Source: a virus
Reading direction: 5' to 3' (one strand)
DNA: 64,000 nucleotides
Virus record (IMG/VR): IMGVR_UViG_3300003322_000796
Location: 7,081-71,080 of that record
In this document: piece after piece, positions 1-64,000 of the stretch
Layout: every line of letters begins with the position of its first letter
Position numbering within the stretch: position 1 is the stretch's first letter
Position numbers and translations under genes: made by a program
The notes under the pieces: generated by a model
The model's input: the letters and a program-made list of their open reading frames with translations, nothing else
Database searches by the model: none
What the model was told of the DNA's origin: nothing

Positions 1-17
1 GATTCTTGGGGTAGCGT
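1..17 (+). promoter_or_regulatory. 3' half of an early-type promoter, truncated by the window edge
   Basis: GATTCTTGGGG-TAGCGT matches the 3' half of the motifs at 6224 and 14418. Confidence 0.4.
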
Positions 18-55
18 GGTGGTCCGCCAGGGGGACGACCATCAGGAGGTCCGGC

Positions 56-352
56 GTGACGCTCTACCTCGCATCGAACACCATGCAGGTCATGGCCGTC
101 GTGTTCATGACGACCTGCTTGACCTTGAAGGCGCTGAAGATCATCGAGACCACCAGTCTCCTGGTGGCGGTGGCCATGGGATCAGTTCTCCTCGCCTGCT
201 CGGCCGTGCTGAACGAGGACCCTCTGATGGCCGCCGTAATGTTCGCGATCCACGCATTCAGCGCCACCCTCGTCACCCTCGTTACCCGGGACGGCACCTT
301 CTGGGGCCGTCTCTTCCCGATTCACCGGAGGAACCATGGGCGACAGCCCTGA
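56..352 (+). CDS. small hydrophobic membrane protein
   Basis: 98 aa ORF with several hydrophobic segments; overlaps the next gene; start uncertain. Confidence 0.6.
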   Translation: MTLYLASNTMQVMAVVFMTTCLTLKALKIIETTSLLVAVAMGSVLLACSAVLNEDPLMAAVMFAIHAFSATLVTLVTRDGTFWGRLFPIHRRNHGRQP

Positions 353-848
353 GAAGAAGTACCGCGTGCGCTACCAGGATGCGGAGCTGCCCGGTCCTAG
401 TTACACCCGCCCCATGACCCACAAGGAGGCCGTGGTGCGCAAGAAGATCATCGAGGGTGTTGCGGACCTCACGGCCGAGATCGTCGATGAGGACACGATC
501 GTGACGGAGGACGCCTCCTCGTTCCGCGTGGAGGGGGAGAACAAGATCTCGCCCGAGCAGATGCTCAAGGAGGCCGAGACCTACCGCGTGACCGCGCAGG
601 AGCGCGTGACCGAGGACGTGGACGCGTCCCTGGACGAGCCCGTGGAGGCGACCGAGGCCGAGGCGCCCCGTATCGACTCGTGGAGCCAGAAGCAGAACCG
701 GCACACCGCGCTCGACCACGCCATGAAGCTCGCCACGGTGCCGGTGGGCGGCTTCTCCGTCCAGACCGGCGGTCCCAGCGCCGAGCACGTCATCGAGAAC
801 GCCCGCAAGTTCCTGGCGTTCCTCAACGAGGAGGGCGCGGGTGCCTGA
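336..848 (+). CDS. hypothetical phage protein
   Basis: 170 aa; GGAGG RBS; GC3-rich codons; coupled to neighbours. Confidence 0.8.
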   Translation: MGDSPEKKYRVRYQDAELPGPSYTRPMTHKEAVVRKKIIEGVADLTAEIVDEDTIVTEDASSFRVEGENKISPEQMLKEAETYRVTAQERVTEDVDASLDEPVEATEAEAPRIDSWSQKQNRHTALDHAMKLATVPVGGFSVQTGGPSAEHVIENARKFLAFLNEEGAGA

Positions 849-1602
849 GGACAAGACTGTGGAGGTCCCGCTCCCCGAGGGGACGATCCCCGATCAGGAG
901 AGCGTGATCACCCAGGAGATCCCGGTGGCCCGTGAGCCCTTCCCGGAGATCCAGCTCGTGTCGCCGGTCAAGGTGGAGCTGCCGCCGCTCCATCTGATCA
1001 ACGACCCGATCATGACCATGGACGCGCCGGTCGCCGACAACACGCCCCTGTACGACCAGCTCAACCCTCCGCCGCTGCCCCCGCTGCCCCCGCGCCCCAG
1101 GCGCCGTATGAAGGCCGGGGACAAGTTCCTCGTGGCCGTCACCGTGGGAGCCGTGGGCATGGGCACCATGGCGTACGGGATGGTCTTCCTGGGCTGGGGC
1201 GCCGGGCCGGTTCCCGATGAGGATGAGGCCAAGCCTCACGTCTCCGTCGTGACCACCGACGAGCCCACGGTCCTGCCGACCACGGGGGTGCCCACGCACA
1301 GGGCACCGAGCAAGCCGCCGGTGAAGGTGGTGGCCGACCCCACCACGTACAGCCCCACCCCTGAGGCGAGTGTGGTCGTGATCACGCCCACTCCCGAGGC
1401 CTCCAGCGCCTCTGAGACGCCCGTGGAGACCAGCGAGGCTCCCGAGCCCTCGCCGACGCCCACGAAGCCCTCCACGCCCCCGCCGAGCCCCACGCCGACA
1501 CCGAGCAGCCCTACCCCCACGCCGACGCAGACGCAGAGCGCGTCCCCGTCGTTCAGCATCACCCTTCCCGCCAGCCCGACCGAGGAGAACCGCGATGAGT
1601 GA
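841..1602 (+). CDS. single-pass membrane protein with Pro/Thr/Ser-rich C-terminal tail
   Basis: Basic RRR followed by a TM helix (FLVAVTVGAVGMGTMAYGMVFLGW), then a PT/PS low-complexity tail. Confidence 0.85.
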   Translation: MPEDKTVEVPLPEGTIPDQESVITQEIPVAREPFPEIQLVSPVKVELPPLHLINDPIMTMDAPVADNTPLYDQLNPPPLPPLPPRPRRRMKAGDKFLVAVTVGAVGMGTMAYGMVFLGWGAGPVPDEDEAKPHVSVVTTDEPTVLPTTGVPTHRAPSKPPVKVVADPTTYSPTPEASVVVITPTPEASSASETPVETSEAPEPSPTPTKPSTPPPSPTPTPSSPTPTPTQTQSASPSFSITLPASPTEENRDE

Positions 1603-1957
1603 ACCCGGGATGATCACCCACCAGGATCCGGACGAGACCCCGGCCCAGAAGCGCATGGGGGAGCTGACCCGCGAGATCAAGGAGGCGCTGGTCACCAACG
1701 GCTACCCGGTCAGCGAGGCGCACGCCAAGGTGAGCGACTTCAAGGCGGCCGTCCTGGAGCGCATGTGGGAGGAGCTGAAGCCCGGCCAGGGGCATGTTCC
1801 GCCGGAGCTGGACCACTGGTGGACGTACAAGCGCCGTATCGCGTGGCTGTTCGGCTACGACAAGGCGATCGACGGGGTCTTCAAGGCGATGATGCGCCAG
1901 GAGAGCTGGAGCCGCGTTCTGCGCAAGCCCCGGAAGGTCGTTCCGCGTGAGCAGTGA
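1595..1957 (+). CDS. hypothetical protein
   Basis: 120 aa; RBS; overlaps both neighbours. Confidence 0.8.
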   Translation: MSEPGMITHQDPDETPAQKRMGELTREIKEALVTNGYPVSEAHAKVSDFKAAVLERMWEELKPGQGHVPPELDHWWTYKRRIAWLFGYDKAIDGVFKAMMRQESWSRVLRKPRKVVPREQ

Positions 1958-2234
1958 GCCCACCCGCCGGGAGAAGATCCTCATGGGCCTGCGCCTGGCC
2001 TTCGCCCTCACCGAGGAGGAGGCCGAGCACATGCTCAACATGCACGACACGGATGTGGCCCGTGCGATGCACGTGGAGATCAACGAGATGCCGGAGCCGA
2101 AGGTCTGGTCCGCCCCGCTGAAGTGGTGGCGCAAGGGCCGGGACGCTGCCCTGTCGGTGGTGACCCAGGACATCCTGAGGGTGTCCCTGCACGACCAGGA
2201 CCACTACGACCGGAAGGGACACAAGGTCTCATGA
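1947..2234 (+). CDS. hypothetical protein
   Basis: 95 aa; operon-style overlaps. Confidence 0.75.
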   Translation: MSSEPTRREKILMGLRLAFALTEEEAEHMLNMHDTDVARAMHVEINEMPEPKVWSAPLKWWRKGRDAALSVVTQDILRVSLHDQDHYDRKGHKVS

Positions 2235-2452
2235 ACCCCTACACGGACCGGATGGACGCCATCGCCCGCCTGCGCATGCAGAAGGCCGCGATCGAGGCCC
2301 AGATCGGTGACGAGATCGCCAAGGCCTGGCGCCTGGCGCCGGTGCAGAACTTCGCCGTGTTCGCCCAGAACCTGGGGCTGAGCGAGGTCGAGGTGCAGGG
2401 GATCCTGGAGGCCCGGGGCATCCGGGCGGTGAACAAGTCCTCCACGGTGTAG
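2231..2452 (+). CDS. small protein, possibly HTH-like
   Basis: ATGA overlap with the upstream stop; FAQNLGLSEVEVQGILE resembles a helix-turn-helix; start re-called at ATG 2231. Confidence 0.7.
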   Translation: MNPYTDRMDAIARLRMQKAAIEAQIGDEIAKAWRLAPVQNFAVFAQNLGLSEVEVQGILEARGIRAVNKSSTV

Positions 2453-2480
2453 TGATGTAAGGGCCGGGTAAGCGGTCATC

Positions 2481-2669
2481 ATGCTGACCATCTACCTGAT
2501 CCTGTACGTCCTGGGAGCCGTCCTGTTCCTGCTGGCCGCCTTCCTCGGGTGGGGATGGCGCACGCCGGACGGGGCCGCCCCACGGTTCGCCGGATGGGGC
2601 AACCTCGTGGCCTTCGGCCTGTTCTTCTGGATCCTCGTCGACCTCATCCGCACGGCACGTGCCCTGTAG
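2481..2669 (+). CDS. small two-TM membrane protein
   Basis: 62 aa with two hydrophobic helices; followed by a terminator. Confidence 0.75.
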   Translation: MLTIYLILYVLGAVLFLLAAFLGWGWRTPDGAAPRFAGWGNLVAFGLFFWILVDLIRTARAL

Positions 2670-2684
2670 GCGTACTGTCGTACT

Positions 2685-2724
2685 GAAAGCCCCTCGGCCC
2701 GTCCCCCGTGTTCGAGGGGCTTTC
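2685..2724 (+). terminator. intrinsic terminator hairpin
   Basis: GAAAGCCCCTCG...CGAGGGGCTTTC followed by a T-run. Confidence 0.75.
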
Positions 2725-2746
2725 GCGTTTTTAAAAACGAGTGAGC

Positions 2747-2775
2747 TTGACTCTCCAGGGATTGTTGGAGAGACT
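2747..2775 (+). promoter_or_regulatory. sigma70-type early promoter with an internal inverted repeat
   Basis: TTGACT-N17-GAGACT; spacer holds CTCTCCA-N8-TGGAGAG; near-identical copy at 6224. Confidence 0.7.
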
Positions 2776-2804
2776 GGGGCTTCCGCCAGAGACGAGGAGG
2801 CCTC

Positions 2805-3584
2805 ATGCCCCGAGACGAAGAAGAGCCGGTCCCGCTCGCGAGGATCATCCGCTCCCTCAACACCCTCCGCGACCGTCACGCCGAGTCGCTGAGCAAGATG
2901 GCGCTGGAGCACGAGAAGGAGATGAAGGAGCTGAGGGGCCGCTTCGATGCGGTGGACGAAGCTCTGCTCTCCCGGGACTGCCTCGTGGACGAGCTGGAGC
3001 GCGTGATTGCCACCCTGTGCACGCGCATCGAGCGGGTGCAGGTTCAGCTCCGGAACGACAACCAGAAGTGCGTGTACTCCGAGCCTCTGGAGCTGATGAA
3101 CCTCCTCGGCCGCTCGTACGACCCTTCTGCCCTGGTCGCCCAGGCCCGGGAGAAGGCGCGGGAGGCCAAGCGCCAGGAGCTGAAGCGCCAGGAGCAGGAG
3201 GCACGTAAGCCCTCGGAGCCGGTCAAGGACGAAGACCCCACGGTCGAGTGCGAGTGCGGGAAGACCTGGCCCGACGGCCGCATGCGCGTGGGCCACAACG
3301 ACATGGCCTGCTTCCGGGCCTGCCGGGTGTGCGGCCACCACGAGGACAGCCATGTGGAGGCGCTGCCCGAGGAGGGCGGACAGACGTACTGCCGCGACTG
3401 TTCCGGGACAGGCCCTGTCATCGCCAAGGACCATGTGTTCGACGGGGCGATCTGCGCCGACTGGGACCGCTGCCTGTGCGGGCACGACCGGCGCGAGCAC
3501 CGCACCTCCGGGCCCAACGGGGCGTACTGCCAGGTCTGCCGACCCGAGTACGGGCGTCACCACGAGTTCGCGCTGAAGCACTAG
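2805..3584 (+). CDS. coiled-coil protein with C-terminal Cys/His (Zn-binding-like) repeats
   Basis: N-terminal coiled coil; CRVCGHHEDSH, CLCGHDRREH, YCRDC and YCQVC motifs. Confidence 0.8.
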   Translation: MPRDEEEPVPLARIIRSLNTLRDRHAESLSKMALEHEKEMKELRGRFDAVDEALLSRDCLVDELERVIATLCTRIERVQVQLRNDNQKCVYSEPLELMNLLGRSYDPSALVAQAREKAREAKRQELKRQEQEARKPSEPVKDEDPTVECECGKTWPDGRMRVGHNDMACFRACRVCGHHEDSHVEALPEEGGQTYCRDCSGTGPVIAKDHVFDGAICADWDRCLCGHDRREHRTSGPNGAYCQVCRPEYGRHHEFALKH

Positions 3585-3594
3585 TATGGGAGGC

Positions 3595-3668
3595 TGCGCG
3601 GTAGAGCAGTTCGGTAGCTCGCTGGGCTCATAATCCAGAGGTCACGGGTTCAATTCCCGTCCGCGCTA
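3595..3668 (+). tRNA. tRNA-Met(CAT), initiator-like, CCA not encoded
   Basis: Cloverleaf: acceptor TGCGCGG/CCGCGCT with a 1:72 mismatch, D arm GAGC/GCTC (A11:U24), anticodon loop CTCATAA, T arm ACGGG-TTCAATT-CCCGT. Confidence 0.92.
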
Positions 3669-3675
3669 CTTCCAG

Positions 3676-3703
3676 GAGAGCCCCGGAGAGATCCGGGGCT
3701 CTC
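3676..3703 (+). terminator. terminator hairpin after the tRNA
   Basis: GAGAGCCCCGG-N6-CCGGGGCTCTC perfect stem. Confidence 0.75.
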
Positions 3704-3718
3704 TGTCGTCTCTGGGGC

Positions 3719-3748
3719 TTGTCTCCCCAACAATCCTTGTAGTAGTCT
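3719..3748 (+). promoter_or_regulatory. candidate sigma70-type promoter
   Basis: TTGTCT-N18-TAGTCT; spacer CCCCAACAATCCTTG resembles the reverse complement of the 2747 spacer. Confidence 0.5.
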
Positions 3749-3772
3749 TCACTTTGTCAGGAGCTGTAGCTG

Positions 3773-3973
3773 ATGACGTACGAGCCCTCCCTGCGTGTCC
3801 GCAGGGAGCAGCCCCACCTGGTAGCCAACCTGCTGGCCGCCGCGATCATCGCGGTCTGGGCCCTGGTGTTCGTGCTGTGGGAGCCCGGCCCGGCGGACCA
3901 CCCGAGCGTGGTCGTTCCGCCCCGAGTGCGCGTCTGTGAGGACCCGACCGTAGTGTCCGACCCCGACTGCTAG
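3773..3973 (+). CDS. small membrane protein
   Basis: 66 aa; one TM helix; AGGAG RBS. Confidence 0.7.
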   Translation: MTYEPSLRVRREQPHLVANLLAAAIIAVWALVFVLWEPGPADHPSVVVPPRVRVCEDPTVVSDPDC

Positions 3974-3981
3974 GAGGGCGC

Positions 3982-4758
3982 ATGCCCGACGAGATCCCGC
4001 CGAACGACATGACTCCGCTGGAGCGCATGACCGAACTCATGCCCTGGCTGGGATGGCTCCCCGAGAACGAGCGCCCCGAGGTGCTCACCGACCTGGTCAC
4101 GAGCGTCAAGAACTCGCTGGAGCTGGGCAACACTCTCCACGAGTCCATCGAGCGCATGGTGACCGAGCTGGCCGCCTGGAAGGCCACGGCCGAGGTCCAC
4201 GCGGACCCCGAGCTGTACGCGGCCCTGACGGCCCCTGTGCGACCCGAGGACCTCGTGGAGGCTCCCCGGCCTGTGGCGAAGGGCGCCAGGCGCTGTGGGG
4301 CGTCCCTGCCGCACGAGGACGCCGAGGACGGCTGGTACTGGTGCATCCTGCCGATGGGCCACAAGGGCGTGCACCACGAGGGCGACCCCTCGATCGGCTG
4401 GCACGACGGCGAGATCGTGGAGGTCTACTCCACGGACCTCGTCCGAGCCGTCCCCTCGCACATCCACGACTTCGTGGGCGACGAGGACACCTGCGTGGCC
4501 CAGCAGGGCTGCCAGCTCACCTGGGGCGGGAGCTGTGCCCAGGACACGAAGTGGGAGGCCGCCCAGAGGAGCGGAGTGCCGCTGGAGGACTGGGACACGC
4601 CGCTGTGCCCCTCGAACATCCCCGACCCGGACAAGGCCGACTCGGCCATCTGGTGCTTCCTGCCCGCCGGGCACGAGGGCGACCACCGCCGGGACGAGCA
4701 CACCTGGACCCCGGCCGACGCCGCCCGCCGCGCCTGGAAGGAGGGCGACGATGCCTAA
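3982..4758 (+). CDS. hypothetical protein with two C-x(n)-C-x3-GH-x-G-x-H modules
   Basis: WCILPMGHKGVH and WCFLPAGHEGDH; GGAGG RBS. Confidence 0.85.
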   Translation: MPDEIPPNDMTPLERMTELMPWLGWLPENERPEVLTDLVTSVKNSLELGNTLHESIERMVTELAAWKATAEVHADPELYAALTAPVRPEDLVEAPRPVAKGARRCGASLPHEDAEDGWYWCILPMGHKGVHHEGDPSIGWHDGEIVEVYSTDLVRAVPSHIHDFVGDEDTCVAQQGCQLTWGGSCAQDTKWEAAQRSGVPLEDWDTPLCPSNIPDPDKADSAIWCFLPAGHEGDHRRDEHTWTPADAARRAWKEGDDA

Positions 4759-5503
4759 GCCGCGCTGCACCGCCCGGTACCTCACGGACCTGGAGGAAGA
4801 GGGCTACACCTCCTGCTTCAAGACCAAGGGGCACAAGGGCGGCCACGTCTCCCTCAAGGGGAACCGCTGGTCGGACGACCATCCCCGCCACGCCTACGCC
4901 ACGATCGTCTCCGGTGCCCCGGACCAGCCGGAGTCCGCCGAGATGCTGGCCCAGGAGAACGAGGCCTTGCGCGAGGACGCCGAGGACTACAACAACCGGA
5001 TCGAGGACCTCAAGGGGCAGGTCGAGCGCCTGATCCAGGAGGTTGCCCAGGAGAAGGCCCGGCAGGACGCCTACGAGAGCGGCCTGATCTTCGAGCTGAA
5101 CGAGGCAGTCACCAACCTCACCGAGTACAAGGAGGGGCTGGAGCAGCGGGTGAAGGACCTGGAGGCCCTGATTGCCTCCATGCGCCTCAACGGTGCCCGG
5201 CACCACTTCGTGTTCGCGTACGACCGGCACATGGAGGAGGCGGGCAGGCGGCTCCAGTTCTGCCGCGACTGCGACAAGGAGAAGGAGCACCCGGCGCACT
5301 TCGCGCAGGGTTCGCGGTACCTGGACTCCCGTGAGGTCGAGAAGGCCGCCAGGGCGGCCCAGGAGCGCCTGTGCAACCTCCTGGTGGACGGGATGAAGCT
5401 CGGTCACATGACGGCCCTGAACACCGCCAGGGAGCTGCTCCAGGGCCTTCCGGGGATCGGGGACTTCCAGGCTGTTCCGGGCCGTCCTGAGGTGAGGGGA
5501 TGA
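4751..5503 (+). CDS. coiled-coil protein with an N-terminal C/H module
   Basis: Start re-called at ATG 4751 (MPKPRC); CFKTKGHKGGH; long coiled coil; CRDC. Confidence 0.8.
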   Translation: MPKPRCTARYLTDLEEEGYTSCFKTKGHKGGHVSLKGNRWSDDHPRHAYATIVSGAPDQPESAEMLAQENEALREDAEDYNNRIEDLKGQVERLIQEVAQEKARQDAYESGLIFELNEAVTNLTEYKEGLEQRVKDLEALIASMRLNGARHHFVFAYDRHMEEAGRRLQFCRDCDKEKEHPAHFAQGSRYLDSREVEKAARAAQERLCNLLVDGMKLGHMTALNTARELLQGLPGIGDFQAVPGRPEVRG

Positions 5504-5628
5504 AGGGCTGGACCATGACCATCTGGTCCTGCTTCTGCGGACGGCGGCACGCCATCTGGTGGAAGACCGTGCCGCCTCCGTCCTGCCCGTTGTGGAAGAA
5601 CCAGCCCAAGAGGAGGGCCGACTGGTGA
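5500..5628 (+). CDS. small Cys/Trp-rich protein (42 aa), not in the ORF track
   Basis: ATGA overlap upstream and GTGA overlap downstream; MKGWTMTIWSCFCGRRH... Confidence 0.5.
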   Translation: MKGWTMTIWSCFCGRRHAIWWKTVPPPSCPLWKNQPKRRADW

Positions 5629-6227
5629 ACGAAGAGAAGAAGGACGAGCAGACCCCGAAAGAGCAGCGTGAGGCGAAGCTCTACGAGCTGCTCACGCAGA
5701 AGTTCGTGGAGACCTGGTTCGCCTCCGGCGAGAACAAGTTCGAGAACGTCCTGACCCCGGCTATGGCCGCTCGGGCCGCCATCTCCGTGTTCGAGCCGCT
5801 CCTGAATGCCCTGGACGAGGTGGCCACGGCGGCTGACCGGCTGAACAAGACCCACGCCGACCTCGTGCAGGACAGTCCTGACCCGGGCTCAGAGGCCCTG
5901 GCGGCCGAGTGGGAGATGACCCGGCTCCTGAAGAAGCTCCGGTACTTCGAACCGCACGACTGGACGTACATCAGCCGCTTCTCGGCGACGCCCAGCGAGG
6001 TTCACAAGATCCTCAAAGACGGCCTGTGCGAGGACGTCTACCTGAACTACCAGCGGTTCATCTGCGAGGTGGCCCTGAACGGGGTGCTGGACGAGCAGCA
6101 CGAACGCGTGGAGGCCGAGTCGGGGGAGCCCGGCTGCTGGCACGACGGTGCGCACTCCGTCATCAAGCTCCTCGACCCGGCCAAGGAGGGCTTCCGCTTC
6201 CCGGCGGACCTCATCAACCCGGCTTGA
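5625..6227 (+). CDS. hypothetical protein
   Basis: Start re-called at GTG 5625 after an AGGAGG RBS. Confidence 0.8.
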   Translation: MNEEKKDEQTPKEQREAKLYELLTQKFVETWFASGENKFENVLTPAMAARAAISVFEPLLNALDEVATAADRLNKTHADLVQDSPDPGSEALAAEWEMTRLLKKLRYFEPHDWTYISRFSATPSEVHKILKDGLCEDVYLNYQRFICEVALNGVLDEQHERVEAESGEPGCWHDGAHSVIKLLDPAKEGFRFPADLINPA

Positions 6228-6252
6228 CACTCCAGGGATTCTTGGAGAGACT
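6224..6252 (+). promoter_or_regulatory. sigma70-type early promoter with an internal inverted repeat
   Basis: TTGACA-N17-GAGACT with CTCCA-GGGATTCT-TGGAG. Confidence 0.7.
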
Positions 6253-6297
6253 TACCCCGCACAACGTAATCCCGCCAGAAGACACCAGGAGCTGCCC

Positions 6298-6777
6298 ATG
6301 CAGAACCGCACTCGCTTCACCCTCTCGTACTCCGCCCTCGCCCTCGGCACCGCCGGACTGCTGGTGCTCACCGGCTGTAGCGGGGAGCCGTCGAAGACCT
6401 CCGGCCTCCTGGACGACGTGAAGTACGTCAAGGCCGTGAAGGCCGTCCCGGCCAAGACGCATCAGGTCTCCCAGAAGACGCCCGAGACCGTGTCGTACTG
6501 CAAGACCAAGAACAAGAACGGCTCCTGCAAGACGTGGGGCACGAAGAAGACCGGCCGCTACGTCACCTCCTACGTCACCGTCACCGACGCCCCGGGCAAG
6601 CCCGGCAAGAGCGCCATGTGGTGCGTGGAGTTGGACCGCGTCCAGGGGGACCAGGACCACAACGACCAGTGGTACGAGGTCTCCTGGAAGACCTACTCCA
6701 AGTGGGAGAACGAGATCGAGGGCACGAAGGTCACCGACATGGAGTACTTCCGCTCCCTGTCCAAGTGCAAGCACTGA
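6298..6777 (+). CDS. lipoprotein
   Basis: Signal peptide ending in the lipobox LTGC; start ATG 6298 after AGGAG. Confidence 0.8.
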   Translation: MQNRTRFTLSYSALALGTAGLLVLTGCSGEPSKTSGLLDDVKYVKAVKAVPAKTHQVSQKTPETVSYCKTKNKNGSCKTWGTKKTGRYVTSYVTVTDAPGKPGKSAMWCVELDRVQGDQDHNDQWYEVSWKTYSKWENEIEGTKVTDMEYFRSLSKCKH

Positions 6778-6845
6778 CCAGCCCGCCCGTGACCGGCCCC
6801 GCCTGCTCCCTGGGCGCGGGCCGGTCCTCGTCTGAAGGAGCCCGT

Positions 6846-7178
6846 ATGCAGCTCTCCCGCCAGCGGACGAACGTACTGATAGGCCTGGCCAACGGCCTGG
6901 GCCACAAGGAGCTGGCCAGCGCCATGCACCTGCGCAAGGCCACCATCGGCACGCACGTCCGCCTGACCTTCGCCGCTCTCGGGGTGAACGACCGGGGCCA
7001 CGCCGTGGCCGTTGGCTATGTCCGCAAGATCCTGCGGCCGGAGCATCTGATCCTCAAGGGCCAATGCACTGCCCGCCACGACCTGATCATCTGCCGGTGC
7101 GACTGCGGGCCCTGCTCGCGCGGTGCGCACCTGAGCCACATCGAGAGGCCGCTGTGGAATCTTCCCGACCAGAGCTGA
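6846..7178 (+). CDS. stand-alone LuxR/GerE-type HTH regulator
   Basis: LSRQRTNVLIGLANGLGHKELASAMHLRKATIGTHV...LGVNDRGHAVAVGY matches the LuxR HTH pattern; start ATG 6846. Confidence 0.8.
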   Translation: MQLSRQRTNVLIGLANGLGHKELASAMHLRKATIGTHVRLTFAALGVNDRGHAVAVGYVRKILRPEHLILKGQCTARHDLIICRCDCGPCSRGAHLSHIERPLWNLPDQS

Positions 7179-8119
7179 ACACCGACTCGGACCGGCTCTG
7201 CGCCATCATCGACTCGCTGCCCAAGGCGCACGAGATGATCGTCCGCGAATGGCCGGACGACTACCCCGGCAACTACCGCTCGTGGGCGGACAATGTCGGT
7301 CACCCGGTGAACGCCAAGGGCCGCTGCAAGACCTGCGGCAACGGCATCACGTGCCCCTTCGCGGCCTTCTGGGACGCCCTGGTGTCCTCGGTGGTCCGGG
7401 AGCTGGACAAGCGTTACCGCATCTCCCGGAGGGGCCCTGGGCGCCATCTGTGCGTCTGCACGGACTCCGTCTACAAGGGGCGTACGTGCCCGAGCCCGGA
7501 CAGCCGCAACGGATGCCCGCGCGAGGGGGAGTCCGGCAAGACCTTCCGCGAGCGCGTGATGGAGAAGTACGCCGACGCGCCCTGGGCCGAGGACCCCGCG
7601 CTGCTCCCCGACGAGGAGCCGGATCTCAGCCACGAGGACACGCTCTTCGTGTTCGGTTCGGCGCCCTCGTACCGCTGCTACGTCTCCCGGCACGAGGACT
7701 GCGAGGACGGCCCCGGCCAGCCCGAGGAGGGCTGCACCTGCGCCTGCCACGGAGGCCCGCGTGAGAGGCACTGCGGAGGTATCGGCGACCACGACCCGCA
7801 CGGCGAGTGCTGGGGGAGCGGCCCGTTCCGCAAGGACCGGCGCCGGGAGTGGCTGAAGGAGCGCCGCGAGGAAGCTGGTCTGGCCGACAGCGCCATCGCG
7901 GCGAAGTGCGCCCCGCTGAAGCCCGAGATCCGGGAGAAGCTCTTCGCCGAGCTGCGCCAGGAGAACGAGCCCCAGTTCGGCGTGCCGGGCTGCAAGTGCC
8001 GACCCTTCACGCATCAGGGCGAGTCGCGGTACCTCGACCGGCCGGGTGACACGGTGGACATGGTGAGCGGCTGGGAGACCAAGGGGTGCCCGCTGCACGA
8101 CAGGAAGAAGGACGCATGA
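7154..8119 (+). CDS. Cys/His-rich hypothetical protein
   Basis: CKTCG, CYVSRHEDC...CTCACH, CKC...CPLH; start re-called at GTG 7154. Confidence 0.75.
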   Translation: MESSRPELNTDSDRLCAIIDSLPKAHEMIVREWPDDYPGNYRSWADNVGHPVNAKGRCKTCGNGITCPFAAFWDALVSSVVRELDKRYRISRRGPGRHLCVCTDSVYKGRTCPSPDSRNGCPREGESGKTFRERVMEKYADAPWAEDPALLPDEEPDLSHEDTLFVFGSAPSYRCYVSRHEDCEDGPGQPEEGCTCACHGGPRERHCGGIGDHDPHGECWGSGPFRKDRRREWLKERREEAGLADSAIAAKCAPLKPEIREKLFAELRQENEPQFGVPGCKCRPFTHQGESRYLDRPGDTVDMVSGWETKGCPLHDRKKDA

Positions 8120-8829
8120 GCGAGATCGTTCTTGCCGAGGACGTGCGGGTGGAGCTGGTGAAGTCCAGCGCCTCGGACGACGACGTGATCTGGGCGGCCA
8201 GGGTCTCCACCCTTGGCGAGCAGGCGGCGATCGAGGTTCCCGAGGCCCGCCGGAAGGGCCTGATCCGCTACCTGATGAAGAACCGGCACGGGTCGCCCTT
8301 CGAGCACACCTCGATGACCTTCCGCATCAGCGGGCCGATCTTCGCCTTCCGGGAGTTCCACCGCCACAGGGTCGGCTGGAGCTACAACGAGGCCAGCGGC
8401 CGGTACATGGAGCTGGGGCCGCTGTTCTACGTCCCCAGCTCCGAGCGCAACCTGATCCAGGAGGGCAAGGCGGGCCACTACGTCTTCAAGCCGGGGTCGC
8501 TGGAGATGCACGCTGAGGTCGTCAAGGAGATGGACGAGGCCTACCGGTTCGCCTACGGCAAATACGTGCGCCTGCTGGACATCGGCACGGCCCGGGAGAT
8601 CGCCCGTGCCGTTCTGCCGGTAGGCCTGTTCTCGCACATGTACGCCACGTGCAACGCCCGCTCGCTCATGCACTTCCTCGGCCTGCGGACGATCAGCGAG
8701 GGGGCCACGTTCCCGTCCTTCCCGCAGCGCGAGATCGAGATGATCGCCGAGAAGATGGAGATCGAGTGGGCGCGGCACATGCCCATCACCTACGGGGCGT
8801 TCTGTGAGAACGGCCGAGTAAGCCCATGA
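8116..8829 (+). CDS. thyX: flavin-dependent thymidylate synthase
   Basis: AARVS, HGSPFEH and the RHRxxSxxxxSxRY signature; start ATG 8116. Confidence 0.96.
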   Translation: MSEIVLAEDVRVELVKSSASDDDVIWAARVSTLGEQAAIEVPEARRKGLIRYLMKNRHGSPFEHTSMTFRISGPIFAFREFHRHRVGWSYNEASGRYMELGPLFYVPSSERNLIQEGKAGHYVFKPGSLEMHAEVVKEMDEAYRFAYGKYVRLLDIGTAREIARAVLPVGLFSHMYATCNARSLMHFLGLRTISEGATFPSFPQREIEMIAEKMEIEWARHMPITYGAFCENGRVSP

Positions 8830-8975
8830 GCGCTGAAGAGAGGGAACGCGAATCAGTTCCCATGTCCCCTCAGTGCTGGGACGACAAGCACAACTCTTGC
8901 GGCCATTCCTGGTGTCAGTGCTCATGTCATGAGCGAGAAAGGCTCCGCAAGCTGATCGAGAGACGATCGAGGTAA
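8826..8975 (+). CDS. small protein (49 aa) with a C-x4-H-x2-C-x4-CxCxCH motif, not in the ORF track
   Basis: ATGA overlap with the thyX stop; CWDDKHNSCGHSWCQCSCH. Confidence 0.6.
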   Translation: MSAEERERESVPMSPQCWDDKHNSCGHSWCQCSCHERERLRKLIERRSR

Positions 8976-8979
8976 GCCC

Positions 8980-9008
8980 CTGACACTGTCAGGGCCCTGT
9001 AGTACAGT
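8980..9008 (+). promoter_or_regulatory. promoter with palindromic operator TGACA-N-TGTCA
   Basis: CTGACA-N17-TACAGT; palindrome CCCTGACA-C-TGTCAGGG overlaps the -35. Confidence 0.55.
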
Positions 9009-9037
9009 CGAGACGTTCCCGCCAGAGAGGGGCACCC

Positions 9038-10078
9038 ATGCCCAGGAAAGACCCGTACGGCGACCGGATGAAGGCGTACGAGCTGGTCACCAGGCTCACG
9101 CTGCCGCGCCGTACGTACACGATCGTCCGGGTGGACGGCAGGGCCTTCCACACTTACCTGAGGGGCGCCGAGAAGCCCTTCGACGCGGGTGTCATGGACG
9201 CCATGCAGGAGGTCGCCAAGGAGCTGTGCATGCAGATCTCCGGCGCCCGGTTCGCCTTCCAGCAGTCCGACGAGGTCTCGGTGCTGCTGACCGACCTGGA
9301 GCCCAAGACCGAGCCCTGGTTCGACGGCCAGGTCCAGAAGATCTCCTCGGTGGCGGCCTCGATCGCCACCATGGCCTTCAACCGGCACCACCCCGGCTTC
9401 CACGGGCCTGAGCGCTCGGCCCAGTTCGACGGCCGGGTCTACACGATCCCGGACCGCACCGAGGTGATCAATTACTTCCGGTGGCGCCAGGAGGACGCGA
9501 TCCGCAACGCGGTCTCCATGGCCGCTCAGGCCAACTTCCCGCACAAGTCCCTGCACGGACTGGACGCCGCCCAGCTCCAGGAGAAGCTCTTCCAGGAGAA
9601 GGGGATCAATTTTAAAAAGGAGTATCCCGACACTGCCCGCCGGGGAGCGCTCATCCACAAGGCGCTGTACTTCGTGGACGTCCCCAAGGAGCACCAGGAG
9701 AAGCACGGCAGGCCTCCGCGCGAGGTCCGGACCGAGTGGAGGGCCAAGGCGGCTCCGGAGTTCGGCTTGTACGACAGCGCGGCCGTGGCGAACCTCTTCC
9801 CCGGCTCCTCACCGGGTGCCGTGCCGGATGACATGGTCCAGATGTTCGGCTACGTGCTGGGCAGCGCCCTCATGAACACGGCTACCGACCCCGCCGGTGC
9901 CTTGTGGACGGCCAAGCAGATCCAGGAGTCCATGGGGGACCACATGTTCCGCGCCTGGATGATCGGCATGAACCCCTTCCTGGACGACCGGACCCCGCTG
10001 CTGGAGCTGCTCGACGGCAACATCACGGGCGTCGTCGCGGCGCACAAGGCCTACCTGAGGGGAGATGCGACCTCGTGA
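9038..10078 (+). CDS. thg1: Thg1-like tRNA-His guanylyltransferase (3'-5' polymerase) with a C-terminal extension
   Basis: RVDGRAFHTY, QSDEVSVLL, FDGRV, YFRWRQEDAIRNAVSM motifs; about 90 extra C-terminal residues. Confidence 0.93.
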   Translation: MPRKDPYGDRMKAYELVTRLTLPRRTYTIVRVDGRAFHTYLRGAEKPFDAGVMDAMQEVAKELCMQISGARFAFQQSDEVSVLLTDLEPKTEPWFDGQVQKISSVAASIATMAFNRHHPGFHGPERSAQFDGRVYTIPDRTEVINYFRWRQEDAIRNAVSMAAQANFPHKSLHGLDAAQLQEKLFQEKGINFKKEYPDTARRGALIHKALYFVDVPKEHQEKHGRPPREVRTEWRAKAAPEFGLYDSAAVANLFPGSSPGAVPDDMVQMFGYVLGSALMNTATDPAGALWTAKQIQESMGDHMFRAWMIGMNPFLDDRTPLLELLDGNITGVVAAHKAYLRGDATS

Positions 10079-10887
10079 GCATCCACGACGCCCGGGAGGC
10101 GTTCGCCGAGACGCGCGAGCGCTTCCTGCGGGAGACCGCCGGGCACGAGATCGAGGTCCTGATGGACCTCTCCCAGGACGAGGAGAACCCGCAGCTCTAC
10201 CGGCACCTGCGCTTCCGCAGCAAGTCCTCCGGCGGCTACTGGTTCGACATCATCACCACGCCGGGCAATCTGTTCTTCCGGGGCGACGGCGAGTCCTTCA
10301 CCTTCTCGGCGAACACGGACGACCAGCTCAAGCTCTTCCGGGGGCGCCAGTGGCGCGGCAAGTACATGGACGTCTCGTACTGCCGGGAGAAGCTCACCTC
10401 CAACCGCGAGTGCGTCATCCACTACCAGGAGGAGCTGTTCGAGAAGGCCGTGCGCGAGCAGGTGGAGCACGCAATCGAGCAGGAGATCATCCCCGAGGAG
10501 CACGTGGAGCGCCTCTGGGAGGAGCTGAAGAACGAGATCTTCGAGTCCGGGTACCCCTGCGACGAGAAGGGCGCGGTCCAGTGCCTGGAGGACTTCAAGT
10601 TCTACTTCGACCCCTCCAAGGAGTTCGACTACCGGCACAAGCCGGACTTCGACTTCGAGGAGTGGTGGGAGTGGTTCGAGCAGTCCAAGGGGTACGACTG
10701 GTGGTTCCTGTGGGCCCTGTGCGCCATCTGCTGGGGCATCGAGCAGTACGACGCCCTGGTGGGCACCAGAGCCCAGAACACGGCCCAGCAGGGCCGTAAC
10801 GCCGCTGAGATCGGCCAGAACGCCACGGTCGGCCGCAATGCCACCTGGGGCAAGAACACGGCCCGCGAGGGCGTGATCCTCGGGTGA
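10075..10887 (+). CDS. conserved phage hypothetical protein
   Basis: LYRHLRF...YWFDIIT.PG.L.F.GD and WALCAICWGIEQYD patterns typical of a widespread phage family; start GTG 10075. Confidence 0.8.
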   Translation: MSIHDAREAFAETRERFLRETAGHEIEVLMDLSQDEENPQLYRHLRFRSKSSGGYWFDIITTPGNLFFRGDGESFTFSANTDDQLKLFRGRQWRGKYMDVSYCREKLTSNRECVIHYQEELFEKAVREQVEHAIEQEIIPEEHVERLWEELKNEIFESGYPCDEKGAVQCLEDFKFYFDPSKEFDYRHKPDFDFEEWWEWFEQSKGYDWWFLWALCAICWGIEQYDALVGTRAQNTAQQGRNAAEIGQNATVGRNATWGKNTAREGVILG

Positions 10888-11435
10888 TGGAGCACCCCAT
10901 CAAGGACGAGCGTCCGGATCTCGACGAGGTCTGGCCGCTTGTGCCGGACCGTGAGGTCGCCAAGTTCCTGCTGAGCCGGATCGTGGACGACCCCAGGACG
11001 GCTCAGAACGTCTGGAACGCCGTTGTGAGGCCCTTGTACGACCTCCGGGAGGTCTCATCCCGCTGGCCCCGTGGGAGGTGCTCCTGCGGAGCTGTGCACC
11101 CCGGCATGCGCCACATGTACCCGGGCCTGCGCTCGGAGGCGAGCCGGGGCCACCGGATGTGGTGCCTCTGGTACGTCGGCCCGATTCATCACGCTGCGCG
11201 CCGCGAGAGTACGGGCTTCGCCTCGGGCGAGCCGATGATCGACTGCGCCTGTGGTGAGCGCTACTACAAGTGGGCCGACGACGACTGGACCCGGCGCAAC
11301 GTCTGCCCCGATTTCCTGTTCATCTGGAAGGGGGAGGAGGTGACCATGAGCACCGAGAAAGACGAGAAGCGGCCCGGCGAGGGAGGCGACGAGAAGCTCC
11401 CCGACGGAGGGCCGCCTCCGGGTGGCAATCGCTGA
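10884..11435 (+). CDS. hypothetical protein with CxC/His motifs
   Basis: 183 aa; coupled to the upstream stop. Confidence 0.75.
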   Translation: MMEHPIKDERPDLDEVWPLVPDREVAKFLLSRIVDDPRTAQNVWNAVVRPLYDLREVSSRWPRGRCSCGAVHPGMRHMYPGLRSEASRGHRMWCLWYVGPIHHAARRESTGFASGEPMIDCACGERYYKWADDDWTRRNVCPDFLFIWKGEEVTMSTEKDEKRPGEGGDEKLPDGGPPPGGNR

Positions 11436-11484
11436 AGGAGCTGTAGTACAGTGAGGCGCTCCAGTAGTTGAGGAGTTACTCGCA

Positions 11485-11640
11485 GTGAAGCACGCAGGAC
11501 CCAGTGACCCGGGCGACGACTTCGACGCCTTGTACCGAGAGACAGCCGCCCGGGTGACGGCAGCGGGAGGGACACCCCTCCCGAACGACACCGCCAGCAC
11601 TGACAAGACCGACGAGTCCGAGGAGGACACCGATGGCTGA
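11485..11640 (+). CDS. small acidic protein (51 aa), not in the ORF track
   Basis: GAGGAG RBS, GTG start; overlaps the next ORF by 8 nt. Confidence 0.5.
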   Translation: MKHAGPSDPGDDFDALYRETAARVTAAGGTPLPNDTASTDKTDESEEDTDG

Positions 11641-11791
11641 GACACCGGAGCAGAAGGCCGAGAGCCTGAACAAGCAGTTCGAGGAGTCGAGGGCGCGGGC
11701 CGAGGCCCGTCCCCAGGGCCAGCCCGCCAAGCTCCCCGACAACCCGAGGACCGGCTCGGACGACCCGGACGACGACCCCGCCGGTCAGTGA
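11633..11791 (+). CDS. small acidic protein (52 aa), not in the ORF track
   Basis: GAGGAGG RBS; GC3-rich codons; ends just before the terminator. Confidence 0.6.
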   Translation: MAETPEQKAESLNKQFEESRARAEARPQGQPAKLPDNPRTGSDDPDDDPAGQ

Positions 11792-11798
11792 CACACAC

Positions 11799-11832
11799 GA
11801 AGGCCCCCTCTACCGCCGTGGAGGGGGCCTTC
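11799..11832. terminator. bidirectional terminator between convergent genes
   Basis: GAAGGCCCCCTC...GAGGGGGCCTTC. Confidence 0.8.
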
Positions 11833-11870
11833 GCCTTGCCGTTCACCCTGATGGTATCAAGGGCTGTCTC

Positions 11871-13589
11871 TCAGAACGGCCAGTCGCCGTTCCCGCGCTC
11901 CAGCAGGCTCATCATGCGGAAGACCTGGTCGGAGAAGCCGGAGATCTCGTACCGGTTCGGCTTCGACAGGTCGAAGCCCGTCGTCGCGTACCCGACACCG
12001 CCGACGCCGTACATGACCACATCCTCCGGAACGGCCGTGGAGACCGCCGTGGTGTCGCGGGGAACACTCCGGTCCGCGTACCAGACGCTCTGGTTGCGCT
12101 GCCAGTTGTAGTCCGCGAAGGCCTGCATGTCCGTGACGATGATGACCCGGCTGAACTCCGGCCGCCACAGCTTCTTCAGGGCCATGACGGTCTCCGTGCC
12201 CCCGCCCACCTCACCGATGCGCTGGACGAACGACTCGATCGCCCTGAGCACCGAACCACCCCGGGGGAGCTTGTGCTCGAAGGTGCGGTCGGCGAAGCCG
12301 TACAGCTCGGTGTGATCGCCCGCCTTGGCCATGGCCACCGCGAACAGGGCTGCGACGTCCGCGTAGTGGACTCTGGACTTCCCGCTGACGGGAGAGCGCA
12401 TGGACATGGAGGTGTCCGCGAGGACCAGCGTCGAGCCCGGCAGGTGCGGCAGGTTGCTCAGGGATGCGTCCAGGGCGTCCGAGAGGCACTCGCCCCACCA
12501 GTCGCTCTGTACGGCCCTGTACGCGCTCAGGAAGCGGTAGGGCATCTGGCGGGACCGCATGACCTCCGTCGGGTCGCTCAGGCGCTCCTGGACCCGCTTG
12601 CGGGCCGTCTTGGAGATCCCGGCCTTCTCGAAGTTCGCCAGGTTGCGGAGCATGGCCATGTAGCCCAGGGCGCCGCTGAAGATCAGCTTCTCCCAGAAGG
12701 CCGCGTCCAGCGGTCCCTGGAGCCAGCCGGAGAGCTGCTCCCAGGTGATCCCGGCCGCCTTGAGCTTCTCGGACGAGGTGGGCTCGTCCAGGAACGCGCG
12801 CCGCTCGCCGACCGGGATGGCCATGATCTCCTTGCGCCGCTGGAGCATGACCAGCTCGGAGGGAATCTCCGCCTTGCGGTTGTGGCGCTCGTTCAGGGCG
12901 TGCCGGTACAGGGCACCCTGCTTGGCGTCCTTGGGCGCAGGGTGCGTCAGCTCCACCACGTCGGCCAGCGAGTAGCCCTCCTCCACACGCCCGTACTTCT
13001 GGTAGGCGTACTCGTCGAAGAGATCGTTCAGGGCGAGCTGGAGGCCGCGCTTGACCGCCATCGGCAGCACCGGCGCGGAGTAGCGGCCCGGCTTGATCTC
13101 CCGGACGTTGCCCCAATTCGAGGCCCAGTAGGCGAGAAACTCGCCCGGCTCGTCCGCACGGGCCATGACCTGCGGGACGAAGTCCTTGTTGCCGACCTGG
13201 ATCGTGTCGCCGATCCAGGAGCGCTCGACCTCGAACGGGTCGGTGAGACCGGCCTCCAGCCGGGCCTTGAGGGCCTCGGCACCGCCCACCAGGGCAGCGG
13301 AGCGCATGTTCGCCTTGTTCCGCAGCCATCCCAGGAAGCGGTAGAGCCACGCGGGCTCGGTGACGGCGACCTGGCGGATCAGGTCCGCGTAGCGGCTGTC
13401 CCGGTCTTCGGCCGACTCGTAGAAGGTGGACTCGCCCACCATGTTCACGACGGCGAGGTTGAACAGCTCGGAGCGGACGTCACGGGTATATCCCGCGCCG
13501 CCCTCGTACGTGGTGGCCGTGGCCACCGTGGTCTGGACGCTGACCGGTCCGGACCTGAGGGCCGCCCTGGACCCCTGGAACTTGGACAT
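11871..13589 (-). CDS. rsr: Ro60 ortholog (TROVE plus vWA domain RNA-binding protein)
   Basis: TYEGG.GY.RD.RSELF N-terminus; W..L......GYMAMLRNL.NF; SRQMPYRFLSAY; vWA MIDAS DTSMS; adjacent Y-like RNAs. Confidence 0.95.
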   Translation of the reverse strand: MSKFQGSRAALRSGPVSVQTTVATATTYEGGAGYTRDVRSELFNLAVVNMVGESTFYESAEDRDSRYADLIRQVAVTEPAWLYRFLGWLRNKANMRSAALVGGAEALKARLEAGLTDPFEVERSWIGDTIQVGNKDFVPQVMARADEPGEFLAYWASNWGNVREIKPGRYSAPVLPMAVKRGLQLALNDLFDEYAYQKYGRVEEGYSLADVVELTHPAPKDAKQGALYRHALNERHNRKAEIPSELVMLQRRKEIMAIPVGERRAFLDEPTSSEKLKAAGITWEQLSGWLQGPLDAAFWEKLIFSGALGYMAMLRNLANFEKAGISKTARKRVQERLSDPTEVMRSRQMPYRFLSAYRAVQSDWWGECLSDALDASLSNLPHLPGSTLVLADTSMSMRSPVSGKSRVHYADVAALFAVAMAKAGDHTELYGFADRTFEHKLPRGGSVLRAIESFVQRIGEVGGGTETVMALKKLWRPEFSRVIIVTDMQAFADYNWQRNQSVWYADRSVPRDTTAVSTAVPEDVVMYGVGGVGYATTGFDLSKPNRYEISGFSDQVFRMMSLLERGNGDWPF

Positions 13590-13593
13590 GCGA

Positions 13594-13623
13594 AAGCCCC
13601 TCTCTGGCGGGCAGGAGGGGCTT
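13594..13623 (-). promoter_or_regulatory. hairpin between the Y-RNA array and rsr that contains the rsr Shine-Dalgarno
   Basis: Minus strand AAGCCCCTC-loop-GAGGGGCTTTCGC-ATG. Confidence 0.55.
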
Positions 13624-13630
13624 GGCGGTG

Positions 13631-13776
13631 TGGCTGAGAACTGAGTTGACGGAGACGTTTCTAAAAGGCCTGCGCTCTACCGGACTGAGCTACCTCGCGA
13701 AGAGTCACGAGGGCTGGATTTGAACCAGCGACTTCAGGCTCCCGGGTTGAAGTAATCCCTGTCTTCGCATCAGCCA
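13631..13776 (-). ncRNA. YrlA-like Y RNA with a circularly permuted tRNA domain (module A)
   Basis: Terminal stem UGGCUGA/UCAGCCA; GAUGCGAA...CAGUUCUC motif; T arm GCUGG-UUCAAAU-CCAGC, looped acceptor stem CCUCGUGA/UCGCGAGG, D arm GCUC-AGUCCGGUA-GAGC. Confidence 0.88.
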
Positions 13777-13787
13777 CGGAGCAAGAC

Positions 13788-13860
13788 CCTCCCGTGAACT
13801 GGTGGTGGCGCAGGTGTTTTCGGTATGGAACGAAGTATCCCGCGCCTTCGCATCGGGAGG
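13788..13860 (-). ncRNA. minimal Y-like RNA without a tRNA domain (module B)
   Basis: Stem CCUCCCG/CGGGAGG enclosing GAUGCGAA...GGGAUACUUC...CAGUUCAC. Confidence 0.75.
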
Positions 13861-13883
13861 ATGCGTATGCGCTGTCGTAGCGC

Positions 13884-14047
13884 TGGGAGATGCTCGTGGA
13901 CTGGGTAGGTCAGGAGACCGTGCCCGGTAGCCCCCAGGCTGTGTCGAAGACACTGGGCCCCGAAGAGCCCATGAGGAGTCGAACCTCTGGTGATTTGTTT
14001 TCGAGACAAATTGAAGGAGCCCGACCATTTGCATCGAGCATCTTCCA
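13884..14047 (-). ncRNA. Y-like RNA with a divergent tRNA-like domain (module C)
   Basis: 12-bp terminal stem; GAUGCAAA...GGGCUCCUUC...CAGUCCAC; T arm GAGG-UUCGACU-CCUC; UUCG-capped acceptor; D arm replaced by a GUGUC/GACAC hairpin. Confidence 0.75.
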
Positions 14048-14076
14048 CCACTACGACATTCGGAATATGCGGGTTC

Positions 14077-14220
14077 GAGAACCTTGCGAGAACTGAGTCG
14101 CGCAGGACACGAGGCCGTTGCTCTACCACCTGAGCTACACCGGGTCAGGCCCGGTGAATGGATTCGAACCACTGACAGACGGATTAAGAAGGAACCCGCA
14201 CATTCGCATCGCAGGCTCTC
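14077..14220 (-). ncRNA. YrlA-like Y RNA with a circularly permuted tRNA domain (module D)
   Basis: GAUGCGAA...GGGUUCCUUC...CAGUUCUC; T arm GUGG-UUCGAAU-CCAU, acceptor CACCGGG/CCCGGUG, D arm GCUC-AGGUGGUA-GAGC. Confidence 0.88.
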
Positions 14221-14250
14221 GATCCCGCACATTCCGCGATATGGAGTTGT

Positions 14251-14328
14251 CAAGGGCCGAGAACTCGTTGGTGGAGGTGTCTTGTCCAATCCTCAATTGA
14301 AGGAACCCCCGCCGTTCGCATCGGCTTG
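14251..14328 (-). ncRNA. minimal Y-like RNA without a tRNA domain (module E)
   Basis: Stem CAAG-CCGA/UCGG-CUUG enclosing GAUGCGAA...GGGUUCCUUC...GAGUUCUC. Confidence 0.75.
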
Positions 14329-14334
14329 ATCCCC

Positions 14335-14364
14335 ATCATGCACTACCAACCAACCCTGGAGCAA
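14335..14364 (-). promoter_or_regulatory. candidate promoter for the Y-RNA/rsr transcript
   Basis: Minus strand TTGCTC-N18-CATGAT; predicted start about 14328, matching the 5' end of module E; contains CTCCAGGG. Confidence 0.55.
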
Positions 14365-14417
14365 CCAAGTAAGGTGTCTGGGGCCGCCGACTGCATATGC
14401 CACCCTCTCCAGGGATC

Positions 14418-14446
14418 TTGCACTCCAAGGATTCTGTGCGTAGCGT
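14418..14446 (+). promoter_or_regulatory. early-type promoter divergent from the Y-RNA promoter
   Basis: TTGCAC-N17-TAGCGT with a CTCCAAGGATTCT spacer. Confidence 0.6.
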
Positions 14447-14482
14447 CAGAGTGACCTTCCCTGTACACCGGAGGTCATCCCA

Positions 14483-14671
14483 GTGGACGACATGCTCGGC
14501 GTTCTGCTCAAGACCGTGGACCGGCTCCTGATTGCTCAGGGGGCTGACCCGACGATCGTTCCCGACACCGACAAGATCTTCATCGCGGCTGAGCACGTAG
14601 AGGTGGTCGCGACGAATCTGACTCCCCAGGAGGTAGCCCGTGGCGCTGTGTCTCGCCCCGAACCCGTCTGA
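14483..14671 (+). CDS. small hypothetical protein
   Basis: GGAGG RBS; 62 aa. Confidence 0.6.
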   Translation: MDDMLGVLLKTVDRLLIAQGADPTIVPDTDKIFIAAEHVEVVATNLTPQEVARGAVSRPEPV

Positions 14672-14843
14672 CTCCGCCGTACTGTGCGACAAGCAGCAGC
14701 CCTGTTACGGCTTCCACGCCAATGCGACGGCCTCGCAGAGCTGGCCCGGCAATCCTCTGCCGGAGAGGGCCCCGCAGACCCCCAAGGGCGGCAAGAGCCG
14801 TAAGGCCGCCCTCGCGCTGATCGCCGACCGCGCCCAGCGCTGA
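14640..14843 (+). CDS. small Cys/His protein
   Basis: GGAGG RBS; C-x11-C-x5-C-x3-H; basic C-terminus. Confidence 0.65.
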   Translation: MALCLAPNPSDSAVLCDKQQPCYGFHANATASQSWPGNPLPERAPQTPKGGKSRKAALALIADRAQR

Positions 14844-14868
14844 TCCGCCAGAGAGGATTTTAAAAACC

Positions 14869-15444
14869 GTGCTCGCCGACTTCGAGATCCGCAAGGCCAA
14901 CGACGACGGCCTGATCACCATCGAGCCGTGGGCGGAGGAGCGCCTCCAGCCTGTCTCGTACGACCTGACGCTCGACTCCTGTGCCCGCTTCGCCCCGCAC
15001 CCCGAGCGTGTGGGCCTGATCGACCCCAAGGGCCTGTCGACGCGCTCCGACGCGATCCAGACCAACCAGGGCGTCGACTACATGGACAAGGGGGCCATCC
15101 CCTCCACCGGCTACACCCTCAAGCCGGGGGAGTTCCTCCTGGCGTGCACCCAAGAGGAGGTGACCCTCTCTCCGCACATCGCCGCGAGGGTGGAGGGCAA
15201 GTCCTCTCTCGGCCGCCTGGGAGTACAGGTCCACATCACCGCAGGGTTCATCGATCCCGGCTTCGGCGGCCAGATCACCCTGGAGATCGCCAATGTGGCC
15301 CCCTGGGCCGTGATGCTCTACCCCGGGATGCCGATCGCCCAGATCGTCTTCGAGCCCGTGAGTGCCCCCGAGCGGGACTACACCATCACGGGCCGCTACT
15401 GCGGCCAGCGGGGGCCGACCGAGAGCCGCTACACGCTCGCGTAA
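14869..15444 (+). CDS. dcd: dCTP deaminase (dUTPase superfamily)
   Basis: QPVSYDL, EGKSSLGRLG, TAGFIDPGF.GQITLE, GMPIAQ motifs. Confidence 0.95.
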   Translation: MLADFEIRKANDDGLITIEPWAEERLQPVSYDLTLDSCARFAPHPERVGLIDPKGLSTRSDAIQTNQGVDYMDKGAIPSTGYTLKPGEFLLACTQEEVTLSPHIAARVEGKSSLGRLGVQVHITAGFIDPGFGGQITLEIANVAPWAVMLYPGMPIAQIVFEPVSAPERDYTITGRYCGQRGPTESRYTLA

Positions 15445-15472
15445 GCTCTCCAGGAACAGGTTGGGCCCTGGG

Positions 15473-15507
15473 AGCCCCTCACCGCACGGCAGGAGCGGAG
15501 AGGGGCT
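15473..15507 (+). terminator. terminator at the early/virion boundary
   Basis: AGCCCCTC...GAGGGGCT followed by TCTT. Confidence 0.6.
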
Positions 15508-15512
15508 TCTTG

Positions 15513-15546
15513 CTGTCCTGTAGGCCCTGTTCCCGGCGAAGGGGTG
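15513..15546 (+). promoter_or_regulatory. bipartite late-promoter-like motif, copy 1
   Basis: CTGTCC-N20-AAGGGGTG. Confidence 0.75.
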
Positions 15547-15556
15547 GAGGGAGCGC

Positions 15557-17710
15557 ATGGACGAGACGGACGAGGACGAGTACTGGCTGTTCCAGCAGGG
15601 ACAGTGGGGCTCTCGCGTCCAGGAGCCCATGCGGGACCGGACCACCAGGGTCCGGGTCAATCCCTCGCCCGAAGACCGCAAGGTCCGGCGCCGACAGCGG
15701 CGGGCCACCGCAGGAGGAGACGTGCAGAAGCGCGCTGAACTCGTCCGCGCCGTGAACAAGGCTTCGAGCCTGGCCGAGCAGGCGCGACTGCTGGACGAGC
15801 TGGAGAAGTTCGACCGTGGCGTCCGTGCCGAGGCGGCCCAGGCCCGTGAGCTGGACCTCGCGAACACCGTGGTGGGGGAGACCCTCACCCCGGTCCGCGT
15901 CCACGAGCACCACACGGCGGCCACGGACTGGCTCGCCTACGAGGCGAGCGTGGACCCGCAGTGGCAGAACCGCATGGTGGCCGAGGCCGCCGCATGGTTC
16001 GGCCGCACCCCCGACTTCGTGAAGGCCGACGCCGAGGAGTTCGGCATCCAGGCGGAGGGCAAGGCCCGCTCCCTGGCCGGTCAGTACGGCACCCGGGCGG
16101 AGGCGGCCAAGAAGGCGTTCGTCGACTACGCGGCCTTCCTGCGGGCGCAGGCGGCCTCGGGCCTGGACCAGATCCAGCAGACGATCGACCCCAACAACTC
16201 GCCGAAGACCACGCCGCTCCCGACCGAGGTCTTCGACAACTTCGCCCCCGAGGTCGACCCCATCAACGCGGGCGTCTCCGGCACCGAGACCTCCGAGCGC
16301 AACCCGCTGCTCCAGGAGATCGTCAACGGCGGCTCCGGAGCGGACTCCGGCGCCCCGGAGAAGCCCGGCGGCCACTCCACCGGCGACGAGCTGTCCTGGT
16401 CCCCTCCGCAGGGGATGCAGCAGGACTCCGCCGCGCCCCTGTCGTACGGCCAGGGCCCGACCCCCGAGGGCGGCGCCGGTACCGGTCCGCGTCACCAGGG
16501 CTCGCTGATCGACGCCCCCTCCCCGGCCATCGGCTACGCCTTCTCGATGGACGACTACCTCCAGGCCCGAGCCAAGGCCGGTGGTCAGGGAAAAGAGCGT
16601 AAGGAGGCCGCGTCCGGGCTTCCGCAGATCCAGGAGACCGTAGACGCGAACAACCAGCCCCACGCGCCGAGCCCGATCCCGCAGGACGTGGCCTTCCCGC
16701 TGGACGAGGAGTTCCAGCCGGAGTGGACCACCAACGGCACGGGCAACGCCCAGCCTGCCGCTCCCAAGGCGGCGGTGAAGAAGCAGGCCGACATGTTCGG
16801 CGGCTCCGACGCGCCCCACCCGACCCCCACGGGTCTGCCGGTGGCCAACAGCCCGGCGACCACTCCGCCCCCGGCATCCGCCGCAGGGGGCCAGGCGGCC
16901 GGTAGGAGCGACGCCAGCGCCCACGCGGCCCCGACCTTCGGGGACGACTCGGCAAGCGTTCCTGCGCCCGCACAGCAGTACGCCGAGGGCTACTCCTCGG
17001 TGGACCAGACGGCCGGTGTCCCGCAGAACGTTCCAGGCTCCGTGGCGGGCCCCGGCAACGGTGTGACCCACGCGGGGGCCAAGGTCTCCTCGCTGATCGT
17101 CACGGCGGCCGAGCGGGAGCGCCCCGACTTCCGCAAGGGCTACGGCTACGGCTCCCGCTGGACTCCGGGCACGCGCCTGGTCTCCACGGGCTCGGCGGAC
17201 TTCGAGGCGGGCCTGTACGCGGGCATCTCCGACAACCCCGAGCACCAGCGAGCGTTCGTGGAGGCGCACCGTACGGCCTCGGTGAACTGGCCGAAGCTGG
17301 GTCAGCGGGTGGACACGCACAAGGCGGTCACGGCGCACGTGGTCTCCAAGAACGAGGTGCCCTCCAACGGGATGTACCTCACCGCGTCCACTTCGATGGA
17401 CCTGCCGACCATGGCGCCCAACACCTCTCCGGCCGCCGACGGCTCTACGCCGATCAACGGCCCCGGGCGCCCCGGTCCCCTGGCGGGAGAGCAGAACGCG
17501 GCAGCTCCGGGCGGCCCGAGCCCCTACAACGGCGCGGAGCCCTTCGGTACGCCGGTCGTCCCCGGTGTGGGACAGTCTCCCGCGAGTCCCGCAGACGCCC
17601 TGATCGGCGGCGGGCACATGTCGACCACCAACCAGGCCATGGGCAAGCAGGCCCTGGCCTTCCGTCAGCGTGTCCAGGCGGGTCTGCTGGCCGAGCGTCA
17701 GGGAAAGTGA
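15557..17710 (+). CDS. head-region virion or assembly protein
   Basis: First gene after the motif; internal repeat AASGLDQIQQT / AASGLPQIQET; multiple K/R-x-A motifs. Confidence 0.8.
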   Translation: MDETDEDEYWLFQQGQWGSRVQEPMRDRTTRVRVNPSPEDRKVRRRQRRATAGGDVQKRAELVRAVNKASSLAEQARLLDELEKFDRGVRAEAAQARELDLANTVVGETLTPVRVHEHHTAATDWLAYEASVDPQWQNRMVAEAAAWFGRTPDFVKADAEEFGIQAEGKARSLAGQYGTRAEAAKKAFVDYAAFLRAQAASGLDQIQQTIDPNNSPKTTPLPTEVFDNFAPEVDPINAGVSGTETSERNPLLQEIVNGGSGADSGAPEKPGGHSTGDELSWSPPQGMQQDSAAPLSYGQGPTPEGGAGTGPRHQGSLIDAPSPAIGYAFSMDDYLQARAKAGGQGKERKEAASGLPQIQETVDANNQPHAPSPIPQDVAFPLDEEFQPEWTTNGTGNAQPAAPKAAVKKQADMFGGSDAPHPTPTGLPVANSPATTPPPASAAGGQAAGRSDASAHAAPTFGDDSASVPAPAQQYAEGYSSVDQTAGVPQNVPGSVAGPGNGVTHAGAKVSSLIVTAAERERPDFRKGYGYGSRWTPGTRLVSTGSADFEAGLYAGISDNPEHQRAFVEAHRTASVNWPKLGQRVDTHKAVTAHVVSKNEVPSNGMYLTASTSMDLPTMAPNTSPAADGSTPINGPGRPGPLAGEQNAAAPGGPSPYNGAEPFGTPVVPGVGQSPASPADALIGGGHMSTTNQAMGKQALAFRQRVQAGLLAERQGK

Positions 17711-17717
17711 GGAACAG

Positions 17718-19013
17718 ATGACGACGGACCTGTGGAGCGAGGCGTCGCGCGATCTCGACGCCGAGCGCCACACTCTGGCCCTGGAGACGGCCAAGGCCGC
17801 TTCCACCGGCACCTGGGCCTTCCTGGCCATGGCCACGTCCCAGACCGAGTTCGAGGACCGGCTTGCCCTCGCGGGGGAGCGGATCCAGACAGTGGCGGCC
17901 GAGGCGGGCGTGGACGAGGAAGAGCTGAAGAGCGTCTTCGCCCAGCGCTTCGCCCTGCTGGCGGAGGCGGGATCCTTCCCTCCCGGAGGTGACGACGACT
18001 CCGACGAGGACGACGACTCCGGGGACGACGGAGACGACGACGGCTCGGACGACGACAGCGATTCGGACGACTCCGACGACAGCGACGACTCGGGGGACGA
18101 TGACGACGACTCCGACGATTCCTCTGACGACGGCGATTCCGACGGGGACGACGACTCCGACTCCGACTCGGATTCGGACGACGACAAGGACTCGGGATCG
18201 GCTCCGCCGTGGGCGGGGAAGTTCTCGTCCCTGGCCGCCCGCATCTCGGCGGGCGAGAATCCGCTGGCGTGGGGTGGTACCCCTTTCGTCCGTAGCTCCG
18301 CCCGCAAGGAAGCGGCGGACGGGGCGCCGGTCTCGGACGTGAACAACCCGACCCCGGATCCACTGGCTGATGCGGGCGCTCCGGCGCCCGTGCCCGGTAT
18401 GGAGGGCGGGATCGCGGAGACCACCAAGCCCCGGCAGATGCCGGAGGGCGGCGGGATGGACTCGCCCGGCATGGGGATGGACGGGATCGACGACAACCCC
18501 GCCGGTGCCGACACCCCGGACTCCGGACTCAACGGGGGTGACATCGAGCAGGGCGGCAACGACCTGCCACCGAGCACGGCGAAGATCGCGGCCATCGCGG
18601 CCGAGGTGCGCCGGTACAACCCGGGCCTGTCCGAGCGGCAGGTCCTGCACGTGGCGTCCCAGGCCTACGAGACCTACCTCCACAAGCACGCCGAGGACAT
18701 GAGCCCGCTCCTGTTCGGCGACCGTGGGGGCGTCGAGGACGGCCCGGCCACGAACAAGGTCAAGACCTGGGCTCCGGCCGACTTCAAGCCGGGCAGGCCC
18801 GGCGGGGGCGGTACGGGCCAGGAGGGCGAGGGGGACGACGGCGGCAAGGGCTCCGAGGGTGGCGGGATGGTTCCGCCGGTCGTACCGGGCCTGAAGCGCA
18901 TGCTGCCCGGAGGGGGAGCGGGCGCCGCCGGGGGCGCGGCAGCGGGAGAGGCGGCCGGAGCGGGCACAGCCCTCGCGGAGGCGGGAGAGCTTCTCCCGCT
19001 GCTGGCCCTGTAG
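17718..19013 (+). CDS. head-region protein with a long Asp/Ser tract
   Basis: Start ATG 17718 after GAGGA; about 65-aa D/S/G tract at about 17990-18195. Confidence 0.85.
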   Translation: MTTDLWSEASRDLDAERHTLALETAKAASTGTWAFLAMATSQTEFEDRLALAGERIQTVAAEAGVDEEELKSVFAQRFALLAEAGSFPPGGDDDSDEDDDSGDDGDDDGSDDDSDSDDSDDSDDSGDDDDDSDDSSDDGDSDGDDDSDSDSDSDDDKDSGSAPPWAGKFSSLAARISAGENPLAWGGTPFVRSSARKEAADGAPVSDVNNPTPDPLADAGAPAPVPGMEGGIAETTKPRQMPEGGGMDSPGMGMDGIDDNPAGADTPDSGLNGGDIEQGGNDLPPSTAKIAAIAAEVRRYNPGLSERQVLHVASQAYETYLHKHAEDMSPLLFGDRGGVEDGPATNKVKTWAPADFKPGRPGGGGTGQEGEGDDGGKGSEGGGMVPPVVPGLKRMLPGGGAGAAGGAAAGEAAGAGTALAEAGELLPLLAL

Positions 19014-19020
19014 GAGAAGC

Positions 19021-19503
19021 GTGATCAGCGACGGGAGCCGGATCGAGTACGTCGGCCTGAAGACGAAGACCCTGGATCCGGGGGACCAGGGCTCCGTCCT
19101 CGTCGTGTCCGGCCACAACGCCCACGTGCAGTGGCGGACCGGCTCCCTCGCGGGCAAGGTCACCCTGGAGGACACCGACGATCTCCGCCCCCTGGGAAGC
19201 CGTCAGGGGGCCGTGGAAGCGGCTCTGGACGACTCGCTGGAGGTCTCGGGCGTCGGGACCGTCACAGCCCGCCAGATCTACGACGAGGGCGGTTCCAGCG
19301 CCCTTCTGAACGCCATGGCCGACGCAGGAAAGCTCGCCTCCTTCCAGGACATCGCCGAGGAGGCGCTGACCCTGGTCGCCTCCCGTCTGCGCTCCTCGGA
19401 CTCCTTCACGGCCATGGCGTCGCATCTGGACGACGACGAACGCGAGGATCTGCTGAGGACCGCGTCCGCCGCTCTCATCCGGGACGCCTTCACACCCTCC
19501 TGA
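19021..19503 (+). CDS. hypothetical protein with an N-terminal SH3/KOW-like fold
   Basis: DGSRIEY...GDQGSVLVV...VQW pattern; AGGAG RBS. Confidence 0.75.
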   Translation: MISDGSRIEYVGLKTKTLDPGDQGSVLVVSGHNAHVQWRTGSLAGKVTLEDTDDLRPLGSRQGAVEAALDDSLEVSGVGTVTARQIYDEGGSSALLNAMADAGKLASFQDIAEEALTLVASRLRSSDSFTAMASHLDDDEREDLLRTASAALIRDAFTPS

Positions 19504-19536
19504 TGTCCTCACGGCCTGATCTCCGCCGAAGGGGTG
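19503..19536 (+). promoter_or_regulatory. late-promoter-like motif, copy 2
   Basis: ATGTCC-N20-AAGGGGTG. Confidence 0.75.
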
Positions 19537-21447
19537 GAGGTGGTCATGGGCAGGACCTGCGAGCGGTGCGGCGCCAAGGCGTCCCCGTTCATTCCCCGCA
19601 CCCGGCTGGAGGACGGCCGACTGGTGTGCGCCGGGTGCGCCCAGGCCGTCTCGCGTGAGCGTACGGCCGGTCGCCGGGAGGCCGCCGATCACTGGGCCGG
19701 GGAGCTGGCCGACGACACGTACCACCCGCTGCTCCAGCCCCTCCCGCAGAGCGTCTGGGACCGCTTCTACGAGTCCCGCAAGACGGCGGCCGAGTCCCAG
19801 GGCTACCCGAACCCGCACCACTCCGAGATGCACTCCGGCGGCCCGGGGGAGCACGAGTGGTACCACGGCACCGGGACCCAGTTCGAGGGGCCGCCCAAGA
19901 GCGCCACTGAGCTGATGAGCGGCCACGGCTACTGGGGCAACTTCGGCGCCGGGGACTGGAACAACCACATCGGCTCGCACTGGACGTCCCTGCACGGGAT
20001 GTCCAAGGAGTTCATGTCGGGCTCGAACGCGGGCAACCGGGTCATCCACGCCAAGCTGCACATGAAGAACCCGGTGCACTACAACTCGCTCGACCACATG
20101 ACGCATGACGCGTACGAGCGCCTGCACGCCTCGGGCCACATGCAGGACGACGGCAAGTACGTCGGAAACCACCGGGACGACGCCAGCGACGAGCACGGCT
20201 GCTGCTCCGGCCGATTGCTGGAGTACGCCAAGGGCCAGCACCGCTCGGACGGCAAGTACGGCCTGGAGGCCTACCGGGACTCCCTGCGGGCCTCCGGCCA
20301 CGACGGCATCGTGGTCCGCAACAACACGGACGACCCGATCGGGCACTACAACGCGATCCCGCTCTCCTCAGACGACATCGAGATCACGCACGGCGGCTGC
20401 AACCGGCAGCACCACGACGAGCGGGACAACGACGACGAGGAGTTCGAGACCCATCGGGACAAGCTCGTCGGCGACTGGAAGGAGGAGGCGCCCTACCACT
20501 CGTCGCTCTACAGCGGCGGCAAGGCCCTCCCCGACGCTTCGGACGTCCACGAGGCCCATGTGGCCAAGAAGGCCGTCCAGCACGCCCACGTGGCCCCTGG
20601 AGCCGAGCGGGGCGACGCGGACCCCGAATCCCCCGGACACGACCTGGACGAGGCTCACGAGGAGAACGAGCCGAGCTTCGGCGGGGAGTACTGCTCACAT
20701 TGTGATGAGCTGACCGATCACTCCACCGAACAGCACGGCAAGGAGCACGATCTCCGGCACCTCGAAGAGCATCACGGATACTCCCCAGATCACTTTCTTC
20801 ACGATGTGCTCAAGGAGATGTCGCCGGATGAAGTCGCAGCTCATCACCATCACGAGCACCACACGGACTTCCCCTCCGGAGACTTCCCGGACCACATTCA
20901 TCACAATCTGAAAGAGGCTCGGATGGCCCCGTATCAGAAGGTGGCTCACGACTCGGGCGACGGGGCAACGATCTTCCACTGCCCCTTCTGCGGTTCGGGT
21001 CAGGTGATCGCCCGCTCGGACCGGAGCACCGAGTGCGAGTACTGCCACACCTGCTTCACCGTCCAGGTCCAGCCGCAGTTCCCGGCCTTCCCCCAGACGG
21101 TCGACGGGATGCCCATGCAGGTGCCCGGCATGCCCGGTCAGATCGGCGGTCCTCCGGCCGCTCCGGACGCCATGGGAGACCCCATGGGCGGCGTGGATCC
21201 CTTCGGTGCAGGGGGCGACCCCGGCGAGGAGGACGAGGGAGAGGGCTTCCCCGGCAGCGACGACGAGGGCGATGAGCCGGAGGACGACGAGGAGGGCGGC
21301 GGGAGTGCTCCCCCGTTCGCCAAGGGCTCCATGCTCCGCACGGCCTCCGGCGCGGAGCTGGGGATGGACAACTACGTGAGACACCTGGCGATCAAGTTCG
21401 CCGACGACAAGGACGCCGTGATCGAGCAGATCCGGGAGGGACGGTAA
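19534..21447 (+). CDS. multidomain head-region protein: Zn finger, ADP-ribosyltransferase-like domain, His-rich segment, Zn ribbon
   Basis: CERC...CAGC; WYHGT...HWTS...VIHAKL.MKNP...GHDGIVVRN; CPFC...CEYC; start may be ATG 19546. Confidence 0.8.
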   Translation: MEVVMGRTCERCGAKASPFIPRTRLEDGRLVCAGCAQAVSRERTAGRREAADHWAGELADDTYHPLLQPLPQSVWDRFYESRKTAAESQGYPNPHHSEMHSGGPGEHEWYHGTGTQFEGPPKSATELMSGHGYWGNFGAGDWNNHIGSHWTSLHGMSKEFMSGSNAGNRVIHAKLHMKNPVHYNSLDHMTHDAYERLHASGHMQDDGKYVGNHRDDASDEHGCCSGRLLEYAKGQHRSDGKYGLEAYRDSLRASGHDGIVVRNNTDDPIGHYNAIPLSSDDIEITHGGCNRQHHDERDNDDEEFETHRDKLVGDWKEEAPYHSSLYSGGKALPDASDVHEAHVAKKAVQHAHVAPGAERGDADPESPGHDLDEAHEENEPSFGGEYCSHCDELTDHSTEQHGKEHDLRHLEEHHGYSPDHFLHDVLKEMSPDEVAAHHHHEHHTDFPSGDFPDHIHHNLKEARMAPYQKVAHDSGDGATIFHCPFCGSGQVIARSDRSTECEYCHTCFTVQVQPQFPAFPQTVDGMPMQVPGMPGQIGGPPAAPDAMGDPMGGVDPFGAGGDPGEEDEGEGFPGSDDEGDEPEDDEEGGGSAPPFAKGSMLRTASGAELGMDNYVRHLAIKFADDKDAVIEQIREGR

Positions 21448-21635
21448 TGGCCGAGCGCACGTTCTACGTAGTCGTGGACTACAAGGGGCCCGACGGGGTG
21501 GAGCACCAGCGCGGGGAGTCGGTGACCTTCGCCGAGGGGGACACCCTCCCCAGCGAGCTGCGCCAGCGCGGAGTGCTCTCCCTGACCCCGGTCCGCCGCG
21601 AGGTCTCCGGGCGCCGGAAGGAAGGCGCGGAGTGA
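21447..21635 (+). CDS. small virion-region protein
   Basis: 62 aa; coupled overlaps. Confidence 0.7.
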   Translation: MAERTFYVVVDYKGPDGVEHQRGESVTFAEGDTLPSELRQRGVLSLTPVRREVSGRRKEGAE

Positions 21636-21937
21636 TCTCGGGGGAGCTTCTCACGCACATCGAGAACGCTCCCCGGACCGAGCTTCCCGGCATCCTCGCA
21701 ACGGAGCACGAATGCCAGGGGTCGAAGTTCCACAGCCCCAGGCCACTGGTCGTCCACCAACTGCCGATGCCGCACTCGCCCGGGGAGATGATCTACCTCT
21801 GCGGCACCTGCCGGGACAACGTCCTGCTGCTCTCCTCGCTTCAGGAGCAGGGGGAGGTGCCGTGGCCCGTGAAGAGGTGCTTCGGGAACCTCATCCGGGC
21901 CATCGCCGACAACACCAAGGAGAACGACCATGCCTGA
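21632..21937 (+). CDS. small Cys-containing protein
   Basis: 101 aa; C...LCGTC; overlaps the portal start. Confidence 0.7.
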   Translation: MISGELLTHIENAPRTELPGILATEHECQGSKFHSPRPLVVHQLPMPHSPGEMIYLCGTCRDNVLLLSSLQEQGEVPWPVKRCFGNLIRAIADNTKENDHA

Positions 21938-24047
21938 GCAGGACCCCCAGATGGACGCGTACCAGGCGGCTGCCTTCCAGCGCCTGGGCAAGAGCATGGT
22001 GCGCGGGGGTGCTGCCCAGACCGACGGAACTCCTGAAGCTGCCCAGATGCGGAAGAACCGGCGGGTGAACATGCGCCGGACGGCAGCGGCCGGAGGCCCC
22101 TCGTCGACTGCGTTCGCCACCGGGCGCCCGCGCGACCCGCTGTTCTACTGGAAGCAGAACAACCTCCCCTACGAGGTCGACGACGAGGCCCAGCTCCGGC
22201 AGCTCCGGATGTACTGCCGCCTGCTGTACCAGACCCACCCGATCATCGCGTCCTGCATCGACATCTACACGAAGTACCCGCTGCTCGGCATGGAACTGCG
22301 GTGCAAGGACGAGCAGGTCACACGCTTCTACGAGGACCTCTTCTTCACCAAGGAGGGCCTGAACTATAAGAAGTTCCTGCTGGACGTCGGCCGGGAGTAC
22401 TGGACCGTCGGCGAGGCCTGGCCGTTCGCCACCTTCAACGAGTCCCTGGGCATCTGGGACAACGAGGAGCTGCTCAATCCGGACGATGTCCAGGTCCAGC
22501 GATCGGCCTTCCTGCGTGAGCCCCGCTTCCTGATCCGCCTGCCGGAGACGATCCGCGAGGTCATGCAGCGGCGCTCTCCGGCGTGGGAGTACGAGAAGAT
22601 CATGAAGGTCTACCCGGAGCTGTCCCGCTACTCCGGCGCGGACGACCTTATGCCGGTGTCGAACATCCTGCTCCAGCAGATGAAATTCGAGGCGGACACC
22701 TTCGCCAAGCGGGGTATCCCGCTGCTCATGCGCGCCATGCGCGCGGTCATGCAGGAGGAGATGCTCAACGCGGCTCAGGACGCCGTGGCGGACCGCCTGT
22801 ACACCCCGCTGGTCCTGGTGAAGCTCGGAGCGACCGCCAAGGACCTCGGCACGGAGATCCCGTGGATTCCCACCCAGGACGACCTGGAGGAGTTCATGGA
22901 GTCCCTGGACGCCGCTCTCGCGGCCGACTTCCGGGCTCTCGTGCACAACTTCGCGGTGACCATGGAGCCCGTCTTCGGCCGGGAGAACATGCCCGACATG
23001 ACGGCGGACTTCGAGCGGCTGGAGGACCGGATCCTTCAGGCTTTCGGCCTGTCCAAGACCATGCTGTCTGGTGCTTCCTCCGGTGAGACGTACGCGGCCG
23101 ACGCGCTGAACCGCGACCTGGTCTCCCAGCTCCTGACGACCTACCAGGACATGATCAAGGAGCACTTCCGCCAGCGGGCTCTGGTGGTCGCCGAGGCCCA
23201 GGAGCACTACGACTACGACGAGCGCAACGGCAAGCGCTACGTGAAGATGGAAGAAGTCCTGGAGATCGACGAGGAGACCGGCGAGGAGCGCATCGTCGAG
23301 CAGCCGAAGCTGCTGGTCCCCGAGCTGACCATGCAGACGATGTCCCTCAAGGACGAGGCGGCCGAGCGGGAGTTCTTCGAGGCCCTGCGCGCGGCCGGGG
23401 TCCCGATCTCCATGAAGACCCGGCTCATGGCCTCCGGCATCGACTTCGAGGACGAGATCGAGCGCACCCAGGACGAGTCCGTGGCCCTCGCGGTGGCCGA
23501 GCAGGAGACCCGGAAGAAGACCTACCAGGCGCTCAAGGACGCCGGACTCCCGATCCCGTCCGACCTGCGGGCCGACTTCCAGCCGGTGGCCCAGCAGGCC
23601 ATGCCCCCGGCCCTGCCGGACGCCACTCAGGGCATCCAAACTCCCCAGCTCGGTCTGGCCTCCGGACCGATGACGCCGACCCTGGCTCCCACTCAGATGG
23701 ACCTCATGGGCAACCAGCCCGCCGGTGGGGTCCCGATGCCCGGCATGCCCGCCACCCCGGTGGACGGCACCGAGCAGGGCGGCGAAGCGGCCTCCGAGGG
23801 TGCAGCGCGCCCCGAGGAGTCCGACGAGCAGCGGGGCGGCATGCCCAAGCCCGCAGCCCTGTTCCGGCAGACCGAACGCACCCGCAAGCTCGCGCGGGAG
23901 CTGCACCAGCCCCGCGACCTCCCCGAGGGCGTGGAGCTGAAGGACTGGGACCCGATCGGCAAGTTCGCCACCCCGAAGGTCGTCGGCATCCGGCGCCACA
24001 TCGAGGTGGACCCCGAGACGTTCTACGAGGAGACGGTGGATGCCTAA
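21930..24047 (+). CDS. portal protein
   Basis: 705 aa; LYQTHPIIASCIDIY, GEAWPF, RGIPLLMRA, helical content and position typical of a cluster-C-like portal. Confidence 0.85.
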   Translation: MPEQDPQMDAYQAAAFQRLGKSMVRGGAAQTDGTPEAAQMRKNRRVNMRRTAAAGGPSSTAFATGRPRDPLFYWKQNNLPYEVDDEAQLRQLRMYCRLLYQTHPIIASCIDIYTKYPLLGMELRCKDEQVTRFYEDLFFTKEGLNYKKFLLDVGREYWTVGEAWPFATFNESLGIWDNEELLNPDDVQVQRSAFLREPRFLIRLPETIREVMQRRSPAWEYEKIMKVYPELSRYSGADDLMPVSNILLQQMKFEADTFAKRGIPLLMRAMRAVMQEEMLNAAQDAVADRLYTPLVLVKLGATAKDLGTEIPWIPTQDDLEEFMESLDAALAADFRALVHNFAVTMEPVFGRENMPDMTADFERLEDRILQAFGLSKTMLSGASSGETYAADALNRDLVSQLLTTYQDMIKEHFRQRALVVAEAQEHYDYDERNGKRYVKMEEVLEIDEETGEERIVEQPKLLVPELTMQTMSLKDEAAEREFFEALRAAGVPISMKTRLMASGIDFEDEIERTQDESVALAVAEQETRKKTYQALKDAGLPIPSDLRADFQPVAQQAMPPALPDATQGIQTPQLGLASGPMTPTLAPTQMDLMGNQPAGGVPMPGMPATPVDGTEQGGEAASEGAARPEESDEQRGGMPKPAALFRQTERTRKLARELHQPRDLPEGVELKDWDPIGKFATPKVVGIRRHIEVDPETFYEETVDA

Positions 24048-25149
24048 GCACCTCACGACCGCCGACACCGGCGACTTCGTCACCGCCGAGATCATCGGCG
24101 CCAACAACGGCATCGCCCAGCTCGGCTCCGACGGCAAGGTCCCCAGCTCCCAGCTCCCCACGGTGCTGACCGGCTCGGTGGACTCGGTCAACGGCCTCGT
24201 GGGCAACGTCGTACTGACAGCGGACACCGTAGGAGCCCTCTCAACGGCCTCCAGAGGCGCTGTGAACGGTGTGGCGTCCCTGGACTCCACCGCGCACATC
24301 CTGGCGTCCCAGCTCCCCTCCACGGTCGTCCTGACGGCCTCCCTGGGCGCTGCTGGCGGTGTGGCCACACTCGGGGGAGACGGGAAGCTCACGGCGGCCC
24401 AGGTGCCCGCTGCCCCGGTCACCTCGGTGGCGGGCAAGACGGGCGCGGTCACCCTGGTGGCCTCGGACGCCGGAGCGATCTCCACGTCGGCCCGGGGCGC
24501 GGCGAACGGTGTGGCCTCCCTGGACTCCAACAGCTTGGTGCCCTCGGCTCAGATCCCCTCGCTCGCGGGGTCCTACCTCGTGGTGCCGTCCGCCACTCCC
24601 ACGGCAGCGAACCAGGAGTACACCTCGGTCGCCTCGGGATCGAACTCCGGGCAGTGGGTGACCCCGAAGTTCTACGTCTCGTCCTCTTCGGGAGGGATGC
24701 CCAGCAGCCCTCCGAACGGCTCGATCTGCTCCCGTACCGACCAGAAGGCGATCTACCAGTACAACGGGTCCTCCTGGATCCCGCTGCCGTACGTGGAGGC
24801 CTGGCGCACCCTCACCCTCGCCTCCGGTGTGAGGGGCTACCAGAGCAGCTCCGCCATCTGGCTCCCCAGGATCCGCCGGATCGGCAACCAGGTGTTCATC
24901 CGGGGCCGGGTCGAGCTGGTCTCCGGCAACAACTGGGCCACCGGCTATGTCGTGGCGACCCTGCCCTCGGACTGCGAGGTCGCCTACCCGCAGGACGTGG
25001 TCGGCACCTGTACGACCGGGTCCGGCCAGATCGGAACAGCTCGCTTCCAGATCGACACCGACACCCAGAACATCGTCTTCTTCGCCGGATCGGGGCCGAA
25101 CCCGAACACTCCGTGGCTCGGCCTCAACTGCTCCTTCTGGATGGACTAG
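24040..25149 (+). CDS. fibre / minor structural protein
   Basis: GANNGIAQLGSDGKVP and V.SV.G..G.V.L.A repeats; C-terminal RRIGNQVFIRG receptor-binding-like domain. Confidence 0.8.
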   Translation: MPKHLTTADTGDFVTAEIIGANNGIAQLGSDGKVPSSQLPTVLTGSVDSVNGLVGNVVLTADTVGALSTASRGAVNGVASLDSTAHILASQLPSTVVLTASLGAAGGVATLGGDGKLTAAQVPAAPVTSVAGKTGAVTLVASDAGAISTSARGAANGVASLDSNSLVPSAQIPSLAGSYLVVPSATPTAANQEYTSVASGSNSGQWVTPKFYVSSSSGGMPSSPPNGSICSRTDQKAIYQYNGSSWIPLPYVEAWRTLTLASGVRGYQSSSAIWLPRIRRIGNQVFIRGRVELVSGNNWATGYVVATLPSDCEVAYPQDVVGTCTTGSGQIGTARFQIDTDTQNIVFFAGSGPNPNTPWLGLNCSFWMD

Positions 25150-28100
25150 ATGCCCAAGCACCTCACCACCTCGGACGCGGAGGACTTCATCGCGGTCACC
25201 GAGAAGGGCGCCAACAACGGCGTCGCCCCTCTCGGTTCGGACGGCAAGGTCCCCAGCTCATTCATCCCGGGTCTCGGTGACAGCGCGGTCACCTCCGTCA
25301 ACGGGCATTTCGGCAACGTCGTCCTGACCGCCTCCGACCTGGGAGCGGTCCCCACGGCCCAGATCGGGGTGGCCAACGGTGTCGCCCCTCTGGACTCCAC
25401 CGCGCGCCTGCCGGTGAACCGGCTCCCCCTGGCCGCCGTGCAGTCCGTCAACGGCTACTCGGGCCCCTCTGTGACCCTGACGGCAGCCGACCTGGGCTCC
25501 ATCACCCAGGCCACGGCCGACGGCCGGTACATGCGCCAGGACTCCTTCGTCTACAACGCCAAGGAGCACGGGGCCGTCATCAACGGCACCACGGACGACG
25601 CCCCCGCGATCAACACCCTGCTGAGCACCTCTCCGGCCGGATCTGTGATCCTGCTGCCGCCGGGAGACGTGGCGATCAACTCGCCGATCGTCGTGCCGCC
25701 GGGCAAGACCCTCATGGGCATGCACACCAACCTGATGAAGGTCCCGGGTCTGTACGACCCGGCGGTGCGCATCAAGCCCCTGGCGACCTTCACCGGCGCT
25801 GCGGCGATCCTCTTCCTGGACCAGCCCACCGGTGGCTACACGGCCATCTCGGGTGAGCAGCGCCTGATGAACATCATGATTCACGGTGCCGTGGGCCCGT
25901 CCGGACTGGACGGCATCCAGGCCAAGGGCAACATCCAGAACGTGGTCATGCACGACGTCACTGTGCGGGACATGACCGGCAACGGCATCTACACCGGCGT
26001 GAACGCCGGGGTCTACCCGTACTCCTGGCGCCTGCACCGGGTGATGCTGGACAACAATCACGGCCACGGCGCCATGTTCCAGCTCATGACCGACCTGACG
26101 ATGATCGACTGCCAGGCGATCGGGAACTGGGCCAACGGCTTCGTGCTGAACAACCTGGCCAACAGCCAGCTCAGCTCCTGCCGGGCCGAGTGGAACGGCA
26201 ACCACGGCTACTACGTCACCGGCTCCTGGGGCACCGGCACGGGCTCCGGCGGCATGCAGATGTCGAACTGCGGCACCGACCGCAACGGCTGGCACGGCGT
26301 GTTCATCGACGCGACCGGCAACGCGCCGATCGTCCTCTCCAACCTGATGACGCGCCGGGACGGCCGCAACGGAGGCGCCGGAGGGGGTGCCTACGCGGGC
26401 GTGTGCGCGGCGGCGAGCACGGTTCCGGTCACCATCGGAGACTGGATCCAGTACCCCGGCACGGACGACAACGGAACGGGCACCAACAGCCCGCAGTACG
26501 GAGGCTCCTTCAGCGGGAACACCTCCGTCCAGATCGAGAACGCCTACCTGCACGCGAACACGGCAGGCCTGTACGACGACGGCACCAACACGTCCTTCCA
26601 GCTCGGTGCGAACATCGTCTACGCGACCGGCCCCACCACCGCCCCCGTACGCACCCAGGGCGGCGGAGTCGTGCGGACCGGCTCGCTGGTCCGCAACGTC
26701 ATGGACTACGGGGCCAAGGCGGACGACTTCACCGACGACTCCGGAGCCTTCCAGGCGGCCATCGACGCCTCTTCCCAGGGCGACGTGGTCTACGTGCCGC
26801 CGGGCAAGTACCGGCTCGCCAACACGGTCATTCTGACCCTGGGCGTGACCCTCCGGGGCGGAGGCTGGAGCCCGCACTTCGTCCCCCGGACGAACATGAC
26901 CGAGGCCTATCTCCGGCCAGGTATCGGCAACTTCCTGGGCACCGAGCTGATCCGGGTGGACCCGGCCCCCGTCGGCGGCTCGTACCTCGACTCGGCCCTC
27001 GGAGGCGGACCCCGGATCGAGGGTCTCGCCCTGAGCGGCAGGTCGACGACCAACATCACCGGCAACAACATCACCGGCATCAAGGTCTCGGCGGGCGTGA
27101 AGGACGTCCAGGTCCGCAAGGTCTCGATCTGGCAGTTCACCGGAGACGCGATCCGCACCGACGACGGCGCGGGCATGGTTTTCGATCAGGTCGTGTGCTC
27201 CACGAACGGCGGGGTCGGCTTCAACATCGTCTCGATCACCTCGGGGACCGCCGGGGCGACCGACGTCGACATGATCAACTGCTACTCGCAGGGCAACGGC
27301 GGGGACGGCTACGTGCTGGCCAACCCCAACGCCGTGACGATGACCGGCTGCCGCTCGGAGTTCAACGCGGGCCACGGCTACACCTTCACCGGCCTGAACT
27401 ACTCGCTGGTCATGACCTCCTGCAACACCGACCGGTCCGGGAAGAACGGCTTCAACTTCCTCACCCTGGACGGCGGCAAGCCTCCGCTGCTCATCGGGTG
27501 CCAGGCCAAGCGGGACGGAAGCAGCGCCGGAACCTGGGCGGGCTTCAACTTCCAGGGAACCAACTCCGGCACCCAGGCCCCGGGCGGCATCCTCCAGGGA
27601 TGCAGCGCCTACGTGGGCCGCAACGACGACAACTCCGGCACCCGGTCTCCCGCGTACGGCGTGCAGACCCTGTTTGCCCGCCGGGTCCAGATGTCCGGCG
27701 GCTGGATCGAGGGCACCACCGGTCCGTACAACGACACCACGGTGGCCATCAGCAAAACCTCCGGGATCGTCCAGGTCACGATCGACCCTTCCACGGGCAC
27801 CGGGACCATCTCCAACTCCGACCGGATGGACATCAACGGCTCCCCGGGGTCGACCCGAGCCCTGAGGTTCTTCAGCCGGGGATCCGGGCAGCGCTGGGAG
27901 GTCCGGGCGAACTCCACCTCGGAGGCGGGCTCCAACGCCGGGTCGGACTTCGACATCTCCCGATGGAGCGATGCCGGAGCGGAGATCGACGTCCCCTTCC
28001 GGATCACCCGCTCCACGGGCGTGGTGCGCTTCACCAAGCCCCCGACCCTCAATTCGACGTCATTCACCACACTGGGCTGGATCAGCGTCAAGGACTACGG

Positions 28101-29697
28101 CGCGCTGGGTGACGGCACCACGGACGACACCACGGCCATCCAGGCCGCTCTGACGGCCTGCCCGGTCGGCGGAGTGGTCTACATGCCCCTGGGCGTGTAT
28201 CGCACCAGCGCGCCCCTCCTCGTGCCTCCCTACGTGACCCTGACGGGCACGCACGGCGGCGGTGAGGCGCAGAGCACGTCCTCTCCCACCCCGTCGTGCA
28301 TCAAGCCCCTGGGGAGCTTCACCGGCGCCGCTGTGGTCCAGGTGGTGGACCAGCAGATCGGCGGTTACGCGACCATCTCGTCCGAGGTGAAGATCGAGAA
28401 CCTCACCATCAACGGCTCCTCGCTGCCCACCGGGTCCGTGGCGGGTATCCAGATGAAGGGGCAGATCCAGCACATCACCATCCGGGACGTGCAGGTCCGG
28501 CAGGTCACCGGCAACGGGTTCGACACCGCCTACAACCTGAGCGCCCCTCCCGGCCCCCAGGCGCCCTTCTGCCTCCACTGGGAGCGGCTCTCGGCCCTGT
28601 GGTGCGGCGGGACAGGGTTCGCCCTCAACAACTCCACGGACAGCTACTTCGGGGACTGCTACGCCCTGGGGTGCAGCAGTTGGGGCTGGTACGTGGCGGG
28701 CGCCAACGGCTCGACGTGGATCGGCTGCCGCGCCGAGTGGTCCGGCACCGACGGGTTCTTCCTCGCCACGAACACCGCCGTGCAGACTTTCGTGGGGTGC
28801 TCCACGGACCGCAACGGGCAGCACGGGTTCAACATCGGCAGCTCCACCAGCACCGGCACGATCGTGCTGTCCGGCTGCCGGTTGACCCGGGACGGCCGCA
28901 GCTCCACCACCTCCGGGTACGCCGGTCTCAAGGTCAACACGACGACCCGGAAGGTGTTCGCGGAAGGGCTGATCGTCACCACCGGCCGTGACGACGACGG
29001 CACGACCGGCAACCTGACTCCGCAGTACGGCGTGTCCGTCTCCGGATCCTCGTACGTCGTGGTGGCCTCGGGTGACGTCAACGGTGTGACCACCGCCTGG
29101 AACGACGGCGGCGGCAACACCACCCTCCTGCGGGGAGGGATGGTCACAGGCTCGGACATCACCTCGTGGAACTGGGCCGGGACCGCGATCAGCGTGGCGG
29201 CCACCGCCGGGTCGATCGTCCTCCAGTCCAGCGTCACGGGCGATTCCCAGCAGCGGATGACGGTCGGTGCGGACGGCAAACTGAGCTGGGGATCCGGTAC
29301 CGCCGTGCCGGACACCAACCTGTACCGCAGCGCTGCGGCCACCCTGAAGACGGACTCGTTCTTCTCGATGGGCGGATCCGGCCAGGCCTCCGGCGCCTTC
29401 TCGGTCTTCACCGGGGCGGCCAAGGCCCTGATCGCGGGAACCGCCGGGGGCGGTCTGGCGGTCAAGGAGGGCACCAACGCCCGCTCCGGAGTGGTGACCC
29501 TGTCCGGCGGCACGGCCACGGTGTCCAACACCAGCGTGACGGCCACGACCAGGATCCAGTTGACCTCCCAGGCCGACGGCGGCACTCCGGGATGGCTGCG
29601 GGTGTCGGCACGGACGGCAGGAACTTCGTTCACCATCACGTCCAGCTCGGCCTCGGACACCTCGACCGTGGCGTACTTCATGGTGGAGCCCGCGTAG
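25150..29697 (+). CDS. large fibre or tailspike with three pectate-lyase-like beta-helix domains
   Basis: Three N/SVxDYGA-GDG-TDD-xA-Q-A entry motifs (about 25550, 26695, 28080); Asn/Gly-rich beta-helix repeats; N-terminus shared with the upstream gene. Confidence 0.88.
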   Translation: MPKHLTTSDAEDFIAVTEKGANNGVAPLGSDGKVPSSFIPGLGDSAVTSVNGHFGNVVLTASDLGAVPTAQIGVANGVAPLDSTARLPVNRLPLAAVQSVNGYSGPSVTLTAADLGSITQATADGRYMRQDSFVYNAKEHGAVINGTTDDAPAINTLLSTSPAGSVILLPPGDVAINSPIVVPPGKTLMGMHTNLMKVPGLYDPAVRIKPLATFTGAAAILFLDQPTGGYTAISGEQRLMNIMIHGAVGPSGLDGIQAKGNIQNVVMHDVTVRDMTGNGIYTGVNAGVYPYSWRLHRVMLDNNHGHGAMFQLMTDLTMIDCQAIGNWANGFVLNNLANSQLSSCRAEWNGNHGYYVTGSWGTGTGSGGMQMSNCGTDRNGWHGVFIDATGNAPIVLSNLMTRRDGRNGGAGGGAYAGVCAAASTVPVTIGDWIQYPGTDDNGTGTNSPQYGGSFSGNTSVQIENAYLHANTAGLYDDGTNTSFQLGANIVYATGPTTAPVRTQGGGVVRTGSLVRNVMDYGAKADDFTDDSGAFQAAIDASSQGDVVYVPPGKYRLANTVILTLGVTLRGGGWSPHFVPRTNMTEAYLRPGIGNFLGTELIRVDPAPVGGSYLDSALGGGPRIEGLALSGRSTTNITGNNITGIKVSAGVKDVQVRKVSIWQFTGDAIRTDDGAGMVFDQVVCSTNGGVGFNIVSITSGTAGATDVDMINCYSQGNGGDGYVLANPNAVTMTGCRSEFNAGHGYTFTGLNYSLVMTSCNTDRSGKNGFNFLTLDGGKPPLLIGCQAKRDGSSAGTWAGFNFQGTNSGTQAPGGILQGCSAYVGRNDDNSGTRSPAYGVQTLFARRVQMSGGWIEGTTGPYNDTTVAISKTSGIVQVTIDPSTGTGTISNSDRMDINGSPGSTRALRFFSRGSGQRWEVRANSTSEAGSNAGSDFDISRWSDAGAEIDVPFRITRSTGVVRFTKPPTLNSTSFTTLGWISVKDYGALGDGTTDDTTAIQAALTACPVGGVVYMPLGVYRTSAPLLVPPYVTLTGTHGGGEAQSTSSPTPSCIKPLGSFTGAAVVQVVDQQIGGYATISSEVKIENLTINGSSLPTGSVAGIQMKGQIQHITIRDVQVRQVTGNGFDTAYNLSAPPGPQAPFCLHWERLSALWCGGTGFALNNSTDSYFGDCYALGCSSWGWYVAGANGSTWIGCRAEWSGTDGFFLATNTAVQTFVGCSTDRNGQHGFNIGSSTSTGTIVLSGCRLTRDGRSSTTSGYAGLKVNTTTRKVFAEGLIVTTGRDDDGTTGNLTPQYGVSVSGSSYVVVASGDVNGVTTAWNDGGGNTTLLRGGMVTGSDITSWNWAGTAISVAATAGSIVLQSSVTGDSQQRMTVGADGKLSWGSGTAVPDTNLYRSAAATLKTDSFFSMGGSGQASGAFSVFTGAAKALIAGTAGGGLAVKEGTNARSGVVTLSGGTATVSNTSVTATTRIQLTSQADGGTPGWLRVSARTAGTSFTITSSSASDTSTVAYFMVEPA

Positions 29698-29767
29698 ACC
29701 GGGTTCCGCGTCAGATCTGCATAAGCGGGCACCCTTCCTGGGGACAACTTTCCAGGAAGGAGCCCTC

Positions 29768-29839
29768 ATGTACCCCTACGGCCTCGGGACGATCCTGCTC
29801 GTCGTACTGATCGTCATCCTGATCGTGGTTCTGGTGTGA
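29768..29839 (+). CDS. 23-aa single-helix membrane peptide, not in the ORF track
   Basis: GGAAGGAG RBS; MYPYGLGTILLVVLIVILIVVLV. Confidence 0.55.
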   Translation: MYPYGLGTILLVVLIVILIVVLV

Positions 29840-29841
29840 CC

Positions 29842-29875
29842 CTGTCCTCCCCGCTCTTGCTCCCCGGAAGGGGTG
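29842..29875 (+). promoter_or_regulatory. late-promoter-like motif, copy 3
   Basis: CTGTCC-N20-AAGGGGTG. Confidence 0.75.
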
Positions 29876-29891
29876 AGACCGAGGAGGACGC

Positions 29892-32800
29892 ATGGGGCTT
29901 GGACGCCGTGAAAGCAGGCACGAGACTGCCCTGTCGATGAAGCACGCGGCGGCACAGCCGTACCCGGCCGACTTCCACGAGGGTCAGCGCGTGATGACGG
30001 TCGACGGCATCCCCGGCACCGTGGAAGAGGTCATCTACTCCGGCGTCCTGGGGGAGGAGTACGACGTCGTCCTCGATAACGGCGCGGGCCGGGGCACCTA
30101 CTCGGCCTCCCAGCTCACCCCGTACGCCACCGGCACCCGGCAGGCCTCCAGCGTCCATCTGGCCTCCGACGACTACCCGGAGCTGGAGCAGGTCCTCCAG
30201 GAGCGGCCCGACATCGCCCTGCCGGTCCGGATGGGCTCGCTCCAGACCACGGCGGCCGTTCCGCAGTTCCAGTTCGAGCACGAGGACCGGGACACGGGCG
30301 GATCGAAGTTCCCCATCAAGAGGACCCTGCGCGCGATCCACCCGGAGACGGGTGAGCACGCAGGGACCCTGAACTACTTCCCGCCCAAGCGCAAGGGCGG
30401 CATCGTGACGGTGGACAGCCTGGAGGGCGGTCATCCGGGCGCGGCATCGGCGCTGATGAACGAGATGGAAGACCGGCACCCGGGCAGTCGCGTCAAGCAC
30501 GCCAACGACATGCCGATCAGCAAAGAGAAGAAGTTCTACGACCACCCCGACTACGGCAAGGCCACGGACTGGGACCAGCATCTGCCGAACCTCGGGGACA
30601 CGATTCACCGGGGCATGAGCGTCAAGCTGGAGCCCTGGGACGCCAAGCAGATCAACAGCGGCGAAGGGTCGGCCGCTGACCATGCCGAGATCCTCCGGCA
30701 GCACCTGCACAGCACCGGCCCGCTCGGCATGCACTGGTCTACCAACGAGGACATCAGCCGGAACTTCGCACACCGCAACATCCGGGATCCGCGCACTGAG
30801 GTGCCGATGATTCTGCACGCGGACACTCCGGACCCCAAGCACATCGAGACGCGCCCCAGTGTTCTGAAGAACAACGGCGTCTGGTCGCACGACTACGAGT
30901 ACGGCGACGCCGAGGTCCCCATGCGCCGGGGCAAGCCGATGAGCATCAAGGGCATCTCCTGGAAGCCGGACGCTCCGCACCCCGAGGCCGACGAGAACGG
31001 CTGGGTCCACCACACCTTCTCCGAGCCGATGCAGCACACTGCCTCGCACATCGTGCTGGCCGAGAACGACTACCGGATGATGCACGGTGCGCCCGGCCCC
31101 GGTGAGGGCAACAACCACCTCGGGGAGATGGGCCACGAGGGCGAGATGGTGGACATCTACCGCTCAGCCCCGCACGGCACGAACGTGATCAACAAGGGCG
31201 ACTACGCCCACCAGCACGGCTACGGTGCGGGCCCGCGCGACAGCGACTGGCCGGTCATGCACGCCCGCGTACCCGCTGAGCACGTCTGGACGGACCACAA
31301 CGACGAGAACGAGCAGGGCTACCAGGGGCCGGACCTCCACCAGCCCGGCTTCCACCACCCCGAGCTGGGCCACATCACGCACGAGGACGCCCGGATCGGC
31401 GAGGAGGACCACAAGGCCCAGGACATCCACCTCCTGAGCCCTCCGGCCGCCGAGAAGACCTACAACGGCGGAGCCGTGGCCCTGAGCCCTGAGGTGCACG
31501 ACTTCGTCCACGACAAGTCCCGGCCGATGGCCGAACGCGCCCAGAAGCTCTACCAGCACCTGCCCGCCTCCTCGTGGATCCACAACGACGAGCACGCGGA
31601 CCCGGACGACGCCTCCATGGACTCGGACATCGACGCCGAGGAGCACACCGGTGGAGAACGGCCTCCGACGCACTTCGTGCTGCACGGCGAGGAGGGCGGA
31701 GGCGGTCAGCACCACGGGATCTCGTGGGCCGAGGGCACGCACGACTACGAGGAGAACTACGCGCCCTCGTACCCCGGCGAGTACACCCACCACTCGATGG
31801 TCGACGGCTCGCACTACAAGACCAGTGCCAAGCAGGCGAACCAGCAGGACGGCGGCTTCGCCGACACGGCCGACGCCATCCCCGAGGAGGAGATCGTGGC
31901 CCACGGCTCGGTGGACCCGTACGAGATGCTGACCCTCGCGGCGGCGGATCCCGATTTTAAATTCCACGTCACGGCGGCCTGGGCCGACGTCCGCGCGAAG
32001 GCGAAGCGGATCCGCTCCGAGGGAGGGGTGCGCATCACCCTCGCGAGCGACGGAGTGGTCTTCGGAGAGGTCCAGGGGGACCACCACGTCTACGAGACCG
32101 GCGTGCAGCGCCTGCCCGGCGCCCGCAACTCGATCGCCACGTACTCCTGCGGCTGCAAGTGGGGCGCGTACCACTGGGGCGCCCCCGACGACTTCAGCCG
32201 GTTCGCGGGCCGGATGTGCTCGCACGCCCTCGCGCTCCAGTACGAGGCCATGAGCCGAGGCATGTTCGGCCGGGACGTCACCGAGGACTCCGCGAAGCCC
32301 GAGTGGGTGCCGGAGAAGGTCGTCCTGCGCTACGACATCGACTCCGGCGAGAACCGCATGGTGCGGTCCAGCGCCATGGAGGAGCAGAGGTACTACCACG
32401 GCACCTCGCACCCCTTCCAGCCCGGCGACATGGTGGACCCCTCGTACGAACTGGGCGGCCGGAGGGGCAACTCGCACGCCTTCATGACCTCGGACCCGCA
32501 GGTGGCTCACAACTACGCCAAGCACAAGGCGTGGGCCCAGGGGATGTTCGACGACACGGTCCAGCCGCACGCCTTCGAGGTGCGCCCGACAGGCCCCGTG
32601 GAGAAGGACGACACCGTGGGAGACGAGTTCGGAGCGTTCCGGACCCGGCATCCCATGCAGATCGTCCGGGAGATCTTCCCCGGCGAGCACCACCAGGCCT
32701 CCCTGGAGATCACCCCGCTGCTGGCTCTGGCCCGCTACGCCCACCGCAACGGCGAGCTGGACGAGCTGGAGTTCACCATGCGGTCCCTGGGTTTCATGGT

Positions 32801-33758
32801 CGACTCGGCCATCAGCTCCCCGTGGGGCGAACCCTCGCCGGAGGCCCCGCAGTACGCCCCGGGCCCGACCAAGCCCCGCAACCCGGCAGAGAATCCCGGC
32901 TCGGTGGGCTGGGCCTCCCAGGGGGACCCGGACACCTGGGACTCGATCATGCCCAACGAGCTGGGCGACCGGGTGGCCTCCCTCAACGACGAGTTCATGT
33001 TCGAGGCGGCCATCCCCTCGGAGATCGCGCACTCTGACGACCCTCTGGCGGCCTCGGAGAACACCGAGGGGTTCCCGGGCGAGATGCAGATGATGGCGGC
33101 CGAGAGCGGCCCTGACAGGCCTTCCGGGCCCAAGGGGGGATCGGGCGGCCGGATGCCTCCGGGCCACCCGGGGATGCCCCAGCACGAGGAGCTGAAGGAG
33201 AGCCTCGGTGAGGACCTGGAGAAGTCGGCCTTCTGGCAGATGCTCCTGAGGGCGGCACCGGCCATCATCAACGGTGTCACGCACATGATGGACAGCAAGA
33301 AGGACGGCGGGGACGAGGAGGAAGAGAAGCCCGGTCCCACGCCGGACATCACCTCCCAGACCCAGGCGACCCTGCACATGCAGCCGGAGGGGGCACTGCC
33401 CTTCACCGACGGAGACGGGCCGGACCTCACTGACGACGAGTCCCTCACGCCGCCCCGTGCGGCCTCCCTGGCCGTCAGCGACGTCGTGGCGCAGTTCCAG
33501 GCCACTGCCGGGTATCTGGCGCCCGGAGGGAGCCCCCAGGCCGTCACAGCGCCTCTCAGCGGCCGTGGTGACGCCTCCGAGATCGCGCAGGCGGCACGGG
33601 CCGCTCTGGCCAAGGTCGCGGTGAAGGACTACACCCCGGCCGAGCAAGCTGCGATCATCAACGAGGGCCACAACGTCAGGGCCTCCAACCTGGACCGGCT
33701 CGACATCGGTGACACCCACTACGCCCACCTGAACGACGAGGACGAGATCTCATGGTGA
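29892..33758 (+). CDS. 1288-aa multidomain (polyvalent-type) head-region protein
   Basis: KOW/SH3-like, GNAT-like, two ART-like, SWIM (YSCGC...CSH) and Arr-like ART (YYHGT...FEVRPTG) segments. Confidence 0.85.
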
Positions 33759-34165
33759 AGACCAGCAAGGACACGGACCAGGACGTCCCGCTGCTCACCC
33801 CGCCGAAGCCGGGGGAGGAGCTGTTCGGGGGAGAGGGCAAGTCCTACAAGGTCACCAAGGACGTACATCCCTTCCAGCTCATGGAGGAGGTCTACGCGCG
33901 CCTCGGGGACCGCACAAAGTACGAGGTGGCCGCCCACCTGGAGGACGACGACAAGCCGGTCTCCGAGGAGAACCCGCTCACCCTCCACCTCTACGGGGAC
34001 GTGGATCTGCGTACGGTGCGCGGGGTCGTGGAGTCCCACGAGAAGGACGAGGACTACGGCCTCAGCGACGAGGAGAAGGAGCTGAACGCCCTCAAGGCGA
34101 GGCTCGCCTCCGGAGAGGACCTTCCCACCTCCGAGCTGAACCGGCTCCTCCGGAGCATGCTGTAG
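33752..34165 (+). CDS. acidic hypothetical protein
   Basis: 137 aa; overlaps the upstream stop. Confidence 0.8.
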
Positions 34166-34220
34166 CGCTCCAACCTTTCTTGGAGTACCATGGGTCCATA
34201 CCGACTCCTCAGGAGGATCC

Positions 34221-34433
34221 ATGGCCTACTTCCTCGACCCCGAACTGGACGCACTGACCACCGGCAAGAGCCGTCCGGCCGCCGGAAGCCCCCGGGTGAA
34301 CCCGGACAAGCCGAGGCGCCCCAACAAGTTCGGGAAGAAGTGCCACGGATGCGGTAGCTGGGTGAACGCGGGCGCCGGATACCTGGACCAGGCCCACGGG
34401 GGCTGGGTCGTGTACTGCGCCACCTGTCCCTGA
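34221..34433 (+). CDS. small Zn-finger protein
   Basis: AGGAGG RBS; CHGC...YCATC. Confidence 0.75.
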   Translation: MAYFLDPELDALTTGKSRPAAGSPRVNPDKPRRPNKFGKKCHGCGSWVNAGAGYLDQAHGGWVVYCATCP

Positions 34434-34440
34434 GGGAGCC

Positions 34441-34641
34441 ATGCAGACGTACGTGATCGTGGAGGGTCCTCCCGGGACCTTCCGCGTACGCAAGGGCCGC
34501 CACCTGCTGCCGGAGGAATTCGACAGCGAGGACGCGGCCCTCAAGCGTGTGGACGTCGTGAAGGCGCCAGGCGACAGGGTGCTCGCGGAGGGCGAGGACG
34601 GCTATCGTAGGCCTGTGCGGCGGAAGCACTGGCGACGGTGA
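34441..34641 (+). CDS. small basic protein
   Basis: GGGAG RBS; 66 aa. Confidence 0.7.
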   Translation: MQTYVIVEGPPGTFRVRKGRHLLPEEFDSEDAALKRVDVVKAPGDRVLAEGEDGYRRPVRRKHWRR

Positions 34642-34843
34642 CAGTACGCGCTTGCAACCAACGATTCCGTGACTAAGCCCCGGGACCGAATTTAAAAACG
34701 GCTCCGCTCAACCCTGCGGAGCTGTGACTCACAGTCAGTAGCAGGCCCTATGTGGTGTTGAACACCATGAAGGCCTGGATATGGACAACGTGACCAGAAG
34801 ACGGTTGAATGAATCCCGAGCGGAAGGCCGCTCTCTGGCATTC

Positions 34844-34878
34844 GAAGCCCCTTTGCCCCCTCTGGGCAGAGGGGCTTC
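34844..34878 (+). terminator. terminator before the lysis module
   Basis: GAAGCCCCT-TTGCCC...GGGCAG-AGGGGCTTC. Confidence 0.7.
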
Positions 34879-34884
34879 GTTCTG

Positions 34885-34918
34885 CTGTCCTAGGAGCAGC
34901 CAGGGCCGAGAAAGGTTG
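34885..34918 (+). promoter_or_regulatory. late-promoter-like motif, copy 4 (variant)
   Basis: CTGTCC-N20-AAAGGTTG. Confidence 0.6.
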
Positions 34919-35005
34919 AAGGGCCACCATTTAGAGCGATGAAGGAGGCAGCCATGTCGGTTACTCGGCGTGCTCCCTTGTCGTTTCCGACTGATGGAGG
35001 TCCTC

Positions 35006-35344
35006 GTGGCAAATGAGCCGTTGGGCAAAGACGACTTCAACCGCCACGTAGACCGGCACGACCGAGTCCACGCCGACCTGGACGCCAGGATCGCACGGGA
35101 TATGGTCCCCCTCCCGCTCTACACGGCGGACCAGCGGACCATCGAGCGGCGCCTGACGAACCTGGAGACCGCGCTCGCCACCAAGGCGGACGACGCCGAT
35201 CTTCAGCCGATCAGGGACCGCCTGGACAAGGTCGAGCAGCGCCCGGCGAACGTGCGGAACTACCTGATCGCGCTGGCCGGACTCGGACTGACTCTTCTGG
35301 GCATCGTGGTGAGCGCCTACTTCTCGGCCAAGGGGTCTGGATGA
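35006..35344 (+). CDS. lysis-cassette membrane protein (coiled coil plus C-terminal TM)
   Basis: Start re-called at GTG 35006 after GGAGG; C-terminal hydrophobic helix. Confidence 0.75.
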
Positions 35345-36162
35345 GTTCTCACGCGAAAAAGCCCGAGTCGACAGAGGGCGGCTGGTTCGACCGGAACCAG
35401 TTCCGGGTGCTGAAGGTGGCCGTTGCGGTCATCTTCGGTCTCGTCCTGCTGACGGGCGGTTACGTCTCGTACCAGCTCTTCAAGCTCTCCGACCGGACCA
35501 ACCAGCAGGGCGTGACCATCAGCGCCCTGTCAGAGAGCCTGGACAGCTCCCGCGAGCAGCTTCAGGACCATGGGATAACTCCGACCGTGCCCCCGGCCAA
35601 GACCGTGGTGGAGCAGGTCAAGGGAGATCCTGGCGCCAAGGGCGACACCGGAGCCCAGGGCGTGCAAGGACCTGCTGGCCCTCCCGGCCCTTCGGGCTCT
35701 CCTGGACCCCGTGGTCCCAAGGGCGATACGGGAAACATGGGCCAGGCAGGGGCCCCGGGTGTCGCTGGTGAAACCGGCCCTTCCGGCGCACCCGGGGCCA
35801 ATGGAGTCGACGGCCCGCAGGGGGTCCAGGGGGAGCCGGGACCGGCGGGTCCCAAGGGCGAGCCCGGAGACCCTGGGCCGACCGGCCCTACCGGCCCTCC
35901 AGGGCCGCAGGGGACCCTTCCTCAGACGATGACCCTCAACCACGCTGACGGAACCAGCGAGACCTGCACGCTCCAGAGCGATGGTTCAACGTACAACTGC
36001 TCGGGTAACGGACCTGCACCGCAGCCGTCTGGAAGCGACTCTCCGAGCACTCAGGTAACGGCATCGGACTACCACCGTGACAGGGCTCCTGAGCAGCCGC
36101 AAAGGCCCTCGGGATTGTCACAGGTGTATGCGATCGTTAGCGAGAGAAAGCGTTCCGTGTAG
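35341..36162 (+). CDS. membrane-anchored collagen-like protein
   Basis: N-terminal TM, coiled coil, then uninterrupted Gly-X-Y repeats at about 35620-35925. Confidence 0.85.
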
Positions 36163-36172
36163 GGGGTGAGCA

Positions 36173-36445
36173 ATGCCCGCCCAGCCCGTCAACTCGTCTC
36201 AGAACACCGGCCTCGTCGTCATCGTTGTCGGCATCTTCATGGTGATCATCGCCTTCCTCGCTGTGACCTACCTGAACTCGGACACGATCAAGGAGAACCA
36301 GACCAAGAACTCCCAGAAGGGAGCGGTCGAAAGGGCGGATCTCACCCAGATCACCTGCGCCCTGTGGAACTCCGTGGGGGACCCGAAGAAGGTCGATCCG
36401 AAGATCGTCGTCAAGGTGGAGGCGGTCTGCGGCAAGCACTCGTAG
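36173..36445 (+). CDS. small membrane protein in the lysis cassette
   Basis: One TM helix; two C-terminal Cys. Confidence 0.75.
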   Translation: MPAQPVNSSQNTGLVVIVVGIFMVIIAFLAVTYLNSDTIKENQTKNSQKGAVERADLTQITCALWNSVGDPKKVDPKIVVKVEAVCGKHS

Positions 36446-36511
36446 TCCTGTTCGAGACCCTTCGAGCCCTTTGAAGGGATGGAGGGTCTCGGCAGGAACC
36501 AAGGAGCGCAC

Positions 36512-37492
36512 ATGAGCAGCGGGCCACAGAAGTACCCGGAGGCCAGCACCCGGTACTGGTACCAGGGCGCCTACCCGGGTGACGCGATGGAGGTCAACGT
36601 CGTCGTCTGGCACACCACGGAGGGCACCAGCGTGCCCACCTACAGCGGCGGGGCCCTGGCCCCCAACCTGACCGTGGCCCCGGACTTCAAGAACAAGCGT
36701 CTGGTCTGGTACCAGCACTTCGACATCGACCGCTCGTCCCGCGCGCTGGTCAACCTCTCCGGCGGTGTGGAGACCAACACCCTCAACGTCGTCCAGATCG
36801 AGATCGTCGGCACCTGCGACCCGAAGACCCACGCGAGGTGGACGGCCGACGGGATCCCGCACCTGTACTCCGCCGAGCTGCCGGACTGGGCCATCCGGGA
36901 CCTCGCCGAGTTCGCCCAGTGGCTGTACAAGAACCACGGGGTGCCGCTCACGGAGAACGTCACCTTCAAGGCCTACAGCGCCTCCTACGGGGCCTCCAAC
37001 GGCGTGCGGATGTCCTTCTCCAAGTGGGAGGGCTACAAGGGCCACTGCGGCCACCAGCACGTTCCGGAGAACCTCCACGGGGACCCTGGAGCCTTCCCCG
37101 TCGAGAAGGTCCTCGCAGCGGCCCGTACGGGCACCCAGACCACCCCTTCGGTCCCCTCCACGGGTACCGGCGCGGTCAAGCCCAAGGTCTCCCTGAAGAA
37201 CGTCATCGCGGCGGCCGAGGCCGACCCGAAGCGCCCGCAGGGATCCGGCCTTCACGAGTCCGACGTCAAGCCGGTGGAGCGAGCCCTCGCCAAGCTCGGC
37301 TACCTGGACAGCGACTACGCGAACGACGGGGCCTACGGCACCCTCACCCGCAAGGCGTACGCCAGGTGGCAGAGGGCGTACTCCGACGCTCACAGGCTCG
37401 GCTGGACCGGGGACGACCTGGACGGTATCCCCGGCATCTCCTCCCTCAAGGCGCTGGCCTCCAAGACCGGCATGTTCCAGGTGGTGAGCTGA
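36512..37492 (+). CDS. endolysin: N-acetylmuramoyl-L-alanine amidase plus peptidoglycan-binding domain
   Basis: VVWHTTEG, QIEIVG, GHQHVPENLHGDPG; C-terminal ...DG.YG..T..A...WQ...DGIPG; start ATG 36512 after AAGGAG. Confidence 0.92.
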   Translation: MSSGPQKYPEASTRYWYQGAYPGDAMEVNVVVWHTTEGTSVPTYSGGALAPNLTVAPDFKNKRLVWYQHFDIDRSSRALVNLSGGVETNTLNVVQIEIVGTCDPKTHARWTADGIPHLYSAELPDWAIRDLAEFAQWLYKNHGVPLTENVTFKAYSASYGASNGVRMSFSKWEGYKGHCGHQHVPENLHGDPGAFPVEKVLAAARTGTQTTPSVPSTGTGAVKPKVSLKNVIAAAEADPKRPQGSGLHESDVKPVERALAKLGYLDSDYANDGAYGTLTRKAYARWQRAYSDAHRLGWTGDDLDGIPGISSLKALASKTGMFQVVS

Positions 37493-37747
37493 ATGGGAAC
37501 CCACGCCCGTGCGGTGATCGAGCAGAAGGTCAAGGTCTCCACGGCGGCGACCTTCGGTGTGTCGGCGGTCATCGCCGTCCTGAATCAGACTGCCGGGGAC
37601 GACGCTCTGATGGGCTCACTGCCCGCCTGGGCGCAGACCCTGGCCCTCCTGGTGGTTCCGCCCGCCGTGACGTTCCTGAGCGGCTGGAAGGCCCGCCACA
37701 CGCCGCGCCCGGACGTCTACGAGACAGGACCGGAGCCGAAGGCGTAG
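37493..37747 (+). CDS. holin
   Basis: 84 aa with two TM helices directly after the endolysin. Confidence 0.8.
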   Translation: MGTHARAVIEQKVKVSTAATFGVSAVIAVLNQTAGDDALMGSLPAWAQTLALLVVPPAVTFLSGWKARHTPRPDVYETGPEPKA

Positions 37748-37781
37748 AGTCTGTGCTCTAACCCGGGCCTCGTGCCCCGCA

Positions 37782-37820
37782 GAGACCCCTGGACGGACCC
37801 GCAGGCCCTCCAGGGGTCTC
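37782..37820 (+). terminator. terminator after the lysis cassette
   Basis: GAGACCCCTGGA...TCCAGGGGTCTC. Confidence 0.75.
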
Positions 37821-37823
37821 TTG

Positions 37824-37857
37824 CTGTCTCCCCTCAGCCTTCTCCCCGGAAGGGGTG
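37824..37857 (+). promoter_or_regulatory. late-promoter-like motif, copy 5
   Basis: CTGTCT-N20-AAGGGGTG. Confidence 0.75.
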
Positions 37858-37868
37858 GAGGTGCGTCG

Positions 37869-40571
37869 ATGCTCAAGTACGCCAGTGCACAGGTCATGAC
37901 CGCGACCCTGATTCCCCAGGAACTCAGGGGCCGTGAACTGCGCCGGTTCGCTCACCGGCATCACTTCGAGTACGACGTGCGCCCCGGCTACCTGTACGTC
38001 CGCTCGCGGGCGATCTCCAGCCGCTGCAACGACAACTTCGACGAGTTCCCGGCCGAAGAGCTGGAGAAGGCCTACGCGACCTTCAAGGGCAAGCCGGTCT
38101 TCGTGAACCACGTCAACGACGATCACCGCCGGGCACGGGGCGTGATCATCGACGCGGCCCTCCACAAGGACGCCAACCGCGACGGGACGCGGGACTGGTG
38201 GGTGGAGGTCCTCATGGAGGTGGACGCGGTCCGCTTCCCCAAGCTGGCGAAGGAGATCCTGGCAGGCAACATCGCGCGCACCTCCATGGGCTGCGACGTC
38301 GCCTTCTCGGTCTGCTCGGCCTGCAACAACAAGGCCACCACCCCGGCGGAGTACTGCTCCCACATCCCCGCGTCCAAGGGGATGATGCTCTACCGCCGGA
38401 CGGCCTCCGGCCACAAGGTCGGGGAGATCATCCGCGAGACCTGCTACGGCCTGAAGTTCTTCGAGAACAGCCTCCTGGTAGAACCCCCGGCGGACCCCAC
38501 GGCGCACTTCCTGGGCGTGGACACGCGGGGCCTCCAGACGGCGGCCATGAAGAAGGGCGCTCCCTTCGCGGGCTACGAGGACTTCGACGCGTGCACGTCG
38601 GAGAACTCCGACAAGAACGACCCAGAGGCGTACTGCGGTGAGATCAAGCACCGCACCGAGGACAAGAAGGTCTCCAAGTTGCTGACCGATCTCTTCGTTA
38701 CGGCGGCCGAGGCTCAGGACCCCAGCGAGCACCCGTGGTTCGGGGAGACGGGCCTTCACCACAACCACATCGTGAACCACTGGGAGCAGGCGACCGACGA
38801 GGAGAAGGCGCAGGGCAAGCGCTGGTACCCGGACGCGCACCTGGTGGCCAAGCAGATCGCCAAGCTCGACCCGAACATCACCGACGAGAAGGAGGCCGCG
38901 CACAAGGGCGCCGGTGTCCTCTCGGCGTACTCCCCGCAGCAGAACTGGTGGGCCAACCAGCACAACGCCGCGCGGTCCTTCCACGAGCAGCGGGCTCTCG
39001 GCAAGGGCGAGGGCCTGTTCATCATGGGCAGCCACCAGAGGGCCGCCCAGCGCATCATGGACGGTGAGGACTCCCAGAAGGTCCTCAAGGGCCCGAAGAC
39101 GGCCGACTTCGCCCACCTGATCGAGCACGGCGGCTACAAGCCCCAGAGCGACGAGGACGCGGCGGCGGGCAAGCCCAAGGAGCACTCGGACAAGGTCGTC
39201 GTCGACCGGCACGCCCTCTCGGTGGCCGCCGGACGCCGCCTGAACGCCGACGACGTCAAGGGCTTCAAGTCCCAGAGCCGTCCCCACTACGAGCACGTGG
39301 CGGGCATGTACCGCAAGGCGGCGGCCGTGATCTCCGACCGTGAGGGACGCGAGGTCCCGCCGCACGAGGTGCAGGCCGTCACCTGGCTGACCCGGCAGCG
39401 CCTGAACAAGGACGAGGAGATCTCGACCCCGTCCGGCAAGGGCCGCCAGACCATGCAGCAGAACCAGCGCAAGCAGTGGCACGAGCTGTCCAAGGAGCAC
39501 ACGCCGGGCCTGCACGAGGAGCCGCCGAACTCCCACGTGGTCCTGCCGCCTCAGCCGAAGCAGGCTTCGAGGGGCGTGGTGCCCCCTTTCGGTGGTGAGC
39601 CGGTGACGGCTCTGCGCAGGACCGCGTCCCTGAAGACCCGGGCGTACGGCGAGCAGAAGGCCCCGATGGACGTGGACACCCTCCGGGAGGACGCGTGCCC
39701 GGTCTGCGGTGACCGCGACACCTTCGACGGGGCCCAGTGCCAGGTCTGCTCGTACGTCGCGCCCCCGAAGATGTTCCAGGACCCCGACCTGGAGAAGGCC
39801 CGGCAGATGGATCTGCGGAAGGACATCGCAGACTTCCAGGACCCGAGCAACCCCAACCAGGTCGGTCCCGACGGACAGCCCGTCGACCCCACGGCCCTGG
39901 ACGCGGATGGCAACCCGGTCGACCCGGACATGGCCGACCAGGGGGTCCAGCCCGGCATGCTCCCCGGTGAAGTGCAGGCCGAGGTGCAGCCGGACGACGG
40001 GTCCCCCGTGGATCCGGCCCAGATGAGCCAGGACGGCCAGATCCCTGAAGAACTGGGGGCTCCGGTCAACCCGTCTCTGATCGGTCCGGACGGCCAGCCG
40101 CTCGCGGGAGGCCAGCAGATGGTCGGCCCGGACGGGATGCCGATCGGTCCCCAGCCGCTTCCGGCCGGTGCGACCACCAACATGGGCCAGCCGTTCACCC
40201 CGGGCCCGAACATGCCCGAGGGACCCGGCGACCCCGAGGGCCCGGAAGGGCCGCTCTCGCCCGAGGAGCTGGCTGAGGACGGCCAGCCGGAGGACGAGTC
40301 CGACGGTGCACCGCCCAACCCCATGGCGGGCCAGGGAGCCCCGGGGACGCCCGGGGACGGTGTTCCGGACCTGATGTGCCCCGGCTGCGGCTTCACGGCC
40401 GACGCCACCCAGCCCACCTCGATCGACATGGACACCCAGACGCTCCCGAACGCCGGGGTCGCCATGCAGGACGGTGTCCAGGCCGGAGACATCTGCCCGA
40501 ACTGCGGCCAGGCCCAGCTCCTGAGTCCGGCCGAGGTACAGGGCGAGACGCCGGTCCCGCTCCCTGTCTGA
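37869..40571 (+). CDS. capsid maturation (prohead) protease with an inserted domain and a Pro/Gln-rich Zn-finger C-terminus
   Basis: N.NFDEF...TF.GKPVFVNH, TSMGC...CSACNN...YCSH, ENS.LV.PPAD; upstream of scaffold and capsid; start ATG 37869. Confidence 0.75.
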   Translation: MLKYASAQVMTATLIPQELRGRELRRFAHRHHFEYDVRPGYLYVRSRAISSRCNDNFDEFPAEELEKAYATFKGKPVFVNHVNDDHRRARGVIIDAALHKDANRDGTRDWWVEVLMEVDAVRFPKLAKEILAGNIARTSMGCDVAFSVCSACNNKATTPAEYCSHIPASKGMMLYRRTASGHKVGEIIRETCYGLKFFENSLLVEPPADPTAHFLGVDTRGLQTAAMKKGAPFAGYEDFDACTSENSDKNDPEAYCGEIKHRTEDKKVSKLLTDLFVTAAEAQDPSEHPWFGETGLHHNHIVNHWEQATDEEKAQGKRWYPDAHLVAKQIAKLDPNITDEKEAAHKGAGVLSAYSPQQNWWANQHNAARSFHEQRALGKGEGLFIMGSHQRAAQRIMDGEDSQKVLKGPKTADFAHLIEHGGYKPQSDEDAAAGKPKEHSDKVVVDRHALSVAAGRRLNADDVKGFKSQSRPHYEHVAGMYRKAAAVISDREGREVPPHEVQAVTWLTRQRLNKDEEISTPSGKGRQTMQQNQRKQWHELSKEHTPGLHEEPPNSHVVLPPQPKQASRGVVPPFGGEPVTALRRTASLKTRAYGEQKAPMDVDTLREDACPVCGDRDTFDGAQCQVCSYVAPPKMFQDPDLEKARQMDLRKDIADFQDPSNPNQVGPDGQPVDPTALDADGNPVDPDMADQGVQPGMLPGEVQAEVQPDDGSPVDPAQMSQDGQIPEELGAPVNPSLIGPDGQPLAGGQQMVGPDGMPIGPQPLPAGATTNMGQPFTPGPNMPEGPGDPEGPEGPLSPEELAEDGQPEDESDGAPPNPMAGQGAPGTPGDGVPDLMCPGCGFTADATQPTSIDMDTQTLPNAGVAMQDGVQAGDICPNCGQAQLLSPAEVQGETPVPLPV

Positions 40572-40597
40572 TCCAGCCCCAGGCCCCGTAAGGGGTG
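40564..40597 (+). promoter_or_regulatory. late-promoter-like motif, copy 6
   Basis: CTGTCT-N20-AAGGGGTG. Confidence 0.75.
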
Positions 40598-40647
40598 AAG
40601 ACCACCGCCCACGCCCGCGTGAGCACCGACCAGAGGAAGCACATCTC

Positions 40648-41601
40648 ATGGCAGGAAACCGACCGCTCATGCAGGCCATGGCGTCCCAGCAGAAGGTCGT
40701 CCAGGGCCTCACCGAGCGCAACGCGGCCCTGGAGGCCCGGAACGCCGACCTGGAGCACGAGGCGGCCGTCCAGGGCCTCCAGCTCGCCTTCATCGCCCGC
40801 GTGGCCGGTGTGAGTGACCAGCTCACCGCCATCCGCGCCGAGGCCGACAAGATGCGCAAGAAGGCGGACATCGAGAACCCGGCCCAGCCGGTCCCGAATC
40901 CGCCCTCGCAGCCCGCCACGGAGTCCACCGAGGAGGCGGCCACCCCGGAGGCGTACGACAACCCCAACGCGATCGGGCAGACCCCGGGCGCGAACCAGGG
41001 TGTGGCGGCCGAGACCACCGCGACCCCCATGGACCCGGGCGTCACCCTCCCCACGGCCCCGTACAACAACCTCGTGGACGTCTCCGCGCCGGTCTCCGGC
41101 ACCGAGACCCACACCCCGCCGGAGACGACCCGCATCGAGACGGACGTCCGTGTCGGCGACCCGATGAACCCGGAGACCGCCTTCCCGCTCAACCCGGCGT
41201 TCGGCCCCTCCGCCCAGCAGGGCACCACGCCCCCGCGCTCGGGCGAGATGAGCCAGACCGGCAGCAGGCAGGAGGGCCGCACCATGGCGTCCCTGCGCCT
41301 GGCCAAGCTCCGCATCGCGGCAGGCCTGGAGCGGGGTGACGAGCTGGCCGTCACGGCGGCGATCGAGGCGGACCAGAACCTCTCCCTGGACTCGATCCGT
41401 ACCGAGGTCGACACCCTCACCCGTGTCGCCAAGGCGGCCGGTCGCCAGACCCGTCAGCGCCCGCAGGGTCTCGTTCCCCGCGCGGCGGCCCAGGGGGTCC
41501 AGCGCACCATGCCGTCCCTGGTGACCCAGACCGCTCCGATCACCTCGGTCGCCGGTGCCGTGGGCGCCCGTGACGAGGAGGCCGAGGCCCTCTTCGACTG
41601 A
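40648..41601 (+). CDS. scaffolding-like head protein
   Basis: N-terminal coiled coil; lies between the protease and capsid genes. Confidence 0.65.
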   Translation: MAGNRPLMQAMASQQKVVQGLTERNAALEARNADLEHEAAVQGLQLAFIARVAGVSDQLTAIRAEADKMRKKADIENPAQPVPNPPSQPATESTEEAATPEAYDNPNAIGQTPGANQGVAAETTATPMDPGVTLPTAPYNNLVDVSAPVSGTETHTPPETTRIETDVRVGDPMNPETAFPLNPAFGPSAQQGTTPPRSGEMSQTGSRQEGRTMASLRLAKLRIAAGLERGDELAVTAAIEADQNLSLDSIRTEVDTLTRVAKAAGRQTRQRPQGLVPRAAAQGVQRTMPSLVTQTAPITSVAGAVGARDEEAEALFD

Positions 41602-41616
41602 GGTCCCGCCGACCCC

Positions 41617-41652
41617 GAAGCCCCCGTTTCCAGCGCTCTGGACGGGGGCTTC
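41617..41652 (+). terminator. terminator hairpin
   Basis: GAAGCCCCCGT...ACGGGGGCTTC. Confidence 0.7.
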
Positions 41653-41675
41653 GGCATGTTCTCCAGGCCTTGATC

Positions 41676-41709
41676 CTGTCTTTCCGGGTGCGAGTCCACA
41701 GAGAGGGTG
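41676..41709 (+). promoter_or_regulatory. late-promoter-like motif, copy 7 (variant)
   Basis: CTGTCT-N20-AGAGGGTG upstream of the capsid operon. Confidence 0.65.
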
Positions 41710-41786
41710 AGGAGACCGTCTCGATCCGGTATCGGGCAGACGGCTCGGAACATGTCCGATACGTACGCGAGATGGGAGGAATGCAG

Positions 41787-42296
41787 ATGCTGCGCACTCG
41801 CATGGCGACGTCGTACATCAAGCGGACGATTCGTCCGCTGTACGGCTGGACCCAGTCGACGCCTGCTTCGTGCTTCCTGGACCCCGCGTGGGACCGCTCG
41901 GTCAACATCTGGCCGGGCATGGTCTTCATGCGCACCTCGGGTGAGAACGTCACCCTGCTCAACGCCACCGGCGTCCCCTACGGCCTCGGTGCCCTCTACG
42001 TGGGCGGCGACGGCATCGACGAGCCGCTGGACGCAGGCATCAACACCTTCGCGGTGTGGAAGCTCGCGCCCGACGCGGAGTTCGAGATCCTGGCCCCGGC
42101 CTTCGACACCACCCAGACGTGGACCGACCCGGGCGACGGTACCGAGCTGCTGATCTACGGCCAGACCACCGGTGCGAACCGGGGCAAGCTGGTCCCGGCG
42201 GGCACCTCCGGCGCTTCGGCGCAGCCGGTGGCCCGCCTGCTCAAGGTCAACTCCGCTACGAAGATCACCATCGGTGGTCTCCGCCAGAAGTACTAG
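41787..42296 (+). CDS. capsid decoration / minor capsid protein
   Basis: Immediately upstream of the major capsid gene; beta-rich; start ATG 41787 (or 41781) after GGAGG. Confidence 0.7.
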   Translation: MLRTRMATSYIKRTIRPLYGWTQSTPASCFLDPAWDRSVNIWPGMVFMRTSGENVTLLNATGVPYGLGALYVGGDGIDEPLDAGINTFAVWKLAPDAEFEILAPAFDTTQTWTDPGDGTELLIYGQTTGANRGKLVPAGTSGASAQPVARLLKVNSATKITIGGLRQKY

Positions 42297-42309
42297 GAGC
42301 TGACCTGAG

Positions 42310-43299
42310 ATGACGACCCAGACTCTCGCCGCAACCTCGTCCCTGCGGGGACGGGTGGCCCGCAAGTCCGACGACTACGTGGCCTCGATCGTCGCCCGCC
42401 GTGAGAAGAGCGCTCCGCTCTCCCACGAGGCGAAGGTCCAGAAGATGGCGCTCATCCTCTCCGACGAGACCAGCGGCATCCGCCGTCTGGGCGTCGGCAT
42501 GGTGGGCCCCATCCAGCTCAAGCTCCGCTACCAGGGCATCACCCGGAACGTGCTCGTCGAGGACCCGGTCACGCCGGGTACCCCCGTCGAGTACGACGTC
42601 TGGGACGACCTGGGCCAGGCGTACATCATGTCGGGCACCGAGGGCGAAGTCCGCGTGACTCCGTTCGAGGGCAAGCGTGTTCCGGTGCGGTTCTTCCGCA
42701 TCGCCTCGCGCCCGGCGATCCGCAAGGAGGACCTGTTCTACCTCCGCATCAACGCGGTGGAGCAGGCCCAGGACGAGACCAAGCAGGCGATCCTCAAGCA
42801 GGAGGACACCCGCCTGCTCGTCCTGCTCCAGGCCGCGCTGACGGACTACGCCACGCGCCCGGACCACACGGTCACCCCGAACCACAACATCACGGAGGCG
42901 TCGGGCTACCTGACGCCGGGCTCGCTGTACAGCGCGGTCGCCATGACCGACATGCACGAGCTTCAGTCGGCGCGGATATTGATCAACCCGTTCGACTTCC
43001 GCGACCTGTACCGCTGGGACATCAACCAGACGGGCTGGGCGTTCAAGGACCGCGTCGTCGCCGGTGAGACCATCACCAGCTTCGGCGAGTTCCAGATCCA
43101 GCGCTCGATCATCGTGCCCCAGGGCAAGGTGTTCCTCACCCCCGAGCCGAACTTCCTCGGTGTCTTCCCGGTTCTCTACTCGCTCGACGTCGAGGAGAAC
43201 CACATGGTGGAGGCGTTCTGGAAGGGCTGGGTGTTCGACGAGATGGTCAACATGTCCATCCTGAACCCCCGTGGTATCGCCACCATCACCAAGGCGTAG
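42310..43299 (+). CDS. major capsid protein (HK97 fold, Bxz1/Myrna-like)
   Basis: GPIQLKLRYQGI.RNVL.ED, TPFEGKR, DLYRWDIN.TGWAFKD, LNPRGI; recalled as near the cluster C mycobacteriophage capsid sequence. Confidence 0.93.
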   Translation: MTTQTLAATSSLRGRVARKSDDYVASIVARREKSAPLSHEAKVQKMALILSDETSGIRRLGVGMVGPIQLKLRYQGITRNVLVEDPVTPGTPVEYDVWDDLGQAYIMSGTEGEVRVTPFEGKRVPVRFFRIASRPAIRKEDLFYLRINAVEQAQDETKQAILKQEDTRLLVLLQAALTDYATRPDHTVTPNHNITEASGYLTPGSLYSAVAMTDMHELQSARILINPFDFRDLYRWDINQTGWAFKDRVVAGETITSFGEFQIQRSIIVPQGKVFLTPEPNFLGVFPVLYSLDVEENHMVEAFWKGWVFDEMVNMSILNPRGIATITKA

Positions 43300-43322
43300 T
43301 GCGGCGGCCTTCGGGCCCAAGC

Positions 43323-43359
43323 GAAAGCCCCCTCCCGGGATTCCGGGGCGGGGGCTTTC
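43323..43359. terminator. bidirectional terminator
   Basis: GAAAGCCCC...GGGGCTTTC between convergent genes. Confidence 0.75.
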
Positions 43360-43375
43360 CGCTTTTCCAGTGCCT

Positions 43376-43672
43376 CTATTCGGGCTCTGGATATGCGTCT
43401 TCACGACGCTTCCGAGGGGTGATGTGGATTCCTGTGAGGCGCTGCCACTTCCTCTCGAATTCCTCGATATCCGGGAGAAGCCACACCCGGCCGCAGTCGA
43501 GCTTGCGCCAGTGGGGGCAGCGGGCCTCGGTGATCTCGCTGACGCGCTGCTTGGAGATCTTCCACCGCCGGGACAGTTCGGAGAGGCCGAGGATCTGGAG
43601 TTCCGTGACGTCCAGCAGGCGCGGTCCGGTCTCCTCCTCGGTCTCCTGGGGAGTGGGGGTATGAGTGCTCAT
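43376..43672 (-). CDS. small HTH DNA-binding protein, antisense within the head module
   Basis: ILGLSELSRRWKISKQRVSEIT...G.VWLLPDIEEF (excisionase/AlpA-like winged HTH); start re-called at ATG 43672. Confidence 0.75.
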   Translation of the reverse strand: MSTHTPTPQETEEETGPRLLDVTELQILGLSELSRRWKISKQRVSEITEARCPHWRKLDCGRVWLLPDIEEFERKWQRLTGIHITPRKRREDAYPEPE

Positions 43673-43695
43673 ACGATCAAGGATCGCACATGGGG

Positions 43696-43725
43696 TTGAC
43701 ATTGTCATGGTCTGGTGTGCATCCT
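43696..43725 (+). promoter_or_regulatory. sigma70-type promoter with TGACA-T-TGTCA palindrome
   Basis: TTGACA-N18-CATCCT; palindrome at 43697-43707. Confidence 0.55.
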
Positions 43726-43791
43726 GGCGGAGCAGTAGTTGCTACCGCTTCTTCTCGGGCCCCCACCCTGCGGTAGCTGTCGTCACCTGGA

Positions 43792-43823
43792 GAAGCCCCC
43801 GGCACCCCCCCCGCCGGGGGCTT
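43792..43823 (+). terminator. terminator hairpin
   Basis: GAAGCCCCCGG...CCGGGGGCTTC-TTC. Confidence 0.7.
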
Positions 43824-43827
43824 CTTC

Positions 43828-43861
43828 CTGTGCTACCGCCCGTGACTCCGCATAAGGGGTG
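43828..43861 (+). promoter_or_regulatory. late-promoter-like motif, copy 8
   Basis: CTGTGC-N20-AAGGGGTG. Confidence 0.7.
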
Positions 43862-43889
43862 AGAGAACCCCAGTTTCTGAGGAGTCACC

Positions 43890-44429
43890 ATGCCTGTCGG
43901 CACGATCGTTGCCCGCAACCGGATGGACGGAGTCACCGTCCTCGCGGCGGACGTCAAGGGGAACCACTCTGTGGAGTGGGCGGCCCTGGGCGACCCCAAC
44001 GGGGACGACATCCAGTTCATCCCGGCCGAGGTCCAGGAGTCCGTGGCCTTCCGCCGCGCCGTGTCGCGCGGGATCGTGGAGATCATCCCGGACGAGTCGG
44101 ACCCGGACGTCGTCTCTGCCCTGGAGCGCCAGGTCGCCGCCTTCCAGCGGCGCCAGGAAGGCGCCAAGGAGGATGTCGAGGTCACGATCGAGAAGCCGAC
44201 CGACCGCGACTCCGTCTCCGCCTTCTGCGTCGGTCCCGACTCTCGGGGTACGGGCAAGTGCGGACAGGCGGTGGCCATCCCCGAGAAGAAGCTCAAGGAC
44301 GAGCCGCCGCTGTGCGCCCAGCACAAGCACCTCGCCACCCAGTTCGTTCCCGACGTCGTCAAGGGCGCCGAGGACAAGGTGGAATGGGTGCACGTCACCC
44401 TCGGCGCCCGCGAGCGTCACTCGATCTAG
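43890..44429 (+). CDS. virion-region protein with a C-x9-C-x14-C-x2-H motif
   Basis: 179 aa; GAGGAG RBS. Confidence 0.8.
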   Translation: MPVGTIVARNRMDGVTVLAADVKGNHSVEWAALGDPNGDDIQFIPAEVQESVAFRRAVSRGIVEIIPDESDPDVVSALERQVAAFQRRQEGAKEDVEVTIEKPTDRDSVSAFCVGPDSRGTGKCGQAVAIPEKKLKDEPPLCAQHKHLATQFVPDVVKGAEDKVEWVHVTLGARERHSI

Positions 44430-44441
44430 GAGGCACCTCAC

Positions 44442-45200
44442 ATGGCAGACGAGAAGTCCGAGCAGGAAGCCAGCAAGACCGGCCAGGACGTGGAGACCCC
44501 GGAGCAGGACGGTGTCCCGGCGGACGCCAAGCGCGACTCCATGGGTGTCCCGTACGGCACCGGCACTCCCGAGGGCCAGGAGACCTACGTCCGCGAGGGC
44601 GACACCCCGGTGGACGCGGAGGGCAACACTCCGGCGCCGGGTGACCCGGAGTCCGAGAACCCCCTGTACGCCGAGGGTCCCGAGACCCCGTCGGCGGCCG
44701 AGCAGCAGGTGGCCAGCCCGTACTCCGAGGACAACCCGGACCACGTCCCGGACCCCACGGCCATGAGCGGCACCCTGGAGACCTCCGGCACGGGCGGCGG
44801 GGCCAATGAGACCCTGCGCGGCACCACCGGTGTCTTCGAGGAGGCCGGTCTTCCGTCGTACCGGAGCGAGCACGTGGTCTCCGGCGACAACACGGGCCAG
44901 CCCGAGCCGACGGGCGCCGGTGCGGAGCCCACCTCGTACCAGGAGACCACCATCGCCGGTGCGGCCCCTGGTCCTCGCGAAGGCGAGGCGGAGGGCCCCT
45001 TCACGACCGCCCGGAAGCCCACTGAGGGCTCCGGAGACGGTTCTGAGACCGAAGAGACCACGGAGGACGCCGAGGCGCTCCAGGAGCCCGCTGAGGGCGA
45101 CCAGGAGCCCAAGGAGTCCGCCCCGGCCAAGAAGACCGCAGCAGCGAAGAAGACGGCCGCGAAGAAGACCACTTCCTCGCGTACGCAGTCCCAGTCCTGA
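44442..45200 (+). CDS. acidic low-complexity protein with a histone-like KKTAA tail
   Basis: E/D/P/T-rich; C-terminal AKKTAAAKKTAAKKTT. Confidence 0.8.
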   Translation: MADEKSEQEASKTGQDVETPEQDGVPADAKRDSMGVPYGTGTPEGQETYVREGDTPVDAEGNTPAPGDPESENPLYAEGPETPSAAEQQVASPYSEDNPDHVPDPTAMSGTLETSGTGGGANETLRGTTGVFEEAGLPSYRSEHVVSGDNTGQPEPTGAGAEPTSYQETTIAGAAPGPREGEAEGPFTTARKPTEGSGDGSETEETTEDAEALQEPAEGDQEPKESAPAKKTAAAKKTAAKKTTSSRTQSQS

Positions 45201-45220
45201 ACCCGTAGGGGAGCAGAGCC

Positions 45221-46624
45221 ATGAGTACACCGCCCGGATACGCGGGTAGCAACACCGACACCTCGGGCGTCTCCGGTAACACCGGCCCTGCTTCCCGGGG
45301 GACCCAGGACCGCGCCTCCGTCACGGAGACCGCGACTCCCGGGGGCGTCGGGGGTGACCCGGACACCGGACTCGCGCCGGACCCGAACACCCAGATGAAC
45401 GGCACGCCGGACACCTCGGGCACCAACGCCGCGTCCGGTCCGTACACCCCCGTTCCCCCGCCGCTTCTCTCCGGCACCGTGGCCACGGACATGGTCGGCT
45501 GGCCGCAGACTCCCGGCGTCACCCAGGCCTACCGGGCCCCCACCCAGGGGATCGGGTACATGGGGGCCGCCGGGTCGGCGGACACCACCTGGACCGACCG
45601 GCCGATCTCGGACGGCTCCACGCGCCCGGACTACGTCCAGAACATGACCGGCACCCTGGACTCGTACTACATCGGCGCCAACGGAGCGAACGGCCCCGGC
45701 ACCTCCAGCCTGATCCCGGTCGCCCCCTCCGGCACGCCCACCGTGGCGACGGGCCCCCGCTCGGTCACCGTCACCTGGGCGGCCGTCGCCGACCCGGCTG
45801 CCACGGCGCCGGTGCTCGGGTACGTCATCCTCGGCTCCACCGGCGGTACGACCTTCGTCGGCGACAACGTCACCTCCGCCGTGGTCACCAACCTGGACCC
45901 GGGCCAGACCTACAAGTTCCGGGTGGCCGCGCGGAACAAGAACGGCGTGGGCCCCTACGGCTCCCTGTCGGCCGCTGTACGCCCGTACAACCCGGACGAG
46001 GCCGACGCCCTCAACCCGGGCGGTCTGGACCCGTACTGGAAGCAGAACCCGATCTACAACGCGGACGGCTCGATCAAGTCCGGCACGGGTACGGCGGGCC
46101 AGCCGGGTGCCCCCACGGGCGTGGTCCTCTCCGGCACTACGACCCCGGGCGTGGTCAACGTCAACTGGACGGCTCCGGCCTCCGGCGGCAACGTCCTGAG
46201 CTACACCGTGACCCTGTCCAGCGGCCAGACGAAGTCGGTCGCGAACAACGTCACCACGGCGCAGTTCACGGGCGTCACCAGCGCCACGGCCATCACCGGC
46301 ACGGTCACCTCGGAAGGCGCGGTCACGGACGCCACGTCCAGCCCCTCGGCCTCCTTCGGCAAGCCGACGGCTCCGGCCGCTCCGGTGGCCTCCAGCCCCT
46401 CGGCCGGTGTGGTCCGCCTGACCTGGACCGCCCCGTCCTCGGGTGCTCCGCTGAACTACATCCTGACCCTCTCCAACGGCTCTACGGCCACGGTGGCGGG
46501 CAACATCCTCACGTACGACTTCACCGGCCAGACCACCGGCCAGTCGCGTACGGGCACCGTGGGCGCACAGGGCTCGGTCTCCACGACCACTTCCGCCGCG
46601 TCCAACTCCGTCACGGTCGCCTGA
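45221..46624 (+). CDS. fibronectin type III / Ig-domain virion protein
   Basis: SVTVTW...GY...VTNLDPGQTYKFRVAARN..GVG; two further Fn3-like repeats. Confidence 0.88.
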   Translation: MSTPPGYAGSNTDTSGVSGNTGPASRGTQDRASVTETATPGGVGGDPDTGLAPDPNTQMNGTPDTSGTNAASGPYTPVPPPLLSGTVATDMVGWPQTPGVTQAYRAPTQGIGYMGAAGSADTTWTDRPISDGSTRPDYVQNMTGTLDSYYIGANGANGPGTSSLIPVAPSGTPTVATGPRSVTVTWAAVADPAATAPVLGYVILGSTGGTTFVGDNVTSAVVTNLDPGQTYKFRVAARNKNGVGPYGSLSAAVRPYNPDEADALNPGGLDPYWKQNPIYNADGSIKSGTGTAGQPGAPTGVVLSGTTTPGVVNVNWTAPASGGNVLSYTVTLSSGQTKSVANNVTTAQFTGVTSATAITGTVTSEGAVTDATSSPSASFGKPTAPAAPVASSPSAGVVRLTWTAPSSGAPLNYILTLSNGSTATVAGNILTYDFTGQTTGQSRTGTVGAQGSVSTTTSAASNSVTVA

Positions 46625-46637
46625 CCTGACGGCGCGC

Positions 46638-46669
46638 AGAAGCCCCGGGGACCTGAACCCGGGGCTTCT
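46638..46669 (+). terminator. terminator hairpin
   Basis: AGAAGCCCCGGG...CCCGGGGCTTCT. Confidence 0.75.
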
Positions 46670-46701
46670 CGCACATCTGTTGGTAGCAGCGCAGGGTCCT
46701 C

Positions 46702-46735
46702 CTGTCGACCCTCCGGGATCACCCGGGAAGGGGTG
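46702..46735 (+). promoter_or_regulatory. late-promoter-like motif, copy 9
   Basis: CTGTCG-N20-AAGGGGTG. Confidence 0.75.
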
Positions 46736-46763
46736 AGGACCCCCACGAGAGGAACGGGAGCGG

Positions 46764-47426
46764 ATGTCCACCACAAGCCAGCGCATGGGGCTCAAGATCC
46801 CCGACGGGTCGGACCCGTTCCTGCGGACCGACTTCGTCCAGAACTACAACACTCTGGACAGCTACCCGGGTGTCCGGGTCTGCACGTCCACCACCCGGCC
46901 TACGTGGGGTGCCGGGCAGGCGGGCATGGTCATCATGGAGACCGACACCCGCCGGAACATGATGTGGACCGGCACCACCTGGCGCGAGCTGCTCACCGGA
47001 CCGGCGGTCTGGTGGGGCTCGATGCGTCCTCAGGTGATGATCGGCGCGGGCACCATGGTGACCTACGTCGTGGGCACCTTCACGGTCAACCGGCCCGGCT
47101 CTCTGGTCGGCATCACGACCACCGAGCACGCGCTCCCCTGCCGGGGGTACACCGGCGCCACGACCCGCGTCATGATCGACGGCTCGGACGCCAACTTCGA
47201 CGGCCCCAACCAGCACGGCGAGTTCGTGCAGACGGCTTTCCCCAACACCTCCACCTTCGGCACCGACCGGTGGTACCAGACGGTTGCCTCCCTGGGCGTC
47301 CGCAACATCTCCGCCGGTACGCATTCCATCGGCATCCGCGTCACCACCCAGGCGGGGGCCAACCAGCAGCTCAAGCTGACCTCCGTCCGGGCGCTGGCGA
47401 TGTTCGCCAACGGCACGGACCGCTAG
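46764..47426 (+). CDS. minor structural / fibre-associated protein
   Basis: MSTTSQRMGLKIPDGSD...N...LD N-terminus typical of fibre genes; beta-rich. Confidence 0.75.
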   Translation: MSTTSQRMGLKIPDGSDPFLRTDFVQNYNTLDSYPGVRVCTSTTRPTWGAGQAGMVIMETDTRRNMMWTGTTWRELLTGPAVWWGSMRPQVMIGAGTMVTYVVGTFTVNRPGSLVGITTTEHALPCRGYTGATTRVMIDGSDANFDGPNQHGEFVQTAFPNTSTFGTDRWYQTVASLGVRNISAGTHSIGIRVTTQAGANQQLKLTSVRALAMFANGTDR

Positions 47427-47434
47427 GAGCCCTC

Positions 47435-48304
47435 ATGGCCCTGTACTGGAACGACCGCAAGTACGTCAGCCAGTACGCCATCGATCCGGTGGGGATCAAG
47501 CTCGTCCGCAACCAGGTCCCCATCGACGCCGACGGCGACGTGACGGCGACGATGTTCTCCGAGACGACCGGCAACCAGGTCTTCACCCGTCCGGCCACCC
47601 ATGTGGCCACGGGGGAGTACGAGGTCTCCTTCTCCAGCGCGGAGACCTCGGTCCCGGGTTCGTACACCCTTACGTGGACGTACGCGGTCCTGGGCAACCA
47701 GGAGTACCTGGAGTCGGGGATCGAGATCGGTCCGGCCGCTCCGTCGTACGACTACCTGCCGGAGCCCTTCAAGGACCTCGTGGAGCAGACGGTCCTCCGG
47801 CTGGCCGACACGATCGACTCCCCGGGCGGCGGCCCGAACCTCACCACGTACGTGCAGTCGAAGTACGGACGCGGCCGGATCGCCGAGCTGATGCAGATCG
47901 CCCTGGGCCGCATGAACACCATGGCCCAGCCCTTCCAGACGTACACCCTGGACGGGGTCGGGGGAGCGGTCTTCCCGGTGGCTCAGTGGGGGCCGCTGCT
48001 GGGCACGCTCACCTGGATCGAAACCCTCAAGCACCTGATCCGCTCCTACACCGAGCAGCCGACCTTCATGGGCTCCGGGGATGTTTCCCGGCTCGACAGG
48101 CGTGACTACACGCAGCGCTGGAGAGACGTGCTCATGGAGGAGGAAGCGGCGGCCAAGAGCCAGTTGGACGTCTTCAAGATCGCCTCCATGGGTCTGGGCC
48201 GACCGGCCGTCTTGATCTCGGGCGGGGTGTATGGTCGATATGGGCCAACTCGTATGGCTGGTTCCGTTGCTGCCCGTCCGCGTTATTGGACGAGGTTCTA
48301 CTGA
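47435..48304 (+). CDS. head-tail adaptor / neck protein
   Basis: Start re-called at ATG 47435 after AGGAG; Ig-like N-half and helical adaptor-like C-half; position. Confidence 0.65.
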   Translation: MALYWNDRKYVSQYAIDPVGIKLVRNQVPIDADGDVTATMFSETTGNQVFTRPATHVATGEYEVSFSSAETSVPGSYTLTWTYAVLGNQEYLESGIEIGPAAPSYDYLPEPFKDLVEQTVLRLADTIDSPGGGPNLTTYVQSKYGRGRIAELMQIALGRMNTMAQPFQTYTLDGVGGAVFPVAQWGPLLGTLTWIETLKHLIRSYTEQPTFMGSGDVSRLDRRDYTQRWRDVLMEEEAAAKSQLDVFKIASMGLGRPAVLISGGVYGRYGPTRMAGSVAARPRYWTRFY

Positions 48305-48305
48305 G

Positions 48306-48521
48306 ATGGCCGGGCCCAAGAGGTCCTCGGTCGTCCAGAAGTGGTTCAACCTCGGTATGACCGGCGTCTGGGCCCTCCTGCTCATTCCCACCATGCTCTG
48401 GTGGAAGGAGTCGGTCCTCTGGGTCGCCATCATGTCCCTGTACGCGAACGTGGTGGGGCACTGGAGCGCCTACCAGGGCTCACGGGCAGAGATGGAGGCC
48501 GAGAATGGGAACGGCGGCTGA
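48306..48521 (+). CDS. small two-TM membrane protein
   Basis: VWALLLIPTMLWW...VLWVAIMSLYANVVGHW; start ATG 48306. Confidence 0.7.
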   Translation: MAGPKRSSVVQKWFNLGMTGVWALLLIPTMLWWKESVLWVAIMSLYANVVGHWSAYQGSRAEMEAENGNGG

Positions 48522-48543
48522 ACCGGCCACCAGGGCCCGTCTC

Positions 48544-48684
48544 ATGGGCTATGTGCGCACGGGGTGCATCAAGTGCGGCGGCTTCTCCAAGAAGATCGCG
48601 AGGAAGCCCCACGACTGCGCCCTCCGCAAGGAGGTCTCCCGGAGCACGGAGAAGCAGGAGTGGCGCCGGGCCCTGAGGTCCTGA
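48544..48684 (+). CDS. small basic CxxC...HxC protein (46 aa), not in the ORF track
   Basis: MGYVRTGCIKCGGFSKKIARKPHDC...; weak RBS. Confidence 0.45.
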   Translation: MGYVRTGCIKCGGFSKKIARKPHDCALRKEVSRSTEKQEWRRALRS

Positions 48685-48770
48685 TAGCGTCAGGGCATAG
48701 GCAGGTGAGGTGGTCCCTCCGCTGATCCTGCACCGTCGGAGAGAGGGATTTTTAAAATCCGGCGGCTTCC

Positions 48771-48807
48771 GTCAGCCCCTCCCGTATCCAGTCCGGGAGG
48801 GGCTGAC
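48771..48807 (+). terminator. terminator hairpin
   Basis: GTCAGCCCCTCCCG...CGGGAGGGGCTGAC. Confidence 0.7.
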
Positions 48808-48809
48808 GC

Positions 48810-48843
48810 ATGTCCGGATCAGGCCGAGTCCGGAGAAGGGGTG
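48810..48843 (+). promoter_or_regulatory. late-promoter-like motif, copy 10
   Basis: ATGTCC-N20-AAGGGGTG. Confidence 0.75.
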
Positions 48844-48865
48844 AAGACGAGCCCCTGGAGGACGC

Positions 48866-50635
48866 GTGTCGTACACGGTCACGATCAAGCCAGGCCTGTC
48901 CGGCGTCGCTCTCCCCGGAGGAGTCATCGCCGAGGGCGGACAGACCTACACCCTGACCGACGAGCAGTACCTGATGCTGAGCCCGACGGCGGCAGCAGCC
49001 CTGTTCTCCAACGTCAGCCACACGGGCGCCGGATCCAGCGCCTGGGAGTTCGACCCGACCGCGTACGGGGCCAAGGGCGACGGCCAGATCGTGGTGGACG
49101 GAGCCATGAACTCCGGCTTCCCGATCCTCACCTGCGCCACCTCCACGCCATTCGACCCGGACACCGACGTCAACAAGTACGTGCTGGTCAAGGGCGCAGG
49201 AGCGACCGGCATCACGAGCCACATCGCCCGCATCCAGAGCGTCACCGACAGCGGCCACGTGGTCCTCACGGCGAACGCGGCCACCACGGTCACCAACGCC
49301 GTGGTGCTCTTCGCCACCGACGACACGGCGGCCTTCCAGGCGGCCATCGACGCGGCCTTCGAGTACGGGCTCAGCCACAGCTACACGGGCACTCTGGACA
49401 TCCCGGCGGCCCCGGGGCTCTTCTACGGCATCGCGGGCCCGCTGGTGACCGGCGGCACCACCAAGGGCAACTCCCAGCTCACGATCCCGATCGTTCCGGC
49501 CACGGGGAACAAGTTCTCCTTCACGATCAAGGGCCCGGCCTCCGGAGCGAACGTCCAGCACTGGCAGCAGGTCGTCCCGCAGACCGGCGGAGCCACTCTG
49601 GTCTCCTTCTTCGTGCACGCCTCGGCCCCGGCCCAGATCACGAGCATCAACAACGGCGGCAACTCGGCCGTGATCGGCGGGCCCTCCCAGCCAGGCGGAT
49701 ACGGCGTGGCCCCGGGTGTCTTCAGCAACGTCAACGTCACCGTCGAGAACGTCTCGATCCTCACGTCCCACAGTGCGTACGGCCTGACCCTGAGCGCCCT
49801 GGACTTCTCCGGCATCGCCAACGCCTCGCTGAAGCACTTCGCGTACGGCACAGCGGGCTCGGTGACCGGCACGGACTACCAGAACCCCGGAGTCTTCGCG
49901 ACGGGCCTGTCCATCGGCGTCCTGATGCCCGCGAGCGGCAACAACGACCTGTGCGTGGTCGAGGACGTCACCTGCCACGGCGGCTACACGTACGGCTTCT
50001 TCGCCACCGAGCACTTCGACGGCAACAACATCCGGATTCTGTACTGCTGGGCGGCCTTCTGCCCGGTTGGCAGCTACTACTCCTCGGTAGGCGCCACCCA
50101 CGCGATCGTGGCCACGATGCTCTCGATCGAGGCCTGCACCTACCTGGTCTACATCATCGGATCCGGCTCCGGAGGCATCGGTCCGTTCATCCACCTCAGG
50201 ATCGACACCGAGACCTCCACCCCCAGGTTCGGCGACAACAACGGCGGCACGGGCCTGGCGAACGCCAAGGGCGACGTGGTCCTGACGGGCCTGTACACCG
50301 CCGCGAACGTCACCCTGGACAACCCGGTCGGCTTCGACATCCTGGACGGCCAGAAGTCCTACCCGGCGATCTCGGTCTCGGCGAACTACTCGGTGAAGAC
50401 CGCCGACGAGGTGGTCCTGGTGGACTGCACCGGCGCAGCCCGGACCGTCACCCTTCCCACGGCCGTCGGGCGCAACCGGCGCATTCTGCTGATGAAGGTG
50501 GACGCCAGCGCGAACAACCTCGTGGTGGCTACCACTTCCAGCCAGACCGTCAACGGCGCGGCCCCGGCGGCCATCACCTCCCAGTGGGCCTCCCGCGAGT
50601 ACATCCCCGTCGGAGGCAACTGGGTCGCCCGCTGA
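48866..50635 (+). CDS. tailspike-like protein with a glycosidase beta-helix domain
   Basis: FDPTAYGAKGDG...TDDTAAFQAAIDAA entry motif; C-terminal D.V.VD......VTLP.A.G...K.D.S.N domain. Confidence 0.82.
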   Translation: MSYTVTIKPGLSGVALPGGVIAEGGQTYTLTDEQYLMLSPTAAAALFSNVSHTGAGSSAWEFDPTAYGAKGDGQIVVDGAMNSGFPILTCATSTPFDPDTDVNKYVLVKGAGATGITSHIARIQSVTDSGHVVLTANAATTVTNAVVLFATDDTAAFQAAIDAAFEYGLSHSYTGTLDIPAAPGLFYGIAGPLVTGGTTKGNSQLTIPIVPATGNKFSFTIKGPASGANVQHWQQVVPQTGGATLVSFFVHASAPAQITSINNGGNSAVIGGPSQPGGYGVAPGVFSNVNVTVENVSILTSHSAYGLTLSALDFSGIANASLKHFAYGTAGSVTGTDYQNPGVFATGLSIGVLMPASGNNDLCVVEDVTCHGGYTYGFFATEHFDGNNIRILYCWAAFCPVGSYYSSVGATHAIVATMLSIEACTYLVYIIGSGSGGIGPFIHLRIDTETSTPRFGDNNGGTGLANAKGDVVLTGLYTAANVTLDNPVGFDILDGQKSYPAISVSANYSVKTADEVVLVDCTGAARTVTLPTAVGRNRRILLMKVDASANNLVVATTSSQTVNGAAPAAITSQWASREYIPVGGNWVAR

Positions 50636-50636
50636 C

Positions 50637-50670
50637 CTGTCCGGAAGAGCATCAGGCCGGTGAAGGGGTG
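50637..50670 (+). promoter_or_regulatory. late-promoter-like motif, copy 11
   Basis: CTGTCC-N20-AAGGGGTG. Confidence 0.75.
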
Positions 50671-50695
50671 AAAGGACCCCTTCACCGGAGGCGAC

Positions 50696-52228
50696 GTGGC
50701 CCGCTATCTGTTTCCCCAGGACCGCCTGGTCTTCCGCTACGGCGCTCCCGGCACCCCGCTGTACTCCCCGCAGGGGGAGACCCTGACGATCTACGCCGAT
50801 TCGGCAGGCACCGTCCCGGCCAGCCTTCAGCTCCCTGACGGCACGCAGACGGACAACGTCCTGGACATCGGGCCGGACTGCCTGATCCCCGAGTTCAAGG
50901 GTCCCGACACCGCCACCACGGTGTGGGCCAAGGACCGGCTCGGCACCCTCACGCCCCTGTACGCCCAGACCGGCCAGTTCCTCGCCGGTACCGTGGCGGC
51001 CGTCTCCTCGGTGAACGGGGAGGTGGGCGCTGTCGTTCTGGACGCGGCCGACGTGGGCGCCTACCCCCAGGCCGACGGCACGGCCCTTGCCGGTCGGGTC
51101 ACCGCAGTGGAGACCGGCCGCCTGCTGGTGGCCAACAACCTCTCCGACCTGAGCAACCCTTCGGCCGCACGGGCGAACCTGAGCCTGGGTAACGCAGCCA
51201 CTCGCTCGGTCGGCACCACGAGCAGCACCGTGGCGGCCGGTGACGCTCCCGCAGCAGCCGTCACCACGCACGTGGCGGCCTCCGACCCCCACGGGGACCG
51301 TGCGTACACCACGACGTCCGTAGCAACTCACTCGGCGGCTGCGGATCCCCATGGTGACCGGGCCTTCACGACGTCTGCCGTCGCCACTCACACGGGCGCC
51401 ACGGACCCTCACGGGGACCGCACATTCGCCTCCTCGGCGGTCGCCACGCACGCGGCAGCAACAGACCCCCACGGGGACCGGGCGTACGCCGACACGGCCA
51501 AGCTGGCCAAGAGCGCCAACCTCTCGGACCTCAGCAGCGCGGCCACCGCCCGGACCAACCTGGGCCTGAGCGCGATTGCCACGGCGTCCTTCGGCACCAC
51601 GGCGGGCACCGTGACGCAGGGCAACGACGCGCGTCTGAGCAATGCCCGTACGCCGACCGCTCACGCCGCCTCACACGCCGCTGTGGGCTCCGACCCGGTC
51701 ACGGTGGAGCAGAGCCAGGTAACGGGCCTCACGGCCGCCCTGGGAGACCTCCTGCCCAAGGCCGGGGGCACGGTGACCGGTGCCCTGACCGTCAACGGCT
51801 ACAGCACCTTCCAGGGCGGTCAGTTCAACGGGGACTTCGCCTCCTTCGGAGACCTCTCCCTGATCGGCACCGGCAAGGCCTACCGGCTCCGGCGCGGAGG
51901 CGGCGGCTTGGACTTCGAGGGTGCCGGAGCCGACATGATCGTCAGTATGTGGTCCGGCGGTGACTTCACCGGGACCCAGCGCTCCTACATCCGCCTCGCA
52001 CCAGACGCCCTGGCCGCTCAGATCGCGGGCAAGGTCGAATTCGTGGACGGCTTGTACGGCTCGGCCAAGCACGTCCTGGACGGCACCGCCAACCAGGTGG
52101 GCTTCTACGGGGCCGCTCCCGTCGCCAAGCCCACCGTGACGGGCTCCAGGGCGGACGGTACGGCCCTCCAGAGCCTGCTGACCGCTCTGGCCACCCTGGG
52201 CCTCATCACCAACTCCACGACGGCCTAG
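50696..52228 (+). CDS. tail fibre protein
   Basis: VSSVNG..G.V.L; ANNLSDL...AR.NL.LG repeats; four H..A.DPHGDR repeats. Confidence 0.85.
   Translation: MARYLFPQDRLVFRYGAPGTPLYSPQGETLTIYADSAGTVPASLQLPDGTQTDNVLDIGPDCLIPEFKGPDTATTVWAKDRLGTLTPLYAQTGQFLAGTVAAVSSVNGEVGAVVLDAADVGAYPQADGTALAGRVTAVETGRLLVANNLSDLSNPSAARANLSLGNAATRSVGTTSSTVAAGDAPAAAVTTHVAASDPHGDRAYTTTSVATHSAAADPHGDRAFTTSAVATHTGATDPHGDRTFASSAVATHAAATDPHGDRAYADTAKLAKSANLSDLSSAATARTNLGLSAIATASFGTTAGTVTQGNDARLSNARTPTAHAASHAAVGSDPVTVEQSQVTGLTAALGDLLPKAGGTVTGALTVNGYSTFQGGQFNGDFASFGDLSLIGTGKAYRLRRGGGGLDFEGAGADMIVSMWSGGDFTGTQRSYIRLAPDALAAQIAGKVEFVDGLYGSAKHVLDGTANQVGFYGAAPVAKPTVTGSRADGTALQSLLTALATLGLITNSTTA
51269..51490 (+). repeat. four imperfect 60-bp tandem repeats encoding HxxAxDPHGDRx(F/Y)
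   Basis: GACCCC/GATCCC-CACGGGGACCG recurs every 60 bp. Confidence 0.8.
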
Positions 52229-52236
52229 GAGGACCT

Positions 52237-52953
52237 GTGGCACCCCTCGGTATCCCCCAGCCGTCCCCGACCCTTCCGGCGTCCCGGGCGACTCATCAGC
52301 CGTACTACGTCCGCCAGCCCCAGCGCTGGGCCGTCGACCAGGAGCGCCAGCGCCACCTCCAGGCGCTGTACACCATCGGCGAGTGGACGATGTTCTGCCT
52401 GATGTGGCACCTGGACGATTACGAGAAGGGACTCGTCGGCCGGTGCCAGGAGTGCTACGTCGACTCCCGGTACGCCCAGGCGTACAAGCAGGGCGAGCGC
52501 ACCAAGTGCCCGAGCTGCTACAACACGACCTTCGAGGGCGGCTTCCGCGCGATCATTGTGCGACCGGCGATCTTCTCGGACTCCGATGAGAACCTCCAGC
52601 CGCAGCAGCGAGGCATCGTGGCCACGGACCAGCTCGACATGGAGTCCACTCCTGACTTCCGAGTCAGGACGGGGGACTACTGCTTCCGCTCCACAGGCCA
52701 CCGGTTCTTCCTGAGGGTCCCTAAGCGAGTCACCCTGCGCACGGGCTTCGCGACCCCGTACCAGCGCTCGATGGCCATCGGCTACAACCACGCGCGGGCC
52801 TCTCTGGAGGACCACAACACGGTGGCGTACATGATCCCTCCGGTCGAGGAAGACCTGATCCAGATCTTGAACATCACCACTCCGGAACCGCTCTCCTTCG
52901 CGCAGTACGAGATCATCCGGTCCCCGCTCATCCCCGTTGACGACCTCGCTTAG
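52237..52953 (+). CDS. head-closure / neck protein with CxxC motifs
   Basis: RCQECY...KCPSCYNT; position before tail completion genes. Confidence 0.6.
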   Translation: MAPLGIPQPSPTLPASRATHQPYYVRQPQRWAVDQERQRHLQALYTIGEWTMFCLMWHLDDYEKGLVGRCQECYVDSRYAQAYKQGERTKCPSCYNTTFEGGFRAIIVRPAIFSDSDENLQPQQRGIVATDQLDMESTPDFRVRTGDYCFRSTGHRFFLRVPKRVTLRTGFATPYQRSMAIGYNHARASLEDHNTVAYMIPPVEEDLIQILNITTPEPLSFAQYEIIRSPLIPVDDLA

Positions 52954-52962
52954 GAGAGATGG

Positions 52963-54120
52963 ATGTCCACCCTGTGGGCCCAGGCCATGGCCTGGTTCGA
53001 CAACGACATAGACCATGAGTACGAGAGGGATCTCAGACCTGAGGGCGAGACTCTCCCGGAGCGGGGCAACCGGTACGTCAAGCAGATCTCGGACAACCAC
53101 GGCATCCCTGAAGATCAGGCCCGTGGGGTCGCCAAGACTCTCCTGGGTCACGTCAAGGGCGGGACGTCGGATCCCCGGGCGTACGGCTTCGCATCGGCGT
53201 CCGACACCCGGCACGACCACTACTCGATCCCGCAGAGCCGGGCCCTGATGGACCACCGGACCTGGGCGGGCAAGAAGCCCGAGCAGGTGGACCTCTCCCA
53301 GGGCGTGCACGCCACCCAGAACTACATCGACCCCAACCGGGTGGCGCACAACATCTTCCACCCTGGCAAGAAGGCTCCCTGGTACGAGCACCACGCCACC
53401 GGTGACCCCGACTACGACCCGTCCTGGGACGGTGACGAGGACGGAGAGGGTTCTGGTGTGGGGATGGACCACGACTCGGTCCAGAACCGCGCCCTGGAGA
53501 ACCACACCCGCTTCGTACGCCGCAACAACGGAGACCTGGAGGTCGCCGACGGCCATCACCGGGTCGCGGCGGACCTCCTGCTCGGCAAGACCCACACCCC
53601 GGGCGTGGTGATCCACGAGAACGAGCTGAACCGGCACGCCGAGCGCATGCAGCGGACGGGCGCCTGGGAGCAGGACTCCGCCGAGTCTCCCGAGACCCAC
53701 CCGGAGACGATGCCGGTGGAGGACGCGGGCTACGCCGGTTTCGTCTCCGGCACCGGGCTGCACGACAAGGGCGACAAGCCCCACCACATCAACGACGACC
53801 TGATGGATCACCTTCTGGGTCACAGTGGTAAGGACCTGAGGGCCATGTCCCAGGTCGGGAACATCTCGATCAAGGGAAGGCCGGTGTACGCGACCCAGAG
53901 TCATGTGACCGTACCTGGGGTTTTGAAGTACATCCAGAATCAGACTCACCCTGACCGAGAGAACATGCCGCGCTTCGTGCGGCACCAGGGGAACCTCTAC
54001 GTGGACGACGGCCACCACCGGGTCGGAGCGGCTCTCCTGCGGGGCGATGACCATGTCCACGGCTACTACTACAACGCGGACAAACACGGCTTCCCGGAGC
54101 CGAAGTGGGAGGCGAACTGA
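52963..54120 (+). CDS. protein with two ParB/sulfiredoxin-like domains
   Basis: Two copies of (V)ATQ...F.R......DGHHR.AA.LL.G (DGHHR at about 53548 and 54007). Confidence 0.8.
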   Translation: MSTLWAQAMAWFDNDIDHEYERDLRPEGETLPERGNRYVKQISDNHGIPEDQARGVAKTLLGHVKGGTSDPRAYGFASASDTRHDHYSIPQSRALMDHRTWAGKKPEQVDLSQGVHATQNYIDPNRVAHNIFHPGKKAPWYEHHATGDPDYDPSWDGDEDGEGSGVGMDHDSVQNRALENHTRFVRRNNGDLEVADGHHRVAADLLLGKTHTPGVVIHENELNRHAERMQRTGAWEQDSAESPETHPETMPVEDAGYAGFVSGTGLHDKGDKPHHINDDLMDHLLGHSGKDLRAMSQVGNISIKGRPVYATQSHVTVPGVLKYIQNQTHPDRENMPRFVRHQGNLYVDDGHHRVGAALLRGDDHVHGYYYNADKHGFPEPKWEAN

Positions 54121-54122
54121 TC

Positions 54123-54908
54123 ATGAGTCTGCTGTGGAGGACCGCTGTCCGTCGGACGGCCGCCTGGGAGCCTGCGGACTCCGAGGAGCACATACACCCG
54201 GACGATCTGGAGGGCGGCTACTACCCGCACGGATCCATCGACTCGCCCCACCTCACGCACCACGACGTGTTCGGGGACGGCTCCCACGTCCGCAAGATGT
54301 CTGAGGACATCAAGCAGAACGGCTACGACCCGGCCAAGCACGGCCAGCTCGGGCTGAACCTCACCGACCACGGCGAGAACATCTACAACCACGCCGCCGG
54401 GTCCATGGCCCACCCGGACAAGCCGCACTACAACCACGAGCACCTGCTCAAGGCCCTGAAGGACTCCGGCCACGGGGAAGTGCCGGTCCACATCCACGAC
54501 CAGCGCTCGGACGAGGGCGGAGACCCGGCGCCCCGGTACTGGCACGGGACCACGGCGGAGGACCTGGAGCGGGTTGACCCGAACCATTCCACCCGGGGCA
54601 ACTTCGGGAACAACCTGGGTGTGCACGAGCCCGGCTATGCGTACGCCACAAGCCGCTCCAGCGCGGAGCACTACGCCAACATGGCGGCCCTGACCCACGG
54701 CGGCCGGGCGCACGTCTACGAGGTTTCTCCGCGCGGGCCCGTGGAGGAGGACCCCAAGATCGACAAGGGCGGCAACTGGCGCGGGGTCAACGAGGATGAC
54801 GTCCGTTCCAAGCACGGCTTCGACGTGATCGGGGAAGAGGATCTCGGCCACGACGAGCACGACGACGAGGACGAGGACCACTGGGACGACGAGGACCACG
54901 GGTGGTGA
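54123..54908 (+). CDS. degenerate ParB-like domain plus Arr-like ADP-ribosyltransferase domain
   Basis: YWHGT...YAYAT...A...A......HVYEV.PRGPVEEDP; start ATG 54123. Confidence 0.75.
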   Translation: MSLLWRTAVRRTAAWEPADSEEHIHPDDLEGGYYPHGSIDSPHLTHHDVFGDGSHVRKMSEDIKQNGYDPAKHGQLGLNLTDHGENIYNHAAGSMAHPDKPHYNHEHLLKALKDSGHGEVPVHIHDQRSDEGGDPAPRYWHGTTAEDLERVDPNHSTRGNFGNNLGVHEPGYAYATSRSSAEHYANMAALTHGGRAHVYEVSPRGPVEEDPKIDKGGNWRGVNEDDVRSKHGFDVIGEEDLGHDEHDDEDEDHWDDEDHGW

Positions 54909-54914
54909 TCTGAC

Positions 54915-55625
54915 GTGCTGCTGGAGACGCAGGAGATGCGGCTCGCGGAGACCCCTGACCGGATCATCATGGTCGTCAAGGACCTCAAGCCGAACCGGGC
55001 CCGCCGGATGGCCCTGGCGGCCGTGCGCGAGTGCCGACGCAAGATGCCGAAGATGAGCGGGTCCTCGGCGGCCCGACTCCAGCCCCTGTACGGCAAGGGG
55101 TACTTCGGCATCTGGTGGGCCGACTCCTACGTCTTCTTCCAGGACCACGGCATCCGGCCCTTCACCATGCGCTCCTTGGCGGGCAAGACGATCCCGATGT
55201 GGATCGACGACCCCACCGGCCAGGAGCGGGCGAAGAACCCCCGGGCCAAGGTGCGCGTCACCATGTCCGGCAAGACCCAGGTCCTGATCTTCCGGCGGGC
55301 CGCCAACATCGGCCAGAGGATCACGAAATACGGACGGGACAAGGTCACCGGCGCCCGCATCGTGATCTCCGACAAGCCCGCATCCTACCCGGGAGCGCCG
55401 GGCCGTATCGCGGTCCGCGAGGCTCCCAACCCCCGTACGACCCCGGGACGGGTCGGCGGCCAGATCGCCCGGGGCAATGTCGGTGTGCGCTGGCGTCACC
55501 CGGGCATCGCGCCCCGGTTGTTCCTGAACAATGCGGTCACCCTGGCCGCCCAGTGGAATGGTGTCCTGCCGACTCGCGTGTACCTGTGCGACGGGAACTG
55601 GCGGACCCAGATCAAGGTGGCCTGA
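54915..55625 (+). CDS. tail completion / neck protein
   Basis: Basic; YVFFQDHGIRPF...HPG..P..FL, resembling HK97 gp10-like proteins; position. Confidence 0.65.
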   Translation: MLLETQEMRLAETPDRIIMVVKDLKPNRARRMALAAVRECRRKMPKMSGSSAARLQPLYGKGYFGIWWADSYVFFQDHGIRPFTMRSLAGKTIPMWIDDPTGQERAKNPRAKVRVTMSGKTQVLIFRRAANIGQRITKYGRDKVTGARIVISDKPASYPGAPGRIAVREAPNPRTTPGRVGGQIARGNVGVRWRHPGIAPRLFLNNAVTLAAQWNGVLPTRVYLCDGNWRTQIKVA

Positions 55626-56269
55626 TGTACATCACACCCCTGAAGACCATCCTGGTGGAGGCCCTCAAGGGGACCTTCGACACCGCGTACCCGGTGGCGG
55701 AGTTCCGGCAGATCCACGTGGACCCGGACTACCCGGTGGACGAGCAGAACTACCCGGCCATCTGGGTGGATTACGACGACACACAGCCCCTGCTGAAGGC
55801 CGGTATTGCCCACCGGGAGGACGCTCACCCGGTCACCGGCACGGAGGTCACCCCGTTCACCCGCTGGCGCTTCCAGGGGTACATCTCGCTGACCGTGATC
55901 GCCCTGAACTCCCTGGAGCGTGACCGGCTCTTCGACCAGATGGTCCGGGTGGTCGCCTTCGGCGAGGAGGACTCGGTCGTCGGCCGGTTCAAGTACTACA
56001 TCTCGAACAACGACCTGATCGCGGCGAATCTCCAGACGGACAAGATCGACATCCGAGGGAACGCGGCGGCTCCCGGTACCCCCTGGGGCACCGACGAGAT
56101 GATGTACGAGCGCTCGCTCAACCTGGAGATCATCGGGGAGTTCGTCCCCGACCCGGGCACCGGCACTCTGGTGAACCTCTCCCGGATCGTCATCGTCCAG
56201 AACGAGGTGCTGCCCGGAGACCCGATCCCGGATCCCATCACCGGCACCGGACCCACCGACTGGCACTGA
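55625..56269 (+). CDS. tail terminator protein
   Basis: Start re-called at ATG 55625; ..YP.IWV.Y...; directly upstream of the sheath. Confidence 0.65.
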   Translation: MYITPLKTILVEALKGTFDTAYPVAEFRQIHVDPDYPVDEQNYPAIWVDYDDTQPLLKAGIAHREDAHPVTGTEVTPFTRWRFQGYISLTVIALNSLERDRLFDQMVRVVAFGEEDSVVGRFKYYISNNDLIAANLQTDKIDIRGNAAAPGTPWGTDEMMYERSLNLEIIGEFVPDPGTGTLVNLSRIVIVQNEVLPGDPIPDPITGTGPTDWH

Positions 56270-56272
56270 TTG

Positions 56273-56306
56273 CTGTCCACTCCGGGACCTCACCTCGGAA
56301 GGGGTG
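56273..56306 (+). promoter_or_regulatory. late-promoter-like motif, copy 12
   Basis: CTGTCC-N20-AAGGGGTG upstream of the sheath. Confidence 0.75.
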
Positions 56307-56347
56307 GAAGCTCGATCTAGCCACCGGTCCCGGAGGGGTGGAACACC

Positions 56348-57916
56348 TTGCCTGACTTCACCAGTTACGTCCCGCCGGGCGTGTACGTACAGGACACGTC
56401 CCAGCCGGTGGTCACGCCGACCACAATCACCACCAACATCGTGACGGTGATCGGTCCGGCCATCGGCTACCAGACCAACACGGAGCTGGTCCAGGTCTAC
56501 TGGAACAGCAACACCGCCCTGGCCAAGCGGGGCATCTTCGTGGCGGCCGTCACCGGCCCGCCTGCCATCGGCGCTCCCGTGGTGAAGGACACCGCCGGGA
56601 ACACCATGGTCTACGGCACCGACTACACGTTCGTGGTGGACGCCTCGGGACCCGGCGGGGCCTCGAACGCCGTGACGTACATCAAGCGCCTGGGCACCAT
56701 CGCGAACCCCTCGGGCCCCTCGCCCAACGGCCTCGTGGACGGCTCGGCGGTCTACGTCACGTACAACTACGCCGACTCGAACTACTACTCGCCGCAGGAG
56801 TTCACCGACCCGGCGCAGATCGCGGCCACCTACGGCGCGGCGGTCACCGGGACGGCTCCGACCGACCCGAACGCCTCCCAGGTCGTCTGCCCACTCACCC
56901 TGGCGGCTCAGCTTGCCATGGCCAACGGGGCGAGCACCGTCCTGGCCCTGGCGACCAACCCGGCGGACGGCACGATCAAGGAGCAGTTCCTCGCGGCGTA
57001 CGCGAAGATCGTCGCCGACTACCGGGCCGCCCTGATCGTCCCGCTGTTCGTGGACGGCACCCCCGAGGACACCGGCGACCCGGCGGACGCCCACAGCGCG
57101 GCGGCAGTCCTCGCCCTGGTTCAGGACGCCAACAACCACGCGGTCAATGCATCGGCCGACGGCTACGGCCGGATCATGTTCGTGGGCGTCGAGACGAACT
57201 ACGACACCGCCACCCGCAACTTCGATGCGCTGGCCACCACGATCCACTCGAAGCGCACGGTGCTGGCCTACCCGCACCAGCTCAGCTTCTACAACACCCG
57301 GCTGGCCCAGACCACGGTCGTCTCCGGCTACTACCTGGCGGCGGCCATGGCCGGACAGCTCGCGGGCGGAGCAGTCGAGCGGGGCCTGACGAAGGTGTCC
57401 GTGACGGGCTTCAACGGCCTGCCTCCGGCCCTCGCACAGCTCCAGACGAAGTCCTTCAAGGACTCCCTCTCCAAGGCCGGTGTGAGCGTCCTGGAGAAGT
57501 CGTTCGGGGGAGCCCTCCAGATCCGTCACGGCCTCACCACGGACATGTCGGCCCTCACCACCCGCGAGATCTCGCTGGTGCGCATCGGGGACGTCCTGTT
57601 CGAGATGGTCCAGACCGGCATGGACGCGGCGGGCCTGATCGGCCAGCCCATCGACGCCGACATGACCACCAAGGTCAAGGGCTCCCTGACCGGCATCCTG
57701 GAGCGGGCGATCACGGACAACGTGATCGACGCCTACGACGGAGTGGCCGTCCGGCAGCAGACCCTCCCCACCGGGGACCCCTCGGTGATCGAGGCGCAGT
57801 TCGCCTACCGCCCGGCCGTCCCGCTCAACTACATCACCGTCACGTTCGCGATCGACCTGACCTCCGGCCAGATCACCGATACGACGAACGAGACCGAGAT
57901 CCCGACCACGGGCTGA
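56348..57916 (+). CDS. tail sheath protein (contractile tail)
   Basis: Y.PPGVYV N-terminus; AA.AG..A; LQIRHG.TT...REIS.VR..D; F.YRP..PLNYI.V.F C-terminus. Confidence 0.92.
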   Translation: MPDFTSYVPPGVYVQDTSQPVVTPTTITTNIVTVIGPAIGYQTNTELVQVYWNSNTALAKRGIFVAAVTGPPAIGAPVVKDTAGNTMVYGTDYTFVVDASGPGGASNAVTYIKRLGTIANPSGPSPNGLVDGSAVYVTYNYADSNYYSPQEFTDPAQIAATYGAAVTGTAPTDPNASQVVCPLTLAAQLAMANGASTVLALATNPADGTIKEQFLAAYAKIVADYRAALIVPLFVDGTPEDTGDPADAHSAAAVLALVQDANNHAVNASADGYGRIMFVGVETNYDTATRNFDALATTIHSKRTVLAYPHQLSFYNTRLAQTTVVSGYYLAAAMAGQLAGGAVERGLTKVSVTGFNGLPPALAQLQTKSFKDSLSKAGVSVLEKSFGGALQIRHGLTTDMSALTTREISLVRIGDVLFEMVQTGMDAAGLIGQPIDADMTTKVKGSLTGILERAITDNVIDAYDGVAVRQQTLPTGDPSVIEAQFAYRPAVPLNYITVTFAIDLTSGQITDTTNETEIPTTG

Positions 57917-57929
57917 CGAGGAGAGGTAG

Positions 57930-58436
57930 ATGCCCCAGACCAAAGTCCGTGTAGTCGGCTCGGGCTACACGACCTTCTACTACAAGGGGAAGGCCATCGC
58001 CTTCTGCGAGGGGGTGGAAGACTCCGGCCAGCGAGCGTTCTCGGACCTCGGGCAGCCGTACCAGTTCATCCACCCCCTGGGCGCTTCCCACCCCGTGGAG
58101 ATCGCGACGTCCCGCGTTCTCCAGGGCGGCACGCTCATGCTCACGATCCGCGAGCTGTGGAACACCTACGTGTGGGAGCAGCTCTCCGGCCTGTCGGGCA
58201 CGAAGAACATCGTCGACATCTTCCGGGTGCTCGCCAACGACCCGAACTACGTCACCTGCCAGACGGTGATCAAGCCGCCCGGCACCCAGAACAACCCTGG
58301 TGCGTGGCGCGGGAAGAACTACCACAACTGCGTCGTCGTGGACATCAACGACGGTGACACGATCACGGTCGGCTCCCTGGCCGTGACCAAGGGCATCACC
58401 GTGGCGTACACCCACACGAGCGCCCTGAACAAGTAG
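57930..58436 (+). CDS. tail tube protein
   Basis: 168 aa beta-rich protein immediately after the sheath. Confidence 0.8.
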   Translation: MPQTKVRVVGSGYTTFYYKGKAIAFCEGVEDSGQRAFSDLGQPYQFIHPLGASHPVEIATSRVLQGGTLMLTIRELWNTYVWEQLSGLSGTKNIVDIFRVLANDPNYVTCQTVIKPPGTQNNPGAWRGKNYHNCVVVDINDGDTITVGSLAVTKGITVAYTHTSALNK

Positions 58437-58446
58437 GACGGACGAG

Positions 58447-58986
58447 ATGAGCGAGCAGCAGGCCAGGTCCTTCGACCCCACCCAGTTGGGTCCGAAGGAG
58501 CCCGAAGACGCACCGGGAACCCTCCGCGACGAGGAGGGCAACCTGCTGCCCTCGTTCGACCCGAAGTACGCCGAGCCCTTCCGGGGTCTGGCGTACGTCG
58601 GAGCCCTCCAGACCACCTTCACCTGGGTCGGCCACCAGTTCTCCATCCGGACCCTGAGGGACGGCGAGAAGCTGGCCATCGCCCAGATCATCAAGCAGTA
58701 CGCCGACACCATGGGCGGGGACCGGGCGTACGGCTGCGCGGTCGCGGCCATGTGCATCCTGACCGTGGACGGCGAGGAGCTGCCGATCCCCATCGGCGAG
58801 TCCAAGAAGGCCTACGAGTGGGGCCTCCAGCGCTTCAGCTACGTCGTGGAGAACTGGTTCTCGACCACGGTCAACAAGGTCTTCAACGAGTACCTGGCGC
58901 TGGAGGACCTGGCCAACCAGGTGGTGGAGGCCATGGGAAAAGCATCAGCCCCCGTGGACTTGACCCCTTCGTCGAGCGACATCTGA
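58447..58986 (+). CDS. tail assembly chaperone (short form)
   Basis: Between tube and tape measure; slippery G GGA AAA at 58935-58941. Confidence 0.8.
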   Translation: MSEQQARSFDPTQLGPKEPEDAPGTLRDEEGNLLPSFDPKYAEPFRGLAYVGALQTTFTWVGHQFSIRTLRDGEKLAIAQIIKQYADTMGGDRAYGCAVAAMCILTVDGEELPIPIGESKKAYEWGLQRFSYVVENWFSTTVNKVFNEYLALEDLANQVVEAMGKASAPVDLTPSSSDI

Positions 58987-59483
58987 GACTGGCCGAGGCC
59001 CGGGGGCTTCTGAAGGGCGAGTGCCTGTCCGAGGTGCAGGCGCTCGGCCTGGAGTACCTGCGCTTCGAGGACGGCCGGATCGCCGAGGAGAAGGCGGCCC
59101 GCGAGGAGAAGTTCCGCGCCGAGCTGCTGTCCACCGTGGTCAAGGCCTCCCTGGTGGCCTCCCAGGGCTACGAGGAGAAGGTCCTCTTCAAGGAGTACTT
59201 CCCGGCCGACAAGGGCGAAGGAGCATCCGGCGGGGACGCCGACGTGGACTTCGACTACTCGGACGTGGAGTTCGCCACCCCCAGCGCGGACGAGATGGAC
59301 CTCCTGGAGTCCCTCCTCGGCGATCAGGACGTCACGGTCTCCGGAGCCCCTCTGGAGGGCCCTGGGGCCGTCCAGGTGGACCGCGAGGACGAGGAGGGTC
59401 CGGACGTCCCCCTCGCACACGCACTGGCGCCCCCGCGAGAGTTCGAGCTTCCTGAGCCCGACCCTGACTCGGAGTGGACATGA
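58941..59483 (+). CDS. -1 frameshift extension of the tail assembly chaperone
   Basis: The -1 frame continues SISPRGLDPFVERHL... to the stop at 59483; no good independent start; fusion about 345 aa. Confidence 0.8.
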   Translation, partial: SISPRGLDPFVERHLRLAEARGLLKGECLSEVQALGLEYLRFEDGRIAEEKAAREEKFRAELLSTVVKASLVASQGYEEKVLFKEYFPADKGEGASGGDADVDFDYSDVEFATPSADEMDLLESLLGDQDVTVSGAPLEGPGAVQVDREDEEGPDVPLAHALAPPREFELPEPDPDSEWT

Positions 59484-62032
59484 GCATCGACGGCCAGCCG
59501 GACCCGGGTGTCGGCGACAACTACGACCTGGGCCGTCTCTTCTCGCTGCTGATCCAGGGCCAGCAGAACGCCAACCGGGTCATGAACGATCTGCTGGACA
59601 CCACCCGGCAGTCCCTGCACATGGCCCAGACCTACTCCACGGGCGCCGGTCCGACGAACGCGTACCGGGCCCGGCAGGGCATGGGCGGCGGAGGCAATCC
59701 GAACGCGGGCCAGACCACCCAGCAGACCCTGAGGGCCACCCAGGGCGCCAACGGTGTCTTCACGGTCGGACCCACGGGCACCGTGACCCCTCCTGGAGCC
59801 CCTCAGGGCCCCTCAGGCGGCCCCGGACCGGTACCGGGCACCCAGCCGCCCGGAGGAGGCTCCAACGCGCCCGCAGGCCCCTCCCAGAGCTTCCGCTCCG
59901 TGTGGGGTATCCCGACCGCCGGGCAGACCACGTCGAACAACCTGCCGCGCTCCGGCACCCAGTTCGCCTCCACCCTCCAGGGGGTCACCCAGCGCACCCT
60001 GAACCAGACCGCCCAGAACTGGAACCGGTCCATGTTCGGTGTCTGGTCGCCGTACTGGGGCCAGGGCGGCTCGGGAGGAGGCGGTGGCGGCGGTGGTGGC
60101 TACCCCGGCGGCGGCGGAGGCGGCTACGGAGGAGGCGGCGGCGGAGGCCAGCTCGGCATGGGCCCGTACGGCATGGGTCCCGCCGGTATGCCCCCGAACC
60201 CGCTGTACTTCGGCGGCCCGAACTCCCCGCACGGTCCCTACGGCCCGTACGGCCCCTACGGAGCTGCCGGTGGCGGTGGAGGCGGCGGAGGCCTGAACCA
60301 CGGGGCGAACCACGCGGCCGGAGGCGGCGGGGGCCACCTGTGGGGCATGAACTCCGGTATCGGCGGATGGATCCGCAAGAACGTTCCCGGTGTCGGCCTG
60401 ATCGACAAGGCCTTCGGCGAGGTCAAGAGCCAGCGGAACAAGAACGAGTACTACCAGAACGTCAACGGCGGCTCGAACTTCGGCGGCTTCGCGGAGCGCT
60501 TCCACGAGGAGGCGTACGTCGCCTCCACTTCCGCCATGTTCTCCGACCAGGAGGCCCGCCAGGCCTTCAAGGGTGTCACCCGGCTCGGGTACAACGGCAT
60601 CGTGGACGACCGGTTCTCCCGCCAGGGAGGACGCCAGGACGCCCTGAACTTCATCTACCACGGCAAGACCTCCTACGGTGCCTCGGTGGCCGAGAGCCTC
60701 CAGGAGCTGGAGGTCGTGTCCAAGAACTCCACCCTGAGCCTGAAGACGCTCCAGGGCGCTCTGAAGGACGTCTCGGACACCGCCGGGAAGGCGGGCGTCA
60801 ACGCCCAGATGGCCCGCAAGCAGCTCATGGGCCTGGTGACCGAGGGAGTCCAGGCGGGCTACGGCGCCGGTTCGGTGAACACGGCCGCCAACATCCAGAT
60901 GGGCAAGACCTCCCTGGGCCGCTCGTTTCAGGATGTCGACCTGTCCGGCCAGATGTCCCAGCAGTACACCTACATGGCGTCCTCGCAGATGGGGATGACC
61001 TACAACCAGTACACCGCGATGCAGACCACCAACCCGCTCGCGGCGGCCCAGGCCCGAGCAGGTCAGAACCTCTCGGTGCTCTCGCAGATCTTCACCCAGG
61101 ACGAGGTCAACTGGGTCCGGCAGAAGGCCCAGGCACTGGGAGGGACGCTCGACTCCGACGCGGCCCTGTCCATCGTGCCGGAGTTCCTCACGGCCTTCCC
61201 GAACCACAACATCTCCGTCATCCAGAGCCAGCTCGCGGCCTTCGGGATCATCCAGACCGACGACCCCCAGAAGGCCCTGGCGTACGCCTTCAGCCTCATG
61301 GCGGGCAACAACGGGGACCTGGCCAACGCCCAGAACACCTCGAAGCAGAACAAGCCCCTGTCGGCCAAGGAGGCGGCCAAGCAGGGCGACCGTTCCGGAT
61401 TCATCAAGGACTTCTCCACCAAGCACGACGGAGGCTCCTCGATAGGGGCCAAGATCGGCGGCTCGATCCTGGAGACGGTCACCGCCGGAATCGTGGACGA
61501 CGTCGGCACCGACAAGGGCGACTCCGACGCCATGAAGACCTACAAGGACCAGGTCAAGAGGAGCGGGATGCGCAACCCGGTCCTGGAGAACCTGCTCTCC
61601 TCGGTGAACAACGGCGACACCAAGGTCATCATCCACACCTCCCAGGGCGAGCGGGTGGTCTCCCTCGAAGACGCGATCAAGAACCACCCCAACGAGCTGT
61701 CCTCCGGCTCTGCGAAGATCGTCTCCGGCGACAAGAAGGGCAAGACGGTCGCGGACGTCCTGGGCGCCGGAGCGGTCAACACCGGCGCGAACTGGACCAG
61801 CGAGGCCTCCAAGTCCAAGGACAAGTCCGGGGAGTCCCTCAAGAGCTGGCTGAAGGACCACCCCAGCGACACGGCCAAGGGCACCGGAACGGGGGCGAAC
61901 GGCAAGGTCGTCATCGACCTCTCCGACGCGGCCAAGCAGCTTTTCAAGGTCTCCTCGGCAACCGGCATCGCAGGGGCGAACGGAGAGGGCGCCCCGCCCC
62001 TGAACTACTACAACTGGAACGCGAACAGGTGA
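59480..62032 (+). CDS. tape measure-like protein
   Basis: Follows the chaperone pair; Gly-rich N-third, Ala/Gln-rich helical body; start ATG 59480 (or 59474). Confidence 0.75.
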   Translation: MSIDGQPDPGVGDNYDLGRLFSLLIQGQQNANRVMNDLLDTTRQSLHMAQTYSTGAGPTNAYRARQGMGGGGNPNAGQTTQQTLRATQGANGVFTVGPTGTVTPPGAPQGPSGGPGPVPGTQPPGGGSNAPAGPSQSFRSVWGIPTAGQTTSNNLPRSGTQFASTLQGVTQRTLNQTAQNWNRSMFGVWSPYWGQGGSGGGGGGGGGYPGGGGGGYGGGGGGGQLGMGPYGMGPAGMPPNPLYFGGPNSPHGPYGPYGPYGAAGGGGGGGGLNHGANHAAGGGGGHLWGMNSGIGGWIRKNVPGVGLIDKAFGEVKSQRNKNEYYQNVNGGSNFGGFAERFHEEAYVASTSAMFSDQEARQAFKGVTRLGYNGIVDDRFSRQGGRQDALNFIYHGKTSYGASVAESLQELEVVSKNSTLSLKTLQGALKDVSDTAGKAGVNAQMARKQLMGLVTEGVQAGYGAGSVNTAANIQMGKTSLGRSFQDVDLSGQMSQQYTYMASSQMGMTYNQYTAMQTTNPLAAAQARAGQNLSVLSQIFTQDEVNWVRQKAQALGGTLDSDAALSIVPEFLTAFPNHNISVIQSQLAAFGIIQTDDPQKALAYAFSLMAGNNGDLANAQNTSKQNKPLSAKEAAKQGDRSGFIKDFSTKHDGGSSIGAKIGGSILETVTAGIVDDVGTDKGDSDAMKTYKDQVKRSGMRNPVLENLLSSVNNGDTKVIIHTSQGERVVSLEDAIKNHPNELSSGSAKIVSGDKKGKTVADVLGAGAVNTGANWTSEASKSKDKSGESLKSWLKDHPSDTAKGTGTGANGKVVIDLSDAAKQLFKVSSATGIAGANGEGAPPLNYYNWNANR

Positions 62033-62036
62033 CGGC

Positions 62037-62774
62037 ATGGGACTGGCTACCCTCGGCTTCGCAGACGGTCCCGGCCTGACGTTCCGGATCGATCCAGAGG
62101 CCATCGACTACAACGTCAAGGTGCACACCTCGGTGATCAACACGGTCGGGGGCCGTGTGATCCAGGTCCTGGGGTCCTCGATCTCGGACGTGACGATCCG
62201 GGGCTCCATCGGCGAGTCCCACCGGTTCGGCAAGGGCAGGAACGGGGCCGAGCACGACGGTGTGTCCTGGAAGATGGCCGTGGACTTCTTCCAGCGCGTC
62301 CAGGCCTTCCAGATGCTCCAGAGCGCGGGCTCGAACGTGCCCGGCTCGTCCTCCGGGAAGGGGAACTTCTTCCTGAAGCCCGCGACCTTCGTGTACTCCC
62401 CGAAGGGCCTGCGCTTCCAGTGCTACATCAAGGCGATCATCGATCCGGCGGGAGACGGATCTGCCGGTGTAGTCCATCGCGTGGCAAGATCGAACTACCA
62501 GTACGTCCTGGTGCTCTTCCCGGTCCAGGAGGGCACCACGGGTCTCACCAAGGCGGGATCCTCCAACGGCGTGCTGGACCAGGCGAAGGCAAAAGCTGTC
62601 GACGCCTACATCTCCCGGATCTCGCAGGGCATCGGCTGGAAATTCACCGCCTACAACGGCGGTTCCACCCCCAGCGCCCAGTGGGAGAAGGAGTTCCGCA
62701 AGGACCACGAGGACGCGATCCCGAACGAGACCCTGGACCGCACCGACAACGGCACTGAAGGGACGGCACCATGA
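62037..62774 (+). CDS. baseplate / tube initiator protein
   Basis: F..DPE.I.Y......SV..TVGGRVIQV.G pattern; position after the tape measure. Confidence 0.7.
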   Translation: MGLATLGFADGPGLTFRIDPEAIDYNVKVHTSVINTVGGRVIQVLGSSISDVTIRGSIGESHRFGKGRNGAEHDGVSWKMAVDFFQRVQAFQMLQSAGSNVPGSSSGKGNFFLKPATFVYSPKGLRFQCYIKAIIDPAGDGSAGVVHRVARSNYQYVLVLFPVQEGTTGLTKAGSSNGVLDQAKAKAVDAYISRISQGIGWKFTAYNGGSTPSAQWEKEFRKDHEDAIPNETLDRTDNGTEGTAP

Positions 62775-62989
62775 GCGAGCCGGTGCACTGGGGAGCGGAC
62801 GTCCCGATCTCCCTCCCGCAGCCCCTCACCGAGGACAACCCGGCCATCGTCCCGATGGACGGCTTCGCCTTCACCACCACGGGCCTGTTCTTCGACCTGT
62901 CCGTGGCCGACCACGCCCGGATCGCGGTGCCCACCTTCGCCCCGGACCGCCCGGAGGACCCGGTCGTCCGCTACGACGAGGGGCTCTGA
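62771..62989 (+). CDS. small baseplate-region protein
   Basis: ATGA overlap; 72 aa. Confidence 0.65.
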   Translation: MSEPVHWGADVPISLPQPLTEDNPAIVPMDGFAFTTTGLFFDLSVADHARIAVPTFAPDRPEDPVVRYDEGL

Positions 62990-62990
62990 G

Positions 62991-63710
62991 ATGCCCCGAG
63001 CCGGTCTGAACTGCACGCTGAGCTACTCGTACCAGGGGAAGACCTACGCGTTCTCCGTACGGGCGCAGGAGATCGCCTACGGGTCCCGCATGGTCGCCGA
63101 CGAGGCCCAGGCGCGGACCCGGCGGGCGTACTACCCGCACCAGGTCTCCTCGATCCCCTTCTCGGTCGTCCCGATCATCAAGGGATACGCCGAGCGCGCG
63201 GCCTTCTCGAACTTCCTCGGGGACTACATCAAGCGCATCCAGGACCCGGGCCTGAGCGTCTCGAAGTTCCCCACGATGAAGGTCATCTGCTCGGTGCGCC
63301 GGTTCACGCGCTGGGGAGTGCCGATCTCCGGGATCGAGTGGGGAGACCACGTCGGCTCGATGGTCTGGACACCCCGGGTGGTCTTCGAGACCCACGTGGA
63401 CCAGTCCCTCGGCGACACCCCGGGCTCGTATGACTGGGTGTCCTACTTCGTCTTCCAGCAGGGTGCCCTGGAGACCTCCCCGCAGCTCGCGTACTTCTAC
63501 CCGAGCGGGATCCAGCTCTCCGGCTCCCAGGTGCCGGACGACGACTCCTTCGACAAGGTGACCTCGATCCAGGACATCCAGGACATCATCAACAACGGCA
63601 CGAGCGGCGGCTCCGACGCGGGCGACGTCAACTCCGACTGGGGCGGCATCCCGTACAAGCCGGGCCAGGGCCCGAACACCAACGTGCCCCTGGGGCCGGT
63701 GAGGAACTAG
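62991..63710 (+). CDS. baseplate-region protein
   Basis: 239 aa in the same operon. Confidence 0.7.
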   Translation: MPRAGLNCTLSYSYQGKTYAFSVRAQEIAYGSRMVADEAQARTRRAYYPHQVSSIPFSVVPIIKGYAERAAFSNFLGDYIKRIQDPGLSVSKFPTMKVICSVRRFTRWGVPISGIEWGDHVGSMVWTPRVVFETHVDQSLGDTPGSYDWVSYFVFQQGALETSPQLAYFYPSGIQLSGSQVPDDDSFDKVTSIQDIQDIINNGTSGGSDAGDVNSDWGGIPYKPGQGPNTNVPLGPVRN

Positions 63711-64000
63711 TGCGAACGTTCCATGGCGTCCGCCAACTGCGGGTTGACCGACCGGACACAGTCGATGGAGCAGTACTTGCCCCAGTCCGGCCGGTGCTTC
63801 ACCTTGGCCTCGATCACCTTGAAGACGCCCTGGCACGCCCCGCAGGTACGTTCCACAGCCTTCTTCCGATGACCACTCGGCAGGGTGATGTAGCAGTCCC
63901 CCAAGGCCGCGTCGTACGCCCTGCGGGTGTTGCAGGGGTGACACGACGGTGCCAGGTTGCTGGGGTCGTTGTTGGTCTTGTCCCCGTCCAGGTGATCGGC
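63707..64000 (-). CDS. HNH endonuclease, C-terminal part (5' end outside the window)
   Basis: Open frame from the window end: ADHLDGDKTNNDPSNLAPSCHPCN followed by a C-x2-C...YCSIDC Zn motif. Confidence 0.85.
   Translation of the reverse strand, partial: ADHLDGDKTNNDPSNLAPSCHPCNTRRAYDAALGDCYITLPSGHRKKAVERTCGACQGVFKVIEAKVKHRPDWGKYCSIDCVRSVNPQLADAMERSH

What the first reader, a model, noticed from the sequence alone, without database searches (positions are those of the whole stretch)
11871..14364. Ro60 gene co-transcribed with an array of five Y-RNA-like modules
Seen: the 700 bp upstream of the Ro60 gene holds five modules, each closed by its own terminal stem and each carrying 5'-GAUGC(G/A)AA...GGG-N(2-3)-(C/A)CUUC and 3'-(C/G)AGU(U/C)C(U/A)C. 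Modules A and D contain a tRNA in permuted order (T arm, loop-closed acceptor, D arm), module C a divergent version, and modules B and E none. A candidate promoter lies directly 5' of module E. Established: bacterial Ro60 (Rsr) binds Y RNAs, YrlA RNAs mimic tRNA in this T-AS-D order, and Ro/YrlA loci are known in some phages. Inference: five paralogs in three architectures could load one Ro protein with different adaptors, or act as tRNA decoys against host tRNA-cleaving defences.
Basis: partly seen in the sequence, partly recalled or inferred. Interest (0 to 1): 0.88.

Follow-up and report, generated by a model that had tools for sequence, protein, structure and literature searches.

The report
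Phage Ro60 gene with five Y RNAs
An uncultivated soil or root actinophage carries a Ro60 RNA-binding protein gene preceded by five small structured "Y RNA" genes; the array is real and well conserved, but it is an ordinary example of an arrangement common in actinobacteria and their phages.

Summary
On the minus strand, 13630-14328 holds five stem-closed RNA modules directly upstream of a TROVE+vWA Ro60 gene (11871-13589).

I built covariance models only from other phages' loci, and they match all five modules. The long YrlA-type model hits A (102 bits), D (82 bits) and C (37 bits, D arm replaced). The short-module model hits B (50 bits) and E (36 bits). Nothing else in the 64-kb window scores significantly.

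Both models rest on strong covariation. A relative whose Ro60 is 79% identical has the same five modules, with compensatory changes.

The module order (short, YrlA, T-arm-only, short, YrlA) is conserved down to about 53% Ro60 identity, and the two YrlA-type copies are old paralogs.

The arrangement is not rare. The long model gives 205 hits in 75 viral Ro loci and 126 hits in 55 actinobacterial chromosomal loci, all on the Ro strand, with up to 8 per locus. Cultured phages (Satis, Atuin, Alone3, VanLee) have 3-5 modules.

M. smegmatis YrlA and YrlB, processed from one precursor upstream of rsr, are the published precedent. This scan has also reported Ro60-plus-Y-RNA arrays on other phage DNA.

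Expression, Ro binding and function are untested. Verdict: new member of a known kind.

The parts
11871..13589 (-). Ro60/Rsr ortholog, 572 aa (TROVE ring plus vWA domain with a DxSxS MIDAS motif)
   Evidence: Pfam TROVE 68.9 bits and VWA_2 31.5 bits. D392, S394 and S396 are invariant in 24 homologs. The nearest solved structure is Thermus phage phiLo Ro60, 9KOP/9L5Y, E 2.9e-22.
13630..13777 (-). Module A: Ro-proximal YrlA-type Y RNA (terminal stem, GAUGCGAA/CAGUUC site, stem 2, T arm, 8-bp closed acceptor stem, D arm)
   Evidence: R2 gives 101.8 bits, E 6.7e-22, full length. Rfam YrlA covers model positions 23-85, E 3.5e-6. Fold.
13786..13862 (-). Module B: short Y RNA without a tRNA-like domain
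   Evidence: R1 gives 49.9 bits, E 2e-9, full length, and is the top hit in the window. Fold z -4.0.
13886..14046 (-). Module C: divergent Y RNA with an anticodon-arm-like V hairpin, a T arm and a 7-bp UUCG-capped acceptor-like stem. The D arm is replaced by other hairpins. The motif is GCAAA/AGUCC instead of GCGAA/AGUUC.
   Evidence: R2 gives 37.3 bits, E 7.6e-7, with a 29-nt insert in place of the D arm. Fold z -4.0. In L004 the G.U pair takes the place of A.C at the same position.
14077..14220 (-). Module D: distal YrlA-type Y RNA (T arm, 7-bp closed acceptor stem, D arm)
   Evidence: R2 gives 82.2 bits, E 2.5e-17. Rfam YrlA partial match, E 4.1e-5.
14061..14236 (-). Extended closing helix of about 27 bp around module D (flanks 14217-14236 and 14061-14080 plus the inner stem); candidate double-strand processing site
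   Evidence: Fold of 14055-14242: -84.9 kcal/mol, z -5.7. The ortholog in L005 has a long closing helix of different sequence, z -5.1. Outer stems also appear in L007 and L028.
14251..14328 (-). Module E: short Y RNA, first in the array
   Evidence: R1 gives 36.2 bits, E 3.1e-6, full length. L004 has a compensatory C-G to U-A change in the terminal stem.
14335..14364 (-). Promoter-like element TTGCTC-N18-CATGAT. Its -10 end lies 7 nt before the first base of module E.
   Evidence: TTGCTCC...TTGGTAGTGCAT is invariant in the window, L004, L005, L007 and L028, while the flanks diverge. It was not called by the consensus scan. It is unique in the window.
13594..13623 (-). GC-rich hairpin between module A and the Ro60 start codon. 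Its 3' arm contains the Shine-Dalgarno-like GAGAGGGG.
   Evidence: -21.4 kcal/mol, z -3.5. It is conserved in L004. In L005 the equivalent hairpin is separate and upstream of the RBS.
11797..11833 (.). Hairpin after the Ro60 stop codon, between convergent genes; likely terminator of the unit
   Evidence: Read directly from the sequence: AAGGCCCCCTC...GAGGGGGCCTT. The terminator scan did not call it because it has no T run.

Best explanation
This is a phage Ro60-Y RNA locus.

Proposed layout: one transcription unit starts at a conserved promoter-like element just 5' of module E. It runs through five Y RNA modules (E, D, C, B, A) and a hairpin that holds the ribosome-binding site. It continues through the Ro60 gene and ends at a hairpin after the stop codon.

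Proposed processing (inferred): the precursor is cut into five stable RNAs of about 75-160 nt. The long closing helices around D and C look like double-strand RNase sites. The 7-8-bp acceptor-like stems of A, D and C could be RNase P sites, as in M. smegmatis YrlA.

Proposed binding (inferred): each RNA binds the outer face of the Ro60 ring through the shared bulged helix, 5' GAUGCGAA paired with 3' CAGUUC. This carries the CGAA signature of Ro60 binding sites.

Proposed function (inferred): the different apical parts are a full tRNA mimic, a T-arm-only version and a plain hairpin. They would act as alternative adaptors that couple Ro60 to other factors, such as host PNPase or tRNA-binding enzymes, to handle structured or damaged RNA during infection.

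Shown here: the gene, the five modules, their family membership, covariation, conserved order, old paralogy and strand linkage to Ro60. Inferred by analogy with published systems: transcription, processing, Ro binding and function.
For: Gene identity:
- Ro60 identity from domains, MIDAS motif and nearest solved structure.

Motif and model matches:
- Five motif copies against none expected.
- Models trained without the window or L004 match all five modules. R2 hits A (101.8 bits), D (82.2 bits) and C (37.3 bits). R1 hits B (49.9 bits) and E (36.2 bits), and the next-best hit in 64 kb scores only 18.7 bits.

Covariation:
- Short family: 90.4% of cells paired against 71.9% in shuffles; 54 double-sided changes against 14.9; slid controls 39-59%.
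- Long family: 24 of 29 pairs have compensatory changes.
- Window versus L004 shows compensatory changes in terminal stems, and an A.C to G.U switch in module C.

Conservation:
- The array is 83.7% identical between the window and L004, against 73.9% at Ro60 third codon positions. Gap runs break any reading frame.

Strand and position:
- All 205 viral hits and all 126 bacterial hits lie on the Ro strand, mostly within 1.3 kb upstream.

Paralogy:
- Ro-proximal and distal YrlA-type copies form separate clades, support 0.99.

Published precedent:
- M. smegmatis YrlA and YrlB lie upstream of rsr, are processed from a single precursor and are bound by Rsr. YrlA with a 7-bp acceptor stem is cut by RNase P (PMC4201824).
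- Thermus phage phiLo Ro60 binds two upstream Yrl RNAs and host PNPase (PMC12135203).
Against: - There are no expression data. No RNA run holds this sequence.
- The Rfam YrlA hits are partial and reach only about half the gathering score.
- The promoter-like element matches the sigma-70 consensus weakly and was not called by the scan.
- The hairpin before the ATG could terminate most transcripts, so the RNAs and the Ro60 mRNA may not be made in equal amounts, or Ro60 may have another promoter.
- The exact pairing in the Ro-binding helix is ambiguous. Different registers fit the window variant and the family consensus.
- Fold z-scores for E and D alone are weak (-1.3 and -1.7).
Confidence: 0.85

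Rival explanations
1. The five modules are a structured 5' leader that acts only in cis. Ro60 would bind its own leader to control read-through of the pre-ATG hairpin or translation, and the modules would not be released as stable RNAs.
For: The modules lie between the only conserved promoter-like element and the Ro60 ATG. A stable hairpin holding the ribosome-binding site follows module A. Every module carries the putative Ro site.
Against: In some viral loci the arrays lie downstream of the Ro gene (L040, L046, L039). In Atuin they lie on both sides, between tRNA genes. Those positions cannot serve as a leader. The M. smegmatis homologs are processed, stable RNAs bound by Rsr. Five anciently separate paralogs are more than a leader needs.
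Confidence: 0.08
2. The modules are decayed or unusual tRNA genes (a degenerate phage tRNA cluster) with no link to Ro60.
For: T and D arms are close to the tRNA consensus. Cultured phages hold Ro genes inside tRNA clusters, and annotators called two such modules tRNA. There is a weak Rfam tRNA hit in module C, E 1.3.
Against: ARAGORN calls no tRNA here. The arm order is permuted, the acceptor is closed by a loop, and B and E have no tRNA-like part. All five share the Ro-site helix, with covariation. Linkage to the Ro strand is complete in 331 hits.
Confidence: 0.02
3. The region encodes a protein: the 194-aa ORF at 13705-14289 on the minus strand.
For: An open frame of 194 aa exists.
Against: Gap runs of 1, 2, 4, 5, 7 and 13 nt against L004 break any frame. 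No gene is called in the same gap in L004 or L005. Long chance ORFs are common at 65-70% GC.
Confidence: 0.01
4. Same RNAs, different job: the RNP is mainly a counter-defence device. It could be a decoy or inhibitor against host immunity that senses or cuts tRNA or other RNA, rather than an RNA quality-control helper.
For: A Ro60-like protein of phage Bas63 (gp130), next to tRNA-like genes, counters the ppl defence system (PMC11482910). The phiLo authors propose hijack of host PNPase. A Thg1-like tRNA 5'-end repair gene lies 1.8 kb away and stays in synteny within this clade. Module C, and about half of the long modules elsewhere, carry an anticodon-arm-like hairpin.
Against: The same arrays sit beside chromosomal Ro genes of 55 actinobacteria, so the system is not phage-specific. 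A and D lack an anticodon loop. There is no functional data for any actinophage Ro.
Confidence: 0.25

Closest known systems
Mycobacterium smegmatis rsr locus with YrlA and YrlB (Chen et al. 2014, PMC4201824)
   Same: Actinobacterial-type Ro60 with Y RNAs encoded directly upstream on the same strand. One is a full T/AS/D tRNA mimic of about 147 nt with a 7-bp acceptor-like stem; another has only a T arm. The published RNAs come from one precursor and bind Rsr.
   Different: Two RNAs there, five here, including two short modules with no tRNA-like part. This locus is in a phage. The Ro-site variant here is GAUGCGAA/CAGUUC. Nothing here has been tested experimentally.
Rfam YrlA (RF02553); Salmonella Typhimurium YrlA and YrlB in the rsr-rtcBA operon; YrlA structure 6CU1
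   Same: Permuted tRNA mimic joined to a Ro-binding stem. The conserved UA after the stem (GGNUACUUC here) corresponds to the kink dinucleotide described for YrlA. There is a link with RNA repair genes: RtcB/RtcA there, Thg1-like here.
   Different: Modules A and D reach only 36.6 and 33 bits against a gathering score of 69, and only over model positions 23-85. There is no RtcR control and no rtcBA.
Thermus phage phiLo Ro60 with Yrl1 and Yrl2 (PMC12135203; PDB 9KOP, 9L5Y)
   Same: A phage Ro60 with Y-RNA-like genes upstream that carry a CGAA motif in a stem-bulge-stem. It is the nearest solved structure to this protein.
   Different: Two RNAs rather than five. The protein is distant (E 2.9e-22 over the C-terminal part only). 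A ternary complex with host PNPase was shown there and not here.
Deinococcus radiodurans Rsr-Yrn1-PNPase (RYPER) and the four small RNAs upstream of rsr
   Same: Several small RNAs encoded upstream of the Ro gene. The Y RNA tethers Ro to an exoribonuclease, which is the adaptor model used here.
   Different: Yrn1 has a different tRNA-like arrangement and probably an independent origin. A PNPase partner is not shown for this phage.
Phage Bas63 gp130, a Ro60-like counter of the ppl defence system (PMC11482910)
   Same: A phage Ro60-like protein next to tRNA-like RNA genes, with an experimentally shown infection phenotype.
   Different: Very distant protein and host (a Felix O1-like coliphage). 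Its RNAs are uncharacterised. There is no evidence that this phage meets ppl.

Membership tests
Ro60/Rsr protein | TROVE (HEAT-repeat ring) domain | tested here: met
   PF05731, 68.9 bits against a cut-off of 23. 890 homologs with E below 1e-30, all carrying TROVE.
Ro60/Rsr protein | C-terminal vWA domain with a MIDAS DxSxS motif | tested here: met
   PF13519, 31.5 bits. D392, S394 and S396 are invariant in the 24-sequence alignment.
Y RNA (Ro60-bound ncRNA) | 5' and 3' ends pair into a long stem that carries a conserved bulged helix with the CGAA (GNCGAAN0-1G-like) 5' strand | tested here: met
   Four of five modules have UGCGAA followed by G, U or C. Module C has UGCAAA, with U-to-C on the opposite strand. 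Terminal-stem covariation is shown. The exact GNCGAA spacing is not reproduced (UGCGAA instead).
Y RNA (Ro60-bound ncRNA) | Encoded next to the Ro60 gene and on the same strand | tested here: met
   All five lie within 740 nt upstream, on the same strand. The same holds for 331 family hits at 130 other loci.
Y RNA (Ro60-bound ncRNA) | Expressed as a discrete small RNA and bound by Ro60 | not testable with these tools
   No RNA run holds the sequence. No RNA-protein docking tool is available.
YrlA (Rfam RF02553) | tRNA-like domain in the order T arm, loop-closed acceptor stem, D arm | tested here: met
   Met for modules A and D. Module C has the T arm and acceptor stem only. B and E have none.
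YrlA (Rfam RF02553) | Score at or above the Rfam gathering threshold (69 bits) over the whole model | tested here: not met
   36.6 and 33.0 bits, over model positions 23-85 only. The stem part of the Rfam model does not fit, so these are relatives of YrlA rather than Rfam-defined members.
Actinophage/actinobacterial Y RNA families defined here (models R1 and R2) | Full-length match to a covariance model built without the window's own sequences | tested here: met
   A 101.8, D 82.2 and C 37.3 bits with R2. B 49.9 and E 36.2 bits with R1.

The most novel reading that the evidence does not exclude
The five modules are anciently separated, non-redundant adaptors. One phage Ro60 ring would be loaded with different RNAs that each recruit a different partner, for example PNPase through the short modules and RNase P, the CCA-adding enzyme or the neighbouring Thg1-like enzyme through the tRNA-like ones. 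The set as a whole would work as a counter-defence or RNA-repair hub against host RNA-targeting immunity.
Probability: 0.15. Interest if true: 0.7.

Novelty: new member of a known kind. Interest (0 to 1): 0.38.

Why it matters
The locus adds a clean, well-conserved five-RNA example to the Ro60-Y RNA system, whose function in bacteria and phages is still poorly understood.

The more useful result is the survey made along the way. Tandem arrays of 3-8 Y RNA modules in a conserved order are the rule beside Ro60 genes of actinophages and actinobacteria. This includes cultured phages on tractable hosts: Satis and Alone3 on Streptomyces lividans, Atuin on Arthrobacter and VanLee on Gordonia. In those records the modules are unannotated, or in two cases overlap a feature annotated as tRNA. 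These phages would allow direct tests of whether different Y RNAs give one Ro60 ring different partners.

Tried and rejected
- Rfam at gathering thresholds finds nothing in the region. Only the relaxed search shows partial YrlA hits.
- The sigma-70 promoter and intrinsic-terminator scans call nothing in 11500-15000.
- Exact-motif searches fail in relatives with less than 60% Ro identity, because each clade has its own Ro-site variant.
- My heuristic module caller (anchor GG-N-CTTC plus best closing helix) miscalls some stems and misses module E. I used it only to pick seed sequences and for rough counts. The stem-2 partner-swap test built on it is only modest: 43% against 20% reach the score threshold. 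The within-locus versus between-locus motif identity is also modest and blurred by register errors: 0.49 against 0.38.
- RNA expression could not be tested. Eight runs hold at least part of the stretch (one holds nearly all of it); all are soil, rhizosphere or root metagenomes or of unstated origin, and none is on record as RNA.
- The Annual Review on bacterial Ro60 (PMC10870794) and the supplementary tables of Chen et al. 2014 are not held. I therefore could not check how many YrlA-like hits per phage were already tabulated.
- The Thg1-Ro linkage is limited to this clade: 4 of 173 fetched loci.
- I rejected three readings: a protein-coding reading of the 194-aa ORF, a degenerate tRNA cluster, and chance repeats.
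Full report
**Source and gene.** The window is part of an 86.4-kb IMG/VR viral contig with an estimated completeness of 56%. It is about 67% GC. Its only DNA-level relatives among cultured phages are large Streptomyces phages, and these are distant. The sequence itself turns up in root, rhizosphere and soil metagenomes. The minus-strand ORF 11871-13589 encodes a 572-aa protein with a TROVE domain and a vWA domain. Its MIDAS residues D392, S394 and S396 are invariant among 24 homologs. The nearest solved structure is the Ro60 of Thermus phage phiLo. It is a Ro60/Rsr ortholog.

**The five modules.** The 3' motif is common in the window as a whole. However, five copies lie here, each directly before the 3' strand of a terminal stem.

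All five modules share the same scaffold:
- a terminal stem;
- a bulged helix with 5' GAUGCGAA opposite 3' CAGUUC;
- a second stem whose 5' strand ends in GGG;
- (C/A)CUUC after two or three bases, followed by a variable apical part.

Stems 1 and 2 differ in sequence from module to module but stay complementary. Module C has GCAAA/AGUCC where the others have GCGAA/AGUUC. Its ortholog in L004 has the G.U form, which is an isosteric A.C to G.U switch at one predicted pair.

**Family membership, tested independently.** Rfam's YrlA model matches only the tRNA-like core of A and D, below its gathering score. I therefore built two covariance models from other phages' loci only.

- R1 was built from 22 short modules. 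On its seed alignment 90.4% of cells are paired, against 71.9% in shuffles. There are 54 double-sided changes against 14.9, and slid controls give 39-59%.
- R2 was built from 35 long modules. Its RNAalifold structure covers stem 1, stem 2, the T arm, the closed acceptor stem and the D arm. Compensatory changes occur in 24 of 29 pairs.

Across the whole 64-kb window on both strands, R1 finds B (49.9 bits) and E (36.2 bits); the next hit scores 18.7 bits. R2 finds A (101.8 bits), D (82.2 bits) and C (37.3 bits, with a 29-nt insert in place of the D arm), and nothing else of note. The rest of the contig holds no further copies.

**Close relatives.** A contig whose Ro60 is 79% identical (L004) has the same five modules. 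The array is 83.7% identical to the window's. Ro60 third codon positions are only 73.9% identical, and the indels break any reading frame. This shows purifying selection on an RNA and excludes the 194-aa ORF.

More distant members of the clade (L005, L007, L028; Ro identity 53-59%) keep a gap of about 0.9-1.0 kb with five or six modules in the same order: short, YrlA-type, T-arm-only, short or other, YrlA-type. In a tree of the YrlA-type modules, the Ro-proximal copies of all five phages form one clade (support 0.99), apart from the distal copies. The paralogs are therefore older than these phages' divergence and have been kept separately. This argues for distinct roles.

**How common this is.** Over 75 IMG/VR Ro loci, R2 gives 205 hits at E up to 0.001, all on the Ro strand and mostly within 1.3 kb upstream, with up to eight per locus in L049. 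In three loci the array lies after the gene. Over 55 actinobacterial chromosomal Ro loci it gives 126 hits, again all on the Ro strand, with up to five per locus in L138, Planomonospora.

Cultured phages also carry arrays:
- Satis: 3 modules;
- Atuin: at least 5, on both sides of Ro and between tRNA genes;
- Alone3: 4-5;
- VanLee: 4.

These modules are unannotated, or they overlap features annotated as tRNA. Each locus has its own variant of the Ro-site motif shared by all its modules. This fits co-evolution with the neighbouring Ro60, although my numerical test of it is weak. Five modules is thus in the upper range of a common arrangement and not an exception. Earlier reports of this scan describe Ro60-like genes with four or five Y-like RNAs in other phages.

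**Transcription unit (inferred).** A block TTGCTCC-N11-TTGGTAGTGCAT is invariant in five phages whose flanks have diverged. Read as TTGCTC-N18-CATGAT (14364-14335), it would start transcripts at about the first base of module E (14328). It is a weak consensus match, it was not called by the scan, and it is unique in the window.

Between module A and the ATG lie only 40 nt. These are filled by a hairpin of -21.4 kcal/mol (z -3.5) whose 3' arm holds the Shine-Dalgarno-like GAGAGGGG. L005 has the equivalent hairpin further upstream of its RBS. Ro60 mRNA most likely arises by read-through of the array. The hairpin could lower read-through or translation, which would give more RNA than protein. A further hairpin follows the stop codon.

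Module D together with its flanks closes into a helix of about 27 bp (z -5.7). The orthologous module in L005 does the same with a different sequence. Similar outer stems surround the C-type modules. These are plausible double-strand RNase processing sites.

A, D and C have 7-8-bp acceptor-like stems. This is the feature that makes M. smegmatis YrlA an RNase P substrate, followed by CCA addition.

**Comparison with what is known.** Chen et al. 2014 (PMC4201824) reported YrlA-like RNAs next to Ro60 in 254 bacteria and 22 phages. They showed that M. smegmatis YrlA and a T-arm-only YrlB lie upstream of rsr, come from a single precursor and bind Rsr. Salmonella YrlB lacks a tRNA-like domain. D. 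radiodurans has four small RNAs upstream of rsr. Phage phiLo Ro60 binds two upstream Yrl RNAs and host PNPase. All three architectures seen here, and the idea of several Y RNAs per Ro60, are therefore published. What is new is the number, the conserved order, and the breadth of the arrangement.

Function is open. The adaptor model is an analogy with the Deinococcus Ro-Y RNA-PNPase complex. A counter-defence role is suggested by Bas63 gp130, and by the Thg1-like gene 1.8 kb away (9038-10078). That gene stays in synteny within this clade only. An anticodon-nuclease decoy role fits A and D poorly, because they have no anticodon loop.

**Verdict.** This is a new member of a known kind, and interest is moderate to low. 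No expression or binding evidence is available.

Noticed in passing
Loci of alignment A6 (for example L024:1821-1958, L037:1822-1957, L042:1452-1581); window 14001-14019(-) in module C: In about half of the long modules, the hairpin between ACUUC and the T arm (the 'V' arm) has a 3-6-bp stem (5 bp in most) and a 7-nt loop with U at loop position 2 and a purine at position 6. Examples are CUGCUAA, CUGAUAA, CUGUUAA and CUUUUAA. This holds for 18 of 35 sequences, with varied middle triplets. It is the anatomy of an anticodon arm. It fits the published idea that YrlA arose from a dimeric tRNA transcript, and it could matter for tRNA mimicry. Module C of the window has AUUUGU-CUCGAAA-ACAAAU.
   Followed up: partly
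L090:2099-2170 (Gordonia phage VanLee tRNA-Arg(tct)); L089:2169-2242 (Streptomyces phage Alone3 tRNA-Ser(gct)): These annotated tRNA genes lie inside strong full-length matches to the Y RNA model R2: L090 2098-2235 at 113 bits, and L089 2164-2309 at 71 bits. They may be Y RNA tRNA-like domains annotated as tRNAs.
   Followed up: partly
window 9038-10078 (+): A Thg1-like 3'-5' nucleotidyltransferase gene (Pfam Thg1, 97 bits) lies 1.8 kb beyond the Ro60 stop, convergent with it. The same neighbourhood is kept in L004, L005/L006 (two Thg1 genes) and L028, but in no other fetched Ro locus (4 of 173).
   Followed up: partly
window 14418-14446 (+): A divergent promoter-like element TTGCAC-N17-TAGCGT faces the plus-strand genes (small ORFs, then dCTP deaminase at 14869-15444). 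It is conserved in the same five phages. The intergenic region therefore appears to hold back-to-back promoters.
   Followed up: partly
L138 (Planomonospora venezuelensis), L147, L153, L132, L114: Chromosomal Ro60 loci of actinobacteria carry 4-5 tandem Y RNA modules upstream of the gene, so multi-module arrays are not a phage speciality.
   Followed up: partly
L040:3751-4821, L046:3757-4338, L039:3769-4056: In a few viral loci the Y RNA array lies downstream of the Ro60 gene instead of upstream.
   Followed up: no
window 3595-3669 (+): A single tRNA-Met(cat) gene is the only canonical tRNA in the window. By contrast, cultured actinophages place Ro60 inside large tRNA clusters.
   Followed up: no
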